Of a stretch of DNA of 64,000 nucleotides, positions 1 through 64,000 are shown one piece after another; positions within the stretch are counted from its first letter, which is position 1, and every line of letters begins with the position of its first letter. This DNA comes from Nitrosopumilus sp. Lineage in GTDB: Archaea; Thermoproteota; Nitrososphaeria; Nitrososphaerales; Nitrosopumilaceae. The position numbers were made by a program, and so were the translations under genes. The DNA is taken from assembly GCA_965214775.1 (NCBI GenBank), contig OZ243974.1, positions 1,888,001-1,952,000 on the forward strand. The letters run 5' to 3'. The notes under the pieces were generated by a model, which saw only the letters and a program-made list of their open reading frames with translations, was not told where the DNA came from and did not search any database.

Positions 1-98
1 AGAATCTCTTTTTTATCCAATGCTCAGGCTGTTCTATTCCGATATTAAGAATTGTCGATTAATAATACATTAAATACGCTATATTCCAAATCCTATCT

Positions 99-608
99 GT
101 GTTTGGCAGAAAACCTACTCTCAAAGAGGGCATTCATGTTTTTTCTGTAAGGAAAAATGGCGATTTTAACGACTTTGTCTTTGGAATTGTCACCGGCGTG
201 GAAGGACGAAAAGTGGGCGTTAATGGCGTTGTTGTAAACCCTGTTGGACTGAAAAACAAGATCGAGCAAGGAAAAACGGGCGAACGGTCGCTTGAAATCC
301 TTCAAAATCCAACCCCGGACAATGTTGTTTTGGCATTGGTTTACCGTGTCGAGCATGAAAATTTCACAAAGGTTCTGGATCTTGACCAAGACAAGTGCGA
401 CATCCTTCCACCTAAAGTTTACACGATGCTAGACGGATGGGTTCGCGAATCCCTGCCTGAATTTATCAACACCGTACTGTCATTGCCCCCCGGCTCTGAG
501 AGGGATGAGGCAAAGAGGGTTCTAAAACAAAAGATGGATTCCCTGGTTGACAAGAATCTGAAACGTACGCTTTATTCGGTCTGCAGAAGTCTCAAAATCC
601 TGAATTAG
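99..608 (+). CDS. conserved hypothetical protein (thaumarchaeal backbone-type)
   Basis: 169-aa ORF with an AT-rich TATA-like leader and backbone-like base composition; no motif recognised. Confidence 0.7.
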   Translation: MFGRKPTLKEGIHVFSVRKNGDFNDFVFGIVTGVEGRKVGVNGVVVNPVGLKNKIEQGKTGERSLEILQNPTPDNVVLALVYRVEHENFTKVLDLDQDKCDILPPKVYTMLDGWVRESLPEFINTVLSLPPGSERDEAKRVLKQKMDSLVDKNLKRTLYSVCRSLKILN

Positions 609-766
609 TTCAGGCGCAATTCCGGTACCGTTTTCTTGCGTGTTCTTCTAGGTGCCACTCTTCGGCCACTTCTTGATTTTGTCTTGATCCGTCTTGTTCC
701 GTCAAAAATCTCTATAAAATCATACAAAGTCCATGATTTCTCTCTTTGTTTGAAACTCTTAACTCA

Positions 767-1082
767 TCATTGGTATCGTGAGATAAGCCTGTATTTCATG
801 CTTCTGACATCGCACCATCTTCTGGCATATTCTGCCTTTCTTTTCGTTTTTGGTAATTCTAGCATGTGGCTGCTCTTCATCTCGACTAGCTCTGTTGTGC
901 CGTCTATCTTCTCCACCAGGAAATCCGGCTTGTAGTATTTGTATTTCTTGTCTTCATCCTCATAAGGTATTCGAATTCCGTGGTTTTTGGTCCATTTCTT
1001 TACGGTATCGTCTTTCTCCAGCTCCCTCATATAGTCACGTTCCCATGACGAATCGTAATATTCTATAGAGTAGGCACTTTTT
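767..1082 (-). pseudogene. TnsA/T4 gp4-like PD-(D/E)xK endonuclease, 5'-truncated by IS66 end
   Basis: YDSSWERDY upstream of the listed Met, then IPY...YKPDFLV...VEMK...WC; reading frame runs into the IS terminus at 1083. Confidence 0.65.
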
Positions 1083-2718
1083 GTATGAGGTCACCTATTC
1101 CCCCACATTAGGTCAAATATTGATGACGATGCCGATCCTTATACCATGATCGCGTATACTAGACATTATGAAAGGTCAACCCTCCACATACTGTGAGATC
1201 GAGGCATCTATAGCATCGTCGACGGAGAGGATACAGAGTCTGGAAAAGGGCATCAAGGAACGTGACAACATCATCAAGGAACGTGACAACATCATCAAGG
1301 AACAGGGCACGACCATTGAGAAACTAAACAACATAATCAAGGATCAGGGCAGCAGGCTCCGATACTATGAGAACGAGAACTCGCCCCCGTCGGCAGACTC
1401 GCTTGCGTGGAAGGAGCAAAAGGCACAGAGGAAAAAGGAGAGGGCCCGATCCGATGCTGCAGCCGGGAATAACGGCACCAGGAATAACAGGAAAAAGCCC
1501 GGCGGCCAAAAGGGCCACAAGGGCGTATCACACATCCACCGGCCCACCCGGGTACAAAGGCACTACTTTCCGGGCGGACAGGCGCCAGAGTGCTGGTGCG
1601 GCACCACCACGAAGATCATGAACAGGCCGCAGACACGCGACATGATTGGATTTGAGATCAAGGCGATTGAGACTCGCCACGAGTCGCAGAGGGCAGTATG
1701 CCCAAAGTGCGGCACGTATCATATTGCCCCCAACGGCCTGCCCCGATGCGGCAACTACGACACGAGCGTGGTCACAGCCGTCACCAAGCTGCGCAGCGAG
1801 GGCGTTCCATACAGCAGGATCCCAGGCATCCTGTCAGATATCACGGGCGTGGACATGTCAAAGTCAACTGCAATCAACAACGTGGGGCGCGTCTGCGAGG
1901 CCGCAAAGGCGCCTGCCGAGGCCATCGCAAAGGAGGTAAAGAGCTCAAAGACCGTCTGCATAGACGAGACGGGGATCAACCTGGCAGGCAAGACGGGGTG
2001 GGTGTGGACCATACTGTCAGCAGCAGGCATACTCATGATATACAACAATACAAGGAAGGCCCTGGTTCTGGACCAGTACATGAGCGGGTACAAGGGCGTC
2101 GTCACATCAGACGGATATCCCGCATACAAGAGGTTCGATCCGGGAGGAAGGCACCAGCGGTGCTGGGCGCACGAGCTGCGATCCCTCCTGTATGGTTCGC
2201 AGAAAAAGGACGCCCCGCTGTTTGCAGGGATCCTGTACCGGCAGGGGCAGCAGCTGTTCGGAGACGCCAAGACGTGTCTAGAAGGGTGGGACAAGCTGTC
2301 CCCCGAGGATCTCCTAGATCTTGAAGAGAGGACGGGAATAAGGGCCGCCGACGGGCTGATGGGCCGGCACTCGCCGGAGCTGCGCCGGCGGTTTGAGACC
2401 AACATGCGCAACGTCCTGTTCGGATACAGGGATACGCAGGACGAATCGTTGAAAGCTCTTGTCAGGCGGATGTACAATGCCCTGCCTGGCCTGTTTGCAT
2501 TCCTGGAATACGAGGACGTCGAGCCCACCAACAATTCTGCAGAGCGGGCACTGCGCCCCGTCGTATTGCAGGACAAGATAAGCGGCCAGATCAAGGGCGG
2601 CCTAGTCTGGATGGACAGGTACGGATGGCTCAATACATGCACCTCGACGTGGAAACTGCAGGGCAAGTCCATCATGGTTGAGGTAGCCAAAATAATTCAG
2701 GGGTAGGTGACCTCATAC
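1083..2718 (+). mobile_element. IS66-family element (single ORF)
   Basis: 15-bp perfect IR GTATGAGGTCACCTA / TAGGTGACCTCATAC; flanks show no target duplication. Confidence 0.9.
1168..2706 (+). CDS. IS66-family transposase
   Basis: NSPPSAD, KPGGQKGHKG, Zn ribbon, IDET, SDGY, HQRCWAH, PTNNSAERALR. Confidence 0.92.
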   Translation: MKGQPSTYCEIEASIASSTERIQSLEKGIKERDNIIKERDNIIKEQGTTIEKLNNIIKDQGSRLRYYENENSPPSADSLAWKEQKAQRKKERARSDAAAGNNGTRNNRKKPGGQKGHKGVSHIHRPTRVQRHYFPGGQAPECWCGTTTKIMNRPQTRDMIGFEIKAIETRHESQRAVCPKCGTYHIAPNGLPRCGNYDTSVVTAVTKLRSEGVPYSRIPGILSDITGVDMSKSTAINNVGRVCEAAKAPAEAIAKEVKSSKTVCIDETGINLAGKTGWVWTILSAAGILMIYNNTRKALVLDQYMSGYKGVVTSDGYPAYKRFDPGGRHQRCWAHELRSLLYGSQKKDAPLFAGILYRQGQQLFGDAKTCLEGWDKLSPEDLLDLEERTGIRAADGLMGRHSPELRRRFETNMRNVLFGYRDTQDESLKALVRRMYNALPGLFAFLEYEDVEPTNNSAERALRPVVLQDKISGQIKGGLVWMDRYGWLNTCTSTWKLQGKSIMVEVAKIIQG

Positions 2719-3181
2719 ATAAATAGTGATCATGACAAATGTGTATGTGGCAGATGACAGTGGCCTGGTGTCGCAGAGATGGGATGCCCAGTATTCTGAC
2801 GGGAGGTATTCTGACATGCCAAACGTGGCCTTCGCCGACCAGATAATACGTGTGCTTGACGGCGAGGCCGACGTTGCCGGCGGGGACGGACTGTATGTCG
2901 GATGCGGCAACGGGAGGAATTTTGTCCCTCTTGCCGACGCCGGACTGGGAATTCGCGGCATCGATGTCTCGCCTGTGGCAATAAGACAGCTGTCCGAGCG
3001 GAGACCGGATCTGGCAGGCAGGGTGTCCTGCGCGGACTTTGCACGATATCCGGAGAGACCGCTGGACTACATAGTCTCGATACAGGCGTTCCAGCACGGG
3101 ACCGGGGCGCAGATCCGGGAATACTTTGAAAAGGTCTCAAGAATGCTGAGGCGCGGCGGCCTGTTCTTTCTGCGCGTAAAC

Positions 3182-5032
3182 GTAACAGGTCGGGCTCTGG
3201 AAGCTCAGGCGTGAATCTTGCAATCCCGGAGGTCACTAGGGCAGCACCTCCAACCAGCAGGCTGATTTGGAAGAATCACAACACATAAAGATCGTTGGAT
3301 CTGCCTTTCCGGTATTGATCGGGGATCCTAGCATTACGGACGTGGATTGGAACAATCCCGATGTGATCCGCCTGTTTGAACACATGAAGTCCAGGATGGA
3401 GGCAGTTGAAAGAGAAAACCTGCACATGAAGTCCAGGATGGAGGCAGTTGAAAGAGAAAACGAACAGCTAAAGGCACTGCTCGGCCAGCAACAGCAGCAG
3501 ACGGCTACCGGATCCGGATCAGCTGCCAGTCCGGCTCCAAAGGAGGCCCGCAAAAATCCGAACTCGCGCGGCTATAACGTGCGCAAGTTCCATGACTTTC
3601 CGCATCCTGAAAAGCCGGCCCCAAAAAGGAAGTTAAAGACCAAACATGCGGCCACCTGCACGGCCACAGCAGACGCCAAGTTCTGCCCCGGCTGCGGTGA
3701 CAAACTCTCTGACTGGTCTGAAGCATATCCAAAGGAATCCGAGGATCTGATAGACGGCAGGTGGACCAAGACAGACTGGAACGTCATCAGGCGCTACTGC
3801 AAGTCGTGCAAGAAAAGGCAGACTGCCCCCGTGCCCGGCGTGCTGCCCCGCGAGCATTATGGCACGCGCATCATCGGAATAATCGCGTTTCTCCGCTGCA
3901 TGTGTATATCCTTTGAAAGGATCCAGATCATTCTGCATACGCTTCACGGCGCATACATACCAACGTCCACCATCATCCGCCTGTGCGACGTCTCGGCAAC
4001 CAGGATGAAGCCCGTATATGACGGCATCCTGGAGGAGATACGGCACTCAGAATCAGTCGCAGGCGACGAGACAGGCTGGTTTCTCAACGGGACGGGCCAC
4101 TGGGTATGGGTGCTTGTGACTAAATTTTCGGCATTCTACCACATAGCGCCGTCCCGCTCAGGCGACGTCATCGATTCCCTGATGGCAGCCTTTGACGGCA
4201 TCGTATCCTCTGACTCGTATTCTGCGTGGAACCGCATCGGCGGCAAGCACCAAAAGTGCCTCCTGCACTACTTTCGGGACATGTACCTGACACTGGAGAA
4301 GAACCCCGGCGCCGAGTACGGCACGCTGTTTTGCAGGCTCCGCGACATCCTAAAGGATGCAATAGAGATGGGCAGGGCCACGCCCGAGGAGGTGGAGTGC
4401 CTCAAGCACCGCATACACAGGCTTGCGTCTGCCGCGTACACGGACAGGGACTGCATCCGGTATACAAAGCGCCTCAAGAGGGAGATCAACGACCTGTTTA
4501 CGTTCCTGGAGCACGACGGCGTGAAATACCACAACAACGACAGCGAGAGGGCACTGCGCATGATTGCAGTGATACGGAAGATCCTGTTCGGGAATAGGTC
4601 CGAGAAGGGGATGAGGATGACTGAGACCCTGTGCACCGTGTATGCCACGTGCGAGCTGCGTGGCGTCAACTTTTGCACGTTCGTAACGGACTATCTTGAC
4701 GGCAGGGTCACGGAGATCCCGATGCCGGCAGAACAGTGCGTCGGTGCGATAGCAGCAGCAACATAACCGGCAAAAGCATGGCAGGCACTCCTGCAGGCGC
4801 ACCGTGAAATCAATTCAGATACGCAGGACTGCTGCTACCATGGAGGTGACATGATGATGATGGTGATGGCAGCAAGCGGTGTGCGATACGAGGATTCGTT
4901 CCGATCCGGCGCGCAGATGCAGTCCTGACTCCCAAAAGACATGGCAGATTGTGCCAAAATCCAGCTTCCAGAGCCCGATCAGACAGATTCGTGCCTGGAA
5001 TCAGGAACAGCTTCCAGAGCCCGACCTGTTAC
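3182..5032 (+). mobile_element. IS66-family element, complete
   Basis: 24-bp perfect IR GTAACAGGTCGGGCTCTGGAAGCT; 8-bp TSD GCGTAAAC at 3174-3181 and 5033-5040. Confidence 0.95.
3267..4766 (+). CDS. IS66-family transposase
   Basis: CPGC/CKSC, GDETGW, SDSYSAW, HQKCLLH, HNNDSERALR. Confidence 0.92.
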   Translation: MEESQHIKIVGSAFPVLIGDPSITDVDWNNPDVIRLFEHMKSRMEAVERENLHMKSRMEAVERENEQLKALLGQQQQQTATGSGSAASPAPKEARKNPNSRGYNVRKFHDFPHPEKPAPKRKLKTKHAATCTATADAKFCPGCGDKLSDWSEAYPKESEDLIDGRWTKTDWNVIRRYCKSCKKRQTAPVPGVLPREHYGTRIIGIIAFLRCMCISFERIQIILHTLHGAYIPTSTIIRLCDVSATRMKPVYDGILEEIRHSESVAGDETGWFLNGTGHWVWVLVTKFSAFYHIAPSRSGDVIDSLMAAFDGIVSSDSYSAWNRIGGKHQKCLLHYFRDMYLTLEKNPGAEYGTLFCRLRDILKDAIEMGRATPEEVECLKHRIHRLASAAYTDRDCIRYTKRLKREINDLFTFLEHDGVKYHNNDSERALRMIAVIRKILFGNRSEKGMRMTETLCTVYATCELRGVNFCTFVTDYLDGRVTEIPMPAEQCVGAIAAAT

Positions 5033-5311
5033 GCGTAAACTCCGCATCCACGGACATCTATTTTGATCACGAGGTGGCAGAGCTGGATGATGCCGGGGGC
5101 TTTACGGTCATGTACAAGGACGGCCCGAAGAGGGGACTGGACATACACTTCTACTCGCGCCGGGAGCTTGACAGGCTGTGCGCGGACTTTGAATACATCG
5201 TTGCGCCCTACGAGCAGACGGCCGATAGGGACCACCCGAAGACGGGCACGTGGTCGCAGTGGGAGGCCGTGCTGCGGAGGAGATGACGACGGCCTGAGGA
5301 TCATTCATTCC

Positions 5312-7879
5312 ATGCAGAAGGCGTATCCGGACTCGCTTGCAGGCAGAAAAATACTGGTGTGCGCACATACGACAGATGCCACCTGCGTTTTTCTCAAGAC
5401 CCTGACCGAATTGGGGGCGGAGGCGTACTATATGCCCATCCAGTATAACAAGAACATGGTATCCATGGGCGACATTGCATCGGTACAAGGAATCCAAACG
5501 GTGAAAGTCCAGGATATTCACCGCATAATTGACACGATCGACGTCATCGTGGAGGATGGCGGCAGAGTAAGCCAGGAAATTCACAAGAGTCTGGGACGAC
5601 CACGCCTCAAGAAGCGACTCTTCTCAATAGAACAGACCACTAGCGGAGTGCGAAGACTTGCAAAACTCGATATGCGGTACCCTGTTTTTAATGTGGCCGA
5701 GTCGTTGCTGAAACTTGGAATCGAAAACTACCAGGCCACCCCAGAAGCCGTCATATCTTCAATACTGTCGGAATCCTGCATGTCGCTATCCGGAATGAGC
5801 GTGCTCGTATTAGGATATGGAATGGTGGGAAGTGGCATCGCCATGTTGTGTGGTGCGCACGGATGCAGTGTGACTGTGGTTGACAATGACAGTGTAAGGA
5901 GGGCTCTTGCGGCATCGCGCGGGTTTCATACGGTTGGTTTGGATGACATGAACTCCGTTATTGGGACGCAGGACATCATTATATCCTGTACTGCAAACAC
6001 ATGCAGTGACTGCCTGAATGTGGAACGGTTTCTTTTGATGAAGGACGGTGCCATGATAGTTAATGCCGGTAGTGGCACAGGAGAGGTTTCTGCAAAAATG
6101 CTCAGTATTGGAAGGTTCGTAAAAAACAAGGCCGAAGTCACTGTCCGAGAGGACAGAGGACACCTTTACTGCACGCTTGTGAAGATGGGACTGATCAAGC
6201 AGATCACCATCCTTGGGTCAGCCCGTCCAATCAATCTAATGTGTGGCAACGGCACGCCGAGTGACGCGATGGATTTTGTGTTTTCCGTAATACTGTTGAT
6301 TTTGATCAAGACAGACCATGATAATTTCACAGATGGGATTCATCCTGTATCTGAGGACATACAGAGGGAGGTGGCTGCAATGTCGGAGCCCGCACCATAT
6401 GCGTTACAGCCAGAACTGCTTCAGTGTGAAAGGATCAATCCGCAAGACCGACCTTGGGGAAGGCTGTTCCAGTTCTCCTCCAAACACGATCTGAAATCAT
6501 TTTCACTGGTGAGGGCCATATGTGTTATATGGAAATAATGTCCGCTATTCATTGATGTCCCTCTCCATCCATTTTGGGTCGGATTTCCTGATCGCTTCTG
6601 TGGCAGTTTTGTCCGAGAACGCCATGATGGGTGTCTGGCGGTGGGCTATGTCCAGCCCAAAGTGTAGCCTGCGCTCGTTGTAATACTTGATGTATGCATC
6701 CAAGCTCTCATAGTGGCGGATCTCAGCCTCTATGCTGCCGTGGAACCGTTCCAACTTGCCGTTGGTCTCCGGATGGTACGGCCTGGAGTTTATCAGCCCG
6801 ATGCCCCGATCCAGCAGCTCGGCCTCAAAGGCAGTCGGCGTCCACGTCCCGCGTGGCATGTTCTTCTTGCTGCGGCCGCCGTTGAAACACCTGCCGTTGT
6901 CAGACAGTATGGTGGCCGGCTTGCCAAACCTGCCTATGGCCTCCCTGAGTGTTATCACCACGTTTTCTGATGTGGCATCTGCAAACGTCCGTGCCGCCGT
7001 GACACACCGGGAGGAATCGTCCAAAAACGTGACTAATTTGAGCCCTCTCAGGCGTGGATCCTTCATTTCGTGCCAGTCCACGTGCCACATTGCGTTGGAG
7101 TACTTGCGCTCATAGCGCAGCCATTTCTTTTGGCCCGACTTGGTATCTGATGCGGCAACGAGTCCCTGCTCCTTCATTATCCGATATACGCTGTTGTAGC
7201 TTATAATGTGACCTGCATCCTGCAGGCGCATGGCAGTGCGCATCACGCCCACGTGCTCTATACAGTGCATGTCCAAGACTGCCTGCACCTGGCCTGCCGC
7301 GGGCTGCGGTGCGGCCTTTCTTCCAGCCTTTTGTTGCACATGCATCTTTCCGGTCCGGCGGTACCTGGCGTAAATCCTCCTCACGTGCCGTGGCGTCACC
7401 TTCATGTCACGGGCCAGCGACGTGGCGCTCTTTCCGGCATTACGTCCCTTGACGATATACCTGATCTCTTTGTCCGACATCTTTCTTGTCATGTCTTTAT
7501 CTGATCGGTACAGCCTGAAATAGTCAGCGATCGTACGCCTTATCTTAGGCGGACCTAATTTCTGTATAAGACACTGGTGAGGGCCATATTTGAGCCAGGC
7601 TCTAAGACAGAGGGCCATTATCATGCGGTTTCCGAGGAAGCATATGTAGTTGAATCTGGAACGGCCGACATCATAACTTGGAATCCACAAAACGTGTTTG
7701 AAAAGACGACGTTTTCCGTAAAGAAGGGGGACTATCTGTCTATTCCAAGAGGCAGAGCCCACAGGGTAGTGGTCACTTCCGATGAGGAGTTTTCATGTCT
7801 GGTGATTGCGTCACCCCCGTTTTCTTTCTGGGACCAGTTCTTCCCACAAGTTCCAGTCGATACGTCAATCACTACATAG
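5312..7879 (+). pseudogene. adenosylhomocysteinase-like protein fused to a C-terminal cupin, split by IS481
   Basis: AHTT, EDGG, EQTTSG, YPVFNVAES, GYGMVG, NAG, INL..G.PS motifs; after removing the IS the frame continues LVRAI|FEPG..GHYH..EEAY..SG..IPRG..H (cupin). Confidence 0.75.
6521..7573 (-). mobile_element. IS481-family element, complete (transposase ~6545-7492)
   Basis: TGT...ACA ends with 24-bp imperfect IR; WHVD, DDSSR, SDNG, NGKLERF motifs; 15-bp TSD CTGGTGAGGGCCATA. Confidence 0.93.
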
Positions 7880-8032
7880 GGTCGATTTGAAATCAACAGG
7901 TTCGGATTACGCATAGACGAACTTGCCCAAATCGATTAGCATTCCTACAAACGGCAAGTATCTGTAAGATTACTTGGCAAATGAGTAAAAATCCAGGTGT
8001 TTGCGCCGTTTCTGATTTTGGATCTTGTCTCT
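7878..8032. mobile_element. degenerate IS5-type MITE
   Basis: similar to the MITE at 46211-46349 (gatt.gaaat ... tatctgt.a.attacttg ... tctgattttggatc). Confidence 0.5.
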
Positions 8033-8299
8033 GCGGGCCTGTACTGTACATATGGACGGCATGGTGGTTATGGCATCGCCGTGGTGCTGGGATTCGTGGG
8101 AGGCATGATTGTCATGGCAGGTGACAGTTATCTGCGGCCGCTGGATTCTACGGCTTGCAGTCCAGATGATCTGGAATGCGTAAACGTCCTTGCGCGCTGC
8201 AAGCTGCTGATGAGCTATGCCTCCGGATTCTACATGGGATTCGGAGGCACCGGCGCATGCCTGACGTGTTTCCGGAGATGGCCGGAGTTAAAGCTGTGA
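7997..8299 (+). CDS. small hypothetical membrane protein (start uncertain)
   Basis: two hydrophobic segments; the listed start lies inside a MITE. Confidence 0.35.
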   Translation: MFAPFLILDLVSAGLYCTYGRHGGYGIAVVLGFVGGMIVMAGDSYLRPLDSTACSPDDLECVNVLARCKLLMSYASGFYMGFGGTGACLTCFRRWPELKL

Positions 8300-8494
8300 G
8301 GGCGCGCAGTATTGTGTATGGTTGGGATTCCTGGCAGGCGACTTTACCGGCGCGCTGTAGTTTGTTGCATAACTTCCTTTTTCGTCAAAAACTCCTGATT
8401 TCGATCACAGATAGATCCGAAATCGACTGTGGTTTTTATCTGGATTTATCATCTAGGACGAATTCGAGTAAAAAAATCGAGTTATGCAACAAAC

Positions 8495-8560
8495 TATCTG
8501 TTTGCACTGCCTTTTATTTTGGCACCATCTGAATTTTGTTTTTGAGACACATATGGTTAC
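8495..8560 (-). mobile_element. remnant left end of the IS1111-type element
   Basis: near-identical to 18768-18831 (ggcaccatctgaattttgtttttgagacacatatggttac). Confidence 0.85.
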
Positions 8561-9277
8561 AGAGCAGCCTGTGGGACTCGGGCCTGATGAGACGGCACAT
8601 CAAAAAGAAGTTCGGCATAGAATACAGCAAGAGCGGCACGCGGCTGCTGGCACGCGAGCTTGGGTTCTCATGGAGGAAGCCGAGGCCCAAGAAACCCAAA
8701 GGCCGTCTCAAAACAAAAGCAGAACGAGTTCAAGGAGGCATCCCAGGAGCTGATACGGGAAAAGGAGGCGCAAGGGTATACGGTACTGGCAGAAGACGAG
8801 TCATCCATACAAAAGACCTCAAACAGCCCCAAACACGGGTGGTTCAGGCGCGGCATGAGCATCACGGCGCCCTTGATGCTGTCACGGCAGTGCCGGTACA
8901 TGTTCGGCGTGCTGGCAGTTAACATATTCTACCATATGTTCTATGACAAGACCAACACCGACAGCTTTTGCGACTTTTTGGAAAAGGTGCACGAAAAGTA
9001 CGGAAAGGTGCTGATATTCCTGGATAATGCGTCATACCACAAGTCTGCCGGTGTAAAAAAGACGCTGGAAAAGTATAACGGCAAGATAATGCTGGAGTAC
9101 CTGCCGCCGTACACGCCGGAGCTCAATCCTGTAGAGATACAGTGGAGGCAGATAAAGCGGAGGCTGTCTGCCAAGGTGTTTGATACGCTTGATGAGATGG
9201 AGCAGTCCGTGCGGAATCTGTTTGCCAGTGGAGAGATCCTACAGGTAAAGATGTTCCGATATTTGATGGGTTAACTA
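8561..9277 (+). pseudogene. IS630-family transposase, 5'-truncated and frameshifted
   Basis: paralog of 56039-57148; DES, DNASYH, PELNPVE; extra base near 8690. Confidence 0.88.
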
Positions 9278-9289
9278 CTGCAGCAATAA

Positions 9290-11479
9290 TGTGTTATGTG
9301 GAAATAATGTCCGCTATTCATTGATGTCCCTCTCCATCCATTTTGGGTCAGATTTCCTGATCGCTTCTGTGGCCGTTTTGTCCGAGAATGCCATGATGGG
9401 CGTCTGGCGGCGGGCTATGTCCAGTCCAAAGTGCAGCCTGCGCTCGTTGTAATACTTGATGTATGCATCCAAGCTCTCATAGTGGCGGATCTCAGCCTCT
9501 ATGCTGCCGTGGAACCGTTCCAACTTGCCGTTGGTCTCCGGATGGTACGGCCTGGAGTTTATCAGCCCGATGCCCCGATCCAGCAGCTCGGCCTCAAAGG
9601 CAGTCGGCGTCCACGTCCCGCGTGGCATGTTCTTCTTGCTGCGGCCGCCGTTGAAGCACCTGCCGTTGTCAGACAGTATGGTGGCCGGCTTGCCAAACCT
9701 GCCTATGGCCTCCCTGAGTGTTATCACCACGTTTTCTGATGTGGCATCTGCAAACGTCCGTGCCGCCGTGACACACCGGGAGGAATCGTCCAAAAACGTG
9801 ACTAATTTGAGCCCTCTCAGGCGTGGATCCTTCATTTCGTGCCAGTCCACGTGTCACATTGCGTTGGAGTACTTGCGCTCATAGCGCAGCCATTTCTTTT
9901 GGCCCGACTTGGTATCTGATGCGGCAACGAGTCCCTGCTCCTTCATTATCCGATATACGCTGTTGTAGCTTATAATGTGACCTGCATCCTGCAGGCGCAT
10001 GGCAGTGCGTAGTATCTACGTCAGCCATTTGTTCATCTTTACCACCTTTATCTCGCCCCTGCGCGTCATACTGCGCAGTGATCTCTGCATCTCCTTGACG
10101 GTCTTGTAAAGGCAGTTTGAAGTCGCCTTTTTGAACCCGCGCCACTGCCCCTCCGAGTTGTTAAGCTCCGGCGCGTACGGCGGCAGGTACTTTAGCACCA
10201 CGTCTCCGTTCCACTTGGCCATCTTTCTATTGAGTTCTGCTGACTTGTGGTACGATGCGTTGTCGACAAACAACAACACCTTGCCGTACTTGCGGCGCAG
10301 TGTCCTGAGAAACTTGTAGAATGTTCCCGTGTTGGCCTTTTCGTAAAAGCGATAGTCAAACCTGTTTCTTGAGAGGGCCCCTATGACATAGAACCGCTTC
10401 CTAGACAGGCTGACGGGCGTATAGACCGGCTCTCCTACGGGGTACCAGCTGTTCTTGACGTTCCATCCCAGTATGAACATGGACTCGTCGCCTATCATTA
10501 CCGTGTACCCCTTTTTTGAATAGTACTTTGCGCTCTGCCTAGCTTTTTTTTTGAACTCCTTTTTCTCGGATTCTGAGGCTGATTTTGGGTGTTTTGGCCT
10601 GGGCTTTCTGCATGAGAAGCCGATTCTGTGCAGCAGGTCGTACATGCTCGTTTCTGCATACGTGATGCCGAACTTCTTTTTGACGTGGGCAATGACCAGT
10701 GGCCCTGTCCATGTTGTGGCCTTAAAGCCGCAGTTGTCCGGGCCCTTGATCAGGTCTGCGCGCAGCCGTTCAAGCTGTTTCTTGTCGAGCCTGCACGGGG
10801 CGCCATGCTTTATGTCAAACCTGCCCTCCAGACCATGCTTGTGCGCACGCACCAGCCAGTATCGTACGGTTCCATACGGCCTGCTCAGCTTCTCGGCAAT
10901 ATCATATATGCTCGCGCCGCACTTTCTCATGTGGTATGCAAGGAGCCGGATTGCCGCCTTGGCGTCCTTCTCGGACTTGTGCATCCTAAAAAGCTCGTCC
11001 TTGCTTGCTATCCCGTACAGGAACGCTGTTCCCGTCGGTAATTCCTTCTTTCCTTTCATGTGTATATATGGGACTAATAGCTCTTAGATCCTTTGGTTGA
11101 AAAAAATTGTCCTTTTTGTGATCAATTGGTAGCCGAGGATACTACGCATCACGCCCACGTGCTCTATACAGTGCATGTCCAAGACTGCCTGCACCTGGCC
11201 TGCCGCGGGCTGCGGTGCGGCCTTTCTTCCAGCCTTTTGTTGCACATGCATCTTTCCGGTCCGGCGGTACCTGGCGTAAATCCTCCTCACGTGCCGTGGC
11301 GTCACCTTCATGTCACGGGTCAGCGACGTGGCGCTCTTTCCGGCATTACGTCCCTTGACGATATACCTGATCTCTTTGTCCGACATCTTTCTTGTCATGT
11401 CTTTATCTGATCGGTACAGCCTGAAATAGTCAGCGATCGTACGCCTTATCTTAGGCGGACCTAATTTCTGTATAAGACA
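9290..11479 (-). mobile_element. IS481-family element interrupted by IS630
   Basis: nearly identical to 6521-7573 on both sides of 10010-11144; same IRs; no TSD. Confidence 0.92.
10010..11144 (-). mobile_element. IS630-family element (transposase 10016-11059)
   Basis: HTH plus GDES, DNASYH, PELNNSE; ~26-bp imperfect IR starting TAGTATC; flanked by CG on both sides. Confidence 0.93.
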
Positions 11480-11505
11480 ACTACAGGACTCTCTTAAAAA
11501 ACGCA

Positions 11506-11637
11506 ATGAAAAATCCGGGAATTCGCGAGGTGGAAAAGTTGTATGAAGACTATCGTGGAATCTCACAGCAAGCTGATATGATAAACTCCAAAACACATCC
11601 AGAATATCACATAATAACATCCGATTCCTCCTCCTAA
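11506..11637 (+). CDS. small hypothetical protein upstream of the Clp-like protease (possibly 5'-truncated)
   Basis: MKNPGIREVEKLYEDY...; stop codon is 1 nt before the protease ATG. Confidence 0.4.
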   Translation: MKNPGIREVEKLYEDYRGISQQADMINSKTHPEYHIITSDSSS

Positions 11638-11638
11638 C

Positions 11639-12586
11639 ATGCCGACTTGGGGAGAGCTGCTAGCCGAACTAAACCAGTTAAAAACGGCCGATTCGGGAGC
11701 CGCTTTTGACGTCTTGAGAAGAAAGTACCTAGCGCGGCTATACGCAAAAACTGGAAGAAACGTAATTCTATACGCCTCTGCCTGGACACAGACTGGGAAA
11801 AACGTAGATCCCGGATTGCTAAGCATAACCGAGGAGGATCTGCAGGGCCTGATGGAGGTAGTTCACGGGCTGCAAGGAACCTCATTAGATCTGATAATAC
11901 ACAGTCCTAGCGGCTCGCCGACGGCAACAGAGGCTCTAGTCACGTATCTTAGGACAAAATTCGACGACATACGCGTAATCATTCCACATGCGGCAATGTC
12001 TGCGGCAACAATGCTGGCATGTTCAGCCAATCGAATAATGATGGGAAGGCATTCCTTCATAGGGCCCATTGATCCGCAGATAATTCTCAATACAAAGCTG
12101 GGGACGATGTCGGTGCCGGCACAGGCGATTATTGATCAATTCAAAATGGCCCAAAAAGAATGCAGATCCCATGACAAGCTGCCGTCCTGGCTTCCGATAC
12201 TTGAGCAGTACGGACCCGCACTGATAACACAGTGTGATAATGCGATAAGATTGTCCGAGGAGCTTGTTTCTGAATGGCTGGCAAAGTACATGCTGGCCGG
12301 TAAAAGAGATCGAAGAAAGCTATCCAGGCAGGTTGCCAGATATCTATCCGATCACAGGGGATTCAAGGCCCACTCCCGTCATATTGACAGGGCCGAGGCC
12401 GGCAGGCAAGGCCTGGTAATTGAAAATCTTGAGGATGACCAAGGCATTCAGGATTCGGTCCTGTCGGTCTATCACGCCACGACCCTTACGCTATCGGCCA
12501 CGAGTGCGGTAAAAATCCTGGAAAACCAGCTCGGAAAGGCATACATCAAGCAGGTTCAGCAGGCAGTGATCCGGCGGCCTTCCTAA
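11639..12586 (+). CDS. SDH-family ClpP/S49-like serine protease
   Basis: LDLIIHSPSG, AMSAATML, GPIDPQ, H(S)RHI motifs. Confidence 0.85.
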   Translation: MPTWGELLAELNQLKTADSGAAFDVLRRKYLARLYAKTGRNVILYASAWTQTGKNVDPGLLSITEEDLQGLMEVVHGLQGTSLDLIIHSPSGSPTATEALVTYLRTKFDDIRVIIPHAAMSAATMLACSANRIMMGRHSFIGPIDPQIILNTKLGTMSVPAQAIIDQFKMAQKECRSHDKLPSWLPILEQYGPALITQCDNAIRLSEELVSEWLAKYMLAGKRDRRKLSRQVARYLSDHRGFKAHSRHIDRAEAGRQGLVIENLEDDQGIQDSVLSVYHATTLTLSATSAVKILENQLGKAYIKQVQQAVIRRPS

Positions 12587-12927
12587 GGCATAGTGCTTAT
12601 AATTGAAAACCAATCAGCTTTGTGTCAAAATATGCGCGATATGCCAAAAATATGATCGGTTATTTGGCACAGACATCACACCCTTGAATTGCCTGCAAGT
12701 ACGTCCCCCGATCCTGCACAAAATGCCTTACACAACCCAACATTAGACCGGGCCCTCATGCAGATGTGACCCTCATGTCCGTAGCATGCACATCAAAAAT
12801 TGGAACATGATTTTAACATGCCGTGCACATTTCGACAAAAGGCTGTTCGATTTTCAATCGTACGCAGTACGGCCGGCGGCAAGGCCGGATCCACTGTGAT
12901 GAATGCTCCACGCCAGGCTCTTTCGGG

Positions 12928-13036
12928 CTTTAAAGCAGCGCGGTTTTTTACGTCATGTCCGAGCTGAAAACGGGGGGATGGGAAAAGCCCTTTCAATCTT
13001 CTTTAAAGCAGCGCGGTTTTTTACGTCATGTCCGAG
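12928..13036. repeat. 36-bp exact direct repeat pair with 37-bp spacer (CRISPR-like unit)
   Basis: CTTTAAAGCAGCGCGGTTTTTTACGTCATGTCCGAG at 12928-12963 and 13001-13036. Confidence 0.9.
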
Positions 13037-13129
13037 GTAAGGGGACTTGCAGGAGCTGGCAGTCGAGATGGTGCGGGAGATCAGGTGATTTGCAATTTCA
13101 GGCACAAGTTCCGTCTGAACGGCCCTTTT

Positions 13130-13174
13130 TGATGGCAAGATTCACGCCTGAACTTCCCGAGCCCGACCTGTTAC
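13130..13174 (-). mobile_element. isolated left end of the 3182-type IS66
   Basis: reverse complement matches 3182-3221. Confidence 0.8.
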
Positions 13175-14340
13175 CCGGGGAATCCGTTTTTTCACTCTGG
13201 GCATCTGCCTCCCGGATTATGTGGGCCCAGCACCGCTGCCTGTTCCTGCCAAAGAACTTTTCATATGCGGGGTATCCGTCAGTCACCCCGATTCTGGGCA
13301 CGTATGAAAAGTGCTCGTCCAGTACGGATGCCTTCCTGCTGTCAGTTGCCACCATGTGCGCGCCGACGGCATTGCCGTCCTTGACACCTACTGCCACCCA
13401 CATGTAGCCGCTCTTGCCGTTGCATGGCATCCTCGTCTCGTCCATGTGGACGTGGTCGCACCCTGCAATGTCTTTTTTGATGTCCTCCACGCACGGATCA
13501 AGCATCCTTGAGCCTGCCACAAGGCAGTTCTGTATTGTTCCCTTGCTGAGAGCCAGCCCGAAGACCTCCCTTACGATGCGCTTGATCGAGTCAATGGAGG
13601 CAGGCATGGCGTGCAGGGTCATGATGTATGATGTAATGTTGGGTCCCAGCTCGGTACCTGGGACAATCTCTCCTCCGCCGTTTGTCTTGGTGATGGCGCC
13701 GCACCTGCGGCACTTGCGGCCAAAGAAAAAGTGCTGTGTCGTGACAGGCCCTGGGATACTTGGAATGTCAGTCCCCATCTTGGTTCCAATGGGAAAGGGA
13801 TCCTCCAGGTGGTTGTACCCGCCGCACCCACCGCACATGTCAGGTATGTGCATCTTGGACTGGGTCGGACGTCTCTTGTGTGATACGCCCTTGTGTCCCG
13901 GCCTGCGTCCCGGCTTTCCAGGCGCCTTGCCTGATGCCTTTACCGCAGCAGTCTTTCTGCCTGGTCGGAATCATGTTCTGCGAGGACGGGGTGTGCGGGT
14001 TTTCGTAGTATGCGATGTGCTATTTGAGCTGCTGGTTTTCTGCCGTCAGCATCGTCTTTTCTGCCGTGACCTCGGCCAGCTGTTCGGTAAGCCCGACTAT
14101 TGTCAGATCTTTGTCTGCGATGGTTCTATCTTTGTCTGCGATGGTTCTATCTTTGTCTGCGATGGTTCTATCCTTCCTGCCTAATTCGGCTATGGTGCGG
14201 GCCAGCTCGTCGCGCAGTATCTTGGTCTCTGAATCAGGCAATGAATACAGGTGTGGTCTAGACGCATATTGATCCAGATGATGATCAAAAATTGGCCTTG
14301 TGCTCAATCTAAATTATGCGGAAGAGGGGTAAACTCTTAC
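13175..14340 (-). pseudogene. IS66-family element, frameshifted and 3'-truncated
   Basis: IR GTAAGAGTTTACCCCTC at 14340; KDRTIAD repeats, PGHKG, MDET, TDGY, QRCWAH spread over different frames. Confidence 0.85.
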
Positions 14341-14415
14341 ACCGACAAGGAAGAAAACCGGCATCGTAATAATTCTCCATAGTTTTATATTATGCCCCAA
14401 GAAAATCTCGATACA

Positions 14416-14745
14416 ATGGAATATGTTTATGCTGCTTTGCTTCTTCACAAGCTAGAAAAAGAGGTTAACGAGGAAAACATCAGCTCAGTTGTCAAAGCAT
14501 CTGGTGCTGAAGTCAATGAAGCCCAAGTCAAAGCACTGGTAGCAGCCCTGGCAGATGTCGACATAGATGAGGCAGTTAAAGCCGCACCTGTAGCAGTTGC
14601 AGCAGCAGCAGCCGCGCCCGCAGCACAAGGTGGAGATGCAGCAGCAGCATCTGATGATGGTGGCAAAGCAAAGGCTGAAGAAAAGAAAGAAGAACCTAAA
14701 AGCGAAGAAGCAGCCATGGAAGGATTGTCCTCGCTATTTGGCTAG
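14416..14745 (+). CDS. rpl12: 50S ribosomal protein P1/L12
   Basis: [11 protein letters not shown] ... GLSSLFG. Confidence 0.97.
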
Positions 14746-14825
14746 ACGGCTTTCTTTTTTACAAACTGCTTTTGAGTCTTATTTTTCATCAATTCTTAAT
14801 TACCAATAACCTGTGTTTGAATTGA

Positions 14826-15464
14826 ATGGCAGATTTTTCATTTCCAATTTACGGTTTTATCAGCGTTCTGGATTATCTTGGAACGATTGCATTTGCCATT
14901 ACAGGGGCCTCAAAAGCAATCTCACACAAAGCTGACATTTTTGGAATTGTTGTTTTAGCTACTCTTGTCGGTGTTGCAGGAGGAATAATGCGCGATGTGA
15001 TATTTGGCAGATTTCCTACGGCTTTCTCTGATCCAACCTACATAAGTTTGACAGTTGCAGCCGGAATTGCCACATTCTTTCTGTATTCAAAATTAAAAAA
15101 TCAAATGAATACATGGCTGGTTTTTGACGCTATAGGCCTGGGCGTGTTCTCAATTATTGGCGCGTCAATTGCCTACCAGATTGTAGGCTTTAGTTTCCTT
15201 CCAATGCTGTTTGCAGGGGTTTTGACTGCTGTTGGCGGTGGAATCTTAAGGGATGTCTCTGTTAGGGAAATTCCAATTGTCTTTGTAAAGGAAGTATATG
15301 CAGTTGCCAGTGTCGTGGGGATCACAATCTTCTATGTGGCGTTGTCTTTTGGAGTTGGGATTCAGGCAGCGTCCGTAATTGGGATTGTTTTGGCAACGGG
15401 AATCCGATTACTTGCAATGAAGTACAAGTGGAATCTTCCCAAAGCCAAAGGCACTGCTGATTAG
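14826..15464 (+). CDS. TRIC cation channel family protein (UPF0126)
   Basis: FAITGA, GGIMRD and GGGILRD repeats. Confidence 0.9.
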   Translation: MADFSFPIYGFISVLDYLGTIAFAITGASKAISHKADIFGIVVLATLVGVAGGIMRDVIFGRFPTAFSDPTYISLTVAAGIATFFLYSKLKNQMNTWLVFDAIGLGVFSIIGASIAYQIVGFSFLPMLFAGVLTAVGGGILRDVSVREIPIVFVKEVYAVASVVGITIFYVALSFGVGIQAASVIGIVLATGIRLLAMKYKWNLPKAKGTAD

Positions 15465-16363
15465 GCTGGCGTGTAATCTTTTGCCTGACCTGCCAAAGAT
15501 CTTGCTTGGGCATCTGCTTTTTGTAAAATCTGTTCTCTGGTCTCATGGGTCATAAATCCTGATTCCACAGACAGCGAACGAGCATATTGTGATGCCTTTG
15601 ATAGAATTTGTGAAATATTTTCAGGTGTAACATATGCTGCTTCAATAGACAGTGAAACTGCTTCCTGGTGAGCCTGTACGAATTCGCCTCTGATTTTATC
15701 CACATCGATGACCATTTCGTCTGATGTATACTTCAAACCGTCTTCTAGTGCAGCAAATAATGAAATCCCTGCTTCTACCGGTTTGATGTCCAACTTGCCT
15801 AAAATCGATGCTAATTTTTCGTTAATCACTTCTCCCTTTTTGACTGGCGTACTGTCTTTTGCGATCCAGATGGTTCCTTGATCAATCTTTGTGGGGATTC
15901 CGGCCTCTTTGAATTCAGTAAGCATTGGCCCTGGCGCAATCCCCGTGTTCTTTTCAGGAACAAGAACATCGGTGCTTGCAATATCTCCGCCTCTTGCATT
16001 CATCATGATCTTGTTTTTTGCAAGCAAGACGTTTAGCTTGAACGGTGACATGTTAGTGAACATAAACATACATTGGCCAGTAAGATCTTCTGACAGTTCC
16101 TTGATTCCGGGAACACCTGATGATTCGGGAGCGTCTAATGATTCAGGAGCAACCAATGATTCAAGAGCCTTCTTTGCAATTTTGTCTTTGATACTTACAA
16201 ATTCAACGTCACCTTTGAGAATCTTTCTTAATGGCAAAATTTGTGTGGAACGGACCTTTTCCATCTTGATGAGGGAAATCACTTTGTATTTTTTTGGAAG
16301 CTCTTGCAGCTGTTGATACATCTGGGCCTTTCTTTTAGGGTATGTGGTTCTATTTTCACGCAA
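15461..16363 (-). CDS. rpl10: 50S ribosomal protein L10 (P0)
   Basis: ARGGDIA, TGIAPGP, LGKLDIKP. Confidence 0.95.
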   Translation of the reverse strand: MRENRTTYPKRKAQMYQQLQELPKKYKVISLIKMEKVRSTQILPLRKILKGDVEFVSIKDKIAKKALESLVAPESLDAPESSGVPGIKELSEDLTGQCMFMFTNMSPFKLNVLLAKNKIMMNARGGDIASTDVLVPEKNTGIAPGPMLTEFKEAGIPTKIDQGTIWIAKDSTPVKKGEVINEKLASILGKLDIKPVEAGISLFAALEDGLKYTSDEMVIDVDKIRGEFVQAHQEAVSLSIEAAYVTPENISQILSKASQYARSLSVESGFMTHETREQILQKADAQARSLAGQAKDYTPA

Positions 16364-17018
16364 ATTTCTTCTTAACCTCTTGTACCTGTTTTACCGGTCT
16401 GCCCATTGTTGTTTTAATCATGACTCTCTTGATGTTTTTCTCACCGTTTGGCAGTTTCTTTTCAACTGCACTCAGGACTGCATGTGCATTGACTGCCAAA
16501 TCCGCATCTTCCATTGTCTGATCCCCGATTTTGCATGACATTGACAGTGATGCTCTTGTCCTGACCTTGATTGATGATCTGAATCTTTGCAAAAACGATT
16601 CAATGGGGGCGTTAAATGGAACCGGAGTCGGCATTTTTCCTCTTGGTCCTAACAGTTGACCTAGTGTTTTGCCAACTAACGGCATTACCTGCGTGTCTGC
16701 CAAAAAGAAATCATATCTGTTGATGAATTTTCTTGACTCCCTCTTGTTGGCTGCAAATTTTTCTAATTCTTCTGTACCTACAACTGCATCGGCGTTTGCT
16801 TGTTTTGCTTTTTGCCCCATGTCTCCTGTTGCCATGACGCATACTGTTGCAGGCGAACTGGTCTTTGGGAGCTGTACGACCTCGTTTAGGGCGAATCCTT
16901 TCTTGACGTCGATATCTTTGAAGTTCATAATCAGCTCTATTGACTGCTTGAATTTTCTCTCTTTTGCAGCGGATTTGGCCTCTTTTGCCATCTGAGCTAG
17001 CTGAGCCTCCGTAATCAT
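16356..17018 (-). CDS. rpl1: 50S ribosomal protein L1
   Basis: RKFKQSIEL, LGPRGKMP, KTTMG. Confidence 0.97.
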   Translation of the reverse strand: MITEAQLAQMAKEAKSAAKERKFKQSIELIMNFKDIDVKKGFALNEVVQLPKTSSPATVCVMATGDMGQKAKQANADAVVGTEELEKFAANKRESRKFINRYDFFLADTQVMPLVGKTLGQLLGPRGKMPTPVPFNAPIESFLQRFRSSIKVRTRASLSMSCKIGDQTMEDADLAVNAHAVLSAVEKKLPNGEKNIKRVMIKTTMGRPVKQVQEVKKKFA

Positions 17019-17077
17019 TACGAACATTTTCGAGAGAGCCTACTTAAAATCGTTTTACTTGTCCCAGTCGACAGCAT

Positions 17078-17168
17078 GCAAGAGTTTACCCCTCAGTCGA
17101 CACTACTGGCCGGAGTCTTCATGATCACGCCTGCCACACCGTATCTCAGGTGAGGGGTAAACTCGTAC
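17078..17168. mobile_element. IS66-type MITE
   Basis: IR GCAAGAGTTTACCCCTCA / TGAGGGGTAAACTCGTAC, same family as the 14340 end; GACAGCAT on both flanks. Confidence 0.75.
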
Positions 17169-17278
17169 TGACAGCATACATCAAGTACTATAACGAGTGT
17201 AGGCTGCACTTTGGGCCGGACACAGCCCGCCGCCGGACGCTCACCATGGCATTCTCGGACAAGACGGCCACAGAAGCG
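17169..17278 (+). pseudogene. IS481 transposase 3' fragment
   Basis: AYIKYYNE.RLHFG..AFSDKTATEA. Confidence 0.8.
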
Positions 17279-17302
17279 GGGTGTGACTTTAACTCTAGGC
17301 AG

Positions 17303-17437
17303 AGAGGTGATCCGAAATTAAAAGCCGTACGAATTTTTCAAGTAATTTCACAGATAACCTGTATTTTGTTGATGTTTTGAGCTGTCTTGTGCAAATTCAT
17401 TCACAAATAATCAGTCTGCTAATTTCGAATCAACTCT
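17303..17437. mobile_element. IS5(ISL2)-type MITE
   Basis: IR AGAG.TGAT.CGAAATTA; 3-bp TSD CAG; inserted inside an IS66-type terminal repeat. Confidence 0.8.
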
Positions 17438-17539
17438 CAGGGGCTAACCTATTATCTATGTGTCACGTTTATAAGGATTCCACGCGCAACGGTGTTGTGA
17501 GGCATGGCTTTGGCTGGGGGTCTCTTCCTGACAATTCCA

Positions 17540-17690
17540 AAATGAAGGTCGGACACTTATCTATACGAGGATCTCCCTCAGCACCATTCTTCATCCATTT
17601 ATCAGAACCATTCTGCAGTTACAAAACGAGGATCGCCCTCAACTAGGTTAACGCAGATTAAAGTTCTAACTGTAATGGTAATACCAACAT
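17540..17690 (-). ncRNA. putative bridge RNA/seekRNA (boundaries approximate)
   Basis: two similar internal-loop hairpins (GAGG-N5-CCTC) whose flanking segments match the target and the donor junction. Confidence 0.72.
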
Positions 17691-18821
17691 TCATTTCACA
17701 CACGCATCTCCTATGCACTGCTTGAAGGTCATCCTCTTCTTTAGCATCCAGTATGATATGCGCAGCATCTTGGATGCGGCAGCCACTGCGGCCTTGGACA
17801 TTCCCCTCTTCTTTGCAACCCTCTTGTAAAAGACAGATATCGGCGAGTCTGACGGCGCATGTCTTACGTGGCTGTGTACTGACTCCACCAGGAGCCACCT
17901 CATCATGGGGCTGCCCCTCTTTGTTATCCTTCCATGGTGGACGGTGTCTGCCGAGTTTCTCACAGACGGCACCATTCCGGCATACGCGCACAGCTTGTGT
18001 GAGTCGGCAAACCTGTCAACGCCGTCTATCTCTGATGCCATGGTCAGCGCGGTGTAGCTGCCAAACCCGGGAATCGTCTGCAGTAAGACTGCATCCGGAC
18101 TGTCGGCAACCGCGCTCTTGATGCGCATGTCAATGCCTACTATCCTGTCGTTTATGGAGTCAATTATGCTTAATTTGTCATTTATCCTAAAGTTGTCCAG
18201 ATCTCTCACCCTTGAGATCCACGGTCTGGAGAACGGATCCCCATTTACCTGTATCCTGTTTTGCAGCAGTATTGCGTGTATCTGGTTCTTTAGTACGGTC
18301 CTTGACTGTATCGTCTTTGCGCGGTGCCTGGTCAGCTGCCTGTTCTGTACAGTCTTGCCGGAGGGAACGTAGCATGCAGATATGTATCCTCCCCTGAGAA
18401 GATCTGCCAGAATCTGCGCGTCGACCTTGTCTGTCTTTTTCTTTGATGTGGCAATAACCTTGGTCTCAAACGGGTTTGAGAGGATCACGTCCCTTTTGAG
18501 ACTGTCTGAAATGAACCTGAACAGCCCGTACCATACTGAAGAGGACTCCATGACGCACTTTGCATTCTTTGGAATCCCTGCAAATATCTTCCTTATCTCG
18601 TCGTCCTTGTTGTCGACTCTTGTGTTACTCAGCATCTTGCCGCCCTTGTCCATCACCGCGACCTGGATGAAATTCTTGCGCACGTCCAGGCCGACATACT
18701 GCTGCTGTTGTTGTTGTATTTGTACAGTCTTTGATTTCACATGTATCCTCTTTTTTGCGGTAATCTGTTTGTTTGCATTGCCATTTATCTTGGCACCATC
18801 TGAATTTTGTTTTTGAGACAC
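17691..18821 (-). CDS. IS110-family DEDD recombinase/transposase
   Basis: YVGLDV, VMES, KTDKVDA, TIPGFG, AYAGMVPSVRNSA, ITKRG, VAAASK. Confidence 0.95.
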   Translation of the reverse strand: MSQKQNSDGAKINGNANKQITAKKRIHVKSKTVQIQQQQQQYVGLDVRKNFIQVAVMDKGGKMLSNTRVDNKDDEIRKIFAGIPKNAKCVMESSSVWYGLFRFISDSLKRDVILSNPFETKVIATSKKKTDKVDAQILADLLRGGYISACYVPSGKTVQNRQLTRHRAKTIQSRTVLKNQIHAILLQNRIQVNGDPFSRPWISRVRDLDNFRINDKLSIIDSINDRIVGIDMRIKSAVADSPDAVLLQTIPGFGSYTALTMASEIDGVDRFADSHKLCAYAGMVPSVRNSADTVHHGRITKRGSPMMRWLLVESVHSHVRHAPSDSPISVFYKRVAKKRGMSKAAVAAASKMLRISYWMLKKRMTFKQCIGDACVK

Positions 18822-18960
18822 ATATGGTTACATTGAAAGACCTTGATCATCAAAAAGCGCATTCCTGCGTAGTTCATACCCATATGCGCTCGGACTTTTG
18901 ATCGTCACTATAACTGGCGTCATAGAATCATTAATTTAGTATCTTTATTCACAGAATGCT

Positions 18961-20178
18961 ATGACTGCAAAGGACTACACAGGGTTGGCAGTTGGGCTGA
19001 GGGAGGCCGAGAGGCGTACAATAATGATCCTCGGCGAGGAGAATTTCGACATAGTACTGGGACTCAAGTCCCTGATGGAGGCACGCAATGTGGACGTCTC
19101 GCTAGGCATGTCCTCCCGTCTTGACGATGAACCGTACAACTCCAAACTACTCGACTGGCTGGAAGAGTTCGATGCCGAGGACGGGGAGATGGAGACTGAG
19201 GGGAAATCGCTGGCTCGCATGGGCTTGGTAAGAAGTACAAGATCCGGCGTGCTCGAGCTTACCGAGGATGGAAGAAGGGTGTATGAGGTCATAAAGACAC
19301 AGTCCGAACAAGAGGAGGTCGTGAGGGTCCAGAATCTTGCCGGGTATGTCAAGGAACTGCCAGAGGAGCATATCATGGGCATCGTGTTGCGTTATTATCC
19401 GTTCATGGCCGGCTTTGACACGAGTTCCCCCACATATGGGGATCTGATATCGGCTCGGAGGAGGCTCGCAGGATACCTGTACAGGGAGAACAAACTTGGT
19501 GTCCGGAACGCGGAGCTGATGGCAGGCACGGACGTGGAGAGCCTTCTCAAGGACGCAGGCAGGCGCCGGACCAGGCGCAACAAGTTCAGGGAACACATGA
19601 CGATCGAGGAAAGGGTCGAGGAGCTCAGCGGGGATGCCAGGGGCTTCTTACTGATGTTAAGCGAACACGACCGCAGTCTAGGATCCGCCCCCACACACAC
19701 GCATGAGAGAGGCATCATCAGATCAATATTTCCAGAGCCGTTAGGCAACGACTATGGCGAGATGCTCCCTCCGGATCCCGCATGGGACGAAATCGCCGAG
19801 GATGCAAAAGACCTTGTGGACTCGGGCCTGATAGAGGACAACATGGGTAGTGGGTTCGATCTTACTGATGACGGAAGGAAGGCGTGCGAGGTGATAAGGG
19901 AGAGGTCTGGCGAGGAGGTCCAGCAGGCCGAGAAATTCAAGGAGTTCCTTGACGGCCTGACCGAAGAGGAGTTTGCGGCCCACTCCCTGTTGGGCAGCCC
20001 ATACCGGGAGGCTAACATTCAAAAGTCCGAAGCGTTTACGAACCTGCTGGCAAAACGCGTCGAGCTTGCAGCGTCCATGTACGCAAAGAACAAGATCGAC
20101 GTCCAGAGGGCCGCGCTAATCGCAGACATGGACGTGAATGAGTTTCTCGCGTACATAGAGGAGCATGGAAGTGGGTAA
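18961..20178 (+). CDS. hypothetical protein with two tandem [wHTH + UPF0175-like] units
   Basis: repeated GL(V/I)..LT(E/D)DGR and LA..(L/M)Y..NK...A...A..DV. Confidence 0.6.
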   Translation: MTAKDYTGLAVGLREAERRTIMILGEENFDIVLGLKSLMEARNVDVSLGMSSRLDDEPYNSKLLDWLEEFDAEDGEMETEGKSLARMGLVRSTRSGVLELTEDGRRVYEVIKTQSEQEEVVRVQNLAGYVKELPEEHIMGIVLRYYPFMAGFDTSSPTYGDLISARRRLAGYLYRENKLGVRNAELMAGTDVESLLKDAGRRRTRRNKFREHMTIEERVEELSGDARGFLLMLSEHDRSLGSAPTHTHERGIIRSIFPEPLGNDYGEMLPPDPAWDEIAEDAKDLVDSGLIEDNMGSGFDLTDDGRKACEVIRERSGEEVQQAEKFKEFLDGLTEEEFAAHSLLGSPYREANIQKSEAFTNLLAKRVELAASMYAKNKIDVQRAALIADMDVNEFLAYIEEHGSG

Positions 20179-20354
20179 ACGCACCCAAGTGCATAAATCT
20201 ATCTTCCCGTCAGTCGCATGCCTTTTTGACACATGGCAGCAACTGCCACAGATTGTCTCCGACCCGGAGCTCCCACCAGATCACCACGACCTGCAGGTGC
20301 CCCGCTTGTAATGTCCTCAAAATCAAATCAGGTGCAGGCGCAGCAGGCGCCCGG

Positions 20355-20872
20355 AGAGTTGATTCGAAATTAGCAGATTCTGATCAAATGGACACAATCA
20401 GTGGATACAGGTACCGACGTCGTACCCTCATCAGGAAAAAACTCGGCGACAAGCTCACCTATGTGTAAAAGGAATACCATGTCACACACCCGGGGATACG
20501 CGCGTACGTGGAGAACGTCATACGCAGGGTCAAAACATGCAGGATCATGGGCGACCTGTACCAGAACCCGCTCAAAAAGTACGACCTTGTCTGCAGCATC
20601 ATATGCGGGATGGTCAACGAGGGGATGCCGGCCAGGATCGCCGCTGCTGCGCCCTGAGAGATGATCTAAAATTAGAAGCCGTACGAATTTTTCAAGTAAT
20701 TTCACAGATAATCTGTATTTTGTTGGTGTTTTGAGCCGTTCTATAGCAACGGGCAGAAGTCTTTGAGTCAAAGCAGGTCATAACTACACGTAAAAAACCT
20801 CAATTATTTCTGCTCGTTGCTATATGCAAGATTCGTCCACAAATAATGAGTCTGCTAATTTCGAATCAACTC
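20355..20872 (+). mobile_element. IS5(ISL2)-type deleted element plus MITE
   Basis: IR AGAGTTGATTCGAAATTAG; transposase tail RAYVENVIRRVK..YQNPLKKYD. Confidence 0.7.
20744..20822. mobile_element. MITE with IR TAGCAACG.GCAGAA
   Basis: IR pair with TA flanks; empty version of 36607-36952. Confidence 0.75.
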
Positions 20873-20998
20873 AGGTAACAAGAAAAAGGATCCTTTCGAT
20901 TCACATTTCGCTTAGCTGGCAAAGGAACAACAAGATTGCTGCCATGATTACAAGCCTGCACAAAATTCTTTATTAGTAAGAAATTTCTTACTTTTTGT

Positions 20999-21265
20999 AT
21001 GGAAGACACGATTCTAAAAACAATCACCGTATCAGAAAAAGGACAAATCACAATTCCAAGAGAAATTCAAAAAAAACTTGGGATCAACAAAGGAGACAAC
21101 CTAATAGTGGCAAAGATTCATGAAAAAATCGTAATCTTACTTGAGTCGGATTTTTTAAAAATTCTCGAAGATGATTTTGAGGATGTGATGAAATACTCAG
21201 AGTCATCACTGGAGAAAATTTGGTCAGACAAAGGAGACAAGGTATGGGAGAAATATCTGCAATGA
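20999..21265 (+). CDS. AbrB/MazE-family antitoxin
   Basis: VSEKGQITIPREI..LGI..GD. Confidence 0.88.
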   Translation: MEDTILKTITVSEKGQITIPREIQKKLGINKGDNLIVAKIHEKIVILLESDFLKILEDDFEDVMKYSESSLEKIWSDKGDKVWEKYLQ

Positions 21266-21597
21266 CATCACAAGGAGACATCGTATTGCTATCATTTCCG
21301 TTCTCCGATCTTAAAAGCACAAAGGTAAGGCCTGCAATTGTTTTATCAAACAACAAATACAATAAGGCATCTCAAGATATAATTGCAGTACCGATAACCT
21401 CAAATCTCAAAGTAGGCCAATTTGATATTTTGATAAAAAACAAAGACTTGGAAAAGGGAAAATTGATTGTTGACAGTAAGATCAAGACAGATAAAATTTT
21501 CTCAGTTGAGAAAAGATTTATCCAGAAAAATTTGGGCAGTATTAACAAGCAAACATTTGCAAAATTAAAAACGAATGTTTTGGATATTTTAAATTGA
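21262..21597 (+). CDS. PemK/MazF-family toxin
   Basis: GDIVL..FPFSD...K.RPAIVLS; ATGA overlap with the antitoxin. Confidence 0.9.
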   Translation: MTSQGDIVLLSFPFSDLKSTKVRPAIVLSNNKYNKASQDIIAVPITSNLKVGQFDILIKNKDLEKGKLIVDSKIKTDKIFSVEKRFIQKNLGSINKQTFAKLKTNVLDILN

Positions 21598-21700
21598 AAT
21601 TTTCAGAGCCGTCAAGAAACTAGATTTGATTAAAAAACAATCTAAATGATGGAAAAAGCATCTCCGAAGAAACGTGTTCGGACACGAGGGGTTCAGGATA

Positions 21701-22629
21701 ATGGAGAGGTCGAAGCTCAGATTGTGCAAGTTCTGCGACTCTGGCAACGTCATCAAGAAGGGAACAAGAAAAAACAAGAATGGCGATGTGCAGATTTTCA
21801 AGTGTAGCGACTGCAACAGTTGATTTACGGCAAACCTTGGCTTTGAGAAAAAACAGTTTGACGACAGAACCATAACTGCTTCCATGCAGATGTACTATAC
21901 GGGAATGTCGGTGCGGAATATCGCAGACCATTACGAGATGATGGGAATTGATGTGTGCCATAAGACCGTCTACAACTGGATTGACGAGTACTCCAAACTC
22001 ACCACACGGTACATAAACGGAATCGTCCCGATGGTCGGCAGCTGGTTCAGGGCCGACGAGTTGTGGGTAAAAATCGCAGGAAAGCAGTGCTATCTTTTTG
22101 CATCAATGGATGATGACACACGCTACTGGCTGGCTTCCGACCTTGCAGACAACAAGTTCCAGCACAATGCGGACAGCCTGCTACAGCTAACCAAGCTGCA
22201 AGCTGGCAAGTCACCCAGGAACTTTATCACTGATGGCCTGCATGCATACATGAAATCATCCAAGAAGGTGTTTGGAAATAAGACAAACCATGTAAGGCAC
22301 ATCCACCTGGCTGGAAAAAGAGACCGTGACAATAACAACAAGATGGAGAGGCTCAACGGCGAGATCAGAGACCGCGAGAAGGTGTTCCGGGGCCTCAAGA
22401 AGATGGATACTGCTATACTTGACGGAATGAGGGTATACTATAATTTCACGAAAAAACACGGTGCACTGGACGGCCAGACCCCGGCAGAATCGGCCCTGAT
22501 AAGCGTGGACGGTACGAACAAGCGGAAGACGATAATCCAGAACGCCTCACTAAGTAAAAATTCAGCCTAGTCGTAAAAATCGAATCTGAAGAAGATCCAT
22601 ATTTCAGGTCTCGAAGATTACACAGAACC
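21701..22629 (+). mobile_element. IS6-family element; transposase has a premature TGA at 21821
   Basis: N-terminal Zn ribbon, RADE, ITDG, NNKMER; right end ...ACAGAACC. Confidence 0.85.
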
Positions 22630-22635
22630 CCAGAT

Positions 22636-23695
22636 TCTATTGTACGAAAAGTCGGTCCGCCTAGGATCAGGAGGACAATAGCGGACTATTTTAGGCTGTA
22701 CCGATCACGAAAAACCATGAAAAAAATACTGACAGAAGAGTCACGGCAGTACCTAGTAAGACAGTGCAAGAAAGGCGTCGCGTCCTCCAAGATAGCAAAG
22801 GATCTGAACATCACGGCAAGGCACGTAAGGAGGCTGTGGGCCCGGTTCCAGGCAACAGGTACGACGCGCGTGAAAATGGGCAGGCCGCATGTCCCGGTCA
22901 CAGCCGCCCAGATACGTCTGGTGACCGGGACGCACGAGGGCGAACCGACAGGCGTACTGCGCACCGCAGGCAGGCTGAGGCACAATCACAATACAAGCTA
23001 CCGTGCAGTATACCGCATAATGAAGAAGAACAACCTGGTGGTCCCGTCTGCGGCAAAATCAAAAAAGAGGGGATACGTCCGCTACGAACGCAAGTACTCC
23101 AACGCGATGTGGCACGCAGACTGGCATGAAATGAAGGATCCGCGCCTAAAGGGACTCAATCTAGTCACGTATCTTGACGATGCCTCAAGGTGCATTACGG
23201 GGGCCGCACTATTTGAGCATGCCACCTCTGAGAACGCCGTAATGACACTCAGGCTGGCGATTGAACGGTTTGGCACGCCTGCATCCATACTGTCTGACAA
23301 TGGCTCGTGCTTTGTAGGACAGAACGGCAGAAAAAAGGCGGCCTCCAAAGGCGGCACCGGCATGGGGACGTGGCAGTCCACGCTCTTTGAGGAGGAGCTG
23401 CTTGCACGGGACATCATCCTGATAAACACCGGGCCCTACCACCCGCAGACCAACGGCAAGCTTGAGCGGTTCCATCGCACCATCGAGGAGAAGATATGGC
23501 ATTATGACGGCCTGAGGCAGTACGTGGACTATTACAACGAGAGAAGGCCCCCACTTTTCGTTTGACATTGCCAACTGTGAGACGCCGCTTCTGGCGTTTA
23601 GAAGCAAGGAGGCAACGGAAGCGATCAGGAGGAAGGACCCAAAATGGATGGAGAGGGATGCAGATGACTAGCGGACCGACTTTTCATATAATACA
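22636..23695 (+). mobile_element. IS481-family element (transposase 22717-~23670, frameshift near the 3' end)
   Basis: 24-bp IR; WHAD, DDASR, SDNG, NGKLERF. Confidence 0.9.
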
Positions 23696-23745
23696 ACAGA
23701 ACCACTACGCACAATCTTTTTTTATAGGCCAGTGGAACAACAAGC

Positions 23746-23883
23746 ATGTCTGGAACAAAGCAGCTAGAATCCCCGCCATTGTCTGACGAGGAGATACGGG
23801 ACATCAAGGAGTTTTACGCCCATCCCGAAGGACACAAAAAAGGAACCCTTCAAGAGCTGCTTGATGAACTGCACAGAGTATAG
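23746..23883 (+). CDS. small acidic putative antitoxin
   Basis: LSDEEIRDIKE..TLQELLDEL; lies directly upstream of a RelE-like gene. Confidence 0.6.
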   Translation: MSGTKQLESPPLSDEEIRDIKEFYAHPEGHKKGTLQELLDELHRV

Positions 23884-23885
23884 GA

Positions 23886-24147
23886 ATGTGGGAGTTAATC
23901 TGGTCTGAAAGATTCATCAAGCAGTACAAAAAACTGGACAGTAAAATAAGACAGTGTAGATGATGCAATTACCGTCCTTGCAACATCTGATAGTCCGTCT
24001 GCCCTTGGCACATACAAATCCGGAATGAGAACGTTTTCCTATGAGTTGGGCCGCAAACATAGAATCATATACTTTATCCAATACCAAGCTGGAGCAATAG
24101 AATTGCTACGAGTGTGTGACCACAAGTCAGCATACGGTAAGGACTGA
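23886..24147 (+). pseudogene. RelE/ParE-like toxin, frameshifted near 23955
   Basis: WSERFIKQYKKL ... HRIIY..IELLRVCDHKSAY in two frames. Confidence 0.65.
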
Positions 24148-24378
24148 CTCCATCTCCCACCGGAGACGATCCCATCCAGACTCGCACTATACCGTGACCC
24201 GCCCAGTATGGCAACTGGATCTTGTGCGTAATCGACCGCGATTAAAAATTCCACATGGTTTTCCAAACACAGGTGCGTTGATCAGATCAAGCTGCTGCAT
24301 GCATAGTCAACTCATAAAAAACGGATAGTTTCGGCAGCTGCTTTTGGCCCAAGGATCTAAATGAAGAGCATAAACTCT

Positions 24379-24669
24379 TCAAATCGGGGACTTGGTTCCG
24401 AGGTACTCCATGATGTCATCCGCGAAGCTGGTAGTCCTCAGGTATTCTGACAGCGCATGTCTCATCTCCTCGAATGTTGCATAGTACTCGGAGACGAGGA
24501 CGTCCCGCTTTGTCTGGTGCCAGTATTCCTCCATGCCGCTGAGCTCCGGGGTGGCAACCGGCAGATACCTGACCCTTACGGTATCTGGATTGTCTGCCAC
24601 GAACTTTTTTACATCCCGGGTGGTATGCGCAGACGCGCCGTCCATTATTGCCAGGACCTTTCCAAACAT
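24379..24669 (-). pseudogene. IS630 transposase C-terminal fragment
   Basis: MDGASAH, YLPVATPEL. Confidence 0.8.
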
Positions 24670-24739
24670 CTCTGGCCTAGAGATCTGGCCACCAAACCAA
24701 GGAAAATCCGAATCCGGTGAAGTTCCATATCCCCAATTT

Positions 24740-24839
24740 TACATAGAACCAAAAACCGGAACAGTCCAATGGAAATAATGGGTAATGGTGACTAGGGTCG
24801 GAGAATATCCATGTTTCAGGTCTCTAAGATTACAGAACC
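24740..24839 (+). mobile_element. IS6 right-end remnant
   Basis: tttcaggtctc.aagatta..agaacc matches 22602-22629. Confidence 0.6.
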
Positions 24840-25033
24840 TTGCCGCGCAATACCTAAATCAGGAGTGCCAGATCGATTATCGGAACGCAAAAAGGATCCA
24901 ATATAGTTATGGTACCCTGAAAATCCGTTATTTTTAAAAAAATTGCAAGTTTTCTTTCAAATAATTGAAATTACGTAGCATATTTTTCCCAAAACCTACA
25001 TATATTAAATCACAAGGAGAATTTTCTAACAAC

Positions 25034-25489
25034 TTGCACCGATTTGATGAATTGGATATGAAATTACTTTATGAACTAACAAAAGATGGCTCCATTTCAA
25101 TTCCGACTTTGTCAAAGAAGCTCGGAATTAACGCATCTGTACTGTACAGCAGAATCAAGAGACTGATGAAGAAAAAACTAATCAAGAAATTTACCGTTGA
25201 AATTGACGATTCCCTCCTGGGCATTGGCGTAAAGGCCTCTGTGGGAATAAACAGGGATCCTAAGTTCAAAGACACAATCCACAAACAGTTCATGGAAACT
25301 CCCGAAGTAGTCTCGATTTCTGAAGTTACCGGACGGTTTGACATCATGATTCAGGTTTATGCCAAAAACCTGGAATCGCTTCATTCTGTAGTAATCGAAA
25401 AAATAGGAAAGATTCCGGGCATTCAAAACACCGAAACGTTTGTCCAACTGCAAAAAACTGACAAGGATCCTGTGTATCTGATTCAGTAA
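25034..25489 (+). CDS. Lrp/AsnC transcriptional regulator
   Basis: DELD..LL..L..DG HTH; VTGRFD. Confidence 0.93.
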   Translation: MHRFDELDMKLLYELTKDGSISIPTLSKKLGINASVLYSRIKRLMKKKLIKKFTVEIDDSLLGIGVKASVGINRDPKFKDTIHKQFMETPEVVSISEVTGRFDIMIQVYAKNLESLHSVVIEKIGKIPGIQNTETFVQLQKTDKDPVYLIQ

Positions 25490-25969
25490 TTATTGGAACT
25501 TTTCATCCCATTTGCCCTCGTTGATCTCTGCTGTGATCTCTTTGGGCGTCTTTCCTTCAACTTTCACACCCAGGGCAAGACACGTCCCAACGATGGTCTT
25601 TGCCACTGATTTTAATGACGAGGCATACGATTTCTCAAGCTTTGTATTTGCCACTTTGACAACAGAGTCCATTGTGACATCGCCGGCCCACTCGGTCCCC
25701 GATGCTCCGGAACCCTTCTGAATTCCGGCTTCCTTCATAATTAGTGCAGCAGCTGACGGAATGCCGATTTCAATCTCGTACTTTTTGGTATCGCTATCAA
25801 CAATTACCGTCACTGGAACCTTCATCCCTTCAAAGTCCTTGGTTTTGTCATTAATTGCATTGATTACTTCCATAATGTTGACTCCCAGAGGGCCCAAAGC
25901 CGGACCTAGTGGCGGACCTGCCGATGCTGCTGCTCCCGTTACAAGTGATGATACTTTTTGCTCTCCCAT
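25490..25969 (-). CDS. rpl11: 50S ribosomal protein L11
   Basis: AGPPLGPALGPLGVN. Confidence 0.97.
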   Translation of the reverse strand: MGEQKVSSLVTGAAASAGPPLGPALGPLGVNIMEVINAINDKTKDFEGMKVPVTVIVDSDTKKYEIEIGIPSAAALIMKEAGIQKGSGASGTEWAGDVTMDSVVKVANTKLEKSYASSLKSVAKTIVGTCLALGVKVEGKTPKEITAEINEGKWDEKFQ

Positions 25970-26003
25970 GCCTGTTGCCCCATTATGAAAAATTTAATCC
26001 TTG

Positions 26004-26462
26004 CTAAGCCTCACTTGATAGTTTTAGGTAATTTGCGTCCACTGTGACTGGTAATTGATATGATGCATCCAACAATACTACCGTTGCCTCTTCTTTTTCG
26101 GGATCAATTCTGGTAATGGTTGCCTTCATCCCTTTGAATGGCCCTCCCGTAATTTCAACGACGTTGTCTACTGCTAATTGTGAAACCGTTGATTTCTTGA
26201 TTAGATACCCCTCGATATCCTTGAATTGCAACTCTCCCCTAAGCTGGCCTCTGATGTGTCTTACCCCCTCTATTGCCATGTATGCATCACTTGGATTGAC
26301 TGCCTCAATTACGACATATCCCTTTAGGTTATCTACCAGCAAAACTGACTGGATGTTGATCTGATTTGCGTTGGCTTTTGCCTCTAGCAATCTCATTACC
26401 ACTTTTTCCTGCCCCCCCGTGGTCCTGATTGCAAACAAATGTGATTTGACTTCTTCAGACAA
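26004..26462 (-). CDS. spt5: transcription elongation factor Spt5/NusG
   Basis: RTTGGQE, KGYV, GGPFKG (KOW). Confidence 0.96.
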   Translation of the reverse strand: MSEEVKSHLFAIRTTGGQEKVVMRLLEAKANANQINIQSVLLVDNLKGYVVIEAVNPSDAYMAIEGVRHIRGQLRGELQFKDIEGYLIKKSTVSQLAVDNVVEITGGPFKGMKATITRIDPEKEEATVVLLDASYQLPVTVDANYLKLSSEA

Positions 26463-26464
26463 TT

Positions 26465-26638
26465 TTACCTGCCAAATGTAATCACCGAAAATACGAACTG
26501 AATGGTAAATCCTATAGCACCCACACCGGCAATCCCTAACAACACCAATCTCAAATGTTGCTGATACTCATCTTTGTCGGGCTTTTTTGCCATCTTCATG
26601 GTATTTGCCATATTTTTTAGCATCTGTCTTGGATTCAT
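26465..26638 (-). CDS. secE: protein translocase SecE/Sec61 gamma
   Basis: manual translation MNPRQMLKN..AKKPDKDEY plus a TM helix; upstream of spt5. Confidence 0.92.
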   Translation of the reverse strand: MNPRQMLKNMANTMKMAKKPDKDEYQQHLRLVLLGIAGVGAIGFTIQFVFSVITFGR

Positions 26639-26677
26639 TGCTGAAAATTAATAGGGTGTCCTTATATCTCTTATCTC

Positions 26678-27454
26678 ATGGAGTTGCTGGTTGCGTATCA
26701 AGACGACCCTGCCGGAAGCAGCATGGCAGAATTCCTGTCCAAAAGCATGAATACTCAGGATGGTATTTTTCGAGGGGAACATTATGATTTGGTGACTATT
26801 CCAACTCCCGCAATTTCTGCAGACTGGCTGGAAGAAAAATTTGATTATGACGGATTTGTTTTTCTTTCCAAGCATGCAGCAGACTCTGGAGTACTGGCAC
26901 TTACCTGTCATAGCACTGGAAATTTTTCAGAAGCAAGGTTTGGCGGAAATGATCGACAGGTGGCCGTTCCTCACCCCCACCTTCAAAAAACGTACCTTCA
27001 AACCCTGAAAGAAAACGAGCCGAAATTTTCCGGTTTCCAAATCACCATCGAGGCGACCCACCATGGTCCTACCGCCCTGCGAAAACCCTCAATCTTTATC
27101 GAAGTTGGAACCACTGAAAAACAATGGACTGATGCCTCGCTGTGTTCCTCTGTGGCATCAATAGTTGATTCTGTGATGAAAAAGCCCGTAAAAGAATTTC
27201 CGGTTGCTGTCTGTTTTGGGGGCACCCATTATCCGGCGAAATTTACAAACGAACTGCTGACAGGAGATCATGCCCTTGGAACCGTTGTTCCAAAACACGC
27301 GCTGGATAACATCGATGACGAACTGTTCAATCATATTATGGAGCAGAACAGCATGGCAAAATCCGCATTGCTGGATTGGAACGGTCTTGGCCCAAACAAA
27401 CAAAGGATTCTTGATCTGCTGGCTTTTACAAATCTTGAGGTGATCAAACTTTGA
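26678..27454 (+). CDS. dtdA: D-aminoacyl-tRNA deacylase (archaeal DTD2)
   Basis: SKH, LTCH.TGN, EATHHGP, FIEVG, GGTHY. Confidence 0.93.
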   Translation: MELLVAYQDDPAGSSMAEFLSKSMNTQDGIFRGEHYDLVTIPTPAISADWLEEKFDYDGFVFLSKHAADSGVLALTCHSTGNFSEARFGGNDRQVAVPHPHLQKTYLQTLKENEPKFSGFQITIEATHHGPTALRKPSIFIEVGTTEKQWTDASLCSSVASIVDSVMKKPVKEFPVAVCFGGTHYPAKFTNELLTGDHALGTVVPKHALDNIDDELFNHIMEQNSMAKSALLDWNGLGPNKQRILDLLAFTNLEVIKL

Positions 27455-27750
27455 ATCTGGAGCAAAAAATTTACAAAAAGCTACTCAAAGTTCCAAAAGG
27501 ACAGGTTACGACATACGGTGAGCTGGCAAAGGCAGTCGGTTTGAAAAATGGCCAAAGGGCTGTTGGAAAAATCATGAACAAGAACCCCTATCCAGTGATC
27601 GTCCCGTGTCACAGGGTCGTAATGTCTACTGGCAAAATTGGCGGATATGCATACGGCAAGCATGTCAAAGCAAAAATGCTAAACGACGAAGGAATTGAAA
27701 TCAGGGACGGGAAAATTATTGACTGGGAAGACAGGGTTTACCGTTTCTAG
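27451..27750 (+). CDS. ogt: MGMT-family alkyl-DNA repair protein
   Basis: TYGELA, RAVG, PCHRV. Confidence 0.92.
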   Translation: MNLEQKIYKKLLKVPKGQVTTYGELAKAVGLKNGQRAVGKIMNKNPYPVIVPCHRVVMSTGKIGGYAYGKHVKAKMLNDEGIEIRDGKIIDWEDRVYRF

Positions 27751-27751
27751 C

Positions 27752-27869
27752 GTAACAGGTTAGCCACTGCCTAGAGTTGGAGTTGCATCCCTTGCCGGCC
27801 CGGCATGAAAATCACAGCTGCAAGCAGATTCGTGCCTGATTGCTGCCTAGGCAGGGGCTAACCTGTTAC
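27752..27869. mobile_element. IS66-type MITE
   Basis: 23-bp IR GTAACAGGTTAGCC(A/C)CTGCCTAG. Confidence 0.85.
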
Positions 27870-27924
27870 GATTCAGACAATTTCCCAACTACACGGTCAC
27901 TCCGTGCAACAACTGCCCGTTGGT

Positions 27925-28191
27925 CTAATTCCACCAAGGTTCCCTGTAGGGATTAAGATAGCATTGCAGGCGCTCGCTCCATTCCAACGTTGAGATGTCT
28001 ATCCCGCCGATGCTGACTGCATCAGAGAGCGGCCATATGCACGGCCCTCCAAGATGGCCATAAATTAAAAGATTGAGTATCATCATGCCAAAAGATGCTC
28101 CAAAAAGAAAGCCTGTCGTAGCCCCCAGAATTAGAAAAAAGTAGGGTTTAGTAAGTGACATGCCACCAATATACGTAAACTCCCATATCAA
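27925..28191 (-). CDS. small hypothetical membrane protein
   Basis: hydrophobic N-terminal half. Confidence 0.45.
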   Translation of the reverse strand: MIWEFTYIGGMSLTKPYFFLILGATTGFLFGASFGMMILNLLIYGHLGGPCIWPLSDAVSIGGIDISTLEWSERLQCYLNPYREPWWN

Positions 28192-28208
28192 ATTATGCTC
28201 TTACGTTT

Positions 28209-28682
28209 CTAGCTGCTGGTGCTGCTACTGCTTTTTCTTTTAGCCTTGAGTTCGTCCATCAAAGTTCTAAGGTGGGCTTTGTTCCTAACAGTGTTGCCGC
28301 CTACCTTTTTGTAGAGCGTCCAAAATTCCTGATTTGTTAAATCCTTCCTGTCTTTGGCAATTTTTAGCAGGCGCCTAAGCGAACGGACCTTGGCAACATA
28401 TACCTCCTTTTTACCTACCCTTGCCCCCTTTCTTCCTTGTTTGGAGCCCTGCTTTGTTCCTCTCTTGTTTCTCTGCTCTTTCTTAGTCTGAGCCCTTCCT
28501 CTGGATGTTCCGGTAAATGTCTTGATCTTTATCGTATTTGCCGTGATGAGACTCCTGATGTTATCTCTGGTGATTGCATCGGCAACATCATCGAGGTGAT
28601 CCGCATCAAATTTGATTCGGTGAACCCCTACACCTGTAACTCTGGCTGCGAGTCTTTTCTTAGCTTTAAGGTTTACTACCAC
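28209..28682 (-). CDS. rpl19e: 50S ribosomal protein L19e
   Basis: KRLAA, TSRGR, GSKQGRKGAR. Confidence 0.96.
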   Translation of the reverse strand: MVVNLKAKKRLAARVTGVGVHRIKFDADHLDDVADAITRDNIRSLITANTIKIKTFTGTSRGRAQTKKEQRNKRGTKQGSKQGRKGARVGKKEVYVAKVRSLRRLLKIAKDRKDLTNQEFWTLYKKVGGNTVRNKAHLRTLMDELKAKRKSSSSTSS

Positions 28683-29070
28683 TTGTACTCACCCTTGCAT
28701 TGAAAATTTTAAATTTTCCTTCTATTGCCTTGGCAACAACCTGTTTTCTTTTTCTAGTCCCGACGCTGTGGCCAAACCTAATCCCGTCTTTCTTTGGATC
28801 TAGTTTTTCTAAATCACTCATGTTGTAAACCAAATTATCTGTAAACCCTGACGGATGCAGCCCTCTTGCCTCTTTTGGACCTCCGTACCCGACCTTGACA
28901 AGTCCTGGCCTGCCCCTGCTTTTCTGTTTTCTTTGGTGATGATCAATGCCCTTTGGTTTTCTCCAGTTGGTTTGAAGCCTAACATATCTCCAGCTTTCAG
29001 GCCTTACAAAATCGGGATTATTTTCTTTAACTTCCCGTCTTTTTGCAATCTTGTCCTTGTTGATCGGCAT
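28666..29070 (-). CDS. rpl32e: 50S ribosomal protein L32e
   Basis: WRKPKGID, VGYG, GLHPSG. Confidence 0.96.
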   Translation of the reverse strand: MPINKDKIAKRREVKENNPDFVRPESWRYVRLQTNWRKPKGIDHHQRKQKSRGRPGLVKVGYGGPKEARGLHPSGFTDNLVYNMSDLEKLDPKKDGIRFGHSVGTRKRKQVVAKAIEGKFKIFNARVSTSGSKP

Positions 29071-29219
29071 TAGACTGACTCTTGAATTTTGAAATAAATA
29101 CGTTCCTAGACGAGAAAAAATCTCCGATAGGAAAGAGATAATAAGGAAACTCGAGGCGGATCGAAATATCTCATGAATAGGCCTGGGATCAAACAAATTA
29201 TTTTTGGAGGGAAAACTCT

Positions 29220-30827
29220 CTGACACAGGTCGTAGGAACAGCCATCACTGACAAATTTTCAAACCAGCTCAAAGATTTTGGAATCAACCCTTGCAAAGTC
29301 CACAGGAATCTCAGTACCCAAGAGATGGTCAGCCTTGCAGTGGATAGAAAGGAAGGAATAGTTAATTCAACGGGCTCCCTTTCGGTCAATACCGGAAAAT
29401 ATACCGGGCGCTCTCCTGATGACCGGTTTATCGTATATGACGATGAGACCCATGACACGGTTGATTGGGGTAAAATCAACCACCAATTTCCAAGCGGAAA
29501 GTTTGAAAAACTTTTGGAAAAGATGAGAAACTTTGTTGAAAACAGGGAGCTTTTTGTATATGATGGATTTGTAGGCGCTGATCCTGAAACTCGCTTGCCT
29601 ATTAGGGTAATCAACGATCATGTGTGGCAAAACATGTTTTCAAGCAACCTGTTCATTCGACCAACGAGTGAGGAACTTACAAATCACGAACCGGAATTTA
29701 CGATTCTTTGCATCAACGACTTCAAGGCAGATCCTGAGATTGACGGAACAAGAACCGACGTGTTCATCCTGATTGACTTGACCAGAAAAATCGTCTTGAT
29801 TGGCGGGACTGAATATGCCGGTGAAATGAAAAAATCAATGTTTGGAGTAATGAACTTCCTTCTGCCTGACAAAGGAATTTTTCCAATGCACTGCTCTGCA
29901 AATATCGGCCAAAAAGGCGATACTGCCTTGTTCTTTGGATTGTCCGGCACTGGAAAAACCACGCTTTCAGCTGATCCGAACAGGAGACTAATCGGCGATG
30001 ACGAGCATGGATGGTCTGACAACGGAACTTTTAACTTTGAAGGGGGATGCTATGCAAAATGCATCAACCTTAGCCAAGAGGCAGAACCCGAAATCTGGAA
30101 TGCGATCAGACCAGGCGCACTTTTAGAAAATGTTGTCCTAAAAGAAGACAACGTTCCAGACTATGATGACAATTCCTTGACTGAAAACACTCGCGTTGGA
30201 TACCCGCTTGATTTCATTCCGGGCGCCGTGATTCCAAGCGTGGGCGGAAATCCAAAGGTAATCATCTTTTTGACGGCCGATGCGCTTGGGGTACTGCCTC
30301 CCGTCTCAAAACTTACCAAGGAAGCTGCAATGTATCACTTTATGTCCGGCTATACCAGCAAGCTTGCCGGAACCGAAAGAGGAATAAAGGAGCCAAAGTC
30401 TGTCTTTTCCCAATGCTTTGGCGCCCCATTCATGCCCAGACCGGCTTCAGTCTATGCAAAATTACTGGGAGACAAAATCACCGAGCACAATACGGTGGTT
30501 TACCTCATTAACACCGGTTGGTCCGGCGGCCCGTATGGGGTTGGAAAAAGAGTCAAGATAAAGTATAGCCGTGCAATGGTCACTGCTGCATTGTCAGGAG
30601 CCCTTGGCATTGTAAAATACACCCACAATGATTTGTTTAACTTGGATATTCCTGCAGAGGTCAAGGGGGTGCCGTCTGAGATTCTAGATCCCAGAAACAC
30701 CTGGATAGACAAAGACGAATATGATCTGTCTGCAAGGAAGCTTGCACAAATGTTTGTTGAAAACTTTAGGAAGTTTGAAGGCGTGTCCCAAGAGATAGTC
30801 GATGCAGGACCAAAAATCACCAAATAA
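29220..30827 (+). CDS. pckA: phosphoenolpyruvate carboxykinase (ATP); probable CTG start
   Basis: TGRSP, YAGEMKK, GLSGTGKTT, IGDDEHGW. Confidence 0.96.
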   Translation: MTQVVGTAITDKFSNQLKDFGINPCKVHRNLSTQEMVSLAVDRKEGIVNSTGSLSVNTGKYTGRSPDDRFIVYDDETHDTVDWGKINHQFPSGKFEKLLEKMRNFVENRELFVYDGFVGADPETRLPIRVINDHVWQNMFSSNLFIRPTSEELTNHEPEFTILCINDFKADPEIDGTRTDVFILIDLTRKIVLIGGTEYAGEMKKSMFGVMNFLLPDKGIFPMHCSANIGQKGDTALFFGLSGTGKTTLSADPNRRLIGDDEHGWSDNGTFNFEGGCYAKCINLSQEAEPEIWNAIRPGALLENVVLKEDNVPDYDDNSLTENTRVGYPLDFIPGAVIPSVGGNPKVIIFLTADALGVLPPVSKLTKEAAMYHFMSGYTSKLAGTERGIKEPKSVFSQCFGAPFMPRPASVYAKLLGDKITEHNTVVYLINTGWSGGPYGVGKRVKIKYSRAMVTAALSGALGIVKYTHNDLFNLDIPAEVKGVPSEILDPRNTWIDKDEYDLSARKLAQMFVENFRKFEGVSQEIVDAGPKITK

Positions 30828-32861
30828 TCACCGTTTTCGTTTTAAAATTCCGACAATCCCAACAGCTATGACAATTCCCGATATGATGAGAATCTGTCTT
30901 TCTGGAATCTTGATTAAATCAAATCTCTGAGATTTCTCTTCTAACGTGCTGATTTCTATCGTATCAAACGCACTGGAGGTATTTTTATTGTTGCTTTTAA
31001 TTTTTGCATCAATCCAGTACCTTGAATTCTCAAAAATTTCGACTGATCCTTGTTTGTTTGGAGTCATTGTAGCCGTTGAAATCTTCCCGTCCTTGCTGTT
31101 TGTCACAGAAATTTTTGCAAAGCTCCAGTTCTCCGGATGGTACACGTCGAAAATCAGTCTGTCATTTTGTTGATTTGCAGAAATTGAACCCGGCGTATAA
31201 TGAAGCAAAAACGGGACAACATACCTTGTTTCGTTGTGATAAATGACTATTTTTCCCTCATGTTCGCCGTATTTTTTTCCTGTCATGCTCATTTTTGTTA
31301 TCAATCTGTCCCCTTCAATTAGATGTGCAAACTTGATAAACTCTGGGCCTTCAAAACCAATCTCAATGTCATCCAGGTCCCCCTCTAGGACTTTTAATTC
31401 AAATTGCTGTTCTGAGATTAAGCTGTCTGATGACACCGTCGAGACGAAATTTGGCGGCATGATCACCAATCCTGCCTTAAACGCATTTGCAATGTCAATT
31501 CTTCCCGAGCCTGACTCTGAAATTGAGAATTCCTGTCCATACGCATCAGACACAGGCGCGGCTGTAGTCAACAAAATGGACTTTATCTCATGATGGTGCA
31601 GGCTGGGATTTTTTTGCATCAGCAGCGCCGCTGCGCCACTAACGTGAGGCGCCGCATAACTGGTCCCGCTAGTAAAATTGTATCCCGCATTGTTTTGGGT
31701 GGTGTTGATGTATGCTCCGGGCGCCACTATCTCAGGCTTTATGTAAAATGGCGATACTGGCCCTCTGGAACTAAAGTGCGCAACAAAATCTGGATTGTAA
31801 AACAGGTGCAGCGATCCCTTGATTTCATTACCTGTTAAATTCTTGATTTCCATTCCTTGGTCTCTATCAATGGAGACTACGGGAATCCGTGGCTTGTAGT
31901 CTGGCCCCGTGAATTCGTGAACCAGTTCTCCGAGAAAAATCCCTTCTATATTGTTGTAAACAATCAGGGCCTTTGCACCTGCATTGGCCGCATTGTTTTC
32001 CTTGATTGAAAAATAAAGCAGTTCTCCTTTGATGTCGCTGCCCCTCTCTACAAGTAGTATGGAGTCTTTTGCGTCAACCTGGCTTAATTCGTCAATTTTT
32101 CCATATCCGCCAAAAACAATTTCTCCGGCAACCGGCCCGCCAGCTTCTGTTGAGCCTACCATTGGAATTACAGTGTACGGTTTTCCGTCAACTTCTAACG
32201 TTGCAACAAGACTGGATGTCAGATTGTTATAGGTTGCCCCGACAGTTACAGAACCGTGGTTTCTGCCGGGGCTGCCAATGGTTCCAAATCCCGGACCGTC
32301 GTTTCCTGCGGCAGTCACGACAAAAATTTCTTTTTCAAGCGCATAATTTACGGCTCTTTCAATCTTTGAATTTGTTTTGTTTACGCCCAGACTGATGTTG
32401 ATGATGTCTGCGCCGTCTTTTATTGCCATCTCGATTGCCTCGACAATCAACTCTGATGACACCCCTTCCCCGTCTTCGGAAACCTTGTATGCGAGAATTT
32501 TTGATTTCGGGGCAATTCCTGTTGCATGGCCGTCTGCTGCAATTATTCCTGCCACCTGAGTCCCGTGTCCGTTTTCATCCAAGGGCGGCTCTCCTCTCTG
32601 AATAAAGTTGTACCCCCCTGCGACTTTTCCCTCTGGACCCCAACCAAACAGATCAGGATGGTTAAAGTCCACCCCGGTATCAATGACTGCAATTTTTATC
32701 CCAGAACCATCTATTCCTTGAATCCTTGGAATCTCAGTTCCAACGTAGGGCGCACTTCTTTCAAGATACGCCTTGATTCCGTTTTCCGAATACGTGGATT
32801 GTGACAGGATCAGTCCCGTCAAAATTACAACAATAAAAGAGAAAATTACAAAGAATTTCAC
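30828..32861 (-). CDS. S8 subtilase with PA domain and C-terminal TM anchor
   Basis: IDTG, HGT, AAGN, GTSYAAP. Confidence 0.93.
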   Translation of the reverse strand: MKFFVIFSFIVVILTGLILSQSTYSENGIKAYLERSAPYVGTEIPRIQGIDGSGIKIAVIDTGVDFNHPDLFGWGPEGKVAGGYNFIQRGEPPLDENGHGTQVAGIIAADGHATGIAPKSKILAYKVSEDGEGVSSELIVEAIEMAIKDGADIINISLGVNKTNSKIERAVNYALEKEIFVVTAAGNDGPGFGTIGSPGRNHGSVTVGATYNNLTSSLVATLEVDGKPYTVIPMVGSTEAGGPVAGEIVFGGYGKIDELSQVDAKDSILLVERGSDIKGELLYFSIKENNAANAGAKALIVYNNIEGIFLGELVHEFTGPDYKPRIPVVSIDRDQGMEIKNLTGNEIKGSLHLFYNPDFVAHFSSRGPVSPFYIKPEIVAPGAYINTTQNNAGYNFTSGTSYAAPHVSGAAALLMQKNPSLHHHEIKSILLTTAAPVSDAYGQEFSISESGSGRIDIANAFKAGLVIMPPNFVSTVSSDSLISEQQFELKVLEGDLDDIEIGFEGPEFIKFAHLIEGDRLITKMSMTGKKYGEHEGKIVIYHNETRYVVPFLLHYTPGSISANQQNDRLIFDVYHPENWSFAKISVTNSKDGKISTATMTPNKQGSVEIFENSRYWIDAKIKSNNKNTSSAFDTIEISTLEEKSQRFDLIKIPERQILIISGIVIAVGIVGILKRKR

Positions 32862-32937
32862 AAGTCTTTTGTCATTTTTAGCAAGTAAAAACGATTACTT
32901 GTAAACCAATAAATGGAATAAGCTATTAGATGCATGC

Positions 32938-33558
32938 ATGGGAAAATACACACTTCCTGAAATGCCATATGCTTATGATGCATTGGAGCCTCACATTGAC
33001 GCAAGAACTATGGAGATTCACCATACAAAGCATCATCAGACATACACTGACAAACTAAATGCAGCCCTTGAAGCATGTCCGGCTGAAATTCAAGACAGGG
33101 ATATATTGGATATCCTGTCTGACATCAGTTCGGTTCCAGAGGACAAGAGAGGTGCAATCAATTTCAACGGTGGCGGTTATGATAACCACAGGCTATTTTG
33201 GAATAACATGAAACCAAATGGAGGCGGAGAACCGGGAGGATCAATTGCTGATGCAATTAACGATTCTTTTGGAAGCTTTTCTGACTTCAAAGAGAAATTT
33301 TCATCCACTACGGCAGTGATTCAAGGCAGCGGTTGGGGATGGCTGGTATACAATCCTTCTTCTGGAAAGGTTGAGTACAAATCGATGCCAAACCAAACAA
33401 GTCCTAGAACCGAAGGATTAGTTCCGTTGTTGGGATGTGATGTTTGGGAGCATGCATACTATCTCAACTACCAAAACAAGAGACCTGCTTACATTGAGGC
33501 ATGGTGGAACGTAGTAAACTGGGATGAGGCAGAGAGCAGATTCTCCAAGGCAAAATAA
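32938..33558 (+). CDS. sod: Fe/Mn superoxide dismutase
   Basis: HHTKHH, DVWEHAYY. Confidence 0.97.
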   Translation: MGKYTLPEMPYAYDALEPHIDARTMEIHHTKHHQTYTDKLNAALEACPAEIQDRDILDILSDISSVPEDKRGAINFNGGGYDNHRLFWNNMKPNGGGEPGGSIADAINDSFGSFSDFKEKFSSTTAVIQGSGWGWLVYNPSSGKVEYKSMPNQTSPRTEGLVPLLGCDVWEHAYYLNYQNKRPAYIEAWWNVVNWDEAESRFSKAK

Positions 33559-33663
33559 AACCCAAACTTTATTTCTTTTCTTTTCTTTTCTTTTCTAATT
33601 TTGATTCAGGTACGCGGTGGCTTGTGAATCCATTTATAACCTTCTGGGGAGGGTTTGTAGTAA

Positions 33664-34101
33664 ATGAGTGAAGAACAGGCACAACAGTTGATGCGACAGA
33701 TGCAAATGCTTGAAACGTACTTTGCCGATTTGTCTCAGCGAGAAGGCACATTTCTTGGTGTTCTAAAAGAGGCCACTGCAGCAATTGACGCGATCAAATC
33801 CCTTGGCCAAAAGCCCGAGTCTGAAACTTTGATTCCAATTGGCATGGGAGCTTACGTTCCGGCAAAAATCTCTTCAGACAAAAAAACTGTTTTGAACATA
33901 GGGGCAGGAGTTGCACTTGAAAAGGACTTTCCATCTGCAATAAATTATCTTGAATCTAGAATTAAGGAAATTGAGGTTGCCTTGCAAGACACTGCTGCAA
34001 AAAAGCAAGAAGCAGCTGCACGTTTAGAACAAGGCAGGGAACAAATGAACCAACTGATGCAGTCCGTACAGCCTCCAAATGCCGGAAAGCAAGATGTTTG
34101 A
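33664..34101 (+). CDS. pfdA: prefoldin alpha subunit
   Basis: LIPIG..Y..., IGAGV..EK. Confidence 0.92.
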   Translation: MSEEQAQQLMRQMQMLETYFADLSQREGTFLGVLKEATAAIDAIKSLGQKPESETLIPIGMGAYVPAKISSDKKTVLNIGAGVALEKDFPSAINYLESRIKEIEVALQDTAAKKQEAAARLEQGREQMNQLMQSVQPPNAGKQDV

Positions 34102-35653
34102 TAAACTTCGAAGTGCATTCTCAAATGCGGCAAAAAGTTTGGGAGAAAAAGAACTCAACGAAAAAGACATCGAAGACGTTCTTTTTGAGCTGGAAATTTC
34201 TCTCCTAGAGTCCGATGTTGCTGCCGAAGTTATTGATTCTATCAAGGATGATCTTAAGGAAAAACTGATTGGATCTAAAGTTGGCAAAAATGAAATTGAA
34301 AAGTTTGTCAGAGACAGCCTGATTTCCGGCATATCTGCACATTTTGATGATGCAGGCCAGGTTGATCTTTTTGGAAAAATCAATGGAAAAAAGGAGCAGG
34401 GCCAGCCCTTTCTGATTTTATTCCTTGGAATTAACGGAACTGGCAAGACAACATCTCTGGCCAAAGTGGCACACATGCTGCAACAAAAAAAATATTCTGT
34501 TGTTGTCGCAGCCGCTGATACCTTTAGGGCTGGCGCGATTGAGCAATTAAGGGAGCATACTAATCGACTAAACCTGAAACTGGTTGCGCAAAATTATAAC
34601 TCTGATCCTGCAGCTGTTGCTCGTGACGCGGTGCTGTATGCAAAATCCCACAGAACTGACGTTGTTTTGATTGATACTGCCGGAAGGATGCAAACAAGTG
34701 AGAACTTGATGCAGCAGATTGAAAAAATTACCAAAGTTGTCAATCCTGATTTGAAAATTTTTGTTGGTGACTCTTTGGCAGGAAATGATACTGTTAATCA
34801 GGCCCGTGAGTTTCATGCACACACTAAATTTGACGGATCCATTTTGACTAAAAGCGATGCTGATGCAAGAGGAGGAGCCGCTCTTTCAATTGTCAAAGTC
34901 ACTGCGACACCAGTAATGTTTGTAGGCGTTGGGCAAGAGTATCCGGATCTCAGACCCTTTGACAAGAAAACTTTTCTTGAAACTGTATTTGGAACGCTTG
35001 ATGGAGTTGACATTACGAAACAGCCTGAACCAGAGCAACCAACACCAACACCGCAGCCTGAACCAGAGCAACCAACACCAACACCGCAGCCTGAACCAGA
35101 GCAACCAACACCAACACCGCAGCCTGAACCAGAGCAACCAACACCAACACCGCAGCCTGAACCAGAGCAACCAACACCAACACCGCAGCCTGAACCAGAG
35201 CAACCAACACCAACACCGCAGCCTGAACCAGAGCAACCAACACCAACACCGCAGCCTGAACCAGAGCAACCAACACCAACACCGCAGCCTGAACCAGAGC
35301 AACCAACACCAACACCGCAGCCTGAACCAGAGCAACCAACACCAATACCGCAGCCTGAACCAGAGCAACCAACACCAACACCGCAGCCTGAACCAAGTTC
35401 TGATGATCCGTTTGAAGGAATCACAGATGATGAGATTGCAACATATTCCGATTTGTTTGATGTACCCCCACCAGAAAACGATGATGAAGCCTTCAAACTA
35501 GGCAAAAAGATCCGTCAATGGATTAAAGATGGAAAACCAGAACCGGGAGCATCAGATGATCCAGGTGGCAAATACGGCAAAGAAGAGACTCACAAAAATG
35601 ATAAAGAAGAACCAAAAAAGAAAAAAGGCAGGTTCGGGTTCTTTATAAAATGA
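34094..35653 (+). CDS. ftsY: SRP receptor FtsY with a repeat-rich C-terminal extension
   Basis: GINGTGKTT, DTFRAGA, DTAGR, TKSD. Confidence 0.96.
   Translation: MFDKLRSAFSNAAKSLGEKELNEKDIEDVLFELEISLLESDVAAEVIDSIKDDLKEKLIGSKVGKNEIEKFVRDSLISGISAHFDDAGQVDLFGKINGKKEQGQPFLILFLGINGTGKTTSLAKVAHMLQQKKYSVVVAAADTFRAGAIEQLREHTNRLNLKLVAQNYNSDPAAVARDAVLYAKSHRTDVVLIDTAGRMQTSENLMQQIEKITKVVNPDLKIFVGDSLAGNDTVNQAREFHAHTKFDGSILTKSDADARGGAALSIVKVTATPVMFVGVGQEYPDLRPFDKKTFLETVFGTLDGVDITKQPEPEQPTPTPQPEPEQPTPTPQPEPEQPTPTPQPEPEQPTPTPQPEPEQPTPTPQPEPEQPTPTPQPEPEQPTPTPQPEPEQPTPTPQPEPEQPTPTPQPEPEQPTPIPQPEPEQPTPTPQPEPSSDDPFEGITDDEIATYSDLFDVPPPENDDEAFKLGKKIRQWIKDGKPEPGASDDPGGKYGKEETHKNDKEEPKKKKGRFGFFIK
35021..35395 (+). 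repeat. 33-bp coding tandem repeat, ~11.4 copies (QPEPEQPTPTP)
   Basis: cagcctgaaccagagcaaccaacaccaacaccg; only one variant copy. Confidence 0.97.
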
Positions 35654-36564
35654 AACTTAAAACAAAAGATTTGCTCACCTTGGCAGAACTGACTCCAAAG
35701 GAATTTGCAGGCTTGATTGATGACTCAATCAAATTAAAAAGACAATCAAAAAAATCTGGAAATAAGCCTGTTCTAAAAAACAAAACACTTGCAATGATTT
35801 TCCAAAAACCCTCTACAAGAACCCGAGTCAGTTTTGAAACCGGAATGTACCAGTTAGGGGGTTATGCAATTAATCTTTCTTCAAACGATATGCAACTTTC
35901 ACGCGGTGAATCTGTTGAGGATACAGCCAGGACTCTTTCACGATATTCTGATTGTATAATGGCTAGGGTCTACGAACATGAACTGCTAGAAAAATTGGCC
36001 AAACATGCAACAATTCCTGTGATCAATGGACTGTCTGACGCTTTTCACCCGTGCCAAATCCTGGCTGATTTTATGACTATAAAAGAACATTTTGGAAAAA
36101 TCAAGGGATTGAAAATTGCATGGATTGGTGATGGAAACAACGTATGTAATTCAATGATGTATGGAGCTGCATTATCCGGCGTAACGATGTCTATTGCGAC
36201 GCCAAAGGAGTTTGAGCCAGACAAGAACGTAGTTGGCGAAGCTGAAAAATCCACGAAAATTGAATTGACTACTCATCCATTAACTGCAGTAAAAAACGCC
36301 GATGTTGTTGTTACTGACACTTATTCTTCAATACACAACAAGGATCCAAAGCGAATCAAGAAATTCCTGCCTAAATTCCAAGCCAATCCGAAATTAATGA
36401 AATCTGCAAAAAAGAATGCGATCTTTATGCATTGCCTTCCTGCTAAACGTGAACAGGAAGTAACATCATCTGTAATTGACGGTCCCCAATCTGTCGTATG
36501 GGACGAGACAGAAAATCGATTACACACTCAAAAGGCCTTGTTGACTGCAATCATCTGTAGCTAG
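35650..36564 (+). CDS. argF: ornithine carbamoyltransferase
   Basis: STRTR, HPCQ, HCLP. Confidence 0.96.
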   Translation: MKLKTKDLLTLAELTPKEFAGLIDDSIKLKRQSKKSGNKPVLKNKTLAMIFQKPSTRTRVSFETGMYQLGGYAINLSSNDMQLSRGESVEDTARTLSRYSDCIMARVYEHELLEKLAKHATIPVINGLSDAFHPCQILADFMTIKEHFGKIKGLKIAWIGDGNNVCNSMMYGAALSGVTMSIATPKEFEPDKNVVGEAEKSTKIELTTHPLTAVKNADVVVTDTYSSIHNKDPKRIKKFLPKFQANPKLMKSAKKNAIFMHCLPAKREQEVTSSVIDGPQSVVWDETENRLHTQKALLTAIICS

Positions 36565-36642
36565 GCAAAATCTGCTGAAAAATCCAGTAAAAACGGAAAT
36601 CAGGCATAGCAACGGGCAGAAGTCTTTGAGTCAAAGTAGGTC

Positions 36643-36764
36643 CAGTCTTCCCAGAAGTTCTCCACAAGACGGCTCCAAACTCGAAACAATTCAGGCTGGA
36701 CTGCCTGCAGGTCCGTACGTCACCGTCTGCACGGCCATTAGTCTGGTTACTTCTGGGAAGACTG
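36643..36764. mobile_element. ISH3/IS4-type MITE
   Basis: IR CAGTCTTCCCAGAAGT; TSD AGGTC. Confidence 0.85.
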
Positions 36765-36777
36765 AGGTCATAACTAC

Positions 36778-36907
36778 GAGGTTGTTTCCTAATTCCACCT
36801 GCCTGACTCAATCTGTATGTTTTTCTGAATTTTCGGTCCTTTGCACGCCTGATCCATGTAACGTCTTAACGGTTTTCAGAAATTCTGATGAATTAGGAAA
36901 CAACCCC
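36778..36907. mobile_element. 130-bp MITE with 9-bp TSD
   Basis: IR G(A/G)GGTTGTTTCCTAATTC; TSD CATAACTAC. Confidence 0.85.
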
Positions 36908-37139
36908 CATAACTACACGTAAAAAACCTCAATTATTTCTGCTCGTTGCTATATGAGCACGGTCTCGGATTTTGCCATCTCTCCTGTTCGAGGATGGATC
37001 CCGGATCTAAATCAACCGACTGAAAATAGTTGCAGTTTTGATCAAATATTTTGGACAATGCGAGGTGCTACTGCCAGCCTGATGTATGATCAGCTTGCAA
37101 ACATGATATTTCGATCCGGGCGATTACGCATAAAGTCTA

Positions 37140-37410
37140 ATGTCAGCTTCAGAATCCAGATCAACGACAACCTCGACTTCTTTGACATTAGCATGATTGA
37201 TTGGAGCTCCACGTCCAACTCCTAAAATCGATTCTTGCAGAATTGATTCGGTATCCTTTTGATCATAATCTATCAATTTTGTTGCATCAGTGGAAGATTC
37301 ATCGGGGAGATACTCACTTGGAATGCAACAGTAGTAGTTAGTGTTTCCAGAAGATGCCATCATCTTGGAGTATATTTTTTTCATATCATCTTTAATCAAA
37401 CTTTTCATAC
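37140..37410 (-). pseudogene. arsenite methyltransferase (ArsM)-like N-terminal remnant
   Basis: LGVGRGAP....VVVDLDSEADI resembles a decayed LGxGCGxP...VxDLGSGAGID. Confidence 0.55.
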
Positions 37411-37770
37411 CTTGGTTTACTAGGCAAACTATTAAAGTTGTCAAGCACAGTGTCAAACGAAAATTCTTCAACACATATGGGTACAGACTGCTAGGAAAAC
37501 GCTTTGTTTTTGAAGAACTTTTAATCGCAACTATAAAAAATATTGTAGCAGGTGTAATTATGGAAACGTGGTTCGTCATGTCGTGGACGGTTCCTGTCCA
37601 GATGTCCACCTCTCAGGGCCAGTCAGAAATTCGAAGAGAGCCGAGCGCAAATAGTTTCACGATACCTTGTTGCAGATTTGAAGCTGGTATTCAGACAGCT
37701 CTGGCCGTATTGTTTTTGGATGGGAGTCTCCAAAGGTGTTCTGCCCATAAACGCAATTCCAGCTGAATAT

Positions 37771-40409
37771 TAGACTTTATGCGTAATCGGCCCATCTGAT
37801 CTAAAAATACGACACAATAGATCATTATTTGCACACCAACAACCCTAAAGATCTGTATGATTCCCTAACTGTATGGGCTCAAATGACAAGACTCTCCAAG
37901 CATTTCAAGCGTTACAAGCGCAACACGAGATGCTAGTCGAGCAACACGAGATGCTAGTCGAGCAACACGAGCAGGTATCCAAGCAAAACAAACAGATGTC
38001 CAAGAAAAACGAGCGTATGAGGAAGCAGCTTGCGTTTGAGGACTCGTTGTGGCAGTCCGAAGAAAACAAGACAAAAAGAGTCGTGCGCGGCGGGACGCCT
38101 CTGCGGATGCACGCAATCGAGGTTGCAGACGGCATAATCGGCGATCCGGTGCGCCTTCGCAACGTCACGGGATGCACAAAGGAGTCATTTGAGATCATAC
38201 TGGAGCGCTTTACGGAAGAAGTCATGGACGACGAGGACAGACCCCTGTTCTGGGAGGACGACGTAAGAGGCGGCGATGCCGGAAACCGGTGCAAGCTGTA
38301 CATCAGGCACGCGCTGCTTGCAGTACTCATGAGCATAAGGACCAAGGCAACGCAGCATCATCTGGCCGCGACATTTGACGTCGACCAGTCCACAATGTCC
38401 AGGTACCTCCGGTACGGTGCCGTGTTACTGCGCCGGCTCCTGCCTGCCTCTCTATTGTACGAAAATTAGGTCGCACTAATTTGAGGAGGATTGCAGGGGA
38501 TTACTTTAGGCTTTACCGATCAAGAAAACCGATGGTTGTAAGGCTCGAGGCAAAGCAGATCAGATACGCAGTGACGCAATGTGCAGGGGGACGAAAGCCC
38601 TCGGAGGTGGCCCCGGAGATAGGCGTCACGACAAGGCACGTCCAGCGGATGTATGCCCGGTTCAGGAAGACAGGCGACACGCACCACGTGCCGCTCAAGC
38701 CGGGAAGGAAAAAGAGCGCCCCGGTTCCCGACGGGGACGTGCGCGCAGTTCTGGAGGAGTACAAACACAGTGCAGCAGGGGTGGTTCATACGGCCAAGAG
38801 GCTGCGAAGGCAACTCGATATAAGCTACTACGAGGTATACAGGATAATGAAAGAAAACGGGCTGGTGACGCCATCGGCTGCAAAATCAATGCCCAGAAAA
38901 TACGTCCGCTTTGAGCGCAAATACTCCAATGCCATGTGGCACGTGGACTGGCATACCATGAAGGATCCGCGCTTTGCAGGGCTCAATTTGGTCACGTTCC
39001 TAGACGACTCGTCCAGGTGCGTGACTGGTGCGGGCCTGTTCAGGGAGGCCACCTCGGAGAACGTCGTGGCGGTCCTGCGGCAGGCCGTGGCCCAGTTCGG
39101 CGCGCCTGCCACCATTTTATCAGACAACGGCAAGTGCTTTGTCGGGGCGCGCTCGGATCCGAAGAAGAAGAAGAGTCCGCCCAAGGGCGGATGGAGGCCC
39201 ACTGCCTTTGAGGAGGAGCTGCTCAACTGCGAAATCGGGCTGATAAACTCCAGGCCGTATCACCCGCAGACCAATGGCAAACTGGAGAGATTCCACAGGA
39301 GCATCGAGGAGGAGATATGGAACCACAAGAGTCTGTCTGCATACATCGACTACTATAACGAGGACAGGCTGCACTGGTCGCTTGACATCGACAACTACGA
39401 GACGCCGCTGCGGGCATTCTCCGACAGGGAGGCCACAGAAGCGATCAGGAAAAACAACCCAAGATGGATGGAGGAGGACATTGGTGATGGTGCGACATAA
39501 TTTTCATATAATACAGGCTCCTGCCTGCCTCCGAAAAGCTAACAAGCATCATCTGCAAGACCCCGGCAGGCAAGCTGGAGGAGGTGCTGATCCCAAAAAA
39601 GACGCTCCTGATTGACGGCACCCTGACTCCGGTAGACAGGCCCGGGGACAGGACCGCAAGAAAGACCAGATATTCGGGAAGAAAAAAGCGGCACATGTTC
39701 AACACGATAATTACCTCGAACCTGGACGGCCTCATACTGCACTGCGGCAAGACTGTGGACGGAAGCGTCAACGACAAGGGCGTGATGAACGCAGGGGGCG
39801 GCCCGGACTTTGGAAGGCACACCGGATCAATGAGGAATGCAAAAAACGCAGACGATCCGGAAGAGGCGTTTGTGATTTACAGCGACCTGGGATTTGAGGG
39901 CATTCAAAAGATGCTTCCGGGCGCCATACACAGGCAGCCCCCAAAGAAGCCCAGGGACGGGGATCTTACTGCAACGCAAAAGAGGCGCCGCAAGCAGATA
40001 AGCAGGGTCCGCGTCAGGGTGGAGCACCACATAGGACGGCTCAAAAGATATGGCATTCTTACCATGCCGTTTGGCGGAACTGCCAAGGATCTCAATTATT
40101 TCATGCAGATAATCACGGGTCTTGAGAACCTCAAGACTATGCTGAAAAGGAAAAAATACTATGGCCAGCTGCTGCAGCAGCTGCATCTGCTACCAGACAC
40201 ATGACATACGGCGGCACGGACCGCCATTCTTTCTGACTTGTCAACGGGGCACATTGCCGTGCTGCATGGTTGCGCACGTTCTTTTGGCGCAACTGACTTT
40301 TACGTGCGTCATGACACGAGATGCATGCGGTAATTTGATCCGATCAGCGCATTTGCGTTTGGAAAAGCCTACGGAATTTTTAATCACGGTCGATTACGCA
40401 TAAAGTCTA
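37771..40409 (+). mobile_element. IS5-family (ISL2/DDE_Tnp_4-like) element interrupted by IS481
   Basis: IR TAGACTTTATGCGTAATCG; transposase 37873-38450 + 39532-40204 rejoins in frame (IDGT, YSGRKK.H, SDLGF, RVRVEH.IG.LK). Confidence 0.9.
38451..39515 (+). mobile_element. IS481-family element, complete (transposase ~38532-39500)
   Basis: 25-bp IR; 16-bp TSD GGCTCCTGCCTGCCTC. Confidence 0.93.
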
Positions 40410-40462
40410 TTATTCAAATTGTGGATTCCTGTTGGATTTTTGGAGGTTTTGAACATGTTACC

Positions 40463-40592
40463 GGGGTTGTTGCCTAATTCATCAGAATTTCTGAAAATCA
40501 TACGATGTTATCCGGACTAGGCGTGCAAAAATGGCGGATATTCAGAAAAATGTGCGGGTTGAGTCCGGCAGGTGGAATTAGGCGACAACCTC
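40463..40592. mobile_element. 130-bp MITE with 9-bp TSD
   Basis: same family as 36778-36907; TSD CATGTTACC. Confidence 0.85.
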
Positions 40593-40816
40593 CATGTTAC
40601 CGTATAGTACGGTACCCTTATATCATATTTGATCATACATATGGCATGCAAGATACAGCATTCCTTCAGAGTAGCCTACACAAAATCCTCCGCACAGAAG
40701 GTCAGCTGCTATGTCTGTGGGAGTGATTGGTGGATGGATTTTCAATTACTGCCAAATCATTGCGAAATGACACTGCAATGCTTTGTCACATTCAATATGA
40801 GTGAGGGCAAGTCATC

Positions 40817-41203
40817 ATGAACCCGCAGGACGATTCAAAAAACTTGAGTGAGATTGTGATGGACAACTCCTTTCTGATTGCAATAGTCGCAGCAGGAGCA
40901 GTCATTCTGTCAGCTGGGTTGGATCCGTTTCACTCAGAGATGCTGCAGGCCCTGGGAGGTGCCTTTATTATCGCCGGTTCCGTAGGAATATACATGATGC
41001 TGGCAACACGCCGGGTAGTAAGGAGCCTTCACAAGCGGTTTGACGCATTAGATGACACCCTGAAAACCCATACCGAAATCCTCAAGGAGATGGCCTCATC
41101 TCAGAAGGAGATGACCTCATCTCAGAATCAAAATCATGGTGAGCTGATGGGTGTCATGACAAGGGTAATCTCTTCCTTGGAAAAAATAGAGAAAAAACTC
41201 TGA
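40817..41203 (+). CDS. small 2-TM protein with coiled-coil tail
   Basis: hydrophobic helices followed by RFDALDDTLK..ILKEM. Confidence 0.65.
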   Translation: MNPQDDSKNLSEIVMDNSFLIAIVAAGAVILSAGLDPFHSEMLQALGGAFIIAGSVGIYMMLATRRVVRSLHKRFDALDDTLKTHTEILKEMASSQKEMTSSQNQNHGELMGVMTRVISSLEKIEKKL

Positions 41204-41399
41204 TGTGTGTGGAAAACATCCTGACACTGCCAATACAGGAGGTTGAAAACCATGATACGTAGCAACGGGGGGTCACATCCCGTGCTGGCTAGGCATAGAA
41301 ATCATAATTACACATACCCAGTAGACGGAAATGTAACCCCACAAAGACCACCTCGACCCTACGGCGGCAGTGGTGGGCCGGCAAACCCGTATTCTGCAA

Positions 41400-41834
41400 G
41401 ATTCCTTCTAGCAGCCATGAGAAGCGCGCATGAAACTGGTAGTCGAGACACGCGCGCTGGCCGTAGCATTCAGGGAGGCAGGTTGCGCGAGATTTGCCAC
41501 AAAGCTTGAGAACGCCTCAGAATGCCTGTACACGTTCGTGCTGTATCCGGGCATGGAGCCCACCAACAACATGGCCGAGCGCATGCTGAGGCCGTCCGTA
41601 ATTGCGCGCAAGATATTCCAGGGACTCCGTACCATGGAGGGCATGGAGATGTTCACCGTGCTGATGACATGCACGATGAACTGGCGCGCCCAAGGGTTGC
41701 AACGTGAGTGAAATGGTCGCCAAGACCCTGTTGACGATTTCCCATTACATTATGGTGCCATACGTTGGTTGCAACGTGAGTGAAATGGTCGCCAAGACCC
41801 TGACTGGAAACGTCGCCTGAGGGGTAAACCCATA
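41400..41834 (+). pseudogene. IS66 transposase 3' remnant with right IR
   Basis: EPTNNMAERMLR; end GAGGGGTAAACCATAC. Confidence 0.8.
41695..41802. repeat. 36-bp exact direct repeat pair with 36-bp spacer (CRISPR-like unit)
   Basis: GGTTGCAACGTGAGTGAAATGGTCGCCAAGACCCTG at 41695-41730 and 41767-41802. Confidence 0.9.
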
Positions 41835-41890
41835 CTGCGATGATCCGCGCTTAACGTATATAAGAGAAGGTTCAAACTCGGTTTCTGTAG

Positions 41891-42373
41891 ATGGCCTATT
41901 CGAAAATATTAAGAAGACTTCGAGAAGAAAAGACCAATTATAAAAAACGCGGCACCATGCTTATGGGCAAACGTGATTTCATTACGGTCACCATTTCAAA
42001 TGAAAATACCCAAGTCCAAATTCTAAAGCCTGAAATGACTGGCGACAAGGTCATTGCATCGGCCCATTCCAGATATCTGTTGGAAAAAGGATGGAAAGGC
42101 TCCAGAAAGAGTGTCCCGGCCGCATATCTGACAGGATACCTGGCTGGAAAGAAGGCGCTTGGCCAAGGAGCAAACAATGCAATCTTGTATGCAGGTACCA
42201 GAAAATACACTCAAAGAATGGCAGCTGCCCTAAAGGGAATAATTGATGCCGGCGTCCAAGTACCTGCCAATGAGGAAACCTTTCCTGCCGAAGAGAGAAT
42301 TAACGGTGAGCATCTTACAGTAAAAAACGATGTCCTAAAAATGAAATCGACAATTGATACTGAGGTCAAATGA
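41891..42373 (+). CDS. rpl18: 50S ribosomal protein L18
   Basis: RR.RE.KTNY.KR, AAYLTG. Confidence 0.95.
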   Translation: MAYSKILRRLREEKTNYKKRGTMLMGKRDFITVTISNENTQVQILKPEMTGDKVIASAHSRYLLEKGWKGSRKSVPAAYLTGYLAGKKALGQGANNAILYAGTRKYTQRMAAALKGIIDAGVQVPANEETFPAEERINGEHLTVKNDVLKMKSTIDTEVK

Positions 42374-42374
42374 A

Positions 42375-43031
42375 ATGAATCAAACAACGCAAACTAGGGG
42401 GGATGGAGGACGTCCACGAAGGCCAAGACGAGAACCCGAGGAGGAAGTCTGGGTACCAAAAACAATTTTAGGAAAAAAGGTATCCTCCGGCGAAATATCC
42501 ACTCTGGAGGAAATCATTGAATCAGGATTACGAATTCAAGAAGCTGGAATCATCAAAAAATTACTTCCGGATTTGAAAAATGAAGTCGTTGACGTTGGCA
42601 TAATTCAAAAAATGACCTCAAACGGCCAATCAACCAGGTTCAAAGCAATTGTAGCTGCTGGAAATGAAAACGGATATCTTGGCATTGGCCAGGGCAAATC
42701 CAAACAAATGAGAATTGCGATTGAAAAAGCAACCAATGCCGCATATCTAAACGTAAACCCTATCAAACTAGGCTGTGGCAGCTGGGAATGCAGGTGTGAT
42801 CAAAAACATTCTGTCCCGTTCAAGGTCAGAGGAAAAGGCGGAAGCGTCACCATTGAAATCATTCCCGCTCCTCGCGGGCTGGGCCTAGTGGCAGGCGGCA
42901 AAATCAAACGATTGTTGGAACTAGCCGGTCTCAAAGACGCGTGGACTACTGCAAAAGGCTCTACTCCTACGATGAATTCCACTTCTAAAGCAATTTTGGA
43001 CTGTCTTAGGCAGACATTTAGCCAGGGTTGA
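42375..43031 (+). CDS. rps5: 30S ribosomal protein S5
   Basis: WVPKT.LG, GCGSWEC, PAPRGLGL. Confidence 0.97.
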   Translation: MNQTTQTRGDGGRPRRPRREPEEEVWVPKTILGKKVSSGEISTLEEIIESGLRIQEAGIIKKLLPDLKNEVVDVGIIQKMTSNGQSTRFKAIVAAGNENGYLGIGQGKSKQMRIAIEKATNAAYLNVNPIKLGCGSWECRCDQKHSVPFKVRGKGGSVTIEIIPAPRGLGLVAGGKIKRLLELAGLKDAWTTAKGSTPTMNSTSKAILDCLRQTFSQG

Positions 43032-43036
43032 TGAAA

Positions 43037-43504
43037 ATGGCTGATGCATATCTTGTTGTTAGGATTAAAGGACAGGCTGATGTTCCGTATTGGGCAACTT
43101 ATACGATGTCACTGCTGAAACTAGACAAAAAATACCGTGCAACAATTCTTCCGGCAAAGGATAACACCCTTGGCATGCTCAAAAAGGTACAACATTACGT
43201 CTCGTGGATTAAACTGGATGCCTCCCTTGCAAAGGAATTGATTGACAAGAAAGCAAGAAAATCCGGATATCGAAAAGTCACTCCCGAAGATCTAAAGGAA
43301 CTTGGATTTGCAAATACTGATGAACTGGCAACTGCACTATCTGAAGGCAAGGCAACCTTGTCAAAACTGAAACCTCTAAAACCGTGGTTTGCTTTGGCGC
43401 CTCCCAGACTTGGATTTAAGAGAAGCACCAAGAGACTGTATGGGCAAAAAGGAGTCCTGGGGCAAAACAAGGAGCTTGATGCCATCGTCAGGAGGATGAT
43501 TTAA
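43037..43504 (+). CDS. rpl30: 50S ribosomal protein L30
   Basis: VVRIKG, GMLKKV, operon position. Confidence 0.94.
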   Translation: MADAYLVVRIKGQADVPYWATYTMSLLKLDKKYRATILPAKDNTLGMLKKVQHYVSWIKLDASLAKELIDKKARKSGYRKVTPEDLKELGFANTDELATALSEGKATLSKLKPLKPWFALAPPRLGFKRSTKRLYGQKGVLGQNKELDAIVRRMI

Positions 43505-43505
43505 C

Positions 43506-43931
43506 ATGGCAACCAGACTGCGAAAAACAAGGCGGCTCAGAGGCGGACGACACATGGGATGGGGGCAGGTAGGCCAGCATCGTGCAAGCGGTCACAAGGG
43601 CGGTCTTGGAATTACCGGCATGATGAAGCACCACTACAGCACTTTGTTAAAGGATGACCCAGATCATTATGGCCATGATTCAACTAAACCACCTCACCCA
43701 AACATTACAAAGAAATGGGCCAGCGTCCGTGATCTTGATGACTTGTTCGGTAAGTTCGGTAAAGAAGAAGAAGGAAAGAAGATCATCGACCTGCAAAGTG
43801 CGGGATTTGAAAAACTCCTTGGCGGCGGAAAATTAACCAATGCGTATTCGGTCAAAATACCAAAGTTCACATCATCTGCTGAAGAGAAATTAAAGGCCGC
43901 CGGGGGAGAGGTGCTGTCTGACAATGGCTGA
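43506..43931 (+). CDS. rpl15: 50S ribosomal protein L15
   Basis: RGGRHMGWG, KLLGGG, AGGEV. Confidence 0.95.
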   Translation: MATRLRKTRRLRGGRHMGWGQVGQHRASGHKGGLGITGMMKHHYSTLLKDDPDHYGHDSTKPPHPNITKKWASVRDLDDLFGKFGKEEEGKKIIDLQSAGFEKLLGGGKLTNAYSVKIPKFTSSAEEKLKAAGGEVLSDNG

Positions 43932-45354
43932 GGGCACTGTCACTAGCTTCATTAGAAAGGCGGTATTCAGGGCCGAGCCATATCTGCCACAGGTTCCAAA
44001 GCCAAAAAAGAAGATTCCCCTGCCGACTCGACTGCTCTGGTGTGGGGTCGCATTGCTTATCTACATGGTCATGGGCCAGACTCCGCTGTTTGGAGCGACC
44101 GCGCCAGAGTTTGATTTTCTTGCCTTTGCAAGGGTTATTTTTGCATCACAGCAGGGTACCCTTGTTGAACTGGGAATTGGACCGATAGTTACGGCGGGAC
44201 TCTTAATGCAATTGCTGAGAGGCTCTGACATTCTCAAATTTGACTTTAAGAAACCTGAAGAGAGAGGCATATTCCAGACTGCGACAAAGATGGTCACTTA
44301 CATTGTAATTGTGGCCGAGTCCATCGTATATGGCGCAGCTGTCTACGGTCCCGGGCTTTCAGATCCCAACATTCTCTATATAATGATAGGGCAGCTGATG
44401 GCGGCTTCTGTCATAATCATGTTCCTAGACGAGCTGATTCAGAAGGGATGGGGAATTGGAAGCGGAATCAGCCTGTTCATTATGGCAGGTGTAGCCCAGC
44501 AAATTCTATGGAGCCTGTTTAGCCCGCTGCCTGCAGGTGACGGGGGAACAATCGGCATTCTGCCGTATATTGGCCAGTCGATTATGAACGGCGATGTCTC
44601 AAACATCTTCTTCCGTTCAAACCAGCTGCCGAGCATATTTGGCCTCTGTCTGACGGCAGGCGTACTGCTGATTCTGGTATTTACCCAGGGAATGAAAATC
44701 GAGATTCCGATTGTATCTACAAAATACAGGGGATTTTCTGCCGTTTATCCAATCAAACTGATGTATGTATCAAACATTCCGGTCATCCTAGCATCCGCAC
44801 TGACTGCAAACGCGGTGTTCATATTCCAGATGCTGTGGGCCAACATGAACCCCAGAAACAATAACTTCTTCATGAATTTTGTCGCGCAGTTTGATCCTAC
44901 CAGTCCCTCGACTCCGATAGGCGGCATCATCTACTATATCACTCCTCCTAGGGGCCTTGATGTTGCCGCGTTGGATCCGGGCCGTGCCGTAGGATATGTC
45001 TTGTTTATGATAGGAATCGTGGTCGTCTTTGGCAAGCTGTGGGTTGAGCTTGGCGGCTTGTCACCAAACAAGGCAGCCCAGAACCTGCTTGATGCAGACG
45101 TGCAGGTTCCTGGATTTAGAAGATCAAACAAGCCCATCGAGTCACTGCTAAACAAGTACATTCCGTCTGTGACAATCATCGGATCCATGATTCTGGGCCT
45201 GCTTGCAGGCGTTTCTGACGTATTGGGCGTGTTTGGCTCGGGAATCGGGGTTTTACTCATGGTGGATATTCTCATCAACTATTACACACAGCTAGTCAGG
45301 GAACAAGTGGAAGTCGTCATGCCGCGTTTGGGTGCGTTACTTGGCAGAAAATAA
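43924..45354 (+). CDS. secY: protein translocase SecY
   Basis: ELGIGPIVTA, GSGISLFI, YVSNIP, PGFR. Confidence 0.97.
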   Translation: MAEGTVTSFIRKAVFRAEPYLPQVPKPKKKIPLPTRLLWCGVALLIYMVMGQTPLFGATAPEFDFLAFARVIFASQQGTLVELGIGPIVTAGLLMQLLRGSDILKFDFKKPEERGIFQTATKMVTYIVIVAESIVYGAAVYGPGLSDPNILYIMIGQLMAASVIIMFLDELIQKGWGIGSGISLFIMAGVAQQILWSLFSPLPAGDGGTIGILPYIGQSIMNGDVSNIFFRSNQLPSIFGLCLTAGVLLILVFTQGMKIEIPIVSTKYRGFSAVYPIKLMYVSNIPVILASALTANAVFIFQMLWANMNPRNNNFFMNFVAQFDPTSPSTPIGGIIYYITPPRGLDVAALDPGRAVGYVLFMIGIVVVFGKLWVELGGLSPNKAAQNLLDADVQVPGFRRSNKPIESLLNKYIPSVTIIGSMILGLLAGVSDVLGVFGSGIGVLLMVDILINYYTQLVREQVEVVMPRLGALLGRK

Positions 45355-45919
45355 AAAGATCATAATGGTGGGGATCCCCGGTGTGGGGAAAACCAGCCTG
45401 CTGTCAAAAATCCAAGAGACTGTCAAAAATCACCAGAAGACTGTCAGCGTAACTAGTTTTGGAACCCTGATGTTTGATGTTGCAAAAGAAAACGGCCTAT
45501 CGGACAGGGACGGTCTTAGAAAACTCCCCGTTTCAGAACAACAGAACTTACAAAAAATTGCCGCCGAAAAGATTGCCGCACAAAATTCAGACATTGTGAT
45601 TATTGACACTCATGCATTTATCAGTTCCCCGGAAGGATACTATCCCGGACTGCCTGAACATGTTCTGAAAATCATCAGCCCTACAAATTTTGTCTCAGTG
45701 TCTGCCAAGCCCGAGGAAATCTATAACCGCAGGATGAAGGATGATACCAGAAACAGAGACAAGATCACCCTTGCCAATATCAAAAAAGAGCTGGACGTCC
45801 AATCAGGCATGATCTCTGCCTGTACCGTTTTGACAGGCGCCCCTGTAAAGCATATCCTAAACGGCGAGGGAAAGATTGACGAGGCAGCAGACAAGATAAT
45901 CAAGGCAATAGGGCTGTAG
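45341..45919 (+). CDS. adkA: archaeal adenylate kinase
   Basis: GIPGVGKT, DTH, PGLP. Confidence 0.94.
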   Translation: MAENKKIIMVGIPGVGKTSLLSKIQETVKNHQKTVSVTSFGTLMFDVAKENGLSDRDGLRKLPVSEQQNLQKIAAEKIAAQNSDIVIIDTHAFISSPEGYYPGLPEHVLKIISPTNFVSVSAKPEEIYNRRMKDDTRNRDKITLANIKKELDVQSGMISACTVLTGAPVKHILNGEGKIDEAADKIIKAIGL

Positions 45920-45974
45920 AGGTGGGCCTTGGCTTGCAACCAAATGAAAATGCTGCAGAAAACGCATGTCATAC

Positions 45975-46056
45975 TAGACTTTATGCGTAATCGACCTGAA
46001 TGAGATGAATTTGTTCATAATAATCCCAGATCTGAGCCGATTATGCATAAAGTCTA
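45975..46056. mobile_element. MITE of the 37771 IS5 element
   Basis: IR TAGACTTTATGC.TAATCG. Confidence 0.85.
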
Positions 46057-46210
46057 AAGTTGAACTTTTGCGTTGGTGTGATGATGTTGTAATTTTCAGG
46101 GGGCGTATGGCGCATCCAGTGTGCCTGCCTGAGAGCGTGGGGGCGGCTTGGCGCCGCTGGAGTGGACGTTCGGCATCCTGGTTGCTTGAGTCATGTTCCG
46201 GTGCCTCCTG

Positions 46211-46817
46211 AGAGTTGATTCGAAATTAGCACGTCTTGATTATTTGTGAACGAATTTGCATAAAGCAGCTCAAAACATCAACAAAACGCAAGATATCTGT
46301 GAAATTACTTGGAAAATTCGCACGGCTTCTAATTCCGGATCACATCTCCGGAACGAAGTGCCAACGGCATGATGATTGGCGCGCCGGCATAAGCACCGTC
46401 CGGGTCATGTCCTGTTAGGGGGGGGGCGGTTGTCGCCTAATTCCACTTGTTTTACTCAACCTACACGTTTTTCTGAATTTCCGCCCTTTTACACGCCTGA
46501 TCCACTGGCATCTCAGCGGTTTTCAGGATTTCTGGCGAATTAGGCGACAACCCCGGTGACATGATGATGATGATGGCAGCAAGCGGTGTGCGATATGAGG
46601 ATTCGTTCCGATCCGGCGCGCAGCTGCAGTCCTGATTCCAAAAAAACATGGCAGATTGTACCAAAATCCAGCTTCCAGAGCCCGATCAGACAGATTCGTG
46701 CCTGGAATCAGGAACAGCTTCCAGAGCCCGATCTGTTACATTTTACTGGCATTTGGATCGGGTTGGTGTACATTATGTGTCTGTTTGATCAAAATTTGCT
46801 AATTTCGAATCAACTCT
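46211..46817. mobile_element. IS5-type MITE composite containing a 130-bp MITE (46426-46554) and an IS66 right end (46555-46739)
   Basis: outer IR AGAGTTGATTCGAAATTAGCA with TSD CTG; 46555-46739 matches 4845-5032. Confidence 0.8.
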
Positions 46818-47166
46818 CTGGGAGATCGAGGTTCTGTTGAAGGCAGGACACCCTAGGCTCATGGCAATAGAGGAGTACCCTCCGCTTGTGAAACCGGATG
46901 ACGTTTACTAACCGGGCTTTTTGACGTGCTGCTTTGGATTTTGTGTTGTTTTTGTCTTGTTATTGAGGAATCCGCCCATTACCCGGTTTCTGTTTTTACT
47001 TGATTTTTTTTTGGCACATTTCACTTGACTGGAAATTAGGTCCTCACGAAGCTATCTCAAATAGCGATTCCAAACTCGACGCAATCAAAATTAGTCATGC
47101 CTGCAGATCCGCATGTATCTGTCTGCGTTACCATGAATCAGGCTACATCTGTGAAGACAGGCTATG

Positions 47167-47287
47167 CAGTCTTCCCAGAAGTACGCGATTCATGACTGTC
47201 CAGATGCCGGCAAGTGAATCTGCAGGCGTCATAACTTGGTTTGCCTCAAATCCGGAGCCGTTTTCCGGGTTACTTCTGGGAAGACTG
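47167..47287. mobile_element. ISH3/IS4-type MITE
   Basis: IR CAGTCTTCCCAGAAGTA; TSD CTATG. Confidence 0.85.
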
Positions 47288-47995
47288 CTATGGGAGATAT
47301 CGTTTTATATCGAATCCTCTTTCCACCAGTTTTTCAAATGTTTGAGGCTTGATGCATACAAGTACATTGTTGTTACGTTCAAATAATTCAAGTCCGTCAT
47401 TGCAGTGTATCTTGTTTGATGGAATCCCAAATTCACTTGGCTGAATTTTTGGAGAAGTATGTTTGCCGATGATTCTTTTAGCAATTTCATATCTGCCTTC
47501 GCCTGCAAGTACGATAGAGTCAGTCATATTTTTACCTCCAATATCTAAAGTTGCCTTTCCATTGTCTCCTTTTTCATATATTCGTAAAACCAAATCTTGA
47601 TAGTCATACCTAGTGATATCATTACACATGTTCATGCCAATTCCCAGATTTTTGTCTTCATGATGGCTTTTGTCTCCAACCAGCCAAACGTTTCCTACGT
47701 TGAAATTTCCTATTATGTTTCCAGTGTTAATACTTGCCCACGGATTATTTTGTAAAAACAGTCGAATGAGATAGTCTTCTTCCAACACATTTCTTCCTTC
47801 TTCATAAGTAAATTCTAATCCCTCACAATCCCGTTTGTATTCACATGAATTGAGTAACTCATTTGGATACTTTGAATGGTACTCGCATGCCTCAGTTTGT
47901 TTAGGGGATGTCGCTTCTTCATCACGCAACTCGGCAAAAATCAGCGTACTTGGTACAAGCAATAATAAAAAAAGAAAAAAAAGAAGATATCTCAA
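47288..47995 (-). CDS. secreted hypothetical protein with a thaumarchaeal-type C-terminal Cys motif
   Basis: signal peptide; GIP..I.C.DGL....CIKP.T.EKL.ERG. Confidence 0.7.
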   Translation of the reverse strand: MRYLLFFLFLLLLVPSTLIFAELRDEEATSPKQTEACEYHSKYPNELLNSCEYKRDCEGLEFTYEEGRNVLEEDYLIRLFLQNNPWASINTGNIIGNFNVGNVWLVGDKSHHEDKNLGIGMNMCNDITRYDYQDLVLRIYEKGDNGKATLDIGGKNMTDSIVLAGEGRYEIAKRIIGKHTSPKIQPSEFGIPSNKIHCNDGLELFERNNNVLVCIKPQTFEKLVERGFDIKRYLP

Positions 47996-48048
47996 GTCTT
48001 TCCTACTATCCCTAACATACTTTATATTTTATCGTATGTGATAAACTT

Positions 48049-48169
48049 CAGTCTTCCCAGAAGTTCCCAGAAAAACGGCCCCACATTTGACACAATTCAG
48101 ATTATGATGCCTGCAGATCCGCATGCAGCCGTCTGCACTGCCATGAGTCAGTTACATCTGTGAAGACTG
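48049..48169. mobile_element. ISH3/IS4-type MITE
   Basis: IR CAGTCTTC; TAAACTT on both flanks. Confidence 0.8.
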
Positions 48170-48380
48170 TAAACTTGGAATATCTGCCGCCTTGAGAACA
48201 AGTTGGTTGGTCGCAGAAGCCTGAATCAGCAAGACCTATGTGCATTCCATACACAGTGAAATCTCCTCTAATTATTTTTCCAACCGGGGAACCGCTATCA
48301 CCGGGACATTGATCATATCCAGAGTAGGCATAACCAATTCCCACTGCCGATACTGCACCCACATCATATCCGTAGAGACC
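48170..48380 (-). pseudogene. trypsin-like (S1) protease C-terminal remnant
   Basis: PGDSGSP...VYGMHIG. Confidence 0.5.
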
Positions 48381-48837
48381 TGATTTGCACGCATACTATA
48401 GTACCAACATCAAAAAATGGAATATGATTTTGACACGTCGTGCCTATTTCGCCAAAAAAAAATATTCGATTTTCAACTGCACACACTATGCCCAACTCGG
48501 GTATTGCTTGTGGAATAACCTGTGATGTCGTAATCCAGCCCATAAAGATGAACGGTAATATCCACGGTTTTGCCGGGATTCAGGTTCGGCAAATTCGGCA
48601 TCCTCAGTTGTGATTGCCGTCATATACTCCAGTCTAGAACCCCGATTTTGTGGGAATTCCAAGCAGACATTGGATCGTGTTGAGAATCCGAAACGCCGTC
48701 GTAATCGGCGCTAGGGGCACCCCAAAAAATGAGCGTGATGGATCCAAATCAGGCTTCACACTGCTCGTACTGCCTGCAAAAACAGGAATAAAATCGGAAT
48801 TTTAATAAAATAAGCATATGAAGCGTGTGTGGGAAAA

Positions 48838-49461
48838 ATGGATTTCAACGCTATCTTCTTGTTTATCGAGTCAATCCACCTCCAGCTTGACTTCTTTGGG
48901 GGTGAAAGCGGCGCATTGGGAAGCGACGATCCGATCATCAAGGGATTGATCCTCTCCATGTTTGCAGTCGCCGGATTCGGAATTCTCCTAAACGTGTTTA
49001 ACGCCGCTGTCAGAAAGAAGATGGTCGACCAGGTAAAGCTAAAACGAATAATGAAAGAGACGAGAGCCTACCAAAAGGAAAGGATGGCCGCCATGCGGGC
49101 AAAAGACCAGGAAAAAATGAGCGAGCTTGGCAAAAAATCCGCATACATGAACAAGATGTCCATGGAAATGATGCAGATGAACATGCGCCCGATGATGATC
49201 ACTTTTGTTCCTTTGATTCTGATCTTCTATTTCGTACTGCCACAGCTGTTCTCTTATACCGTTGCAATTTCGCCAATCCCGCTAAATGTCATCCCTGGAG
49301 ATCTCTTCCAGCTTACATGTACTGCCGAGCAGGCAGCCGATCCAGAACATGTCTGCGAAACCGAAAACGCCTTGTTTTTGTGGGCATGGTATTTCCTTTC
49401 ATCAATTGCATTTAGTGGCATTATTATGAAGCTGACAAAAACCTCCATGGATCTCAGTTGA
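48838..49461 (+). CDS. DUF106 / EMC3-TMCO1 (Oxa1-superfamily) membrane protein
   Basis: Met-rich coiled coil, RPMMITF.P, W.WYFL.S; sits between adk and cmk. Confidence 0.9.
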   Translation: MDFNAIFLFIESIHLQLDFFGGESGALGSDDPIIKGLILSMFAVAGFGILLNVFNAAVRKKMVDQVKLKRIMKETRAYQKERMAAMRAKDQEKMSELGKKSAYMNKMSMEMMQMNMRPMMITFVPLILIFYFVLPQLFSYTVAISPIPLNVIPGDLFQLTCTAEQAADPEHVCETENALFLWAWYFLSSIAFSGIIMKLTKTSMDLS

Positions 49462-50018
49462 CCAAGTCAATCGTAATTTCCGGGCCTCCTGCGGTTGGAA
49501 AAACGACTGTGGCAAAGGGACTGGCCGAAGAATTTCAACTGCAATATCTTAGTGGCGGCGACGTCCTAAAGGAGATGGCCAAAGAACAGGGGTTTGATTC
49601 TGACGGAGATAATTGGTGGGACACTCCTGGCGGAATGAAGTTTCTGAGCCAGAGGGAGGAAAATTCGGAATTTGATAGAAATTTGGATAACCGGCTGACT
49701 GAACTTTTTAACAAGGGAGGCATGGTTATTACCAGTTACACGCTGCCCTGGCTGATCTCTGGCGGAATCAAGATCTGGTTGGAGGGCTCCCATGCAAGCA
49801 GTACAAAACGGATGCAGTCCAGGGACAACATGAGCTCTGCTGACGCATATGAAATTACAAAAAAGCGTTTTGACAAAAACAAGGTGTTGTACAAAAAACT
49901 GTACAACTATGATTTTGGCGACGATACGTCCGTTTTTGACGTCATCATCAACACCGACAGTCTTACTGCACGACAGGTCATTGACGTGGCAAAAGAAACT
50001 GTGAGAAAACTGCTATGA
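49458..50018 (+). CDS. cmk: cytidylate kinase
   Basis: ISGPPAVGKTTVA; operon context. Confidence 0.9.
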   Translation: MTKSIVISGPPAVGKTTVAKGLAEEFQLQYLSGGDVLKEMAKEQGFDSDGDNWWDTPGGMKFLSQREENSEFDRNLDNRLTELFNKGGMVITSYTLPWLISGGIKIWLEGSHASSTKRMQSRDNMSSADAYEITKKRFDKNKVLYKKLYNYDFGDDTSVFDVIINTDSLTARQVIDVAKETVRKLL

Positions 50019-51016
50019 CACTAAAACAACTGGAAAACCTGATCGAAATTGATCAGGACATTACCGATGATGCCTTTGGAACATACTATGATCAACGCAC
50101 TGTAGAGCAGCTGCTAAACTATGGAATCATAATTTTGGACAAGCCGTCAGGCCCTACCAGTCATGAAGCCGTAGCATGGACCAAGCGAATTCTAAAACTG
50201 CCAAAAATCGGCCATAGCGGGACTCTGGATCCTCAGGTCTCCGGGGTTCTTCCCCTGGGTCTGGGCGAGGCCACAAAAGCCCTGGGCGTCTTGCTCTTGG
50301 GCCCCAAAGAATATCATGCACTAGGCAGGATCCATTCCCTTCCATCAAAAGAGAGGCTGTCTGAAACAATTGCGATGTTCCGGGGAGAAATCTTTCAAAA
50401 ACCCCCGCAGCGCTCTGCCGTTGCAAGACAAACCAGGACCAGATCCATCTATGAGCTTGAAGTCCTGGAACAAAAAGAGCGACTGCTGCTTACCCGTATT
50501 CTGTGTGAGGCCGGAACATACATCAGAAAACTGTACTATGACATTGGTGAAGTCCTGGGTCCTGGCGCAACCATGATTGAACTGCGAAGAACTCGGGTTG
50601 ACCAATTTAGGGAAACTGACGGTCTTGTTACCTTGCACCAGCTAGCCGATGCCTTTGCCTTTTGGGAGGAAAAGAATGACGACAGTAAATTGCTGAAAAT
50701 GATAAAGCCAGTCGAACTTGCGCTAAGCGAGATAAAGTCCGTTGTCATTCGCGACTCCGCAGTGGATGCAATGTGCCATGGTGCCCAGCTGGCAATTCCC
50801 GGAATCTTGAAAGTATCTGCCAACCTGAAAAAAGGGGATCTTGTTGGCATCTATACCCAAAAGGGAGAAGCCGTCGCACTGGCCGAATCCACAATGTCTG
50901 AAAGCGAGATTCGCGATGCGGTCAAGGGATATGCCTTTGAAACCAAGAGAATCATCATGGCTCCAAACACCTATCCTAAAAAATGGAGGACAAAGCCAAC
51001 TCCGCCAAGGGACTGA
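50015..51016 (+). CDS. cbf5: H/ACA pseudouridine synthase Cbf5
   Basis: DKPSGPTSH, GHSGTLDP, GTYIRKL, PUA domain. Confidence 0.96.
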   Translation: MTLKQLENLIEIDQDITDDAFGTYYDQRTVEQLLNYGIIILDKPSGPTSHEAVAWTKRILKLPKIGHSGTLDPQVSGVLPLGLGEATKALGVLLLGPKEYHALGRIHSLPSKERLSETIAMFRGEIFQKPPQRSAVARQTRTRSIYELEVLEQKERLLLTRILCEAGTYIRKLYYDIGEVLGPGATMIELRRTRVDQFRETDGLVTLHQLADAFAFWEEKNDDSKLLKMIKPVELALSEIKSVVIRDSAVDAMCHGAQLAIPGILKVSANLKKGDLVGIYTQKGEAVALAESTMSESEIRDAVKGYAFETKRIIMAPNTYPKKWRTKPTPPRD

Positions 51017-51038
51017 CTTTTTTTGAGGTTTTGAAGGA

Positions 51039-51485
51039 TTGTTTTCCAAAAGTCTTGTAATCTTTGTTGCAATCGGCATTCTAGCCGGCCTGGGATACGG
51101 GGCATACCTGATTGATTTTAAGACAACCAGCCAGCTTGTTTATGTTGAAGGGCCGTCCATCTCGATAGTCACTGAAAAATCCGATTTTAAACTTGGAGAG
51201 CAAATCAATATCAGAATTGTAAATTCCGGAACCGTCCCAGTTATATCCTATGATGTGTCTTATGGCCTGAGGGTTACGGGGCTGTCTGGAATTCTGATGT
51301 ATTCTGCTCCTGCCGGCGAGATAGAATCAACACTGGATCCCGGCGATGAAGTTGGGTTTTCATGGGATCAAACAAAAACTGACGGTGATGCTGCATTGGA
51401 GGGCCTTTACAAAATCTCGGCAAGAGTCTTTGATGGGCAGGGCAACGCTGTTGAAAAATCTACCACTATAACAATCTGGAAGTGA
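51039..51485 (+). CDS. membrane-anchored hypothetical protein (Ig-like beta domain)
   Basis: N-terminal TM; N.G...WDQ...G.Y pattern. Confidence 0.7.
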   Translation: MFSKSLVIFVAIGILAGLGYGAYLIDFKTTSQLVYVEGPSISIVTEKSDFKLGEQINIRIVNSGTVPVISYDVSYGLRVTGLSGILMYSAPAGEIESTLDPGDEVGFSWDQTKTDGDAALEGLYKISARVFDGQGNAVEKSTTITIWK

Positions 51486-51554
51486 ACCCCAAACAAGCTC
51501 CAAACAGCACAATATATATCGAAATCCTTCCGAATAATTTTGTCGTGAGACAGT

Positions 51555-51652
51555 GCCGGGGTCGCCTAGCCTGGTAGGGCGCGCGCCTGGAAATCATTTA
51601 CCATAAAGCGCGTTCTCGCAAGGGAACGGGAGTTCGAATCTCCCTCCCGGCG
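51555..51652 (+). tRNA. tRNA-Ser(GGA) with a 14-nt intron at 37/38 (51593-51606)
   Basis: acceptor stem GCCGGGG/TCCCGGC, anticodon stem CGCGC/GCGCG, long variable arm, GTTCGAATC. Confidence 0.93.
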
Positions 51653-51993
51653 CCTTGTATGTTGTGACGCGCAGGCACAGTGAGCAAGATTCTCTCCCCT
51701 TGGAGTCGCTTGAGATTAGCAAAACCTGGTGATGCACGAACAAATTCGCATACGTCAAATCGGCTACAGCTCCTACAAGTGACACGCCGTCTGCCTGTAA
51801 AACCGCTTGGCAAACTTGCGGAAAAATCCGCGCGCTTGCATCTTCCAATTCCGGATCCCCTCTCTTGAACTCAACCCAACGTCGCATTGGTGTGAAGGAA
51901 AAAGCAGGAGGAGCCGATTGGCACAACTCAAAAAGACGAGTGGAGCTTGCATGGATGAGAATCCGAGCCATTTTTGTTTAAAAACAAATCATG

Positions 51994-53328
51994 TCACTCC
52001 TCATCCTCCTTGAGTTTGGCCGCATCCCCAAAGGAAACCCTGAGTGGCCCATGCCTACCAATTCTCCTTGCAGCCTCGCCTTTTTGCGTTATGGAATATC
52101 TTACGTTTTTGCCCGTTCCTGTCTTTTCTATAAGATTCCACGAGTACAGAGACTTTATGCCTTTTGTTATGGTGCCTCTGTTTCTCTTGGTTTTTGCAAT
52201 CAACTCCTTTGGATCGGATGACTTTTTGCTCAGATGGTTGAGGATCTTCATCTCAATCCCTGTCGGCTCTCTGATCTTGGTTGATTCGAACTTTTCCAAG
52301 TCATTCAGTATCACCTGCATGCCATTTCTTGCCCGCGTCCTTTGTATTGCGCGATAAGAATGCTCAAGCATAAGGTACAGGTTGGGAACATACATGTTGA
52401 CAATTGCCTCTATGACCTCGTCTGGAAATATGCTCTGTGCGATTTTCATTGCACGTGACTCGTTTGGTTCTACGTTTGATATTCCAAGCAACAGCCTGGC
52501 ATAGAGAATTCTTTTGAATTGATCAACTGTTGTGGGCCCTTCAATTTTTTGAGCCTGAGAGAGTCTTCCCAACGATTCTATTGTCTTTTTTTCGATTGAC
52601 TGGCCATATGTGTGAGACAAGGAAATAATCGAGCGCTTGCCCTGAAACCACCCCTGATTTCCATCAAAAAATTCTGACAGCATTGTGTCGTTTGGAACTT
52701 TGTCAAGCTCATCCATCACAAAAACAGGATGAATGTCTGACTCTGTCAGCTTATCAACAATGAAATCGACTGCAATTTTTGGTTCAATGTTTTTGTCTAT
52801 CAGCAGACTGCTCTCTCCATCTTCTCCTATCCCCAATTTATTCAGCAGTGTCGCTAATGCTTTTCTGGCTGCATGTGAGCCGACTGCAACCGGTGGAAAG
52901 ACTAGTCCCAACGCAGAGACGGCCGATGCTGCAATCCAAGGAACATGGGAGCCAACGGCTGATTTTACCTTGCCATGTTTGCTCTCCAAAGAGCCCGCAG
53001 ATATTAATCCGGACAAGACTGCACGATAGAATTTATCGGCAAGCTCAGACTGGTTTGAAACGCTGTTTGCCCCAACAACTTCGACAATTACAGGCAGGAA
53101 CTTTCTGCCGGGACTTCGCAAGCCGTGCCACAGGACAGCCTGCATCATCGTTGTCTTGCCAATTCCCCTTACGCCGTATATCGACACGCTTCTGCCGTGC
53201 TCAAAGACCTGCGTTGCAAGCTCCTTTGGAGTCTCATCGATGTCCTGGTACAGCAATCCAAAAAGTTCGTCATCATATCTGAGAAGCCAGGATGTAACAT
53301 GTTGTTGGGCAGCTAGCAGACTGTTCAT
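51994..53328 (-). CDS. P-loop ATPase (AAA/STAND-like) with C-terminal wHTH
   Basis: GVRGIGKTT, VFVMDELDK; C-terminal L..K...Y.IT.KG. Confidence 0.8.
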   Translation of the reverse strand: MNSLLAAQQHVTSWLLRYDDELFGLLYQDIDETPKELATQVFEHGRSVSIYGVRGIGKTTMMQAVLWHGLRSPGRKFLPVIVEVVGANSVSNQSELADKFYRAVLSGLISAGSLESKHGKVKSAVGSHVPWIAASAVSALGLVFPPVAVGSHAARKALATLLNKLGIGEDGESSLLIDKNIEPKIAVDFIVDKLTESDIHPVFVMDELDKVPNDTMLSEFFDGNQGWFQGKRSIISLSHTYGQSIEKKTIESLGRLSQAQKIEGPTTVDQFKRILYARLLLGISNVEPNESRAMKIAQSIFPDEVIEAIVNMYVPNLYLMLEHSYRAIQRTRARNGMQVILNDLEKFESTKIREPTGIEMKILNHLSKKSSDPKELIAKTKRNRGTITKGIKSLYSWNLIEKTGTGKNVRYSITQKGEAARRIGRHGPLRVSFGDAAKLKEDEE

Positions 53329-53371
53329 TTTTTATGCCTCCATTGACCCGTCCAGATTTAAGGTGCTGATC

Positions 53372-54642
53372 GGCGTTGTCCGGAATTTTTCCAGAAATCT
53401 ACCGATAAGCTTATAGATCATAAGCGCAGGATGCGACAACCTTATGGATCATAGGATCGACGTCCCCGTATCAATGAAATCAAAGACCAACAAGAAGGAA
53501 TCCAAGAAGGAATCCAAGAAGGAATCCAAGAAGGAATCCAGCAAGGCCAGCAAGAAAAAAAAGTCAGAGTACACGAGACCTCCGGAATACTATGCCGAGT
53601 ACGAGGAAAAAAGGAGAGAGGACAGCAAGAGGTGCGGCATCGGAATCAAAAAGATCCGCAAGATCCTCCTGTCCCTCCTCCATAACACAGAGCAAGAGGA
53701 TGAAATTCCCTATCTTCTGTGCGTACTCGACATGGAGTACCGCGGAAACTCGTATCGCAGGCACGTCGAATACATGGAGTCGAATCCTGGTTCAACTAAC
53801 ATGTACGGGCTCAAAAAGGTTCCGGCCAAGTCGACACTGCATGATGCAGCCGTAAGGATAGCTGCCTGGGACAAGTCGGTGCTAAGATCGGTACTCTCAG
53901 AACAGGCAGGCGCAGACGCCAAGGGAACGCTGCTTGGCGACTCTAGCGGTTTCTCCATAATGAGATACCACACATGGGAGGACGCAAAGAAGGGCGTCAT
54001 ATCCAGGCAGATGTTTGCCAAGCTGCACATACTGTTGGCCCCGCACGGCAAGATTGCCGCCTGCGAGGTGACGCCGGGCGAATTCCATGATTCCCCGGTG
54101 TTCCGTGACGAGCTGCTGCCGCAGGTTCCCAACGGCACAGGACACGTGATCCTGGATGCCGCATACGACTCGTATGAGAACTGCAGGGTCATAGCCGACG
54201 GAGGCAGAACCCCAGTGATATGTCCGCGTACAGGATATACGGTTCACGGGTTCAACGCCCGCTCCAAGATGCTAAGATGGCACAAAAAGGACCCCGAGGG
54301 ATTCGAGAAGACGTACCACCAGCGCAGCCTCGTTGAGTCGGCCTTCTCGTCGATAAAGGCAAGGTTTGACTCCACGGTGCGCGCCATGTCGCTTCCGATG
54401 CAGTCGCTCAGGCTTACCCTCAAGGTATTCTGCTACAATCTGGTCAGCTAGGATCCATAATGCCGGTACGGTGGAATCGTCCGGCTAGCGGATGCTATGC
54501 AGTATGACGTCAAAACACGGGCCATAACTGCACAATGCGGGCCGGAGTGCGGATTCGTCTCTATGTTTGCAGTCATTGCGCCATGATTTTGTACAAATCT
54601 CCCCGGAAATCACGTCCTAAAATCACGATTCCGGACAACGCC
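53372..54642 (+). mobile_element. IS5-family (IS903-like) element, complete (transposase 53444-54451)
   Basis: IR GGCGTTGTCCGGAAT; 9-bp TSD GTGCTGATC; DSSG, KLH, DAAYD, YHQRSLVES. Confidence 0.92.
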
Positions 54643-54955
54643 GTGCTGATCAAATAATATTTATATATCAACACCTCTATTTGTAGGTGTTAATATTTAA
54701 GTTTGATATAATGAGGGAACTGGGAAGTTTACGGTAGATGATTCTCTCTGGGAAATGTAGGTAGATCTAATAAATAAAAAATAGTTACAAGGTTCTGTGT
54801 AATCTGCGTTTGGTATTTTGCCGTGCTCACTGTCGTTTGGCAGGATTTTATGAATGGGACTGTTAAGTCAGTAGGGATCCGGGAGCGGGCCAGAGACAGC
54901 GCGCCGCATCGGTGCCGGGAGGCGCAGAACCTGCCAGGATCCGGGACGTGCAGGA

Positions 54956-55420
54956 TCAGCCACGGGCAGGCACGCCGCCCATCTCGGCGTAAAGCCCCTC
55001 GTTTCTGGCGCCGGCATGCCAGTGCATCATGCCCAGCGCCCACAGCGCCCCGGCGGATACGGCAAACCACGATCCTGCAGGCTCGTAGGGGATAGAGTAC
55101 AGGACGGCAAGCGGGATGACGATTATGACTACGAGCATCTCGGCCGAGACGTGGACGGGGACCGCAGCAGAATAGCCGTACCTGCAGAGAAACGCAAAGA
55201 GCGGCGAGGCCTCCATTGCAGATACGGCCCGGGCGTCTCCAAAGAGCATGGTGCTCTTGACGTCCCGGAACATCCCGACGCTGTACACCATGCATCCCGG
55301 GATCAGGACGGCGGCAAGGAGGTCGTCGGGTATCGTCGTCGACGCGGCAAGGGACGCGCAGAAGAGGGACGCCAGGACTGAAAAATAAAGCGGCCGGCCA
55401 AAAAATCCGGGTCGGCTCAT
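54956..55420 (-). CDS. polytopic membrane protein (DUF5658-like)
   Basis: D..ST..G...EASP motif between TM helices. Confidence 0.6.
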   Translation of the reverse strand: MSRPGFFGRPLYFSVLASLFCASLAASTTIPDDLLAAVLIPGCMVYSVGMFRDVKSTMLFGDARAVSAMEASPLFAFLCRYGYSAAVPVHVSAEMLVVIIVIPLAVLYSIPYEPAGSWFAVSAGALWALGMMHWHAGARNEGLYAEMGGVPARG

Positions 55421-57255
55421 TTGGGGGTCTCTCGTATCATGGGAGACATTGGTTTCCGGAAGCCCCTGCGCTCGGAGGGGGGCTGGCTCCAGGACGGTAC
55501 GTGCGCGCCGCGATGTACGCTCAGCATCATTATGCCTATGACGATGGCAGCTATGATCACGAGGCGCACTGCCCACATCAGTATGTCAAAGAGCTCCCGT
55601 ATGCCGTCGCCTATGTCGTCGCCGAGCGCGGCTGGGGCGTTGAACAGACAGTCCTCTGCGGAGAGGTCTGCGCCTCCGGCGGGATCAGAACAGTCGACAC
55701 CGGTAACGGTAACTATCAGCGTCGGGGCAAGAAAGACAATGACGTAGTTAATTCATAAAAAAACGAACAATTTTGACAACTGCTTTTGATCCAAACATTA
55801 AGATCAGGCAAACCATCGCACATGCATGGGAAAACAGGCAGAATTTGTGGCATCAAGGGACAAATTCCTGGGCAAGCAAAGCACTCACGTCTTCGCAAGG
55901 CGTACTAGACCCGACAGTATGGAATACGACAGTTGTTGTTGCTGCAGTAGTTAATTCGTGCATGGGGGGTTTGACATACTGCCACACAAGACCCGACAGT
56001 ATGGAATACGACAGTTGTTGTTGCTGCTGCTGCAGTAGTCAGCCCATCAAATATCGGAACATCTTTACCGGTAGGATCTCTCCACTGGCAAACATCTTCC
56101 GCACGGACTGCTCCATCTCATCAAGCGTATCAAACATCTTGGCAGACAGCCTCCGCTTTATCTCCCTCCACTGTATCTCTACAGGATTGAGCTCCGGCGC
56201 GTACGGCGGCAGGTACTCCAGTATTATCTCGCCCTTGTACTTTTCCAGCATCTCCCTTACGCCGACAGACTTGTGGTATGACGCATTATCCAGGAATATC
56301 AACACCTTTCCGTACTTTTCGTGCACCTTTTCCAAAAAGTCGCAAAAGCTGTCGGTGTTGGTCTTGTCATAGAACATATAGTAGAATATGTTAACTGCCA
56401 GCACGCCGAACATGTACCGGCGCTGCCGTGACAGCGATACGGGCGCCGTGACGCTCATGCCGCGCCTGAGCCACCCGTGTTTGGGGCTGTTTGAGGTCTT
56501 TTGTATGGATGACTCGTCTTCTGCCAGTACCGTATACCCTTGCGCCTCCTTTTCCCGTATCAGCTCCTGGGATGCCTCCTTGAACTCGTTCTGCTTTTGT
56601 TTTGAGACGGCCTTTGGGTTCTTTGGCCTCGGCTTCCTCCATGAGAACCCAAGCTCGCGTGCCAGCAGCCGCGTGCCGCTCTTGCTGTATTCTATGCCGA
56701 ACTTCTTTTTGATGTGCCGTCTCATCAGGCCCGAGTCCCACAGGCTGCTCTCAAAACCGCACTCCTCGGATCCTGACTTGAGATCCGCCGCAAGCTGTTT
56801 CAGCTGCGACTCACTCAGCTTGTGCTTGCGTCCCCTGCCTGGCCGCTCGTGCCTTGCACGTATTCCCTCGTCCTGTGCGCGGATGAGCCACTTGGATATG
56901 GTGGAATGTGCCCGGTCGAGGTTCTTTGCTATCTGTTCCACACCAAGGTCGTCCTTGCGCTGCATGTATGCAAGCAGCCTGTCGCGCTTTCTCTTGTCTG
57001 TCTCCTTTTTGTACGCCTCGTGCAGGTAGGAGCGTGACGTATTTGGCAGGAATTTGCTTCCTGATGCTACGAATTCCTTTCTCTGTCTGTCCATGCATAT
57101 GCGTATTCCTTGCCTGATCTTAATGTTTGGATCAAAAATAGTTGTCAAAATTGTTCTTTTTTTTATATGTTGACTACGGCGGCGATTATCGCGCTCATGA
57201 TCATGCCCTGGTACTTGCCTATCGACTCGGAGTCCTCTTTGCGTTTCTCAAGCAT
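55417..57255 (-). pseudogene. small membrane protein, possibly VirB2/TrbC pilin-like, split by an IS630 composite
   Basis: removing 55745-57176 and one CG restores ...MSAIIAA|VIVFLAPTLIV... Confidence 0.6.
55745..57176. mobile_element. IS630 composite: truncated copy (+) and full copy (-; transposase 56039-57148)
   Basis: two inverted left ends TAGT(T/C)AA...TTTTGACAACT..TTTTGATCCAAAC; CG flanks. Confidence 0.85.
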
Positions 57256-57335
57256 ACTGGGCAAATAACAGACAGTATTTAATCCCCAAATCGGGTTGCG
57301 GGGCGCACTTTTAACGTAATGCGCGCTTTGAACGC

Positions 57336-57956
57336 ATGACGTTTGCGCTTGACATAGTCAATGTCGTGGCACATGCCGACTGCGGCAGGAGGATAGACAT
57401 AGACAAACTCATAGTCCACGGCGGCGCCGTGAAGGATCTTGACACGGAGGCGGCAAAGTACTGCTTTGAGGATCCGTCCTGCGACGACGGGACACGGCAG
57501 ACCACGGTCAGCGTGTTTGCTACGGGGAGGCTGCTGTGCGTGGGGGCCAACAGCATAGAGCGGGCGCGAGGCCACACGAGGAAGGTCCTTGAGATCATAG
57601 GGTCGCCGGATACCGAGGTAAAGGTGCACATGATAGTCCTCAACGGGACCATCGAGGGCGACGTCGACGTGCTGTCAAAGATGGGCAGGCTTGAGCGCCA
57701 CTGGAACGTCAGGTTCGAGTCAAACTTTCTCAGCGGCGTGATACTCGTCCAGGGCGGCGGCATATACATGGACATATTCCCGCACTCAGAGCCGGTGCGG
57801 CTGGGGCTGCGGGGTCCGGACATGGAGACAATCCATGACGCGGTCGGCAAGCTGGAGTCGGCGCTGTTCGGCGTGGATGACGCGGTGCCGGCCTCGGGGG
57901 CGCCGGGAATCAGGGCGGACGGGATCCGGACACGTCACGGACAGGACCGGACTTAA
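57336..57956 (+). CDS. divergent TATA-binding-protein-like protein
   Basis: IVNVVA...G..ID, VSVFATGRLLCVGA.S; degenerate second repeat. Confidence 0.75.
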   Translation: MTFALDIVNVVAHADCGRRIDIDKLIVHGGAVKDLDTEAAKYCFEDPSCDDGTRQTTVSVFATGRLLCVGANSIERARGHTRKVLEIIGSPDTEVKVHMIVLNGTIEGDVDVLSKMGRLERHWNVRFESNFLSGVILVQGGGIYMDIFPHSEPVRLGLRGPDMETIHDAVGKLESALFGVDDAVPASGAPGIRADGIRTRHGQDRT

Positions 57957-57983
57957 AAGGAAACGGACCGTTTTAAAGCGGAT

Positions 57984-58625
57984 ATGAGCTGGTCAGAACG
58001 GCAGTCAGAGCGGTGGCATGATGTCTGCGACGAGTTAGGAATACTTGTGATCATGATGGGCATGTTCATAATGTTCGCCTTGCTGATTATCATCGTGATC
58101 CTCGCTGGTGCCGTCTTCATAGTGGCATTCGGCCACATTGAGCTGCCAGAGGACAACTCCATGGTGCTGAATTCGTTATGGGTGTCGCTTGCGTCGGCCG
58201 TGTGTCTGGGAGTCGGAGCGGCAGTCATTGGCGTAGGCAGACTGGCGGCATGGATTTCCAGGCGGAGGGGATCCGGACACGTCACGGACAGAACCGGGCT
58301 TAAGGAATTAAACCACTGGGATGCGGACATGAGCTGGTCAGAACGGCAGTCAGAGCGGTGGCATGATACCTGGTGCGAGACCGGAATGGCGTTGATCATC
58401 ATAGGCGCGCTTTCACTGTCCATCCCGCTGGCTGTCTTAGCGATCCTCCTTGGCGCCCTCTATCTGACTCTGTTCTTTGTGCCTGTGCTTGCCGGGATCG
58501 CGCTAATGTTTGCAGGCATGGCCGGCATCGAAGCGGGAGACATGGCGGCACGGGGTTCCGGAAGGAAGAGGCGGCCGGCAGAGACAGGCCACGAAAGGAA
58601 TCGGACCGTTGGGACGCGGACATGA
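57984..58625 (+). CDS. membrane protein with two tandem modules
   Basis: MSWSERQSERWHD occurs twice, each followed by TM helices. Confidence 0.7.
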   Translation: MSWSERQSERWHDVCDELGILVIMMGMFIMFALLIIIVILAGAVFIVAFGHIELPEDNSMVLNSLWVSLASAVCLGVGAAVIGVGRLAAWISRRRGSGHVTDRTGLKELNHWDADMSWSERQSERWHDTWCETGMALIIIGALSLSIPLAVLAILLGALYLTLFFVPVLAGIALMFAGMAGIEAGDMAARGSGRKRRPAETGHERNRTVGTRT

Positions 58626-58969
58626 GCGAGCCAGGACGGCAGTCCGGGCGGTGGCATGACACCTGGCGCAAGACCGGAGATATTGTGATCATCATAGGCA
58701 TATTTTCGGTGTCCGTCCCGCTGGCCTGTTGCGTGATCCTCCTTGGTTTAATCCCGCTGGCAGTATCCGGTCTCATTGAGCTGACAGAGGAGAATGCATC
58801 CCCGCTGGTGGATTTGACCGAATGGTCTACGTTGGTGGTGTTATCGTGCATGGGAGGCGGCGCGGCCATTGCTGGCATAGGCAGGCTGGCGGCATGGACT
58901 TCCGGTCGGATCGGGAACCCGCAAGGCAGGTCAGGACGCGCTGGAACGGAGTCGGCGGGTCGGACATGA
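58622..58969 (+). CDS. third copy of the same membrane module
   Basis: MSEPGRQSGRWHD...GRLAAW.S. Confidence 0.65.
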   Translation: MSEPGRQSGRWHDTWRKTGDIVIIIGIFSVSVPLACCVILLGLIPLAVSGLIELTEENASPLVDLTEWSTLVVLSCMGGGAAIAGIGRLAAWTSGRIGNPQGRSGRAGTESAGRT

Positions 58970-59466
58970 CTGGGCGTTCGGAGCTTCCGGCATTCCTGAT
59001 CGGAATGCATGACTGTGTGGAGGGCATGGGCAGGCTACAAAAGTACGCGTTTCTTTCTGCAATGCAGATAAAGGAGCTGCGCAGTGTCGGGTTCTACGAT
59101 GACTGGAAGGCGAGCAACTTCGGACCGTTCAGTGCAGGGCTGGCAGGCGACATCAGGGAGGCGCTGGGCAGAAGCCAGATAACAAGGCACACGATCACAA
59201 ACAGCTACGGCTTCAGGGTGGACAGGTTCGCAGTAACCGGGCATGGCAGGAAAATCTTTGAGCGGTTAAGGCACGAGCACGCAGGCCTGTACAACAAAAT
59301 CGTAGCAATCACTGGAAGATACCAGGAGTACTCCCTGGCGCGGCTGCTGCAGGATGTCTACTACCGGTACCCGCAGTATGCAAGTGCAGGCACGACAAAG
59401 GCCGGCAGGGGGATTTACGAGTCGGACTCGTATCTCAACACGGAACACGACGGATCCGGCCTCTAA
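58966..59466 (+). CDS. SocA/Panacea (DUF4065)/YwgA-like protein
   Basis: G..RLQKY.FL, W....FGPFS..L..D, LL..VY..YP. Confidence 0.7.
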   Translation: MTGRSELPAFLIGMHDCVEGMGRLQKYAFLSAMQIKELRSVGFYDDWKASNFGPFSAGLAGDIREALGRSQITRHTITNSYGFRVDRFAVTGHGRKIFERLRHEHAGLYNKIVAITGRYQEYSLARLLQDVYYRYPQYASAGTTKAGRGIYESDSYLNTEHDGSGL

Positions 59467-59628
59467 TCACGGGGGATCAACGGCCATGTTTTTGAACTGG
59501 TTTATGCGATGCGGTTTTCATATAAACACGCAAATTGGCGGCGCGTGTCGGGTTGAGTTACAATGTGGAACAGAATGGAGATCACGGATCATGACGCGGT
59601 TAAATGGTTAGATGAATTGTGATGGTGG

Positions 59629-59916
59629 ATGTCTCGTAAGCACTCAAAAGCCGCCTGGGGATTGGCAGTGGCTGGATTTGCAGTCCTGACTCTTGGCATC
59701 ATTCAGTTCTTAGACTTGTTTGAACTTGGAGGAGAAGACATTGGTACGGTCTTAATGACGTATGGAGGAGTGGTCATCGGCATAAGTTCTACCGCATTGA
59801 TTACATCAAAACCATCCAATCTACAAAATCCGACGACTTGCGATTGCATGAAGTCTCCCACCTTTAACCTGTCAGGAAAGAACTCACATGTGACAGTGAT
59901 TTTCATGTCCAGATAG
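59629..59916 (+). CDS. small 2-TM hypothetical protein
   Basis: two hydrophobic helices. Confidence 0.45.
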   Translation: MSRKHSKAAWGLAVAGFAVLTLGIIQFLDLFELGGEDIGTVLMTYGGVVIGISSTALITSKPSNLQNPTTCDCMKSPTFNLSGKNSHVTVIFMSR

Positions 59917-59982
59917 TGATGACATAGCCTGGTCCGTTCTGATCATTCCGCGCTTAAATTCTACGGTGTGTCATTGTTGTAC

Positions 59983-60366
59983 ATGTCCCTTCAGAGAAAG
60001 GCGCGGTGCGACAGGTGCGGCAAAGACATGAGACATAGCATGCTTGCATTCTGTTATAATCCGGGATGCGGCGACGACATGGACAATCCTGTCAGGTGCC
60101 GCAACAGAAAATCTCATCAGAATATCTGTGAGGATTGCGTGCTGGAGGATGTGCAAAAGACGCGGCCTGCGGCAGCTGCCCGCGACCTGCAGGATTCCAA
60201 ACCTTCGGATGCCGGAAATGCGAGGTATGCAGCATATGGACAGGGAGACGGCCGGCTGATGGATGAAATAACAGGCACCGCTGCAGGCATTGCCATATTT
60301 ACTGTCCTAGGCATCATCACGGGAATAATCCTGGCCGCTATTTCAGCTTCCGGTTTATCTCGTTGA
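59983..60366 (+). CDS. Zn-finger protein with C-terminal TM
   Basis: CDRC, C...C, H...CEDC. Confidence 0.55.
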   Translation: MSLQRKARCDRCGKDMRHSMLAFCYNPGCGDDMDNPVRCRNRKSHQNICEDCVLEDVQKTRPAAAARDLQDSKPSDAGNARYAAYGQGDGRLMDEITGTAAGIAIFTVLGIITGIILAAISASGLSR

Positions 60367-60604
60367 GTATATCGCGCATCTCCTTGAGGGTGTCCGATAT
60401 GTCATCTAGCTTGTCCAGCTTCTTGTCCTGCCTTTCGAATGCGGCCATGATTTTTTTCATGTCCTTCTTGCTTAGAATCAAGGCAATCAGGAAAATGATG
60501 GTTGGTATAAAAACCGCCAATGGGACACCAATGGTCATTTTGCGGAAATTTTTTTGGACAACACCAGAGTGGCGGTACCCGTCCAGCAGGATGGACAGCA
60601 GCAC
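60338..60604 (-). CDS. small TM plus coiled-coil protein (start probably ~60538)
   Basis: tail similar to 62944-63237 (LDKLDDISDTL). Confidence 0.6.
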   Translation of the reverse strand: MLLSILLDGYRHSGVVQKNFRKMTIGVPLAVFIPTIIFLIALILSKKDMKKIMAAFERQDKKLDKLDDISDTLKEMRDILNEINRKLK

Positions 60605-60867
60605 GAGATCAAGGACTTCTGATCTGACTATCTAGCATTCACCATTGCAATTCATACAATCATAAGCGCACAGCCATGATCAGCTAAGTGAAATGTAAAT
60701 GAGGTTTGTTGTTTTGCCTTGCTGTTGAGGCGCCGCGCCTTATACCTGGTTTCTGTTTTGCTCGATTTCTTGGCACATTTCACTTGGCAGGTGAATCCCA
60801 CTTCCTCCACAATGCTGCGTGTATGACTCCACACGCCGTGTGATTTTCGCCTTAAATACATACCATA

Positions 60868-61548
60868 ATGTTTTACTCAATGAACTTGAGTAACTACAAG
60901 ACAAGACGGAAAAGGACGCTGGCAGTGTCGGCAGTATTGGGGATGGTCATCGGGCTAGGAATTACGGCCGCAGTCGGCGCCGGCGTATACTATACGTACC
61001 AGGAGCAGGCTGACTTGTTCTCCACATCAGCGCAGATCGAGGTTAGAAACCTGAACGCCATAAGATCCGGCGATACGCTGACCATAACTGCAAACGTGAA
61101 GAATGTCGGATCGACTGCGCTTACTGACGTGTATCTGGCCAATATAGGAGCAGGTGGTGAATTTTCAATCACAACAGACAACCCAAACGATAACATAGAA
61201 ATCAGATCTGGGACTCATACAGCTTTTACTGAGGTGAACACATCTTATGACGGCGGGGGTGATTTGTGTGATGGGCCCCTTGCAGGTGCGGATTGTGATC
61301 CTGCAGATGAAGGAACTCTCGAAGTTTCAGGTGTGTCATATAGTTCGCCAGATGGAGGCGCATCACTTGACGGCGGGGGAACAAACGCCATTAGGCTGAC
61401 GGTTACCATGGATGGACTCACTCCACCCGACAATAACATATCAAACACGGTGACAATCTCTGACAGACTCACATTACAGCTGGGATTCACATCAGGTGAC
61501 GACGAATTCCTCTCAGACGTCTACAATACCCGAGTCCGTCCGGGTTAA
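60868..61548 (+). CDS. archaeal type IV pilin-like protein
   Basis: class III signal RRKRTLA/VSAVLG plus a hydrophobic helix; VKNVGS. Confidence 0.7.
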   Translation: MFYSMNLSNYKTRRKRTLAVSAVLGMVIGLGITAAVGAGVYYTYQEQADLFSTSAQIEVRNLNAIRSGDTLTITANVKNVGSTALTDVYLANIGAGGEFSITTDNPNDNIEIRSGTHTAFTEVNTSYDGGGDLCDGPLAGADCDPADEGTLEVSGVSYSSPDGGASLDGGGTNAIRLTVTMDGLTPPDNNISNTVTISDRLTLQLGFTSGDDEFLSDVYNTRVRPG

Positions 61549-61660
61549 CCACATTTTTTACCTTGCTCCACATAGTCGCAATCATCATCGTCTCCATTGC
61601 TTTACTTGACAGGATCATTCCACGGAGCCGATGTGATGCCGGCCCAGGGGGGTTTCACTG

Positions 61661-62074
61661 GTGAACCGCAATACGGAGATTGGCAGGATATCCGAATACC
61701 TCGATGCCGACGAGGACGTGCTGTACGCGGCAAGGCAGCGCAGGTTCGTCCCAGGGGGCTCGCCGGTGACGCCCAACGCCATATTTGCCACCAATAAAAA
61801 GCTGATAATCCGCTCGCCGCTGATGCTCGGCCTGCGAGAGCACGTCGAATACTTTCACTACCATGATATCGTAACCATAAACTACGAGCACGGCTGCTTC
61901 TCTTCCGCGCTTGTCCTGACCGCGCCCGGGATGGGAACCACTGCGCGCCCGGCAAAGGGCTCCGGTCAGCCGAGAACCGAAAGCGGTACCATAGGAGGGA
62001 TGCCAAAGGCCGACGTCATAAAAATAGCAAGCATAATCCGGGAGAGAACGGCAGGGAGGAGGCAGAAAAGATGA
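61661..62074 (+). CDS. bacterial-PH-domain protein
   Basis: L..DE.VLY.A.Q, IFATNKKLII, Y.DI..I. Confidence 0.75.
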   Translation: MNRNTEIGRISEYLDADEDVLYAARQRRFVPGGSPVTPNAIFATNKKLIIRSPLMLGLREHVEYFHYHDIVTINYEHGCFSSALVLTAPGMGTTARPAKGSGQPRTESGTIGGMPKADVIKIASIIRERTAGRRQKR

Positions 62075-62334
62075 GCCGGGAAGTCACAAGATCCCCGTCA
62101 AAAATGTGGTACATCGCCCACGTCTTCTTCTGGGTGGTAACAGGAATCATCTGCTATATCGTCTGGAAGGACGACAACCGGCAGATGGCAAAAAAGCACC
62201 TCATCGTATCCCTCTGGATGCCGGCAGCAGTATGGATTGCAATCTCGCTTGTATCGCTTGCCATAATACCAGACGTGGAGACTGATCCACACATGTGGCT
62301 CCTGGCGTTGGGGAATAGGGGGGCATCGCATTGA
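62071..62334 (+). CDS. small membrane protein
   Basis: WY...F...GII.Y...K.D...AK..L; overlaps its neighbours. Confidence 0.65.
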   Translation: MSREVTRSPSKMWYIAHVFFWVVTGIICYIVWKDDNRQMAKKHLIVSLWMPAAVWIAISLVSLAIIPDVETDPHMWLLALGNRGASH

Positions 62335-62675
62335 ATCTTCACGACCTGGCAATGGCGGGAATGATGGTATCCGTAACGGTGGCGATCATGTTTAACGTGC
62401 TGGTGATGTTTGATCCGATCCCGATAATCGGATTCCTAACCGCCGTGCTGGTAACCGTAGTACTCGTAACTGGCACAGTCGCCTGGTTTGTGCTTTCGTT
62501 TTTAGACGGCAGAAAAAAACGCACATGGCCGCCAGGCAGCACAAAGCAGGGGACACACCAGTGCCTGAAGGGGGGCAAAAGTCCAGCCCTGACCCGGGCC
62601 AGGAAAGGCACACGGATGCCGAGGGCGCCAAACACGGTGGGATCGGTCTTCAATGAGCCGTACGGCCGGCCATGA
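62331..62675 (+). CDS. small membrane protein
   Basis: two TM helices; translationally coupled. Confidence 0.5.
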   Translation: MNLHDLAMAGMMVSVTVAIMFNVLVMFDPIPIIGFLTAVLVTVVLVTGTVAWFVLSFLDGRKKRTWPPGSTKQGTHQCLKGGKSPALTRARKGTRMPRAPNTVGSVFNEPYGRP

Positions 62676-62943
62676 CATAGGCGGTCACAGAGGTGTGGTG
62701 CGGCGAGCCGAGCGTACGCGATGATAAAAACGCAAAAAGAATAGCGCCGGGTGACACACCCGGCATGATTTGCACTACCTGTGCCTCAGCGTCCTGGAGC
62801 ACCCGGGACACTTTACAGGCCTTTTGACGACGGGCTGCCACGAGTGGCCGCACAGCCTCCTTGGAAGTTTTCTTACGGCGGCCTTTCTCCTTGCTGTCAT
62901 GATTCCGAATATACGCTTCGATTCAAGGGGATGCAGGATGCGG

Positions 62944-63237
62944 CTACTTCCTCTCCGGAAGGCGCTCCTTGAGGATCTTCAGTATCTTCTGGAGTGTGTC
63001 TGACATATCGTCAAGCTTCTCAAGCTTTGCGTCTATGTTGTCAAACCGCTCCATTATCTTGCGCGTGTCATCCTTGGTCAGAAACATGTTGATTATCAAG
63101 AAGAGACTTGCTAATAAGCCGGCGCAGAGCAGCGCGTATGCGGAGGCCGTGTGCGGATGCTCCCAGATTCCTGGTATCATCGCAAAGATTACAAGCGCTA
63201 CAATGATCATGACTACCTTGCCTATCATCACATACAC
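62944..63237 (-). CDS. 2-TM plus coiled-coil protein
   Basis: KIMERFD..LEKLDDMSDTL. Confidence 0.65.
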   Translation of the reverse strand: MYVMIGKVVMIIVALVIFAMIPGIWEHPHTASAYALLCAGLLASLFLIINMFLTKDDTRKIMERFDNIDAKLEKLDDMSDTLQKILKILKERLPERK

Positions 63238-63423
63238 TTATGCGGCCCTCCAGATAGCCTCGCACTTGTCCCGGATCCAACGTGCCATCATGATATACGG
63301 CACGGGGATCCGAATTAACCATTGTGATCGGCGCGCCCTGGTCAAGCCGCGCAGTCAGGGAGGCCGGATCGCCGGCAGAAACCCGAATCCCCCGCCTTAA
63401 AAGCGGGCCGGCAATTTGTCTGC

Positions 63424-64000
63424 ATGCAGAGGGCCAAATATTCAGAGACAAGGATGGTCTGGTTTGCAATCACGCCGCTGATAAACCAGCCGATCTTCAC
63501 GTTCCCGATGGTAGGCTACATCTCCGCGTACCAGGCCATCATCATATTCTTCGTAGGGCTGCCGGCGATGTTCATCACCATGCACGTGACCGGCGAGCTG
63601 TCCCACGGGATACTTCCGTTTCTCGGAATAGTGGGATTCACGATGCTCCGGCCGCCACTGATATCATACGAGGGCAGGCTGCTTGCCAGGCTGAAGTTCA
63701 TGATGCTGGGGGGATCTTCGGGCGGCAGGAGCGTGAAAAAAAATCCAAAGAAAAACATGGGCAGGTACCTCGGGGTTCCGTCGGCAGAAAAGGAGGGACC
63801 GGAGGAGCCTGCGCCGGCGCCTGTCCGGGCAGTCGATGAGCCCATGACGGTCCGAGTCGGCGGGGAGCGCATGATGCAGATAGAGATAACCCTCAGAAAG
63901 CCAGACGGCGGGCTATTTGCAGGCAGGAAGGTAATCATACTGCTCGATGATGCCCCGATACTGACAAGCGTCTCCTCCCCGTCGGGACAGGTAAGAATAT
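63424..64000 (+). CDS. PrgI/VirB3-like membrane protein, truncated by the window end
   Basis: manual translation is open to the end: FAITPLINQPIFTFPMVG.IS..Q plus 2 TM, RPP..SYE..L. Confidence 0.5.
   Translation, partial: MQRAKYSETRMVWFAITPLINQPIFTFPMVGYISAYQAIIIFFVGLPAMFITMHVTGELSHGILPFLGIVGFTMLRPPLISYEGRLLARLKFMMLGGSSGGRSVKKNPKKNMGRYLGVPSAEKEGPEEPAPAPVRAVDEPMTVRVGGERMMQIEITLRKPDGGLFAGRKVIILLDDAPILTSVSSPSGQVRI

Follow-up and report, generated by a model that had tools for sequence, protein, structure and literature searches.

Predicted RNA-guided insertion of an IS1111-type element into the terminal repeats of IS66-type elements in Nitrosopumilus

The window analysed here, a stretch of 64,000 nucleotides from a Nitrosopumilus sp. 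genome, carries an insertion sequence lodged in the end of another mobile element, and the question it raises is whether that position was chosen and, if so, by what means. The IS is found at the TA of a GTAATAGGTTAG terminus, and the same terminus has also been split by an unrelated 135-bp MITE. The features of the site are:

17455..18828, minus strand: intact IS110-family element of IS1111 type, 1374 bp (ends from copy comparison)
17691..18821, minus strand: transposase ORF, 376 aa, GTG start (Pfam, NCBIfam)
18829..18831, minus strand: outer target piece, bases 1-3 (G-TA) of an IS66-type terminal repeat (sequence read, copy comparison)
17441..17454, minus strand: inner target piece, the duplicated TA plus repeat bases 4-15 (sequence read, copy comparison)
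17303..17437, plus strand: unrelated 135-bp MITE within the target repeat, at CAG (74 near-full-length genome copies)
17278..17302, minus strand: remainder of the target repeat plus about 20 nt from inside the IS66-derived element that owns it (BLAST)
17150..17278, plus strand: fragment of another transposase gene, C-terminal part (YYNE.RLH motif; 11 other copies)
27752..27869, plus strand: target MITE without insertion, used as reference, 118 bp (sequence read)

On the plus strand, nt 17291–17302 read aactctaggcag and nt 17441–17454 read gggctaacctatta, after which the IS begins; nt 18831 is c. An earlier note on this DNA had claimed that removal of the IS and the 135-bp MITE restores a near-copy of the repeat of the MITE at 27752–27869. 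Exactly that string is obtained when the MITE is dropped with one CAG and the IS with one TA, and it differs by a single base from the right end of the reference MITE. The CAG duplication (nt 17300–17302 and 17438–17440) is absent from the note's account of the site; in the 25 inspected copies of the 135-bp MITE, out of 74 that are near full length, the ends agree with a duplication of 3 bp, C(A/T)G. The stretch at nt 17278–17302, which this MITE separates from the inner target piece, gave BLAST matches in the interiors of MITEs at genome positions 1145874, 1627645 and 2403150. The neighbouring transposase fragment (nt 17150–17278), for which no Pfam match at E <= 0.01 was found, was considered as the owner of the target repeat and ruled out, since the terminal repeat at the end of its 11 other copies is a different one. 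Contigs from four DNA runs over nt 16900–19300, in which an empty site or a circle junction was sought, break at the repeats and none spans the insertion; one loose contig end at nt 17453 merely repeats the junction of a sister lineage with its own IS66 repeat.

The ends of the IS were placed by aligning four other full copies, which have 1–23 mismatches over about 1370 positions. It is bordered by TA at nt 17453–17454 and 18829–18830, so that in the sense of the IS the junctions read 5' ...G-TA/ACCATATGTGTC ... GACACATAGA/TA-ATAGGTTAG. From these sequence features the element is assigned to the IS110 family: every copy has TA at each of its junctions and no duplication beyond it, and long terminal inverted repeats are lacking. 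As in the IS1111 type, the longer non-coding arm lies 3' of the gene (236 nt, from the stop codon at 17691 to the 3' end at 17455), and the stretch before the conserved start of the transposase, near residue 42 (nt 18698), is no longer than about 130 nt. An 8-bp subterminal inverted repeat (TATGTGTC / GACACATA) lies 4 nt inside the 5' terminus and 2 nt inside the 3' terminus; according to PMC11208160, such repeats range from about 7 to 17 bp in the IS1111 group. The transposase matches PF01548 (DEDD_Tnp_IS110; E 2.2e-22, residues 43–187), PF02371 (Transposase_20; E 2.2e-22, residues 246–323) and the NCBIfam model NF033542, 'IS110 family RNA-guided transposase', with 230.3 bits against a cut-off of 140. 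Its C-terminal motif, GMVPSVRNSA, keeps the G, P and S of the group motif given in the literature as GL-P----S(T)G (occasionally with TA in its place), the last G being replaced by A. The element is active-looking. A second IS110-family element occurs in the genome, with a transposase 33% identical, GTAA preceding its 5' end, and variable 3' flanks. It was dropped as a candidate inserter into IS66 ends, its variable 3' flanks having given no IS66 assignment.

The target was described in the earlier note as IS66-type and abundant, and both points agree with what was found. Repeats starting with GTAA and 8-bp target duplications are the marks of the IS66 family in ISfinder. The repeat interrupted here has a GTAA tip and bounds a MITE of about 118 bp flanked by 8-bp duplications, and the genome contains 52 matches to DDE_Tnp_IS66 (PF03050). 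The same repeat also terminates an IS66-family transposase remnant (genome 2562214–2562741), in which an IS66-like C-terminus lies about 100 bp inside the repeat, with about 68% nucleotide identity to full IS66 copies; this is the only IS66 gene found with the MITE repeat, and its PF03050 score (20.7 bits) is below the cut-off. A complete relative is present within the window:

3182..5032, plus strand: complete IS66-family element with a perfect 24-bp terminal repeat and an 8-bp duplication (PF03050, E 1.0e-28)

The first 9 bases of its repeat (GTAACAGGT) are common to the target MITE (genome 1891182–1893032 for the whole element). A further group of 2.1-kb IS66 elements has the repeat GTACAAC(T/A)TCAGG, 8-bp duplications and internal PF03050 matches (E 5.7e-19). 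Overall, the IS66-type repeats of this genome start with GTAA, GTAC or GTAT, and 8-bp duplications were seen at genome 1139186, 327371 and 2156284 as well as at window 3182–5032.

Is the position of the IS in the window repeated elsewhere? All five near-identical full copies in the genome lie at the same position of the same terminal repeat, their flanks rebuilding GTAA(T/C)AGG(T/A)TAG in every case, as the earlier note had anticipated. Across the family, 23 of the 28 detected 5' ends are preceded by GTAA, and 16 of 20 outward-facing 3' ends abut the interior of an IS66-type terminal repeat (five in the MITE repeat, eight in that of the 2.1-kb IS66 elements, two in a third IS66 repeat and one in a fourth). 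Orientation is fixed, the 3' end of the IS pointing toward the repeat interior in all 16. The remaining four 3' ends comprise one at another GTA-ended repeat and three in unrelated sequence (genome 90597, 1535917 and 2796494), among them that of a sixth, interrupted copy of the window lineage. The junction shared by the copies is far beyond chance, and the IS lands inside IS66 tips rather than host genes. The TAA core proposed in the earlier note is correctly located in the GTAA tip, but the shared core is probably TA (repeat bases 2–3), because the sister lineage sits in GTA/CAAC... and relatives have TA followed by any base.

Such a census could in principle be inherited rather than chosen, if the IS had entered one MITE a single time and the unit of IS plus repeat had then been copied by IS66 transposition, segmental duplication or recombination. 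The copies are indeed very similar (1–23 mismatches), the flanking repeat belongs to a mobile MITE, and in three of five evaluable cases the composite has no intact spanning 8-bp duplication, so rearrangements have occurred. Against a single entry, the IS is joined to both ends of the MITE (interior GCAGCAATC at 1627567 and 2403079; the other end, with interior AGTT(G/A)AAG, at 634052, 2403196 and in the window) and to three sequence variants of the repeat, and one MITE bears an IS at each end. Intact 8-bp duplications enclose MITE plus IS at genome 634052/635533 and 2397369/2398111, indicating that at these loci the IS entered a resident element. When the occupied repeats were checked for extended identity beyond the repeat on both sides, it was not common to all. 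In another genome, the A-variant of the target repeat is occupied by a related element (L004), whose guide is changed to match. Copying of one ancestral junction would also leave the guide-flank covariation described below unexplained, and it is considered extremely improbable.

Selection of the site by the IS itself directs attention to its 3' non-coding arm, in which the following segments are predicted:

17455..17676, minus strand: predicted seekRNA/bridge-RNA gene, the conserved 3' non-coding arm, 222 nt, with target and donor loops (22-element alignment)
17644..17651, minus strand: putative target top-strand guide, 8 nt, RNA UUAACCUA (covaries with the right flank, 35 elements)
17628..17640, minus strand: predicted hairpin 1, capping the target loop (folded in all 22 of the aligned elements)
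17618..17622, minus strand: putative target bottom-strand guide, RNA GUAAC (alignment, left-flank test)
17583..17587, minus strand: putative donor top-strand guide, AUGGU (alignment)
17566..17579, minus strand: predicted hairpin 2, capping the donor loop (folded in all 22 sequences; two pairs of helix 4 have double changes)
17557..17564, minus strand: putative donor bottom-strand guide, AUAGAUAA (alignment)

The segment UUAACCUA is complementary to positions 5–12 of the IS66-type repeat (TAGGTTAG), with a G.U pair at position 12, and GUAAC reproduces the repeat tip G-TA-A together with the base that follows. In relatives the bottom-strand guide copies 4–5 further bases of the left flank; the window element can match only G plus the core, because the sequence outside the repeat tip varies. 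On the donor side, AUGGU is complementary to ACCAT at the 5' end of the IS, and the relatives L014, L033 and L044, with an ATCAT 5' end, have AUGAU at this guide. Likewise, AUAGAUAA is identical to the 3' end of the IS plus the core, and an A/G position in this guide matches the element's own 3' end (ATAGA or ATGGA). The order of the guides, with the top-strand match 5' of the bottom-strand match, is that reported for IS1111-type seekRNAs in PMC11187229. In the 22-element alignment, four helices with 21 pairs are 96.1% paired, compared with 31–42% when slid, and 46 cells show double changes, where shuffling gives 14.6 and none of 500 shuffles attains the observed number. In all 22 sequences the two capping hairpins are predicted to form, and the stem sequences of hairpin 1 differ among them. 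An Rfam scan of nt 17300–18900 (E <= 10) gave two chance-level hits only and no matching bridge-RNA family. When guide reprogramming was sought in the last 167 nt of the element, almost none was found, the variable guide being further upstream, before hairpin 1. Guide segments were delimited from one MAFFT alignment, in which L014 is misaligned and L012 is without the segment.

If these segments act as guides, they should change together with the sites. This was examined for 25 distinct guides in 35 elements, drawn from this genome and from Nitrosopumilaceae MAGs. Pairing a guide with the right flank of its own element gives a longest Watson-Crick run of 5.72 on average, compared with 3.20 for the flanks of other guides (840 pairs), and 0 of 20,000 permutations attain the observed mean. 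On the left, contiguous identity upstream of TAA averages 2.95 for an element's own flank and 0.34 for those of others (19 distinct guides), and again 0 of 20,000 permutations are as high. Weak guide-flank runs of 3–4 occur in L019, L032, L044, L010, L020 and L033. Within this genome, the window lineage pairs UUAACCUA with TAGGTTAG, and a 576-bp sister lineage pairs UUGAUGU with ACATCAG; the latter is non-autonomous, and its changed guide matches a different IS66 repeat, that of the 2.1-kb element, which is its own location. The description of the IS as 'programmed' in the earlier note is supported in this sense, because guide segments in the 3' arm covary with both flanks. The occupied and empty ends that the note had wished to see compared were also counted. 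Ends of the MITE repeat are occupied in 5 of 57 cases, and those matching the guide perfectly more often (3 of 5) than the others (2 of 52; Fisher p 0.003, with small counts). Occupied ends of the 2.1-kb IS66 repeat number 5 of 46, made up of 4 of 11 perfect matches and 1 of 35 others (p 0.009, again with small counts). It is shown by computation where the copies lie, that guides and stems covary, and that occupancy is biased.

Targeting could alternatively be read by the recombinase itself, from GTA(A) tips or from the DNA structure of transposon ends, with the 3' arm serving only in regulation or end recognition. The GTA tip is the sole feature common to all targets in this genome, and the bottom-strand match is only 4–5 nt, which in the window element is short for an RNA-DNA duplex; moreover, the small RNA linked to ISPpu9 was reported not to be required for transposition (PMC12288879). 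GTAA alone, however, is far too common to place 16 of 20 ends in IS66 repeats, and the 8-nt segment shifts with the flank both within the genome and across the 25 distinct guides. A single MAG holds two sublineages (L025–L029 versus L030, L031 and L036) in which both guides differ and the two sites match accordingly. Together with the bias of occupancy toward perfect complements, this makes recognition by protein or structure alone highly unlikely. RNA-guided insertion into IS66-type tips is the best explanation and very probably the correct one.

The mechanism proposed is that the DEDD recombinase of the IS1111-type element is directed to its target by an RNA encoded in the 222-nt 3' arm and having two internal loops, each of which would be capped by a hairpin. 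The 5' side of the target loop (UUAACCUA) would pair with the top strand at positions 5–12 of the repeat, and its 3' side (GUAAC), having the sequence of the repeat tip, would pair with the bottom strand there; the segments of the donor loop would recognise both termini of the IS itself. The IS would then be placed by recombination at the TA within the GTA tip, between repeat bases 3 and 4 and in a single orientation. Since the sequence beyond a transposon end is arbitrary, the bottom-strand guide would use only G plus the core, and specificity would therefore reside mostly in the 8-nt top-strand guide. A change in that guide alone has probably moved sister lineages to other IS66 subfamilies. 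From the published mechanism of IS1111/IS110 elements we infer that the arm is transcribed and that its RNA associates with the recombinase and guides insertion.

What insertion does to the occupied transposon is a separate matter. IS66 tips might simply be abundant, neutral landing pads that spare host genes, the occupied IS66 elements and MITEs remaining mobile. The inner junction reads ATA-ATAGG..., keeping repeat bases 2–23 and altering base 1 alone (G to A), so the whole repeat but for its first base is preserved; the IS66 and IS1111-type families coexist in large numbers in the genome, and the low occupancy (5/57 and 5/46) gives no sign of IS66 families being shut down. Against harmlessness, all IS66-type ends found here begin with GT, and GTAA tips are a hallmark of the family, which suggests a role of base 1 in cleavage; in a comparison that was not systematic, no element gave signs of having moved once it was occupied. 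A harmless refuge of this kind may be what the tips provide, at somewhat less than an even chance. Immobilisation of the occupied transposon, which the earlier note held probable, is plausible from the sequence, through loss of repeat function by the change of base 1.

As a tentative wider reading, possible if not favoured, ammonia-oxidising archaea may harbor a guild of RNA-guided IS1111-type elements specialised on the GTA(A) tip. The invariant tip would supply the core and a fixed guide, so that a hop between subfamilies would require a change of the 8-nt top-strand guide only. This would amount to hyperparasitism with co-evolution of guides and repeats, in which the 576-bp derivatives use their own guide and a borrowed recombinase, and by which IS66 expansion is perhaps capped. 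RNA-guided insertion would provide a case of natural reprogramming of a bridge/seek RNA, sister elements differing mainly in one 8-nt guide and the IS66 repeats in which they sit differing accordingly, and would yield naturally occurring pairs of guide and target for a recombinase of the IS110/IS1111 class from archaea. It would extend transposon-on-transposon targeting, as of Tn21 by IS4321/IS5075, to the IS66 family and to archaea, and provides a system in which possible restraint of one mobile element by another can be tested. IS1111-type insertion would also explain, for annotators, the frequent interruption of IS66 ends and MITEs at base 3 in this genome.

Among the closest known systems are IS4321 and IS5075, members of the IS1111 family which, in work attributed to Partridge and Hall in 2003, reportedly target the 38-bp terminal repeats of Tn21-family transposons. 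Like them, the window element enters the terminal inverted repeats of a transposon family other than its own, at a single position and with a single orientation. The repeats entered here are of IS66 type, not the 38-bp Tn21/Tn3-family type, so the likeness is one of behaviour and not of membership. IS4321 and IS5075 are reported to insert inside the Tn21 repeat, compared with repeat bases 2–3 for the window element, and several sister lineages are present here in one genome, each addressing a different target subfamily. No literature linking IS1111 or IS110 targeting to IS66 repeats was found in a search, and the supplementary tables of PMC11187229 and PMC11208160 might list related archaeal elements. 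With ISEc11, ISKpn4 and ISPa11, as described in these two papers, the window element shares a DEDD recombinase with PF01548 and PF02371, subterminal inverted repeats, a long non-coding arm downstream of the gene with separate segments matching its own ends, a dinucleotide core and a fixed orientation of insertion. It differs from them in its archaeal hosts (this genome and Nitrosopumilaceae MAGs), in a target at the extreme tip of another IS family's repeat, with a bottom-strand guide cut to G plus the core, and in its C-terminal motif (G..P....SA, not SG/TG), and it is known here from sequence alone. ISPpu9 of Pseudomonas putida, with its separately mobile ssr9 module (PMC12288879), resembles it in having an RNA-coding 3' module that occurs alone and in tandem behind full copies, and circles with the RNA module alone have been detected; in that account, ISPpu9 targets REP sequences and its RNA is reported to be dispensable. 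In contrast to ISPpu9, the boundary of the module here lies exactly at the DNA encoding the GUAA guide. The proposed mechanism is a known one, and it is the target that is new.

The insertion sequence (IS) under study belongs to the IS1111 type of the IS110 family and interrupts the tip of an IS66-type terminal repeat.

Window 17455-18828, minus strand: IS1111-type element, 1374 bp, one long ORF
Window 17691-18821, minus strand: transposase ORF, with both Pfam domains of IS110-family transposases

The NCBIfam model NF033542 (IS110 family RNA-guided transposase) matches the ORF at 230 bits. In element orientation (slash, element boundary) the 5' junction reads ...CAATG-TA/ACCATATGTGTC and the 3' junction GACACATAGA/TA-ATAGGTTAGCCCC. 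The repeat split by the IS is split again by an unrelated 135-bp MITE (window 17303-17437), which lies between two copies of CAG, a 3-bp duplication. An earlier note held that removing both insertions would restore a near-copy of the end of a 118-bp MITE (window 27752-27869); excision of each, together with a single copy of its duplication, does yield the claimed string, which differs from that end by a single base. The shared core lies within the repeat tip, as had also been proposed, but is more likely TA than the TAA named there.

IS66 repeats were delimited by pairing GTA-initiated inverted repeats around DDE_Tnp_IS66 genes (52 matches in the genome, 49 of them above the curated cut-off). 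The GTACAACTTCAGGTCC... repeat forms the ends of 2.1-kb IS66 elements with 8-bp duplications, GTAACAGGTCGGGCTCTGGAAG those of an IS66 element in the window (3182-5032), and GTAAGAGTTTACCCC those of a third IS66 group. The repeat struck by the window IS is present at 56 genome sites at no more than 3 mismatches; most of these form pairs spaced by about 107 bp and bearing 8-bp duplications. No intact autonomous owner of this MITE repeat was found in the genome. One such end, however, lies about 100 bp downstream of the remnant of an IS66-like transposase C-terminus (genome 2562214-2562741), which shares about 68% nucleotide identity with full IS66 copies and has a Pfam score of its own below the cut-off. 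Since the same end follows this remnant and the MITEs have 8-bp duplications, the label 'IS66-type' is justified. A transposase fragment directly left of the repeat (window 17150-17278) was rejected as a candidate, being part of a different IS.

For a genome survey, the element and its ends served as BLAST queries against the single 2.83-Mb contig containing the window. Five near-identical full copies (1-23 mismatches of about 1370) and one interrupted copy were recovered, along with seven copies of a 576-bp internal-deletion derivative, two further deletion derivatives, and solo ends. Four of the 576-bp copies are identical and six lie within 2 mismatches of one another, while one differs by 20-21. 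GTAA, as printed, directly precedes 23 of the 28 detected 5' ends. Among 24 detected 3' ends, four run on into internal IS sequence, as tandem partial copies, and 20 face outward; in every repeat-associated case the IS 3' end points toward the repeat interior. The full copies bear out the earlier expectation that other insertions would also rebuild such ends, as 5/5 sit in the 118-bp MITE repeat.

Setting of the 20 outward-facing 3' ends in the genome
118-bp MITE repeat: 5/20 (all five full copies)
GTACAAC(A/T)TCAGG... repeat: 8/20 (two retain just the first 8-9 bases)
GTAAC/GAGCTC.GG.TCTGGAAG repeat: 2/20
GTACGAGTTTACCCC repeat: 1/20
Another multi-copy sequence: 1/20 (GTA precedes 40/44 of its copies)
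Outside any recognisable repeat: 3/20

The 3' arm of the element, which is retained in relatives from other archaeal genomes (transposases 50-57% identical in many Nitrosopumilaceae MAGs, 82-90% in one MAG), is predicted to fold into an outer stem, a target loop (closing pair CUGC/GCAG, capped by hairpin 1) and a donor loop (closing pair GGAUG/UGUCC, capped by hairpin 2). An alignment of 22 sequences contains four alignable helices with 21 pairs in all, and pairing in them reaches 96.1%; sliding the partner by 1-3 columns, a control that accounts for relatedness, lowers this to 31-42%. Double-change cells number 46 versus 14.6 in shuffles, with 0/500 shuffles as high, although this control does not account for relatedness. 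Both hairpins fold in 22/22 sequences, and their stems take many different forms. Within an element, hairpins 1 (17628-17640) and 2 (17566-17579) are far more alike than either is to the hairpins of other elements, which suggests concerted change or a single protein contact common to both.

The target loop of the window element carries UUAACCUA on its 5' side, complementary to TAGGTTAG at repeat positions 5-12 (position 12 forms a G.U pair); on its 3' side, GUAAC equals the repeat tip. This order, with the top-strand match before the bottom-strand match, is the same as that of IS1111-type seekRNAs in an excerpt of PMC11187229. In the 576-bp lineage, the top-strand guide UUGAUGU is the complement of ACATCAG, positions 6-12 of the IS66 repeat it occupies. 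Among related loci in other archaeal genomes, L004 has the guide UUAUCCUA and sits in a TAGGATAG variant of the MITE repeat, and L020 has UUAAACUA and sits in GTAACAGTTCGG.... The donor-loop segments vary in step with the two ends of the element itself: AU(A/G)GAUA goes with the 3' end CAT(A/G)GA-TA, AUGGU with the 5' end ACCAT, and AUGAU with ATCAT.

Guides and flanks also covary across elements. In 35 elements with 25 distinct guides (L012, a related locus that is without the segment, was excluded), the longest Watson-Crick run between the top-strand guide and its own right flank averages 5.72, compared with 3.20 for other flanks (840 pairs). Identity between the bottom-strand guide (19 distinct guides) and its own left flank extends upstream of TAA over a mean of 2.95 contiguous bases, versus 0.34 for other flanks. 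Neither observed mean was reached in 20,000 permutations of the respective test. For elements that occupy GTA-tipped repeats, agreement with the left flank is limited to the G, as expected given that the sequence beyond the transposon end is arbitrary.

Occupancy follows the guides as well. The MITE-type repeat is occupied at 5/57 ends (56 motif matches plus the window copy): 3/5 of those reading GTAA + TAGGTTAG, the perfect complement, versus 2/52 others (Fisher p 0.003). For the 2.1-kb IS66 repeat, 5/46 ends are occupied under a stricter motif, which left out four more occupied ends with deviant interiors; ACATCAG ends account for 4/11 and other variants for 1/35 (p 0.009). Both tests agree in direction, and the counts are small.

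That the IS merely hitch-hiked with a spreading host element was rejected, as it is joined to both MITE end types and to three repeat sequence variants. The 116-bp MITE at genome 2403080-2403195 is occupied at both ends: within genome 2401545-2404567, a full IS copy sits in each of its terminal repeats, head to head. Two insertions show an intact 8-bp duplication surrounding host element plus IS, and the IS therefore entered a resident element; the duplications are mismatched in three other evaluable cases. A similar doubly occupied MITE of about 85 bp lies beside locus L013 in a Nitrosopumilus MAG. Because the repeat at the inner junction is intact save for base 1 (A instead of G), the earlier idea that insertion immobilises the IS66 element is kept as a hypothesis, with chances about evenly balanced.

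A 167-nt 3' unit stands alone at genome 69468, 114993 and 2249595 (unit ends), in each case in an IS66-type repeat, and also occurs in tandem behind three copies. It starts exactly after the GTAA encoding the bottom-strand guide, while a 110-nt unit behind a fourth copy starts at the TA adjoining donor-guide DNA.

Extra 3' units in tandem, each behind a full or deleted copy
Genome 2402914-2403079
Genome 1167111-1167277
Genome 2397369-2397535
Genome 634052-634161

Since the unit boundaries lie at guide-encoding DNA, they suggest recombination at target or end look-alikes within the guide genes themselves. A bench precedent for such products is ISPpu9, for which circles with the RNA module alone were detected, according to an excerpt of PMC12288879. 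The 576-bp derivatives (genome 915049-915624 and six further sites) still have their two ends and a complete RNA arm with a guide of their own. The 94 N-terminal codons that they retain share only 67% identity with the window transposase, and the genome contains no full-length parent, which implies that they may be mobilised in trans or that the parent was lost.

Other mobile elements were noted as well. The 135-bp MITE family has 74 near-full-length copies genome-wide; its ends read AGAGGTGATCCGAAATT..., and printed copies show a 3-bp duplication of the form C(A/T)G. The window copy is inserted in the IS66-type repeat that also holds the IS. The fragment at window 17150-17278 derives from an abundant IS (11 other copies, YYNE.RLH-type transposase C-terminus, ends ...CCATATAACACA), of which other copies terminate near window 6593 and 9362 and one is inserted in the 3' tip of an IS110 copy (genome 1535917); its 76 residues gave no Pfam match. 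A solo 58-nt 5' end of the window IS family (window 8499-8556, minus strand) has GTAA before it and the end of yet another MITE after it. A second IS110-family element (genome 2746625-2747977, 2749895-2751247 and 2030267-2031619; transposase about 33% identical) likewise has GTAA before its 5' end. Its 3' flanks vary, 2-3 of them being in a GTACTTCCTAGG-type repeat. Hybrids in which 64 nt from the start of the window-type IS are fused to this element occur at genome 548989, 808478 and 1299352. Just upstream of the cluster, two ORFs (window 15461-17027, minus strand) resemble archaeal ribosomal proteins in translation; if both are such proteins, the nested transposons directly adjoin a ribosomal protein operon.

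By analogy, the predicted mechanism is that of IS1111-type seekRNA/bridge-RNA elements. A literature search found no paper describing such IS66-tip targeting, and supplementary tables of two 2024 papers may list related elements. IS4321 and IS5075 reportedly sit inside the terminal repeat of Tn21, and the window element likewise sits inside another transposon's terminal repeat. New here are IS66 as the target family, the archaeal setting, a nearly one-sided use of the guide at the extreme tip of the repeat, and the coexistence in one genome of several lineages that each carry a guide to a different IS66 subfamily, one of them non-autonomous and recently amplified.

What the first reader, a model, noticed from the sequence alone, without database searches (positions are those of the whole stretch)
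17452..18830. Archaeal IS1111-type recombinase with a readable two-loop bridge RNA
Seen (minus strand): an intact DEDD transposase with its C-terminal Ser is followed by ~235 non-coding nt containing two similar modules. Loop 1 is TCTGCG-tTAACCTAgtt-GAGGgcgatCCTC-gtttTGTAAc-TGCAGA (17657-17612). Loop 2 is ATGAAG-aATGGTgct-GAGGgagatCCTC-gtATAGATAAgtgtccgac-CTTCAT (17594-17542). The element has TAA at both ends, so the empty target is TG-TAA-TAGGTTA and the circle junction is ATAGA-TAA-CCAT. Loop 1 carries TGTAA and the reverse complement of TAGGTTA. Loop 2 carries ATAGATAA and the reverse complement of ACCAT. Established: IS110/IS1111 recombinases are guided by bridge/seekRNAs, encoded 3' of the gene in IS1111. 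Inference: this is a programmable RNA-guided recombinase in an ammonia-oxidising archaeon, with a 3-nt core and loops that look duplicated from each other.
Basis: partly seen in the sequence, partly recalled or inferred. Interest (0 to 1): 0.92.

Follow-up and report, generated by a model that had tools for sequence, protein, structure and literature searches.

The report
Archaeal insertion sequence with bridge RNA
This is a recently active mobile element in an ammonia-oxidising archaeon whose recombinase appears to be steered by its own small two-loop guide RNA, a known bacterial mechanism that seems not to have been described for this group of archaea.

Summary
Window 17452-18830 (minus strand) is an intact IS110-family element. 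It has a 376-aa DEDD+Ser recombinase gene (17691-18821) followed by 239 non-coding nt with two look-alike internal loops at the stated coordinates.

Evidence that the loops are guides:
- In this genome, three variants of the loop-1 5' arm each match their own right flank.
- Across 16 elements from related archaeal genomes, the loop-1 5' arm complements the right flank (0 of 100,000 permutations reach the observed score).
- Across 12 elements, the loop-1 3' arm copies the left flank (0 of 100,000).
- Eleven further elements found with a covariance model repeat the right-flank result (12 of 100,000).
- Loop 2 tracks the element's own ends.
- Five helices are kept: 93.6% of cells paired, 16 of 24 pairs with compensatory changes.

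- The shared core is the dinucleotide TA, not TAA.
- Family-wide, loop 2 is closed by GGAUG/..UCC rather than AUGAAG/CUUCAU.
- The nearest named relative is the diverged haloarchaeal ISHvo10 type (34% identity).

Extras: deletion derivatives that carry their own retargeted guide, solo 170-bp right-end modules, and a conserved TATA-like box in the right end.

No RNA or activity data exist. Verdict: new member of a known kind.

The parts
17453..18830 (-). Whole insertion sequence, TA at each junction (18830-18829 and 17454-17453). A17452 may belong to either the element or the target.
   Evidence: Ends shared by 5 full-length copies at 98-100% identity in the same genome. Empty target sites exist without the element.
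17691..18821 (-). Recombinase gene, 376 aa from a GTG that lies 10 nt inside the left end. Catalytic residues D46, E92, D131, D134 and S290 (S290 is followed by Ala, 'SA').
   Evidence: ORF. Pfam PF01548+PF02371. NCBIfam NF033542, 229.8 bits. Aligns to IS621 and ISCro4 PDB chains. Residues located. IS621 catalytic residues are taken from PMC11208158.
17551..17670 (-). Bridge/seek RNA core, about 120 nt. An outer stem (17670-17664 with 17607-17601) encloses the target-binding loop. The donor-binding loop follows.
   Evidence: RNAalifold consensus over 15 homologues and pair counts. Covariance model R1 scores 108.6 bits here.
17612..17657 (-). Target-binding loop: closing stem 17657-17652 with 17617-17612, and inner hairpin 17640-17628.
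   Evidence: helix 2: 98.3% of cells paired, 3 of 4 pairs with compensatory change.
17644..17650 (-). Right target guide (TAACCTA), the reverse complement of right flank 17451-17445.
   Evidence: Three guide variants in this genome each match their own flank. 16-element permutation: 0 of 100,000. Held-out set.
17619..17623 (-). Left target guide plus core (TGTAA). Only G+TA is matched across this genome's copies.
   Evidence: 12 elements, 0 of 100,000. Homologues match 5-8 nt.
17551..17596 (-). Donor-binding loop: consensus closing stem 17596-17592 with 17555-17551, and inner hairpin 17579-17567.
   Evidence: helix 4: 92% of cells paired, 4 of 5 pairs with compensatory change; helix 5: 97.3% paired.
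17583..17587 (-). Right donor guide (AUGGU), complementary to the left end ACCAT at 18828-18824.
   Evidence: ATGG/CCAT and ATAG/CTAT switch together in homologues.
17557..17564 (-). Left donor guide (AUAGAUAA), a copy of the right end 17459-17452.
   Evidence: The guide changes in step with the right end: ATAGATA, ATGGATA or ATGGGTA.
18817..18824 (-). Left subterminal inverted repeat (TATGTGTC). It contains the GTG start codon.
   Evidence: longest inverted match is 8 nt. ATATGTG is kept in homologues.
17457..17464 (-). Right subterminal inverted repeat (GACACATA).
   Evidence: CACATRGRT is kept in 14 of 15 homologous loci.
17468..17474 (-). A/T-rich TATA-like box (TTATAAA) facing outward. 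It ends 13 nt before the TA core. Inferred archaeal junction promoter.
   Evidence: An A/T-rich box sits at the same position in 14 of 14 right ends printed. The promoter function is inference only.
17445..17451 (-). Right half of the target (TAGGTTA), the tip of a neighbouring repeat family.
   Evidence: The adjoining 17302-17441 has about 100 copies in the genome.

Best explanation
This is an active IS110-family insertion sequence with IS1111-like layout. Its recombinase is guided by a bridge (seek) RNA of about 120 nt encoded just after the gene.

How it most likely works:
- The RNA has two internal loops of the same design, each probably held by a recombinase dimer.
- Loop 1 reads the target. 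Its 5' arm pairs with the top strand of the right half-site. Its 3' arm has the sequence of the left half-site plus the TA core, so it pairs with the bottom strand.
- Loop 2 reads the circularised element in the same way: its 3' arm matches the right end plus TA, and its 5' arm is complementary to the left end.
- Recombination at the shared TA inserts the circle next to the tip of other repeat elements.

Shown here: protein family and catalytic residues, element ends, empty sites, conserved RNA helices, and guide/target and guide/donor covariation.

Inferred: transcription and processing of the RNA from the 3' UTR, the circle intermediate, strand-exchange chemistry (by analogy with IS621), and a TATA box in the right end that would drive a leaderless recombinase mRNA only across a right-end/left-end junction.
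For: Protein:
- Pfam and NCBIfam hits lie above their cut-offs.
- It aligns to IS621 and ISCro4 (E 5e-9 and 3e-10) with D46, E92, D131, D134 and S290 in place.

Activity:
- 5 full-length copies at 98-100% identity with open frames, 1 interrupted copy and 9 internal-deletion derivatives.

Target guide in this genome:
- TAACCTA goes with a TAGGTTA flank in 5 of 5 full-length copies, allowing at most 1 mismatch.
- TGATGTA goes with a CAACATC-type flank in 7 of 7 derivatives of the main type.
- TGACCTA goes with a TAGGTC flank in 1 copy.

Empty sites:
- 5 for the first target.
- 10 for the second, of which 7 read G-TA-C.

Across genomes:
- Right guide, 16 elements: cognate sum 95 against 57.2 +/- 4.2 for permuted pairings, 0 of 100,000.
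- Left guide, 12 elements: 72 against 41.2 +/- 4.0, 0 of 100,000.
- Held-out set of 11 elements found by the covariance model: 5 of 11 have at least 7 contiguous nt; sum 66 against 44.8 +/- 4.4; 12 of 100,000.
- A further solo RNA module in this genome (1100965) matches its flank over 7 nt.

Structure:
- 24 pairs in 5 helices, 93.6% of cells paired against 32-48% when partners are slid.
- 16 pairs have changes on both sides; 0 of 500 shuffles reach four of the five measures (9 of 500 for further pair types).

Layout:
- The guide order (top-strand match 5' of the bottom-strand match) is the one reported for IS1111-type seekRNAs (PMC11187229 section 9).
Against: - No RNA run holds the sequence, so transcription is untested. 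The MFE of the 249-nt region is ordinary (z = -1.0; 36 of 200 shuffles fold as well).
- No Rfam family matches.
- In this genome the left flank is conserved only as G+TA, a very short left guide.
- Weak right-guide matches (5 nt or fewer) occur in 8 of 16 training elements and 6 of 11 held-out elements. These may be decayed copies or wrongly placed ends, but that was not shown.
- The serine is followed by Ala rather than Gly, which is conserved in IS621 as G242.
- The structure tested was derived from the same alignment.
- The related elements are not fully independent of each other.
Confidence: 0.9

Rival explanations
1. The recombinase recognises target and ends as DNA only. The two modules in the non-coding region are subterminal protein-binding sites, and their likeness to the flanks is coincidence or a trace of past insertions.
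For: No transcript evidence was obtained. The fold energy is not exceptional. The element has subterminal inverted repeats that a protein could bind.
Against: Guide segments change together with the flanks in elements that have different targets. The helices keep pairing through changes on both sides in 16 of 24 pairs, which DNA binding sites would not require. Characterised relatives use RNA guides (PMC11208160, PMC11187229).
Confidence: 0.04
2. The element is a guided IS110-family member, but this copy and its family are now dead relics, so the RNA no longer functions.
For: One copy is interrupted. Several solo fragments and deletion derivatives exist. The start codon lies 10 nt from the left end, with no room for a promoter.
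Against: Five copies at 98-100% identity have full open frames. Catalytic residues are intact. Guides still match their flanks perfectly over 7 nt.
Confidence: 0.05
3. The element belongs to a separate archaeal lineage rather than to the IS1111 group proper, and its 3' RNA position arose independently.
For: The nearest named relative found is the ISHvo10 family at 33.7% identity. Siddiquee et al. call ISHvo10 a 'more diverged' IS. The ORF is 376 aa against their 330-350 aa range. The motif is SA rather than SG/TG.
Against: A downstream non-coding region, an 8-bp subterminal inverted repeat and the IS1111 guide order are all present. The GxxPxxxxS motif fits.
Confidence: 0.35

Closest known systems
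IS1111-group elements with seekRNA (ISEc11, ISPa11, ISKpn4; Siddiquee et al. 2024, PMC11187229)
   Same: DEDD recombinase with the GxxPxxxxS motif. Long non-coding region downstream of the gene. Subterminal inverted repeats. Top-strand match lies 5' of the bottom-strand match in the RNA. Targets are the tips of other repeats.
   Different: Archaeal host. Only about 34% identity to the nearest named IS found. SA instead of SG/TG. Both loops are simple internal loops with near-identical inner hairpins. TA core. The right end carries a TATA-like box.
IS621 / ISCro4 bridge recombinases (IS110 group; PMC11208160, PMC11208158; PDB 8wt6, 9t56)
   Same: Two-loop bridge RNA with left and right guides for target and donor. 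Dinucleotide core. DEDD plus Ser composite active-site residues.
   Different: In IS621 the RNA is encoded in the left end upstream of the gene, and the guide order is reversed. The core is CT there and TA here. Protein similarity is low (E about 1e-9).
ISHvo10-family elements of haloarchaea
   Same: Nearest annotated relatives in the plasmid collection: 33-36% identity over 85% of the protein.
   Different: Reported to have long non-coding regions on both sides. I did not examine their RNAs.
ISPpu9 modular transposition (PMC12288879, abstract only)
   Same: Solo copies of the small-RNA module occur apart from the recombinase gene, as do combined arrangements.
   Different: [quoted passage not shown] Here the solo 170-bp module is the donor loop plus the right end, and no circles were observed.
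IS4321/IS5075 (title seen in the reference list; behaviour otherwise recalled)
   Same: Insertion at a fixed position in the terminal repeat of another mobile element.
   Different: Bacterial plasmid-borne targets (Tn21-family inverted repeats). Not compared by sequence here.

Membership tests
IS110 family (DEDD recombinase elements) | N-terminal DEDD RuvC-like domain plus C-terminal Tnp domain | tested here: met
   PF01548 at residues 43-187 and PF02371 at 246-323. NF033542, 229.8 bits against a cut-off of 140.
IS110 family (DEDD recombinase elements) | Catalytic D, E, D, D and the conserved Ser of the Tnp domain | tested here: met
   D46, E92, D131, D134 and S290 align with IS621 D11, E60, D102, D105 and S241. 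The residue after the Ser is Ala, not Gly.
IS110 family (DEDD recombinase elements) | No terminal inverted repeats at the tips and no target duplication beyond a short core | tested here: met
   Only TA is shared at both junctions. Empty sites read G-TA-C.
IS1111 group | Longer non-coding region downstream of the recombinase gene | tested here: met
   239 nt downstream against 9 nt upstream of the GTG. Criterion from PMC11187229 section 6.
IS1111 group | Subterminal inverted repeats of 7-17 bp | tested here: met
   8-bp perfect repeat, 18817-18824 with 17457-17464. Length range from PMC11208160.
IS1111 group | Top-strand target match lies 5' of the bottom-strand match in the RNA | tested here: met
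   The 5' arm of loop 1 complements the top strand of the right flank. The 3' arm copies the top strand of the left flank. Rule.
IS1111 group | Recombinase clusters with the IS1111 clade; length 330-350 aa | tested here: inconclusive
   No ISfinder reference set was available. The nearest named IS is ISHvo10-like at 33.7% identity. The ORF is 376 aa from the first GTG, or 349 aa if the in-frame GTG at codon 28 is used (my reading).
Bridge / seek RNA | Two internal loops, each with two guide segments that covary with target and donor | tested here: met
Bridge / seek RNA | The RNA is made, binds the recombinase and is required for recombination | not testable with these tools
   No RNA run was listed. 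The contig-only runs gave nothing on this.

The most novel reading that the evidence does not exclude
A lineage of bridge-RNA recombinases has adapted to archaeal gene expression and diversifies its guides within one genome.
- A BRE/TATA-like box in the right end would fire across the circle junction. The transcript would start at the GTG 10 nt inside the left end, giving a leaderless recombinase mRNA.
- Short non-autonomous derivatives carry their own retargeted bridge RNA and borrow the recombinase. The guide, rather than the enzyme, would be the unit that evolves and spreads.
- Such a native programmable recombinase could seed a genetic system for ammonia-oxidising archaea. It would also give an archaeal comparison for the proposed IS110-to-Nop5 link.
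Probability: 0.45. Interest if true: 0.62.

Novelty: new member of a known kind. Interest (0 to 1): 0.45.

Why it matters
Bridge and seek RNAs were established in bacterial elements in 2024. Archaeal IS110 recombinases are known to exist: 662 were counted in 10.1101/2024.06.21.599552. In the held library I found no paper that pairs 'bridge RNA' with Nitrososphaer* or Thaumarchaeota.

- This family gives a clean natural experiment. Several guide variants sit in one genome, each at its own target, and empty sites are available.
- To my knowledge (recalled, not checked here), ammonia-oxidising archaea lack routine genetic tools. A native compact RNA-guided recombinase with a readable code is therefore a practical lead.
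- The guide-carrying deletion derivatives and the solo right-end modules bear on how such elements are parasitised and how half-site recombination shapes genomes.

It is not a new mechanism.

Tried and rejected
- Rfam 15 over 17300-19000 at E up to 10 gave only two chance-level hits elsewhere and none on the RNA.
- The single-sequence MFE fold predicted loop 1 but not loop 2, and z was only -1.0. I therefore relied on comparative evidence.
- The look-up of sequencing runs (kind rna) listed no RNA holder: 5 runs from 2 studies, none on record as RNA. This says nothing about expression.
- Read laying on 4 contig-only runs showed no joint across 18831/17452 (no empty site, no circle). Contigs break at these repeats. 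One joint skipping 17784-18645 in one run looks like a deletion derivative.
- I considered TAA as a 3-nt core and rejected it. The second target's empty sites read G-TA-C. The third base at the right junction varies among homologues.
It can form in this copy, and one homologue (L029) shows what looks like a compensatory change by eye. The family consensus instead picks GGAUG/..UCC.
- I looked for C/D-box-like motifs near GGAUGAAGA. The CUGA upstream is not conserved, so I dropped the idea.
- The ORF at 17150-17380(+) hits rve_2 only at E 0.18, below the cut-off. It is not evidence of a transposase remnant.
- A conserved module of about 16 nt lies about 50 nt downstream of loop 2 and partly resembles the left end. 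I could not settle what it is.
- Supplementary files were not opened. Supplementary Table 5 of PMC11208160 and the supplementary figures of PMC11187229 may already list archaeal or ISHvo10-type RNAs.
- Papers and what I saw of them: passages of PMC11208160, PMC11208158, 10.1101/2024.06.21.599552 and 10.64898/2026.10.21.760802; the outline and sections 6, 9 and 13 of PMC11187229; abstracts and outlines only of 10.64898/2026.08.31.748434 and PMC12288879.
Full report
WHAT IS THERE. On the minus strand of the window an ORF runs from 18821 to 17691 (376 aa, GTG start). It carries the two Pfam domains of IS110-family recombinases: PF01548 at residues 43-187 and PF02371 at 246-323. It scores 229.8 bits on NCBIfam NF033542, whose cut-off is 140. 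Against solved structures it finds only ISCro4 (9t56, E 3e-10) and IS621 (8wt6, E 5e-9). In that alignment D46, E92, D131, D134 and S290 (located) stand at the positions of IS621 D11, E60, D102, D105 and S241. Those are the residues shown to be essential in PMC11208158 (passages). The motif is G-x-x-P-x-x-x-x-S-A: Ala replaces the usual Gly in 10 of the 13 homologous loci where the motif was found, and SG occurs in 3. After the stop codon come 239 non-coding nt.

ENDS, COPIES, TARGETS. The window lies in a single-contig genome of 2.83 Mb that encodes archaeal AmoA (386 bits).
- BLAST of the element against this genome finds 5 full-length copies at 98-100% identity, all with open frames, and 1 interrupted copy.
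- It also finds 7 deletion derivatives of about 580 bp (left 290 bp joined to right 295 bp, 80-86% identity) and 2 derivatives of a second type.
- There are several solo right-end pieces as well.
- Copies share ends at window 18831/18830 and 17453/17452.
- Of the 29 left ends printed, 28 have G before the TA and 24 read GTAA. Nothing further upstream is conserved.
- The right flanks fall into classes.
- Empty sites exist. Of 8 TAGGTTAGCC sites, 3 are occupied and 5 are empty.
- Of 13 AACATCAGG-type sites, 3 are occupied and 10 are empty, and 7 of those 10 read G-TA-C.

The element therefore sits beside the tip of other repeats. The adjoining 17302-17441 has about 100 copies in the genome. The sequence shared by target and element is TA. 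Among 14 homologous right junctions the third base varies.

GUIDES COVARY WITH DNA. Within this genome:
- Full-length copies carry TAACCTA in the 5' arm of loop 1. They are flanked by TAGGTTA in 3 copies, and in 2 copies by a version with one mismatch.
- The 7 main derivatives carry TGATGTA and are flanked by CAAC(A/T)TC.
- One second-type derivative carries TGACCTA and is flanked by TAGGTC.

A search of 201 genomes of the same class found homologues in 40. In loci at 43-58% protein identity the same layout recurs: outer stem, closing stem, right target guide, hairpin, left target guide ending in TAA, closing stem, spacer, right donor guide, hairpin, left donor guide, then about 100 nt to a CACATRGRT right end.
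- The left donor guide changes in step with the right end (ATAGATA, ATGGATA or ATGGGTA).
- The right donor guide changes in step with the left end (ATGG with CCAT, ATAG with CTAT).
- Right guide against right flank, 16 elements: the summed longest exact match is 95. Permuted pairings give 57.2 +/- 4.2, and 0 of 100,000 reach 95.
- Left guide against left flank, 12 elements: 72 against 41.2 +/- 4.0, and 0 of 100,000.
- Weak cases are reported as they stand. Eight of the 16 right-guide matches are 5 nt or shorter. Among the left guides, L026 gives 3 nt and L031 gives 0.

HELD-OUT CHECK. I built a covariance model from 15 sequences (R1).
- It finds 22 places in this genome (16 at 100 bits or more, 6 partial).
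- It hits 24 of 151 sampled genomes of the class, this genome included.
- In the new loci a CACATRGRT-type right end was found for 12 of 18.
- Dropping one locus that repeats a training family left 11. For these, guides were read from the model alignment and flanks by coordinates.
- Five of the 11 have 7-10 contiguous matching nt. The sum is 66 against 44.8 +/- 4.4, and 12 of 100,000 permutations reach it.
- The other 6 show 3-5 nt. They may be decayed copies or have misplaced ends; I did not resolve this.
- A solo RNA module of another subfamily in this genome (1100965-1101086) matches its flank over 7 nt by eye.

RNA STRUCTURE. RNAalifold on 15 sequences gives five helices. Counting pairs on that structure:
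- 93.6% of 359 cells are paired, against 31.8-48.4% when partners are slid by 1-3 columns.
- 16 of 24 pairs have changes on both sides.
- 0 of 500 column shuffles reach the observed value for four of the five measures (9 of 500 for further pair types).

One caveat: the structure came from the same alignment.

The consensus closes loop 2 with GGAUG and ..UCC (17596-17592 with 17555-17551). This makes the two loops nearly equal in size.

The two inner hairpins of one element resemble each other more (mean identity 0.80) than hairpins of different elements do (0.61; 0 of 100,000 permutations).

Thermodynamics alone are unremarkable (z = -1.0). Rfam has no matching family.

PLACEMENT. The criteria given for the IS1111 group are met:
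- The long non-coding region is downstream.
- Subterminal inverted repeats of 7-17 bp are expected. Here the repeat is 8 bp, TATGTGTC.
- The top-strand match lies 5' of the bottom-strand match.

Clade membership was not tested. The nearest named element in the plasmid collection is the ISHvo10 family at 33.7% identity, and Siddiquee et al. describe ISHvo10 as more diverged. I file the element as an IS110-family member with IS1111-type architecture.

MECHANISM. By analogy with IS621 (passages of PMC11208158), the element would excise as a circle joined right end-TA-left end. Loop 2 would hold that junction and loop 1 the target. The Ser/DEDD composite sites would exchange strands next to TA. 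All of this is inference from the family.

Three further inferences from the sequence:
- The ORF starts 10 nt from the left tip, so no promoter fits upstream of it inside the element.
- All 14 right ends printed have an A/T-rich, TATA-like box ending 13 nt before the TA, often preceded by a purine-rich stretch.
- Across a circle junction this box would begin about 30 nt before the G of the GTG. That is the usual archaeal TATA-to-start spacing (recalled, not tested). It suggests a junction promoter and a leaderless mRNA.

In many homologues the stop codon lies inside the outer stem of the RNA. The RNA is therefore probably cut from the 3' UTR.

OTHER ANATOMY.
- The deletion derivatives lack a recombinase but keep both ends and a complete RNA with a different right target guide. 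No full-length copy in this genome has that guide. They would have to borrow the enzyme while bringing their own address.
- Three tandem arrangements join a right end directly to the 3' half of loop 1, at the TA of the left-guide DNA.
- Three solo pieces of about 170 bp start at that same TA.
- The DNA encoding the left target guide is by construction a copy of the left half-site plus core. These products are what half-site recombination would give. I saw only the abstracts of the IS621 half-match preprint and the ISPpu9 paper. This reading is a hypothesis.

NOVELTY.
- Bridge RNAs were predicted in 93.0% of ISfinder IS1111 elements.
- Archaeal IS110 recombinases have been counted.
- A 2026 preprint clusters IS110-adjacent non-coding sequences from bacterial and archaeal genomes.
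- Searches pairing 'bridge RNA' with Nitrososphaer* or Thaumarchaeota returned 0 papers. IS110 with Nitrososphaera returned 2 papers, which I did not open.
- Supplementary tables that I could not open may already cover this lineage.

I rate it a new member of a known kind. It is well supported by comparative evidence, and its practical interest is that the host group lacks genetic tools.

Noticed in passing
own genome G000:C1 915045-915626, 1166531-1167113, 1210808-1211391, 1787517-1788098, 2397533-2398115, 2409556-2410137, 2666224-2666813: Seven non-autonomous deletion derivatives of about 580 bp. Each keeps both ends and a full bridge RNA whose right target guide differs from that of every full-length copy. 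Each sits at the matching, different target (CAACATC-type). They look like guide-carrying parasites of the recombinase.
   Followed up: partly
own genome G000:C1 2402914-2403096, 1167111-1167279, 2397367-2397535 (tandem); 69298-69471, 114824-114990, 2249425-2249601 (solo): Right-end modules of about 170 bp (donor loop plus right end). They begin exactly at the TA inside the DNA that encodes the left target guide. They occur either alone or directly behind a complete element. This is consistent with recombination at a half-site that the guide gene itself provides.
   Followed up: partly
window 17468-17474 (minus strand) and the same position in L022-L045: An A/T-rich, TATA-like box ends 13 nt before the right tip and is present in 14 of 14 right ends. 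Across a circle junction it would lie at promoter distance from the GTG start, which is 10 nt inside the left end. In the integrated copy it points towards the ribosomal protein genes at 15461-17027 on the same strand.
   Followed up: partly
window 17078-17441: The DNA next to the element is a mosaic of short repeats with about 30 to 100 copies in this genome: 17302-17441 about 100 copies, 17078-17168 about 84, and 17168-17278 about 30. Only about 31 copies extend to the TAGGTTA tip.
   Followed up: partly
window 17485-17515 (minus strand) and homologues: A conserved module of about 16 nt (roughly YTAGYGAAAGCYATRC) lies about 50 nt downstream of loop 2. In some homologues it partly resembles the element's left end. 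Its role is unknown.
   Followed up: no
own genome G000:C1 1100965-1101086 (+): A solo bridge-RNA module of a different subfamily (108.5 bits on model R1) with its own right end and no recombinase gene upstream. Its left guide is the same as that of a homologue in another genome (L027).
   Followed up: partly
own genome G000:C1 2030489-2031484 and 2750036-2751025: Two further IS110-family genes only 36% identical to this one (open frames of 376 aa). They are a second, unrelated IS110 lineage in the same genome. Their RNAs were not examined.
   Followed up: no
window 15461-17027 (minus strand): Two ORFs of 300 aa and 223 aa look like ribosomal proteins P0/L10 and L1 by eye. They lie just downstream of the element's right end on the same strand.
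   Followed up: no

What the first reader, a model, noticed from the sequence alone, without database searches (positions are those of the whole stretch)
41695..41802. 36-bp insert flanked by an exact 36-bp target duplication: candidate off-target spacer integration (neo-CRISPR)
Seen: 36 bp of IS66 transposase coding tail (NVSEMVAKTL) is duplicated exactly around an unrelated 36-bp segment, TTGACGATTTCCCATTACATTATGGTGCCATACGTT. The duplicated unit begins (G)GTTGCAA, like many CRISPR repeats. The insert has no IRs, so it is not a MITE. Established: Cas1-Cas2 integrates spacer-length DNA, duplicates a repeat-length target, and can do so off-target. Inference: this is a natural ectopic acquisition scar. 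No cas genes are present in this window.
Basis: partly seen in the sequence, partly recalled or inferred. Interest (0 to 1): 0.78.

Follow-up and report, generated by a model that had tools for sequence, protein, structure and literature searches.

The report
Stray CRISPR spacer insertion scar
A 36-base foreign snippet flanked by an exact 36-base duplication in a transposase remnant is most likely a CRISPR spacer inserted at the wrong place, and this archaeal genome carries about 46 such scars, a rare natural record of the CRISPR integrase missing its target.

Summary
In detail: A (36 bp, 41695-41730) – B (36 bp) – A (41767-41802), exact. All 14 other copies of this IS66-like element carry A once and lack B.

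- The genome has one intact Cas1-Cas2-Cas4 in a type I-B-like operon. It has two arrays, with 37-nt and 36-nt repeats and spacers mostly of 33-39 nt.
- Non-tandem direct-repeat pairs pile up at spacings 72-74, and exact duplication length peaks at 36.
- The insert is absent from intact IS copies.

The unit is one of about 46 solo repeat-insert-repeat units in this genome. Seventeen inserts are copied from elsewhere in the same genome, against 0 of 78 native spacers.

A Cas1-positive congener has 6 such units with its own array geometry. A Cas1-negative congener has none in 1.2 Mb. Contigs from 4 runs (3 studies) span the unit.

Open points: B's source is unknown, no clear PAM emerged, the target motif is weak, and Cas1 dependence is inferred.

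Verdict: a natural ectopic Cas1-Cas2 integration, a new member of a known kind, unusual in how many there are.

The parts
41695..41730 (.). A1: first copy of the duplicated 36-bp target (the tail of the IS66-like transposase gene)
   Evidence: Exact 36-nt direct repeat. It is present once in each of 14 other IS copies.
41731..41766 (.). B: 36-bp insert of spacer length, the putative ectopically integrated spacer
   Evidence: Unique in the window and in the genome and absent from all other IS copies. No source was found in viral, genome or metagenome contigs, phages or plasmids. Its length lies within the native spacer distribution: 12 of 67 spacers in Array 1 and 3 of 11 in Array 2 are 36 nt.
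41767..41802 (.). A2: second copy of the duplicated 36-bp target
   Evidence: 100 % identical to A1. Both copies share this IS copy's own sequence variant.
41436..41835 (+). 3' fragment of an IS66-like element that hosts the unit. The IS terminus (...GGGGTAAACCCATAC) is at about 41835.
   Evidence: BLAST against the genome: 94-97 % identity to more than 12 other copies over 41436-41730 and 41767-41835, interrupted only by the inserted block. Pfam PF03050 hit. Alignment.
41694..41696 (+). G-run with one extra G relative to other IS copies, at the left border of A1. It shifts the transposase frame.
   Evidence: Alignment of 15 copies, three-frame translation, and 1-nt 'left out' calls at 41692-41698 in contigs of other IS copies.
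12928..13036 (.). A second solo unit of the same family inside this window: A 12928-12963, insert 12964-13000 (37 bp), A 13001-13036
   Evidence: Exact 36-bp duplication at spacing 73. The insert is 100 % identical to genome 2358344-2358380, and the homology stops exactly at the insert borders.

Best explanation
The unit is a scar of ectopic (off-target) spacer integration by the genome's own Cas1-Cas2 adaptation complex, with Cas4.

Proposed steps:
1. A 36-nt prespacer (B) was captured.
2. Its two 3'-OH ends attacked the two strands of a non-CRISPR target 36 bp apart, in the tail of an IS66-like fragment.
3. This is the staggered geometry the integrase normally applies across one CRISPR repeat.
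4. Filling of the two single-stranded gaps duplicated the 36-bp target, giving A-B-A.

What is shown: the exact A-B-A anatomy; the empty site in 14 sister IS copies; the match of duplication and insert lengths to the native arrays; about 46 independent units of the same geometry, each with a different A and B; inserts copied from elsewhere in the genome with homology ending at or within a few bases of the insert borders; and the same phenomenon, with that genome's own geometry, in a Cas1-positive congener.

What is inferred: that Cas1-Cas2 is the enzyme, the order of the two attacks, and the orientation of the unit.

The unit itself is probably inert. It lies in a truncated, frame-shifted transposase remnant, and its 'repeat' has no likeness to the native repeats that Cas6b would recognise.
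For: Anatomy and empty site.

Adaptation machinery: one Cas1 in the genome. Cas4, Cas2, Cas1, Cas3, Cas5 and Cas7 were identified and Cas6b.

Native geometry: Array 1 has a 37-nt repeat and spacers of 34:16, 35:25, 36:12, 37:5. Array 2 has a 36-nt repeat and spacers of 36-39 nt.

Genome-wide peak: non-native, non-tandem pairs at spacing 71:5, 72:23, 73:16, 74:12, against 0-2 at most spacings that are not multiples of three. After dropping 14 short-period tandem cases, 47 units remain, with exact duplication 35:5, 36:13, 37:8, 38:4. That shape fits a roughly 36-bp staggered cut plus chance extension.

Insert sources: 18 of 47 inserts (17 of 46 without one low-complexity case) have a copy covering at least 85 % of their length elsewhere in the genome, at 90-100 % identity. 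Source-known units give definite duplications of 36 bp (4 units) and 37 bp (1 unit). None of 78 native spacers has a genomic match longer than 17 nt.

A second empty site: paralogues of the gene that carries unit 1275412.

Cross-genome comparison: G032 (Cas1-positive, 36-nt repeat, period 70:10, 71:33, 72:19) has 6 solo units with duplications of 35-40 bp at spacings 69-73, and 2 of the 6 inserts have 100 % identical self sources. G054 (Cas1-negative) has no solo units in 1.2 Mb.

Reads: contigs from 4 runs in 3 studies span A1-B-A2 with 0 differences.

Precedent: off-target integration by Cas1-Cas2 that generates new repeat-spacer-repeat units is described for E. coli in vivo (Nivala et al. 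2018, seen only as quoted). It is also described for P. furiosus Cas1-Cas2 in vitro (PMC6698737, passages).
Against: The duplication (36 bp) is one base shorter than the repeat of the array beside the only Cas1 (37 nt). It equals the repeat of Array 2, which has no cas genes next to it.

No protospacer was found for B, so no PAM can be read for this unit.

Among the self-derived inserts no clear PAM was visible in either orientation. TT at positions -3 and -2 appeared in about 5-6 of 14, judged by eye and not tested formally.

The target sites share only a weak signal. Total information is 10.3 bits against 6.45 +/- 0.29 for random sites, with no strongly conserved position. Likeness to the native repeat ends gives p 0.01-0.04, tested post hoc and uncorrected.

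Five complex units have duplications of 43-46 bp with inserts of 26-32 bp at the same total spacing. Simple ruler-based integration does not predict this.

Cas1 dependence rests on three genomes and on geometry, not on an experiment.
Confidence: 0.9

Rival explanations
1. Another process, such as an unknown integrase or a repair or replication template switch, inserts 35-38-nt copies of distant DNA with a roughly 36-bp staggered duplication, independently of Cas1-Cas2.
For: Many inserts are copied from the same genome, as templated insertions would be. No PAM and only a weak target motif were found. Five complex units have long duplications and short inserts at a constant total length.
Against: Both lengths are narrowly distributed and coincide with the native repeat and spacer lengths in two different genomes (72-74 in G000, 69-73 in G032). 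No units were seen in the Cas1-negative congener. To my knowledge (recalled, not from a call), no other enzyme is known to make a 36-bp target duplication around a spacer-sized insert.
Confidence: 0.06
2. The unit is a functional two-repeat mini-CRISPR, or another selected RNA or regulatory element, rather than a neutral scar.
For: It has repeat-spacer-repeat anatomy. A1 and A2 are still identical. The reverse strand ends in a partial match to the native 3' handle, 6 of 8.
Against: A is ordinary IS coding sequence found once in 14 sister copies. BLAST of the Array 1 repeat found no match longer than 18 nt outside the array. The roughly 46 units all have different repeats, so no single Cas6b-type recognition is possible. 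The host element is a truncated, frame-shifted remnant.
Confidence: 0.03
3. Chance repeat, simple tandem duplication, or assembly artefact.
For: None beyond the fact that the host IS is multi-copy, which can confuse assemblers.
Against: None of 100 shuffles gave the repeat. B is not part of the IS, so the structure is not a tandem duplication of local sequence. Independent contigs from 4 runs in 3 studies span A1-B-A2 with 0 differences, at depths of 77, 683 and 14 against 79, 672 and 8 on the unique flank in the three runs that cover that flank.
Confidence: 0.01

Closest known systems
Neo-CRISPR loci from non-canonical (off-target) spacer integration by E. coli type I-E Cas1-Cas2 (Nivala, Shipman & Church 2018, Nat Microbiol 3:310). 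The paper itself is not held. It is known here only from passages in papers that cite it.
   Same: A spacer-length insert flanked by a duplication of repeat length at a non-CRISPR site, made in a genome with an active adaptation module. Self DNA can serve as the spacer source.
   Different: That work used over-expressed Cas1-Cas2 in the laboratory. [quoted passage not shown] Here the events are natural and fixed in the genome. They occur in an archaeon with a type I-B-like system, at a duplication of about 36 bp, and number about 46 in one genome. IHF-like guidance, cited for E. coli, was not examined here.
In vitro off-target integration by Pyrococcus furiosus Cas1-Cas2 (PMC6698737; passages read)
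   Same: An archaeal Cas1-Cas2 integrates spacers at non-CRISPR sites. [quoted passage not shown]
   Different: That is in vitro work on plasmids. Here the resemblance of targets to native repeat ends is only marginal.
Ectopic spacer acquisition inside CRISPR arrays of Streptococcus thermophilus (PMC7999890; title and abstract start only)
   Same: Integration away from the leader-proximal repeat.
   Different: Those events use genuine internal repeats of a CRISPR array. The present unit duplicates non-CRISPR sequence.
Stand-alone mini-arrays and solitary repeat units in viruses and proviruses (as summarised in PMC8616872, passage)
   Same: Very short repeat-spacer structures that lie away from cas genes.
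   Different: Those carry repeats resembling the host's canonical CRISPR repeat. Here every unit has its own repeat, derived from the local sequence.
Transposon, MITE or casposon insertions with target-site duplications
   Same: An insert flanked by a direct duplication of the target.
   Different: The insert has no terminal inverted repeats and no coding capacity. All roughly 46 inserts are different sequences.

Membership tests
Ectopic Cas1-Cas2 spacer integration scar (neo-CRISPR unit) | Direct duplication of the target with the length of the native CRISPR repeat | tested here: met
   The duplication is exactly 36 bp. Native repeats are 36 nt in Array 2 and 37 nt in Array 1. The family-wide mode is 36.
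Ectopic Cas1-Cas2 spacer integration scar (neo-CRISPR unit) | Insert length within the native spacer-length distribution | tested here: met
   B is 36 nt. 12 of 67 Array 1 spacers and 3 of 11 Array 2 spacers are 36 nt.
Ectopic Cas1-Cas2 spacer integration scar (neo-CRISPR unit) | An intact adaptation module (Cas1, Cas2) in the same genome | tested here: met
   One Cas1 with no internal stops. Cas1, Cas2 and Cas4 score above the NCBIfam cut-offs.
Ectopic Cas1-Cas2 spacer integration scar (neo-CRISPR unit) | Existence of the unoccupied (pre-integration) site | tested here: met
   14 of 14 other IS copies have a single A and no B. B is unique in the genome.
Ectopic Cas1-Cas2 spacer integration scar (neo-CRISPR unit) | Insert traceable to a protospacer with the system's PAM | tested here: inconclusive
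   No source for B was found. For 17 sister units genomic sources were found, but no clear PAM. The native PAM is unknown because native spacers found no targets.
Ectopic Cas1-Cas2 spacer integration scar (neo-CRISPR unit) | Target resembles the leader-repeat junction or repeat motifs | tested here: inconclusive
   The resemblance is weak: p 0.01-0.04 post hoc over 31 units. For this unit, 6 of 8 positions match ATTGAARC at a 1-nt offset, which is the top ~5 % of random sites.
Ectopic Cas1-Cas2 spacer integration scar (neo-CRISPR unit) | Dependence on Cas1-Cas2 activity | not testable with these tools
   Indirect only. Two Cas1-positive genomes have units matching their own array geometry, and one Cas1-negative congener has none in 1.2 Mb.
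Functional CRISPR array | Repeats recognised by the system's Cas6, with a leader and transcription | tested here: not met
   A is IS coding sequence. BLAST of the Array 1 repeat against the genome found no match longer than 18 nt outside the array. No leader was examined, and no RNA holder was listed among the sequencing runs (see Tried and rejected).
MITE or transposon insertion | Terminal inverted repeats on the insert and a family of related inserts | tested here: not met
   No inverted repeat at the insert. B is unique. The inserts of the roughly 46 units are unrelated to one another.
Simple tandem duplication or slippage | All duplicated material derives from the local sequence | tested here: not met
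   B is absent from all other IS copies and from the rest of the genome.

The most novel reading that the evidence does not exclude
In this archaeal lineage the CRISPR integrase acts as a low-level genome-wide insertional mutagen. About 46 fixed ectopic integrations in one genome, and 6 in a congener, form a natural record of naive adaptation. They show that self DNA is sampled often (17 of 46 inserts) and is seen only where no interference follows (0 of 78 native spacers). They show that integration needs little more than a roughly 36-bp ruler. They also show that such events disrupt genes, add in-frame 24-residue insertions to proteins, and supply the raw material from which new CRISPR arrays could arise.
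Probability: 0.75. Interest if true: 0.85.

Novelty: new member of a known kind. Interest (0 to 1): 0.75.

Why it matters
As far as my searches show (Nivala 2018 itself could not be read), off-target spacer integration is documented mainly in engineered E. coli and in vitro. Natural evidence is described only as circumstantial.

A finished genome with dozens of clean scars, many with identifiable sources and empty sites, makes several questions directly testable on natural data:
- what Cas1-Cas2 requires of a target when no leader or repeat is present;
- how precise its molecular ruler is;
- how often self DNA is captured;
- what ectopic integration costs the host in disrupted genes;
- whether new arrays can be born this way.

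It also warns annotators that two-repeat 'CRISPR' calls in such genomes may be scars rather than arrays.

Tried and rejected
Source of B. Exact 36-mer scans of viral contigs, genome contigs and metagenome contigs gave 0 hits. blastn against phages gave only two 19-nt chance hits at E 0.4. Plasmids gave no match. An exact-match scan cannot find a diverged protospacer.

PAM. No consistent flank emerged among the self-sources, judged by eye. Native spacers gave no genomic targets from which to derive the native PAM.

Target motif. Orientation EM gave more total information than random sites, but no conserved position.

Empty sites in relatives. DNA searches of 20 relatives with two unit-bearing loci matched in 0 of 20, because those genomes are too divergent. 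Only in-genome paralogues helped.

A possible three-repeat (two-spacer) unit at genome 1266834-1267014. The first copy differs at 8 of 36 positions and contains an indel. It may be a native 72-nt coding repeat rather than an earlier integration, so it is not claimed.

Cas genes at Array 2. None were recognised by NCBIfam or Pfam in the ORFs scanned beside it.

Expression. No RNA holder was listed among the sequencing runs, so nothing can be said about transcription.

Technical failures. A fuzzy-regex genome scan timed out. One family search was rejected because I gave a non-coding reference, and I repeated it without that entry.

Nivala et al. 2018 is not held. Supplements were not consulted.

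Literature search under a guessed organism name. The thaumarchaeal mobile-element paper (PMC6563490, passages) does not mention solitary units. The organism guess was not verified and is not used.

Full report
OBSERVATION

The window holds an exact 36-bp direct repeat, A, at 41695-41730 and 41767-41802. The two copies are separated by a 36-bp segment, B, at 41731-41766. Neither copy of A can be extended by one base, so the structure is exactly 36/36/36. None of 100 shuffles reproduced the repeat. B occurs once in the window and once in the 2,833,656-bp single-contig genome that contains the window (G000:C1:1888001-1952000).

The surrounding sequence (window ~41436-41835) is the 3' end of an IS66-like element. 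The ORF 41430-41711 hits PF03050. More than a dozen other copies in the genome are 94-97 % identical.

An alignment of this copy with 14 others shows that every other copy carries A once, runs on to the IS terminus, and lacks B. This copy also has one extra G in the G-run at the left border of A1, which shifts the frame.

Contigs from four public runs in three studies cover 41701-41796 without a difference. Depths there are 77, 683 and 14, against 79, 672 and 8 on the unique downstream flank in the three runs that cover that flank. One of these runs may be the source sample, and contigs show presence only. Even so, an assembly artefact is excluded.

THE CRISPR SYSTEM OF THE GENOME

A six-frame search finds one Cas1, at genome 2426073-2426972. 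It sits in an operon with Cas4, Cas2, Cas6b, Cas3, Cas5, Cas7/Csh2 and a large unassigned ORF, which makes it type I-B-like.

Beside the operon lies Array 1. It has 68 repeats of 37 nt, whose reverse strand ends ATTGAAAC. Its 67 spacers have lengths 29:1, 30:1, 33:3, 34:16, 35:25, 36:12, 37:5, 38:1, 39:1, 50:1 and 57:1, and the modal period is 72.

A second array, Array 2, lies at genome 1977219-1978062, about 25 kb beyond the window's end. It has 12 repeats of 36 nt ending ATTGAAGC, the last of them degenerate. Its spacers are 36, 36, 37, 39, 38, 37, 36, 38, 38, 39 and 38 nt. No cas gene was recognised in the ORFs scanned beside it.

Its insert length is ordinary for both arrays.

THE UNIT IS ONE OF A FAMILY

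I scanned the genome for direct-repeat pairs (30-nt window, at most 1 mismatch) that are not tandem, after removing the two native arrays. Pairs pile up at spacing 71:5, 72:23, 73:16 and 74:12. Most spacings between 50 and 99 that are not multiples of three have 0-2 pairs. Multiples of three are inflated by coding tandem repeats.

After dropping 14 short-period tandem cases, 47 units remain. One of these, at 448826, is still low-complexity, which leaves 46. Their spacing is 70:2, 71:4, 72:11, 73:16, 74:12 and 76:2. The longest exact duplicated run is 35:5, 36:13, 37:8, 38:4 and 39:1. A further 10 units are degraded (23-34 bp) and 6 are long (40-46 bp).

A fixed stagger of about 36 bp, plus chance identity of the neighbouring bases, predicts just such a mode at 36 with a tail to 37-39. 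Every unit has a different A and a different B. One further unit lies in this window, at 12928-13036.

WHERE THE INSERTS COME FROM

Eighteen of the 47 inserts (17 of 46) have a copy elsewhere in the same genome that covers at least 85 % of their length, at 90-100 % identity. In most of them the homology stops at or within a base or two of the insert borders.

Where the source fixes both borders unambiguously, the duplication is 36 bp in four units (1266906, 1900928, 2725140, 2744112) and 37 bp in one (2297249).

In contrast, none of the 78 native spacers has a genomic match longer than 17 nt. This asymmetry is what one expects if the integrase samples self DNA freely. Self-spacers would then survive only where no crRNA-guided interference follows.

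B itself has no detectable source.

OTHER SUPPORT

- Paralogues of the gene that carries unit 1275412 provide a second empty site. In each paralogue the two BLAST pieces overlap by 34-42 nt exactly where the query has A-B-A.
- About 20 of the 47 units lie in repeated, IS-like DNA. Several interrupt ORFs that lengthen on excision, for example 213 to 324 aa and 258 to 330 aa. Several 72-bp units sit in frame inside long ORFs.
- Units cluster at 1.266-1.31 Mb: 7 in 50 kb, p about 0.005.
- Four of 11 single-copy sources lie within 100 kb of Array 1. This gives p about 0.006 with the array as the prior centre, but p about 0.12 for any window. It is suggestive only.

CROSS-GENOME CONTROLS

Cas1 occurs in 20 of 61 sampled genomes of the family. 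I scanned two congeners.

G032 is Cas1-positive, and 1.596 of its 1.700 Mb were scanned. It has a 36-nt repeat with periods 70:10, 71:33 and 72:19. It has six solo units in ordinary sequence, with duplications of 35-40 bp and inserts of 33-35 bp at spacings 69-73. Two of those inserts have 100 % identical sources elsewhere in that genome.

G054 is Cas1-negative, and 1.2 of its 1.612 Mb were scanned. It has no solo unit. Its only two hits at these spacings are short-period coding repeats.

Unit geometry thus follows each genome's own CRISPR geometry. Three genomes are an anecdote, not a test.

WHAT REMAINS WEAK

- No PAM is evident among the self-sources.
- The targets share only a faint signal. 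Their likeness to the native repeat ends is marginal, at p 0.01-0.04, tested post hoc.
- Five complex units have duplications of 43-46 bp with inserts of 26-32 bp at an unchanged total spacing. I cannot explain these.
- Which array's geometry the integrase 'uses' off-target is unresolved. Solo spacings (mode 73) fall between Array 1 (mode 72) and Array 2 (72-75).
- Cas1 dependence is inferred.

MECHANISM

The best reading is that Cas1-Cas2, with Cas4, captured a 36-nt prespacer and joined its two 3' ends to opposite strands of the IS tail, 36 bp apart. Gap repair then duplicated the 36-bp target.

The anatomy, the empty site, the length matches, the recurrence and the copied inserts are shown. 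The enzyme, the order of the attacks and the orientation are inferred.

The unit is probably inert. It sits in a truncated, frame-shifted IS remnant, and its repeat is unlike the native ones.

COMPARISON WITH WHAT IS KNOWN

This works like the 'neo-CRISPR' events described for E. coli over-expressing Cas1-Cas2 (Nivala et al. 2018). That paper is not held, and I saw only passages in papers that cite it. One of them says natural evidence was 'circumstantial' in two other species.

It also works like the in vitro off-target integration by P. furiosus Cas1-Cas2 (PMC6698737, passages).

It differs from three other known things:
- ectopic acquisition inside arrays (PMC7999890, listing only);
- viral solitary repeat units, which carry canonical repeats (PMC8616872, passage);
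- transposon or MITE insertions, since there are no inverted repeats and all inserts differ.

My searches and passages of a thaumarchaeal mobile-element survey (PMC6563490) turned up no description of natural, genome-scale ectopic integration. The library lacks most subscription papers, and supplements were closed.

VERDICT

It is a new natural member of a known kind. What is remarkable is the number of sister events and the self-derived inserts. Interest 0.75.

Noticed in passing
window 12928-13036: A second solo unit of the same family: a 36-bp exact duplication around a 37-bp insert. The insert is 100 % identical to genome 2358344-2358380.
   Followed up: yes
genome G000:C1:1977219-1978062 (about 25 kb beyond the window's end; L002 11220-12063): An orphan CRISPR array of 12 repeats of 36 nt ending ATTGAAGC, with an 8-bp internal palindrome. 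No cas genes were recognised in the ORFs scanned beside it. Its neighbours include a prepilin-peptidase-like ORF and a Laminin_G_3 ORF.
   Followed up: partly
genome units at 90701, 305641, 849741, 1281865, 2701975: Solo units with duplications of 43-46 bp and inserts of only 26-32 bp, at the usual total spacing of 70-76. In three of them the genomic source shows that the insert really is short. Duplication plus insert stays about constant, which a simple ruler model does not predict.
   Followed up: partly
genome 1266242-1310726: A hotspot of solo units: 7 within 50 kb (p about 0.005). It includes 3 within 1.6 kb, in and just beside an unassigned 478-aa ORF, and one in a PMT-glycosyltransferase/Laminin_G_3 gene that has paralogues.
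   Followed up: partly
genome 2358344-2615464: 4 of 11 single-copy insert sources lie within 100 kb of Array 1 and the cas operon. This may echo the known sampling bias of Cas1-Cas2 near its own array (recalled, not checked). It is not significant when any window is allowed (p about 0.12).
   Followed up: partly
genome 2424534-2424862 (the end of Array 1 next to the cas genes): Four irregular spacers (57, 29, 30 and 50 nt) are concentrated at the presumed leader-proximal end of Array 1. The rest of the array is 33-39 nt.
   Followed up: no
G032:C1:43914-44025: A two-repeat mini-array in the congener. Its repeat closely resembles the Array 1 repeat of G000 and not G032's own main repeat.
   Followed up: no
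window 38481-41435: The DNA upstream of the unit is a mosaic of mobile-element pieces. It holds an rve-integrase ORF (38481-39500), a DDE_Tnp_4 ORF (39584-40204), fragments of two other repeat families (about 41201-41435), and a 21-bp tandem pair at 41084-41125. The ribosomal-protein gene L18/L5e starts at 41891, just after the IS end.
   Followed up: partly
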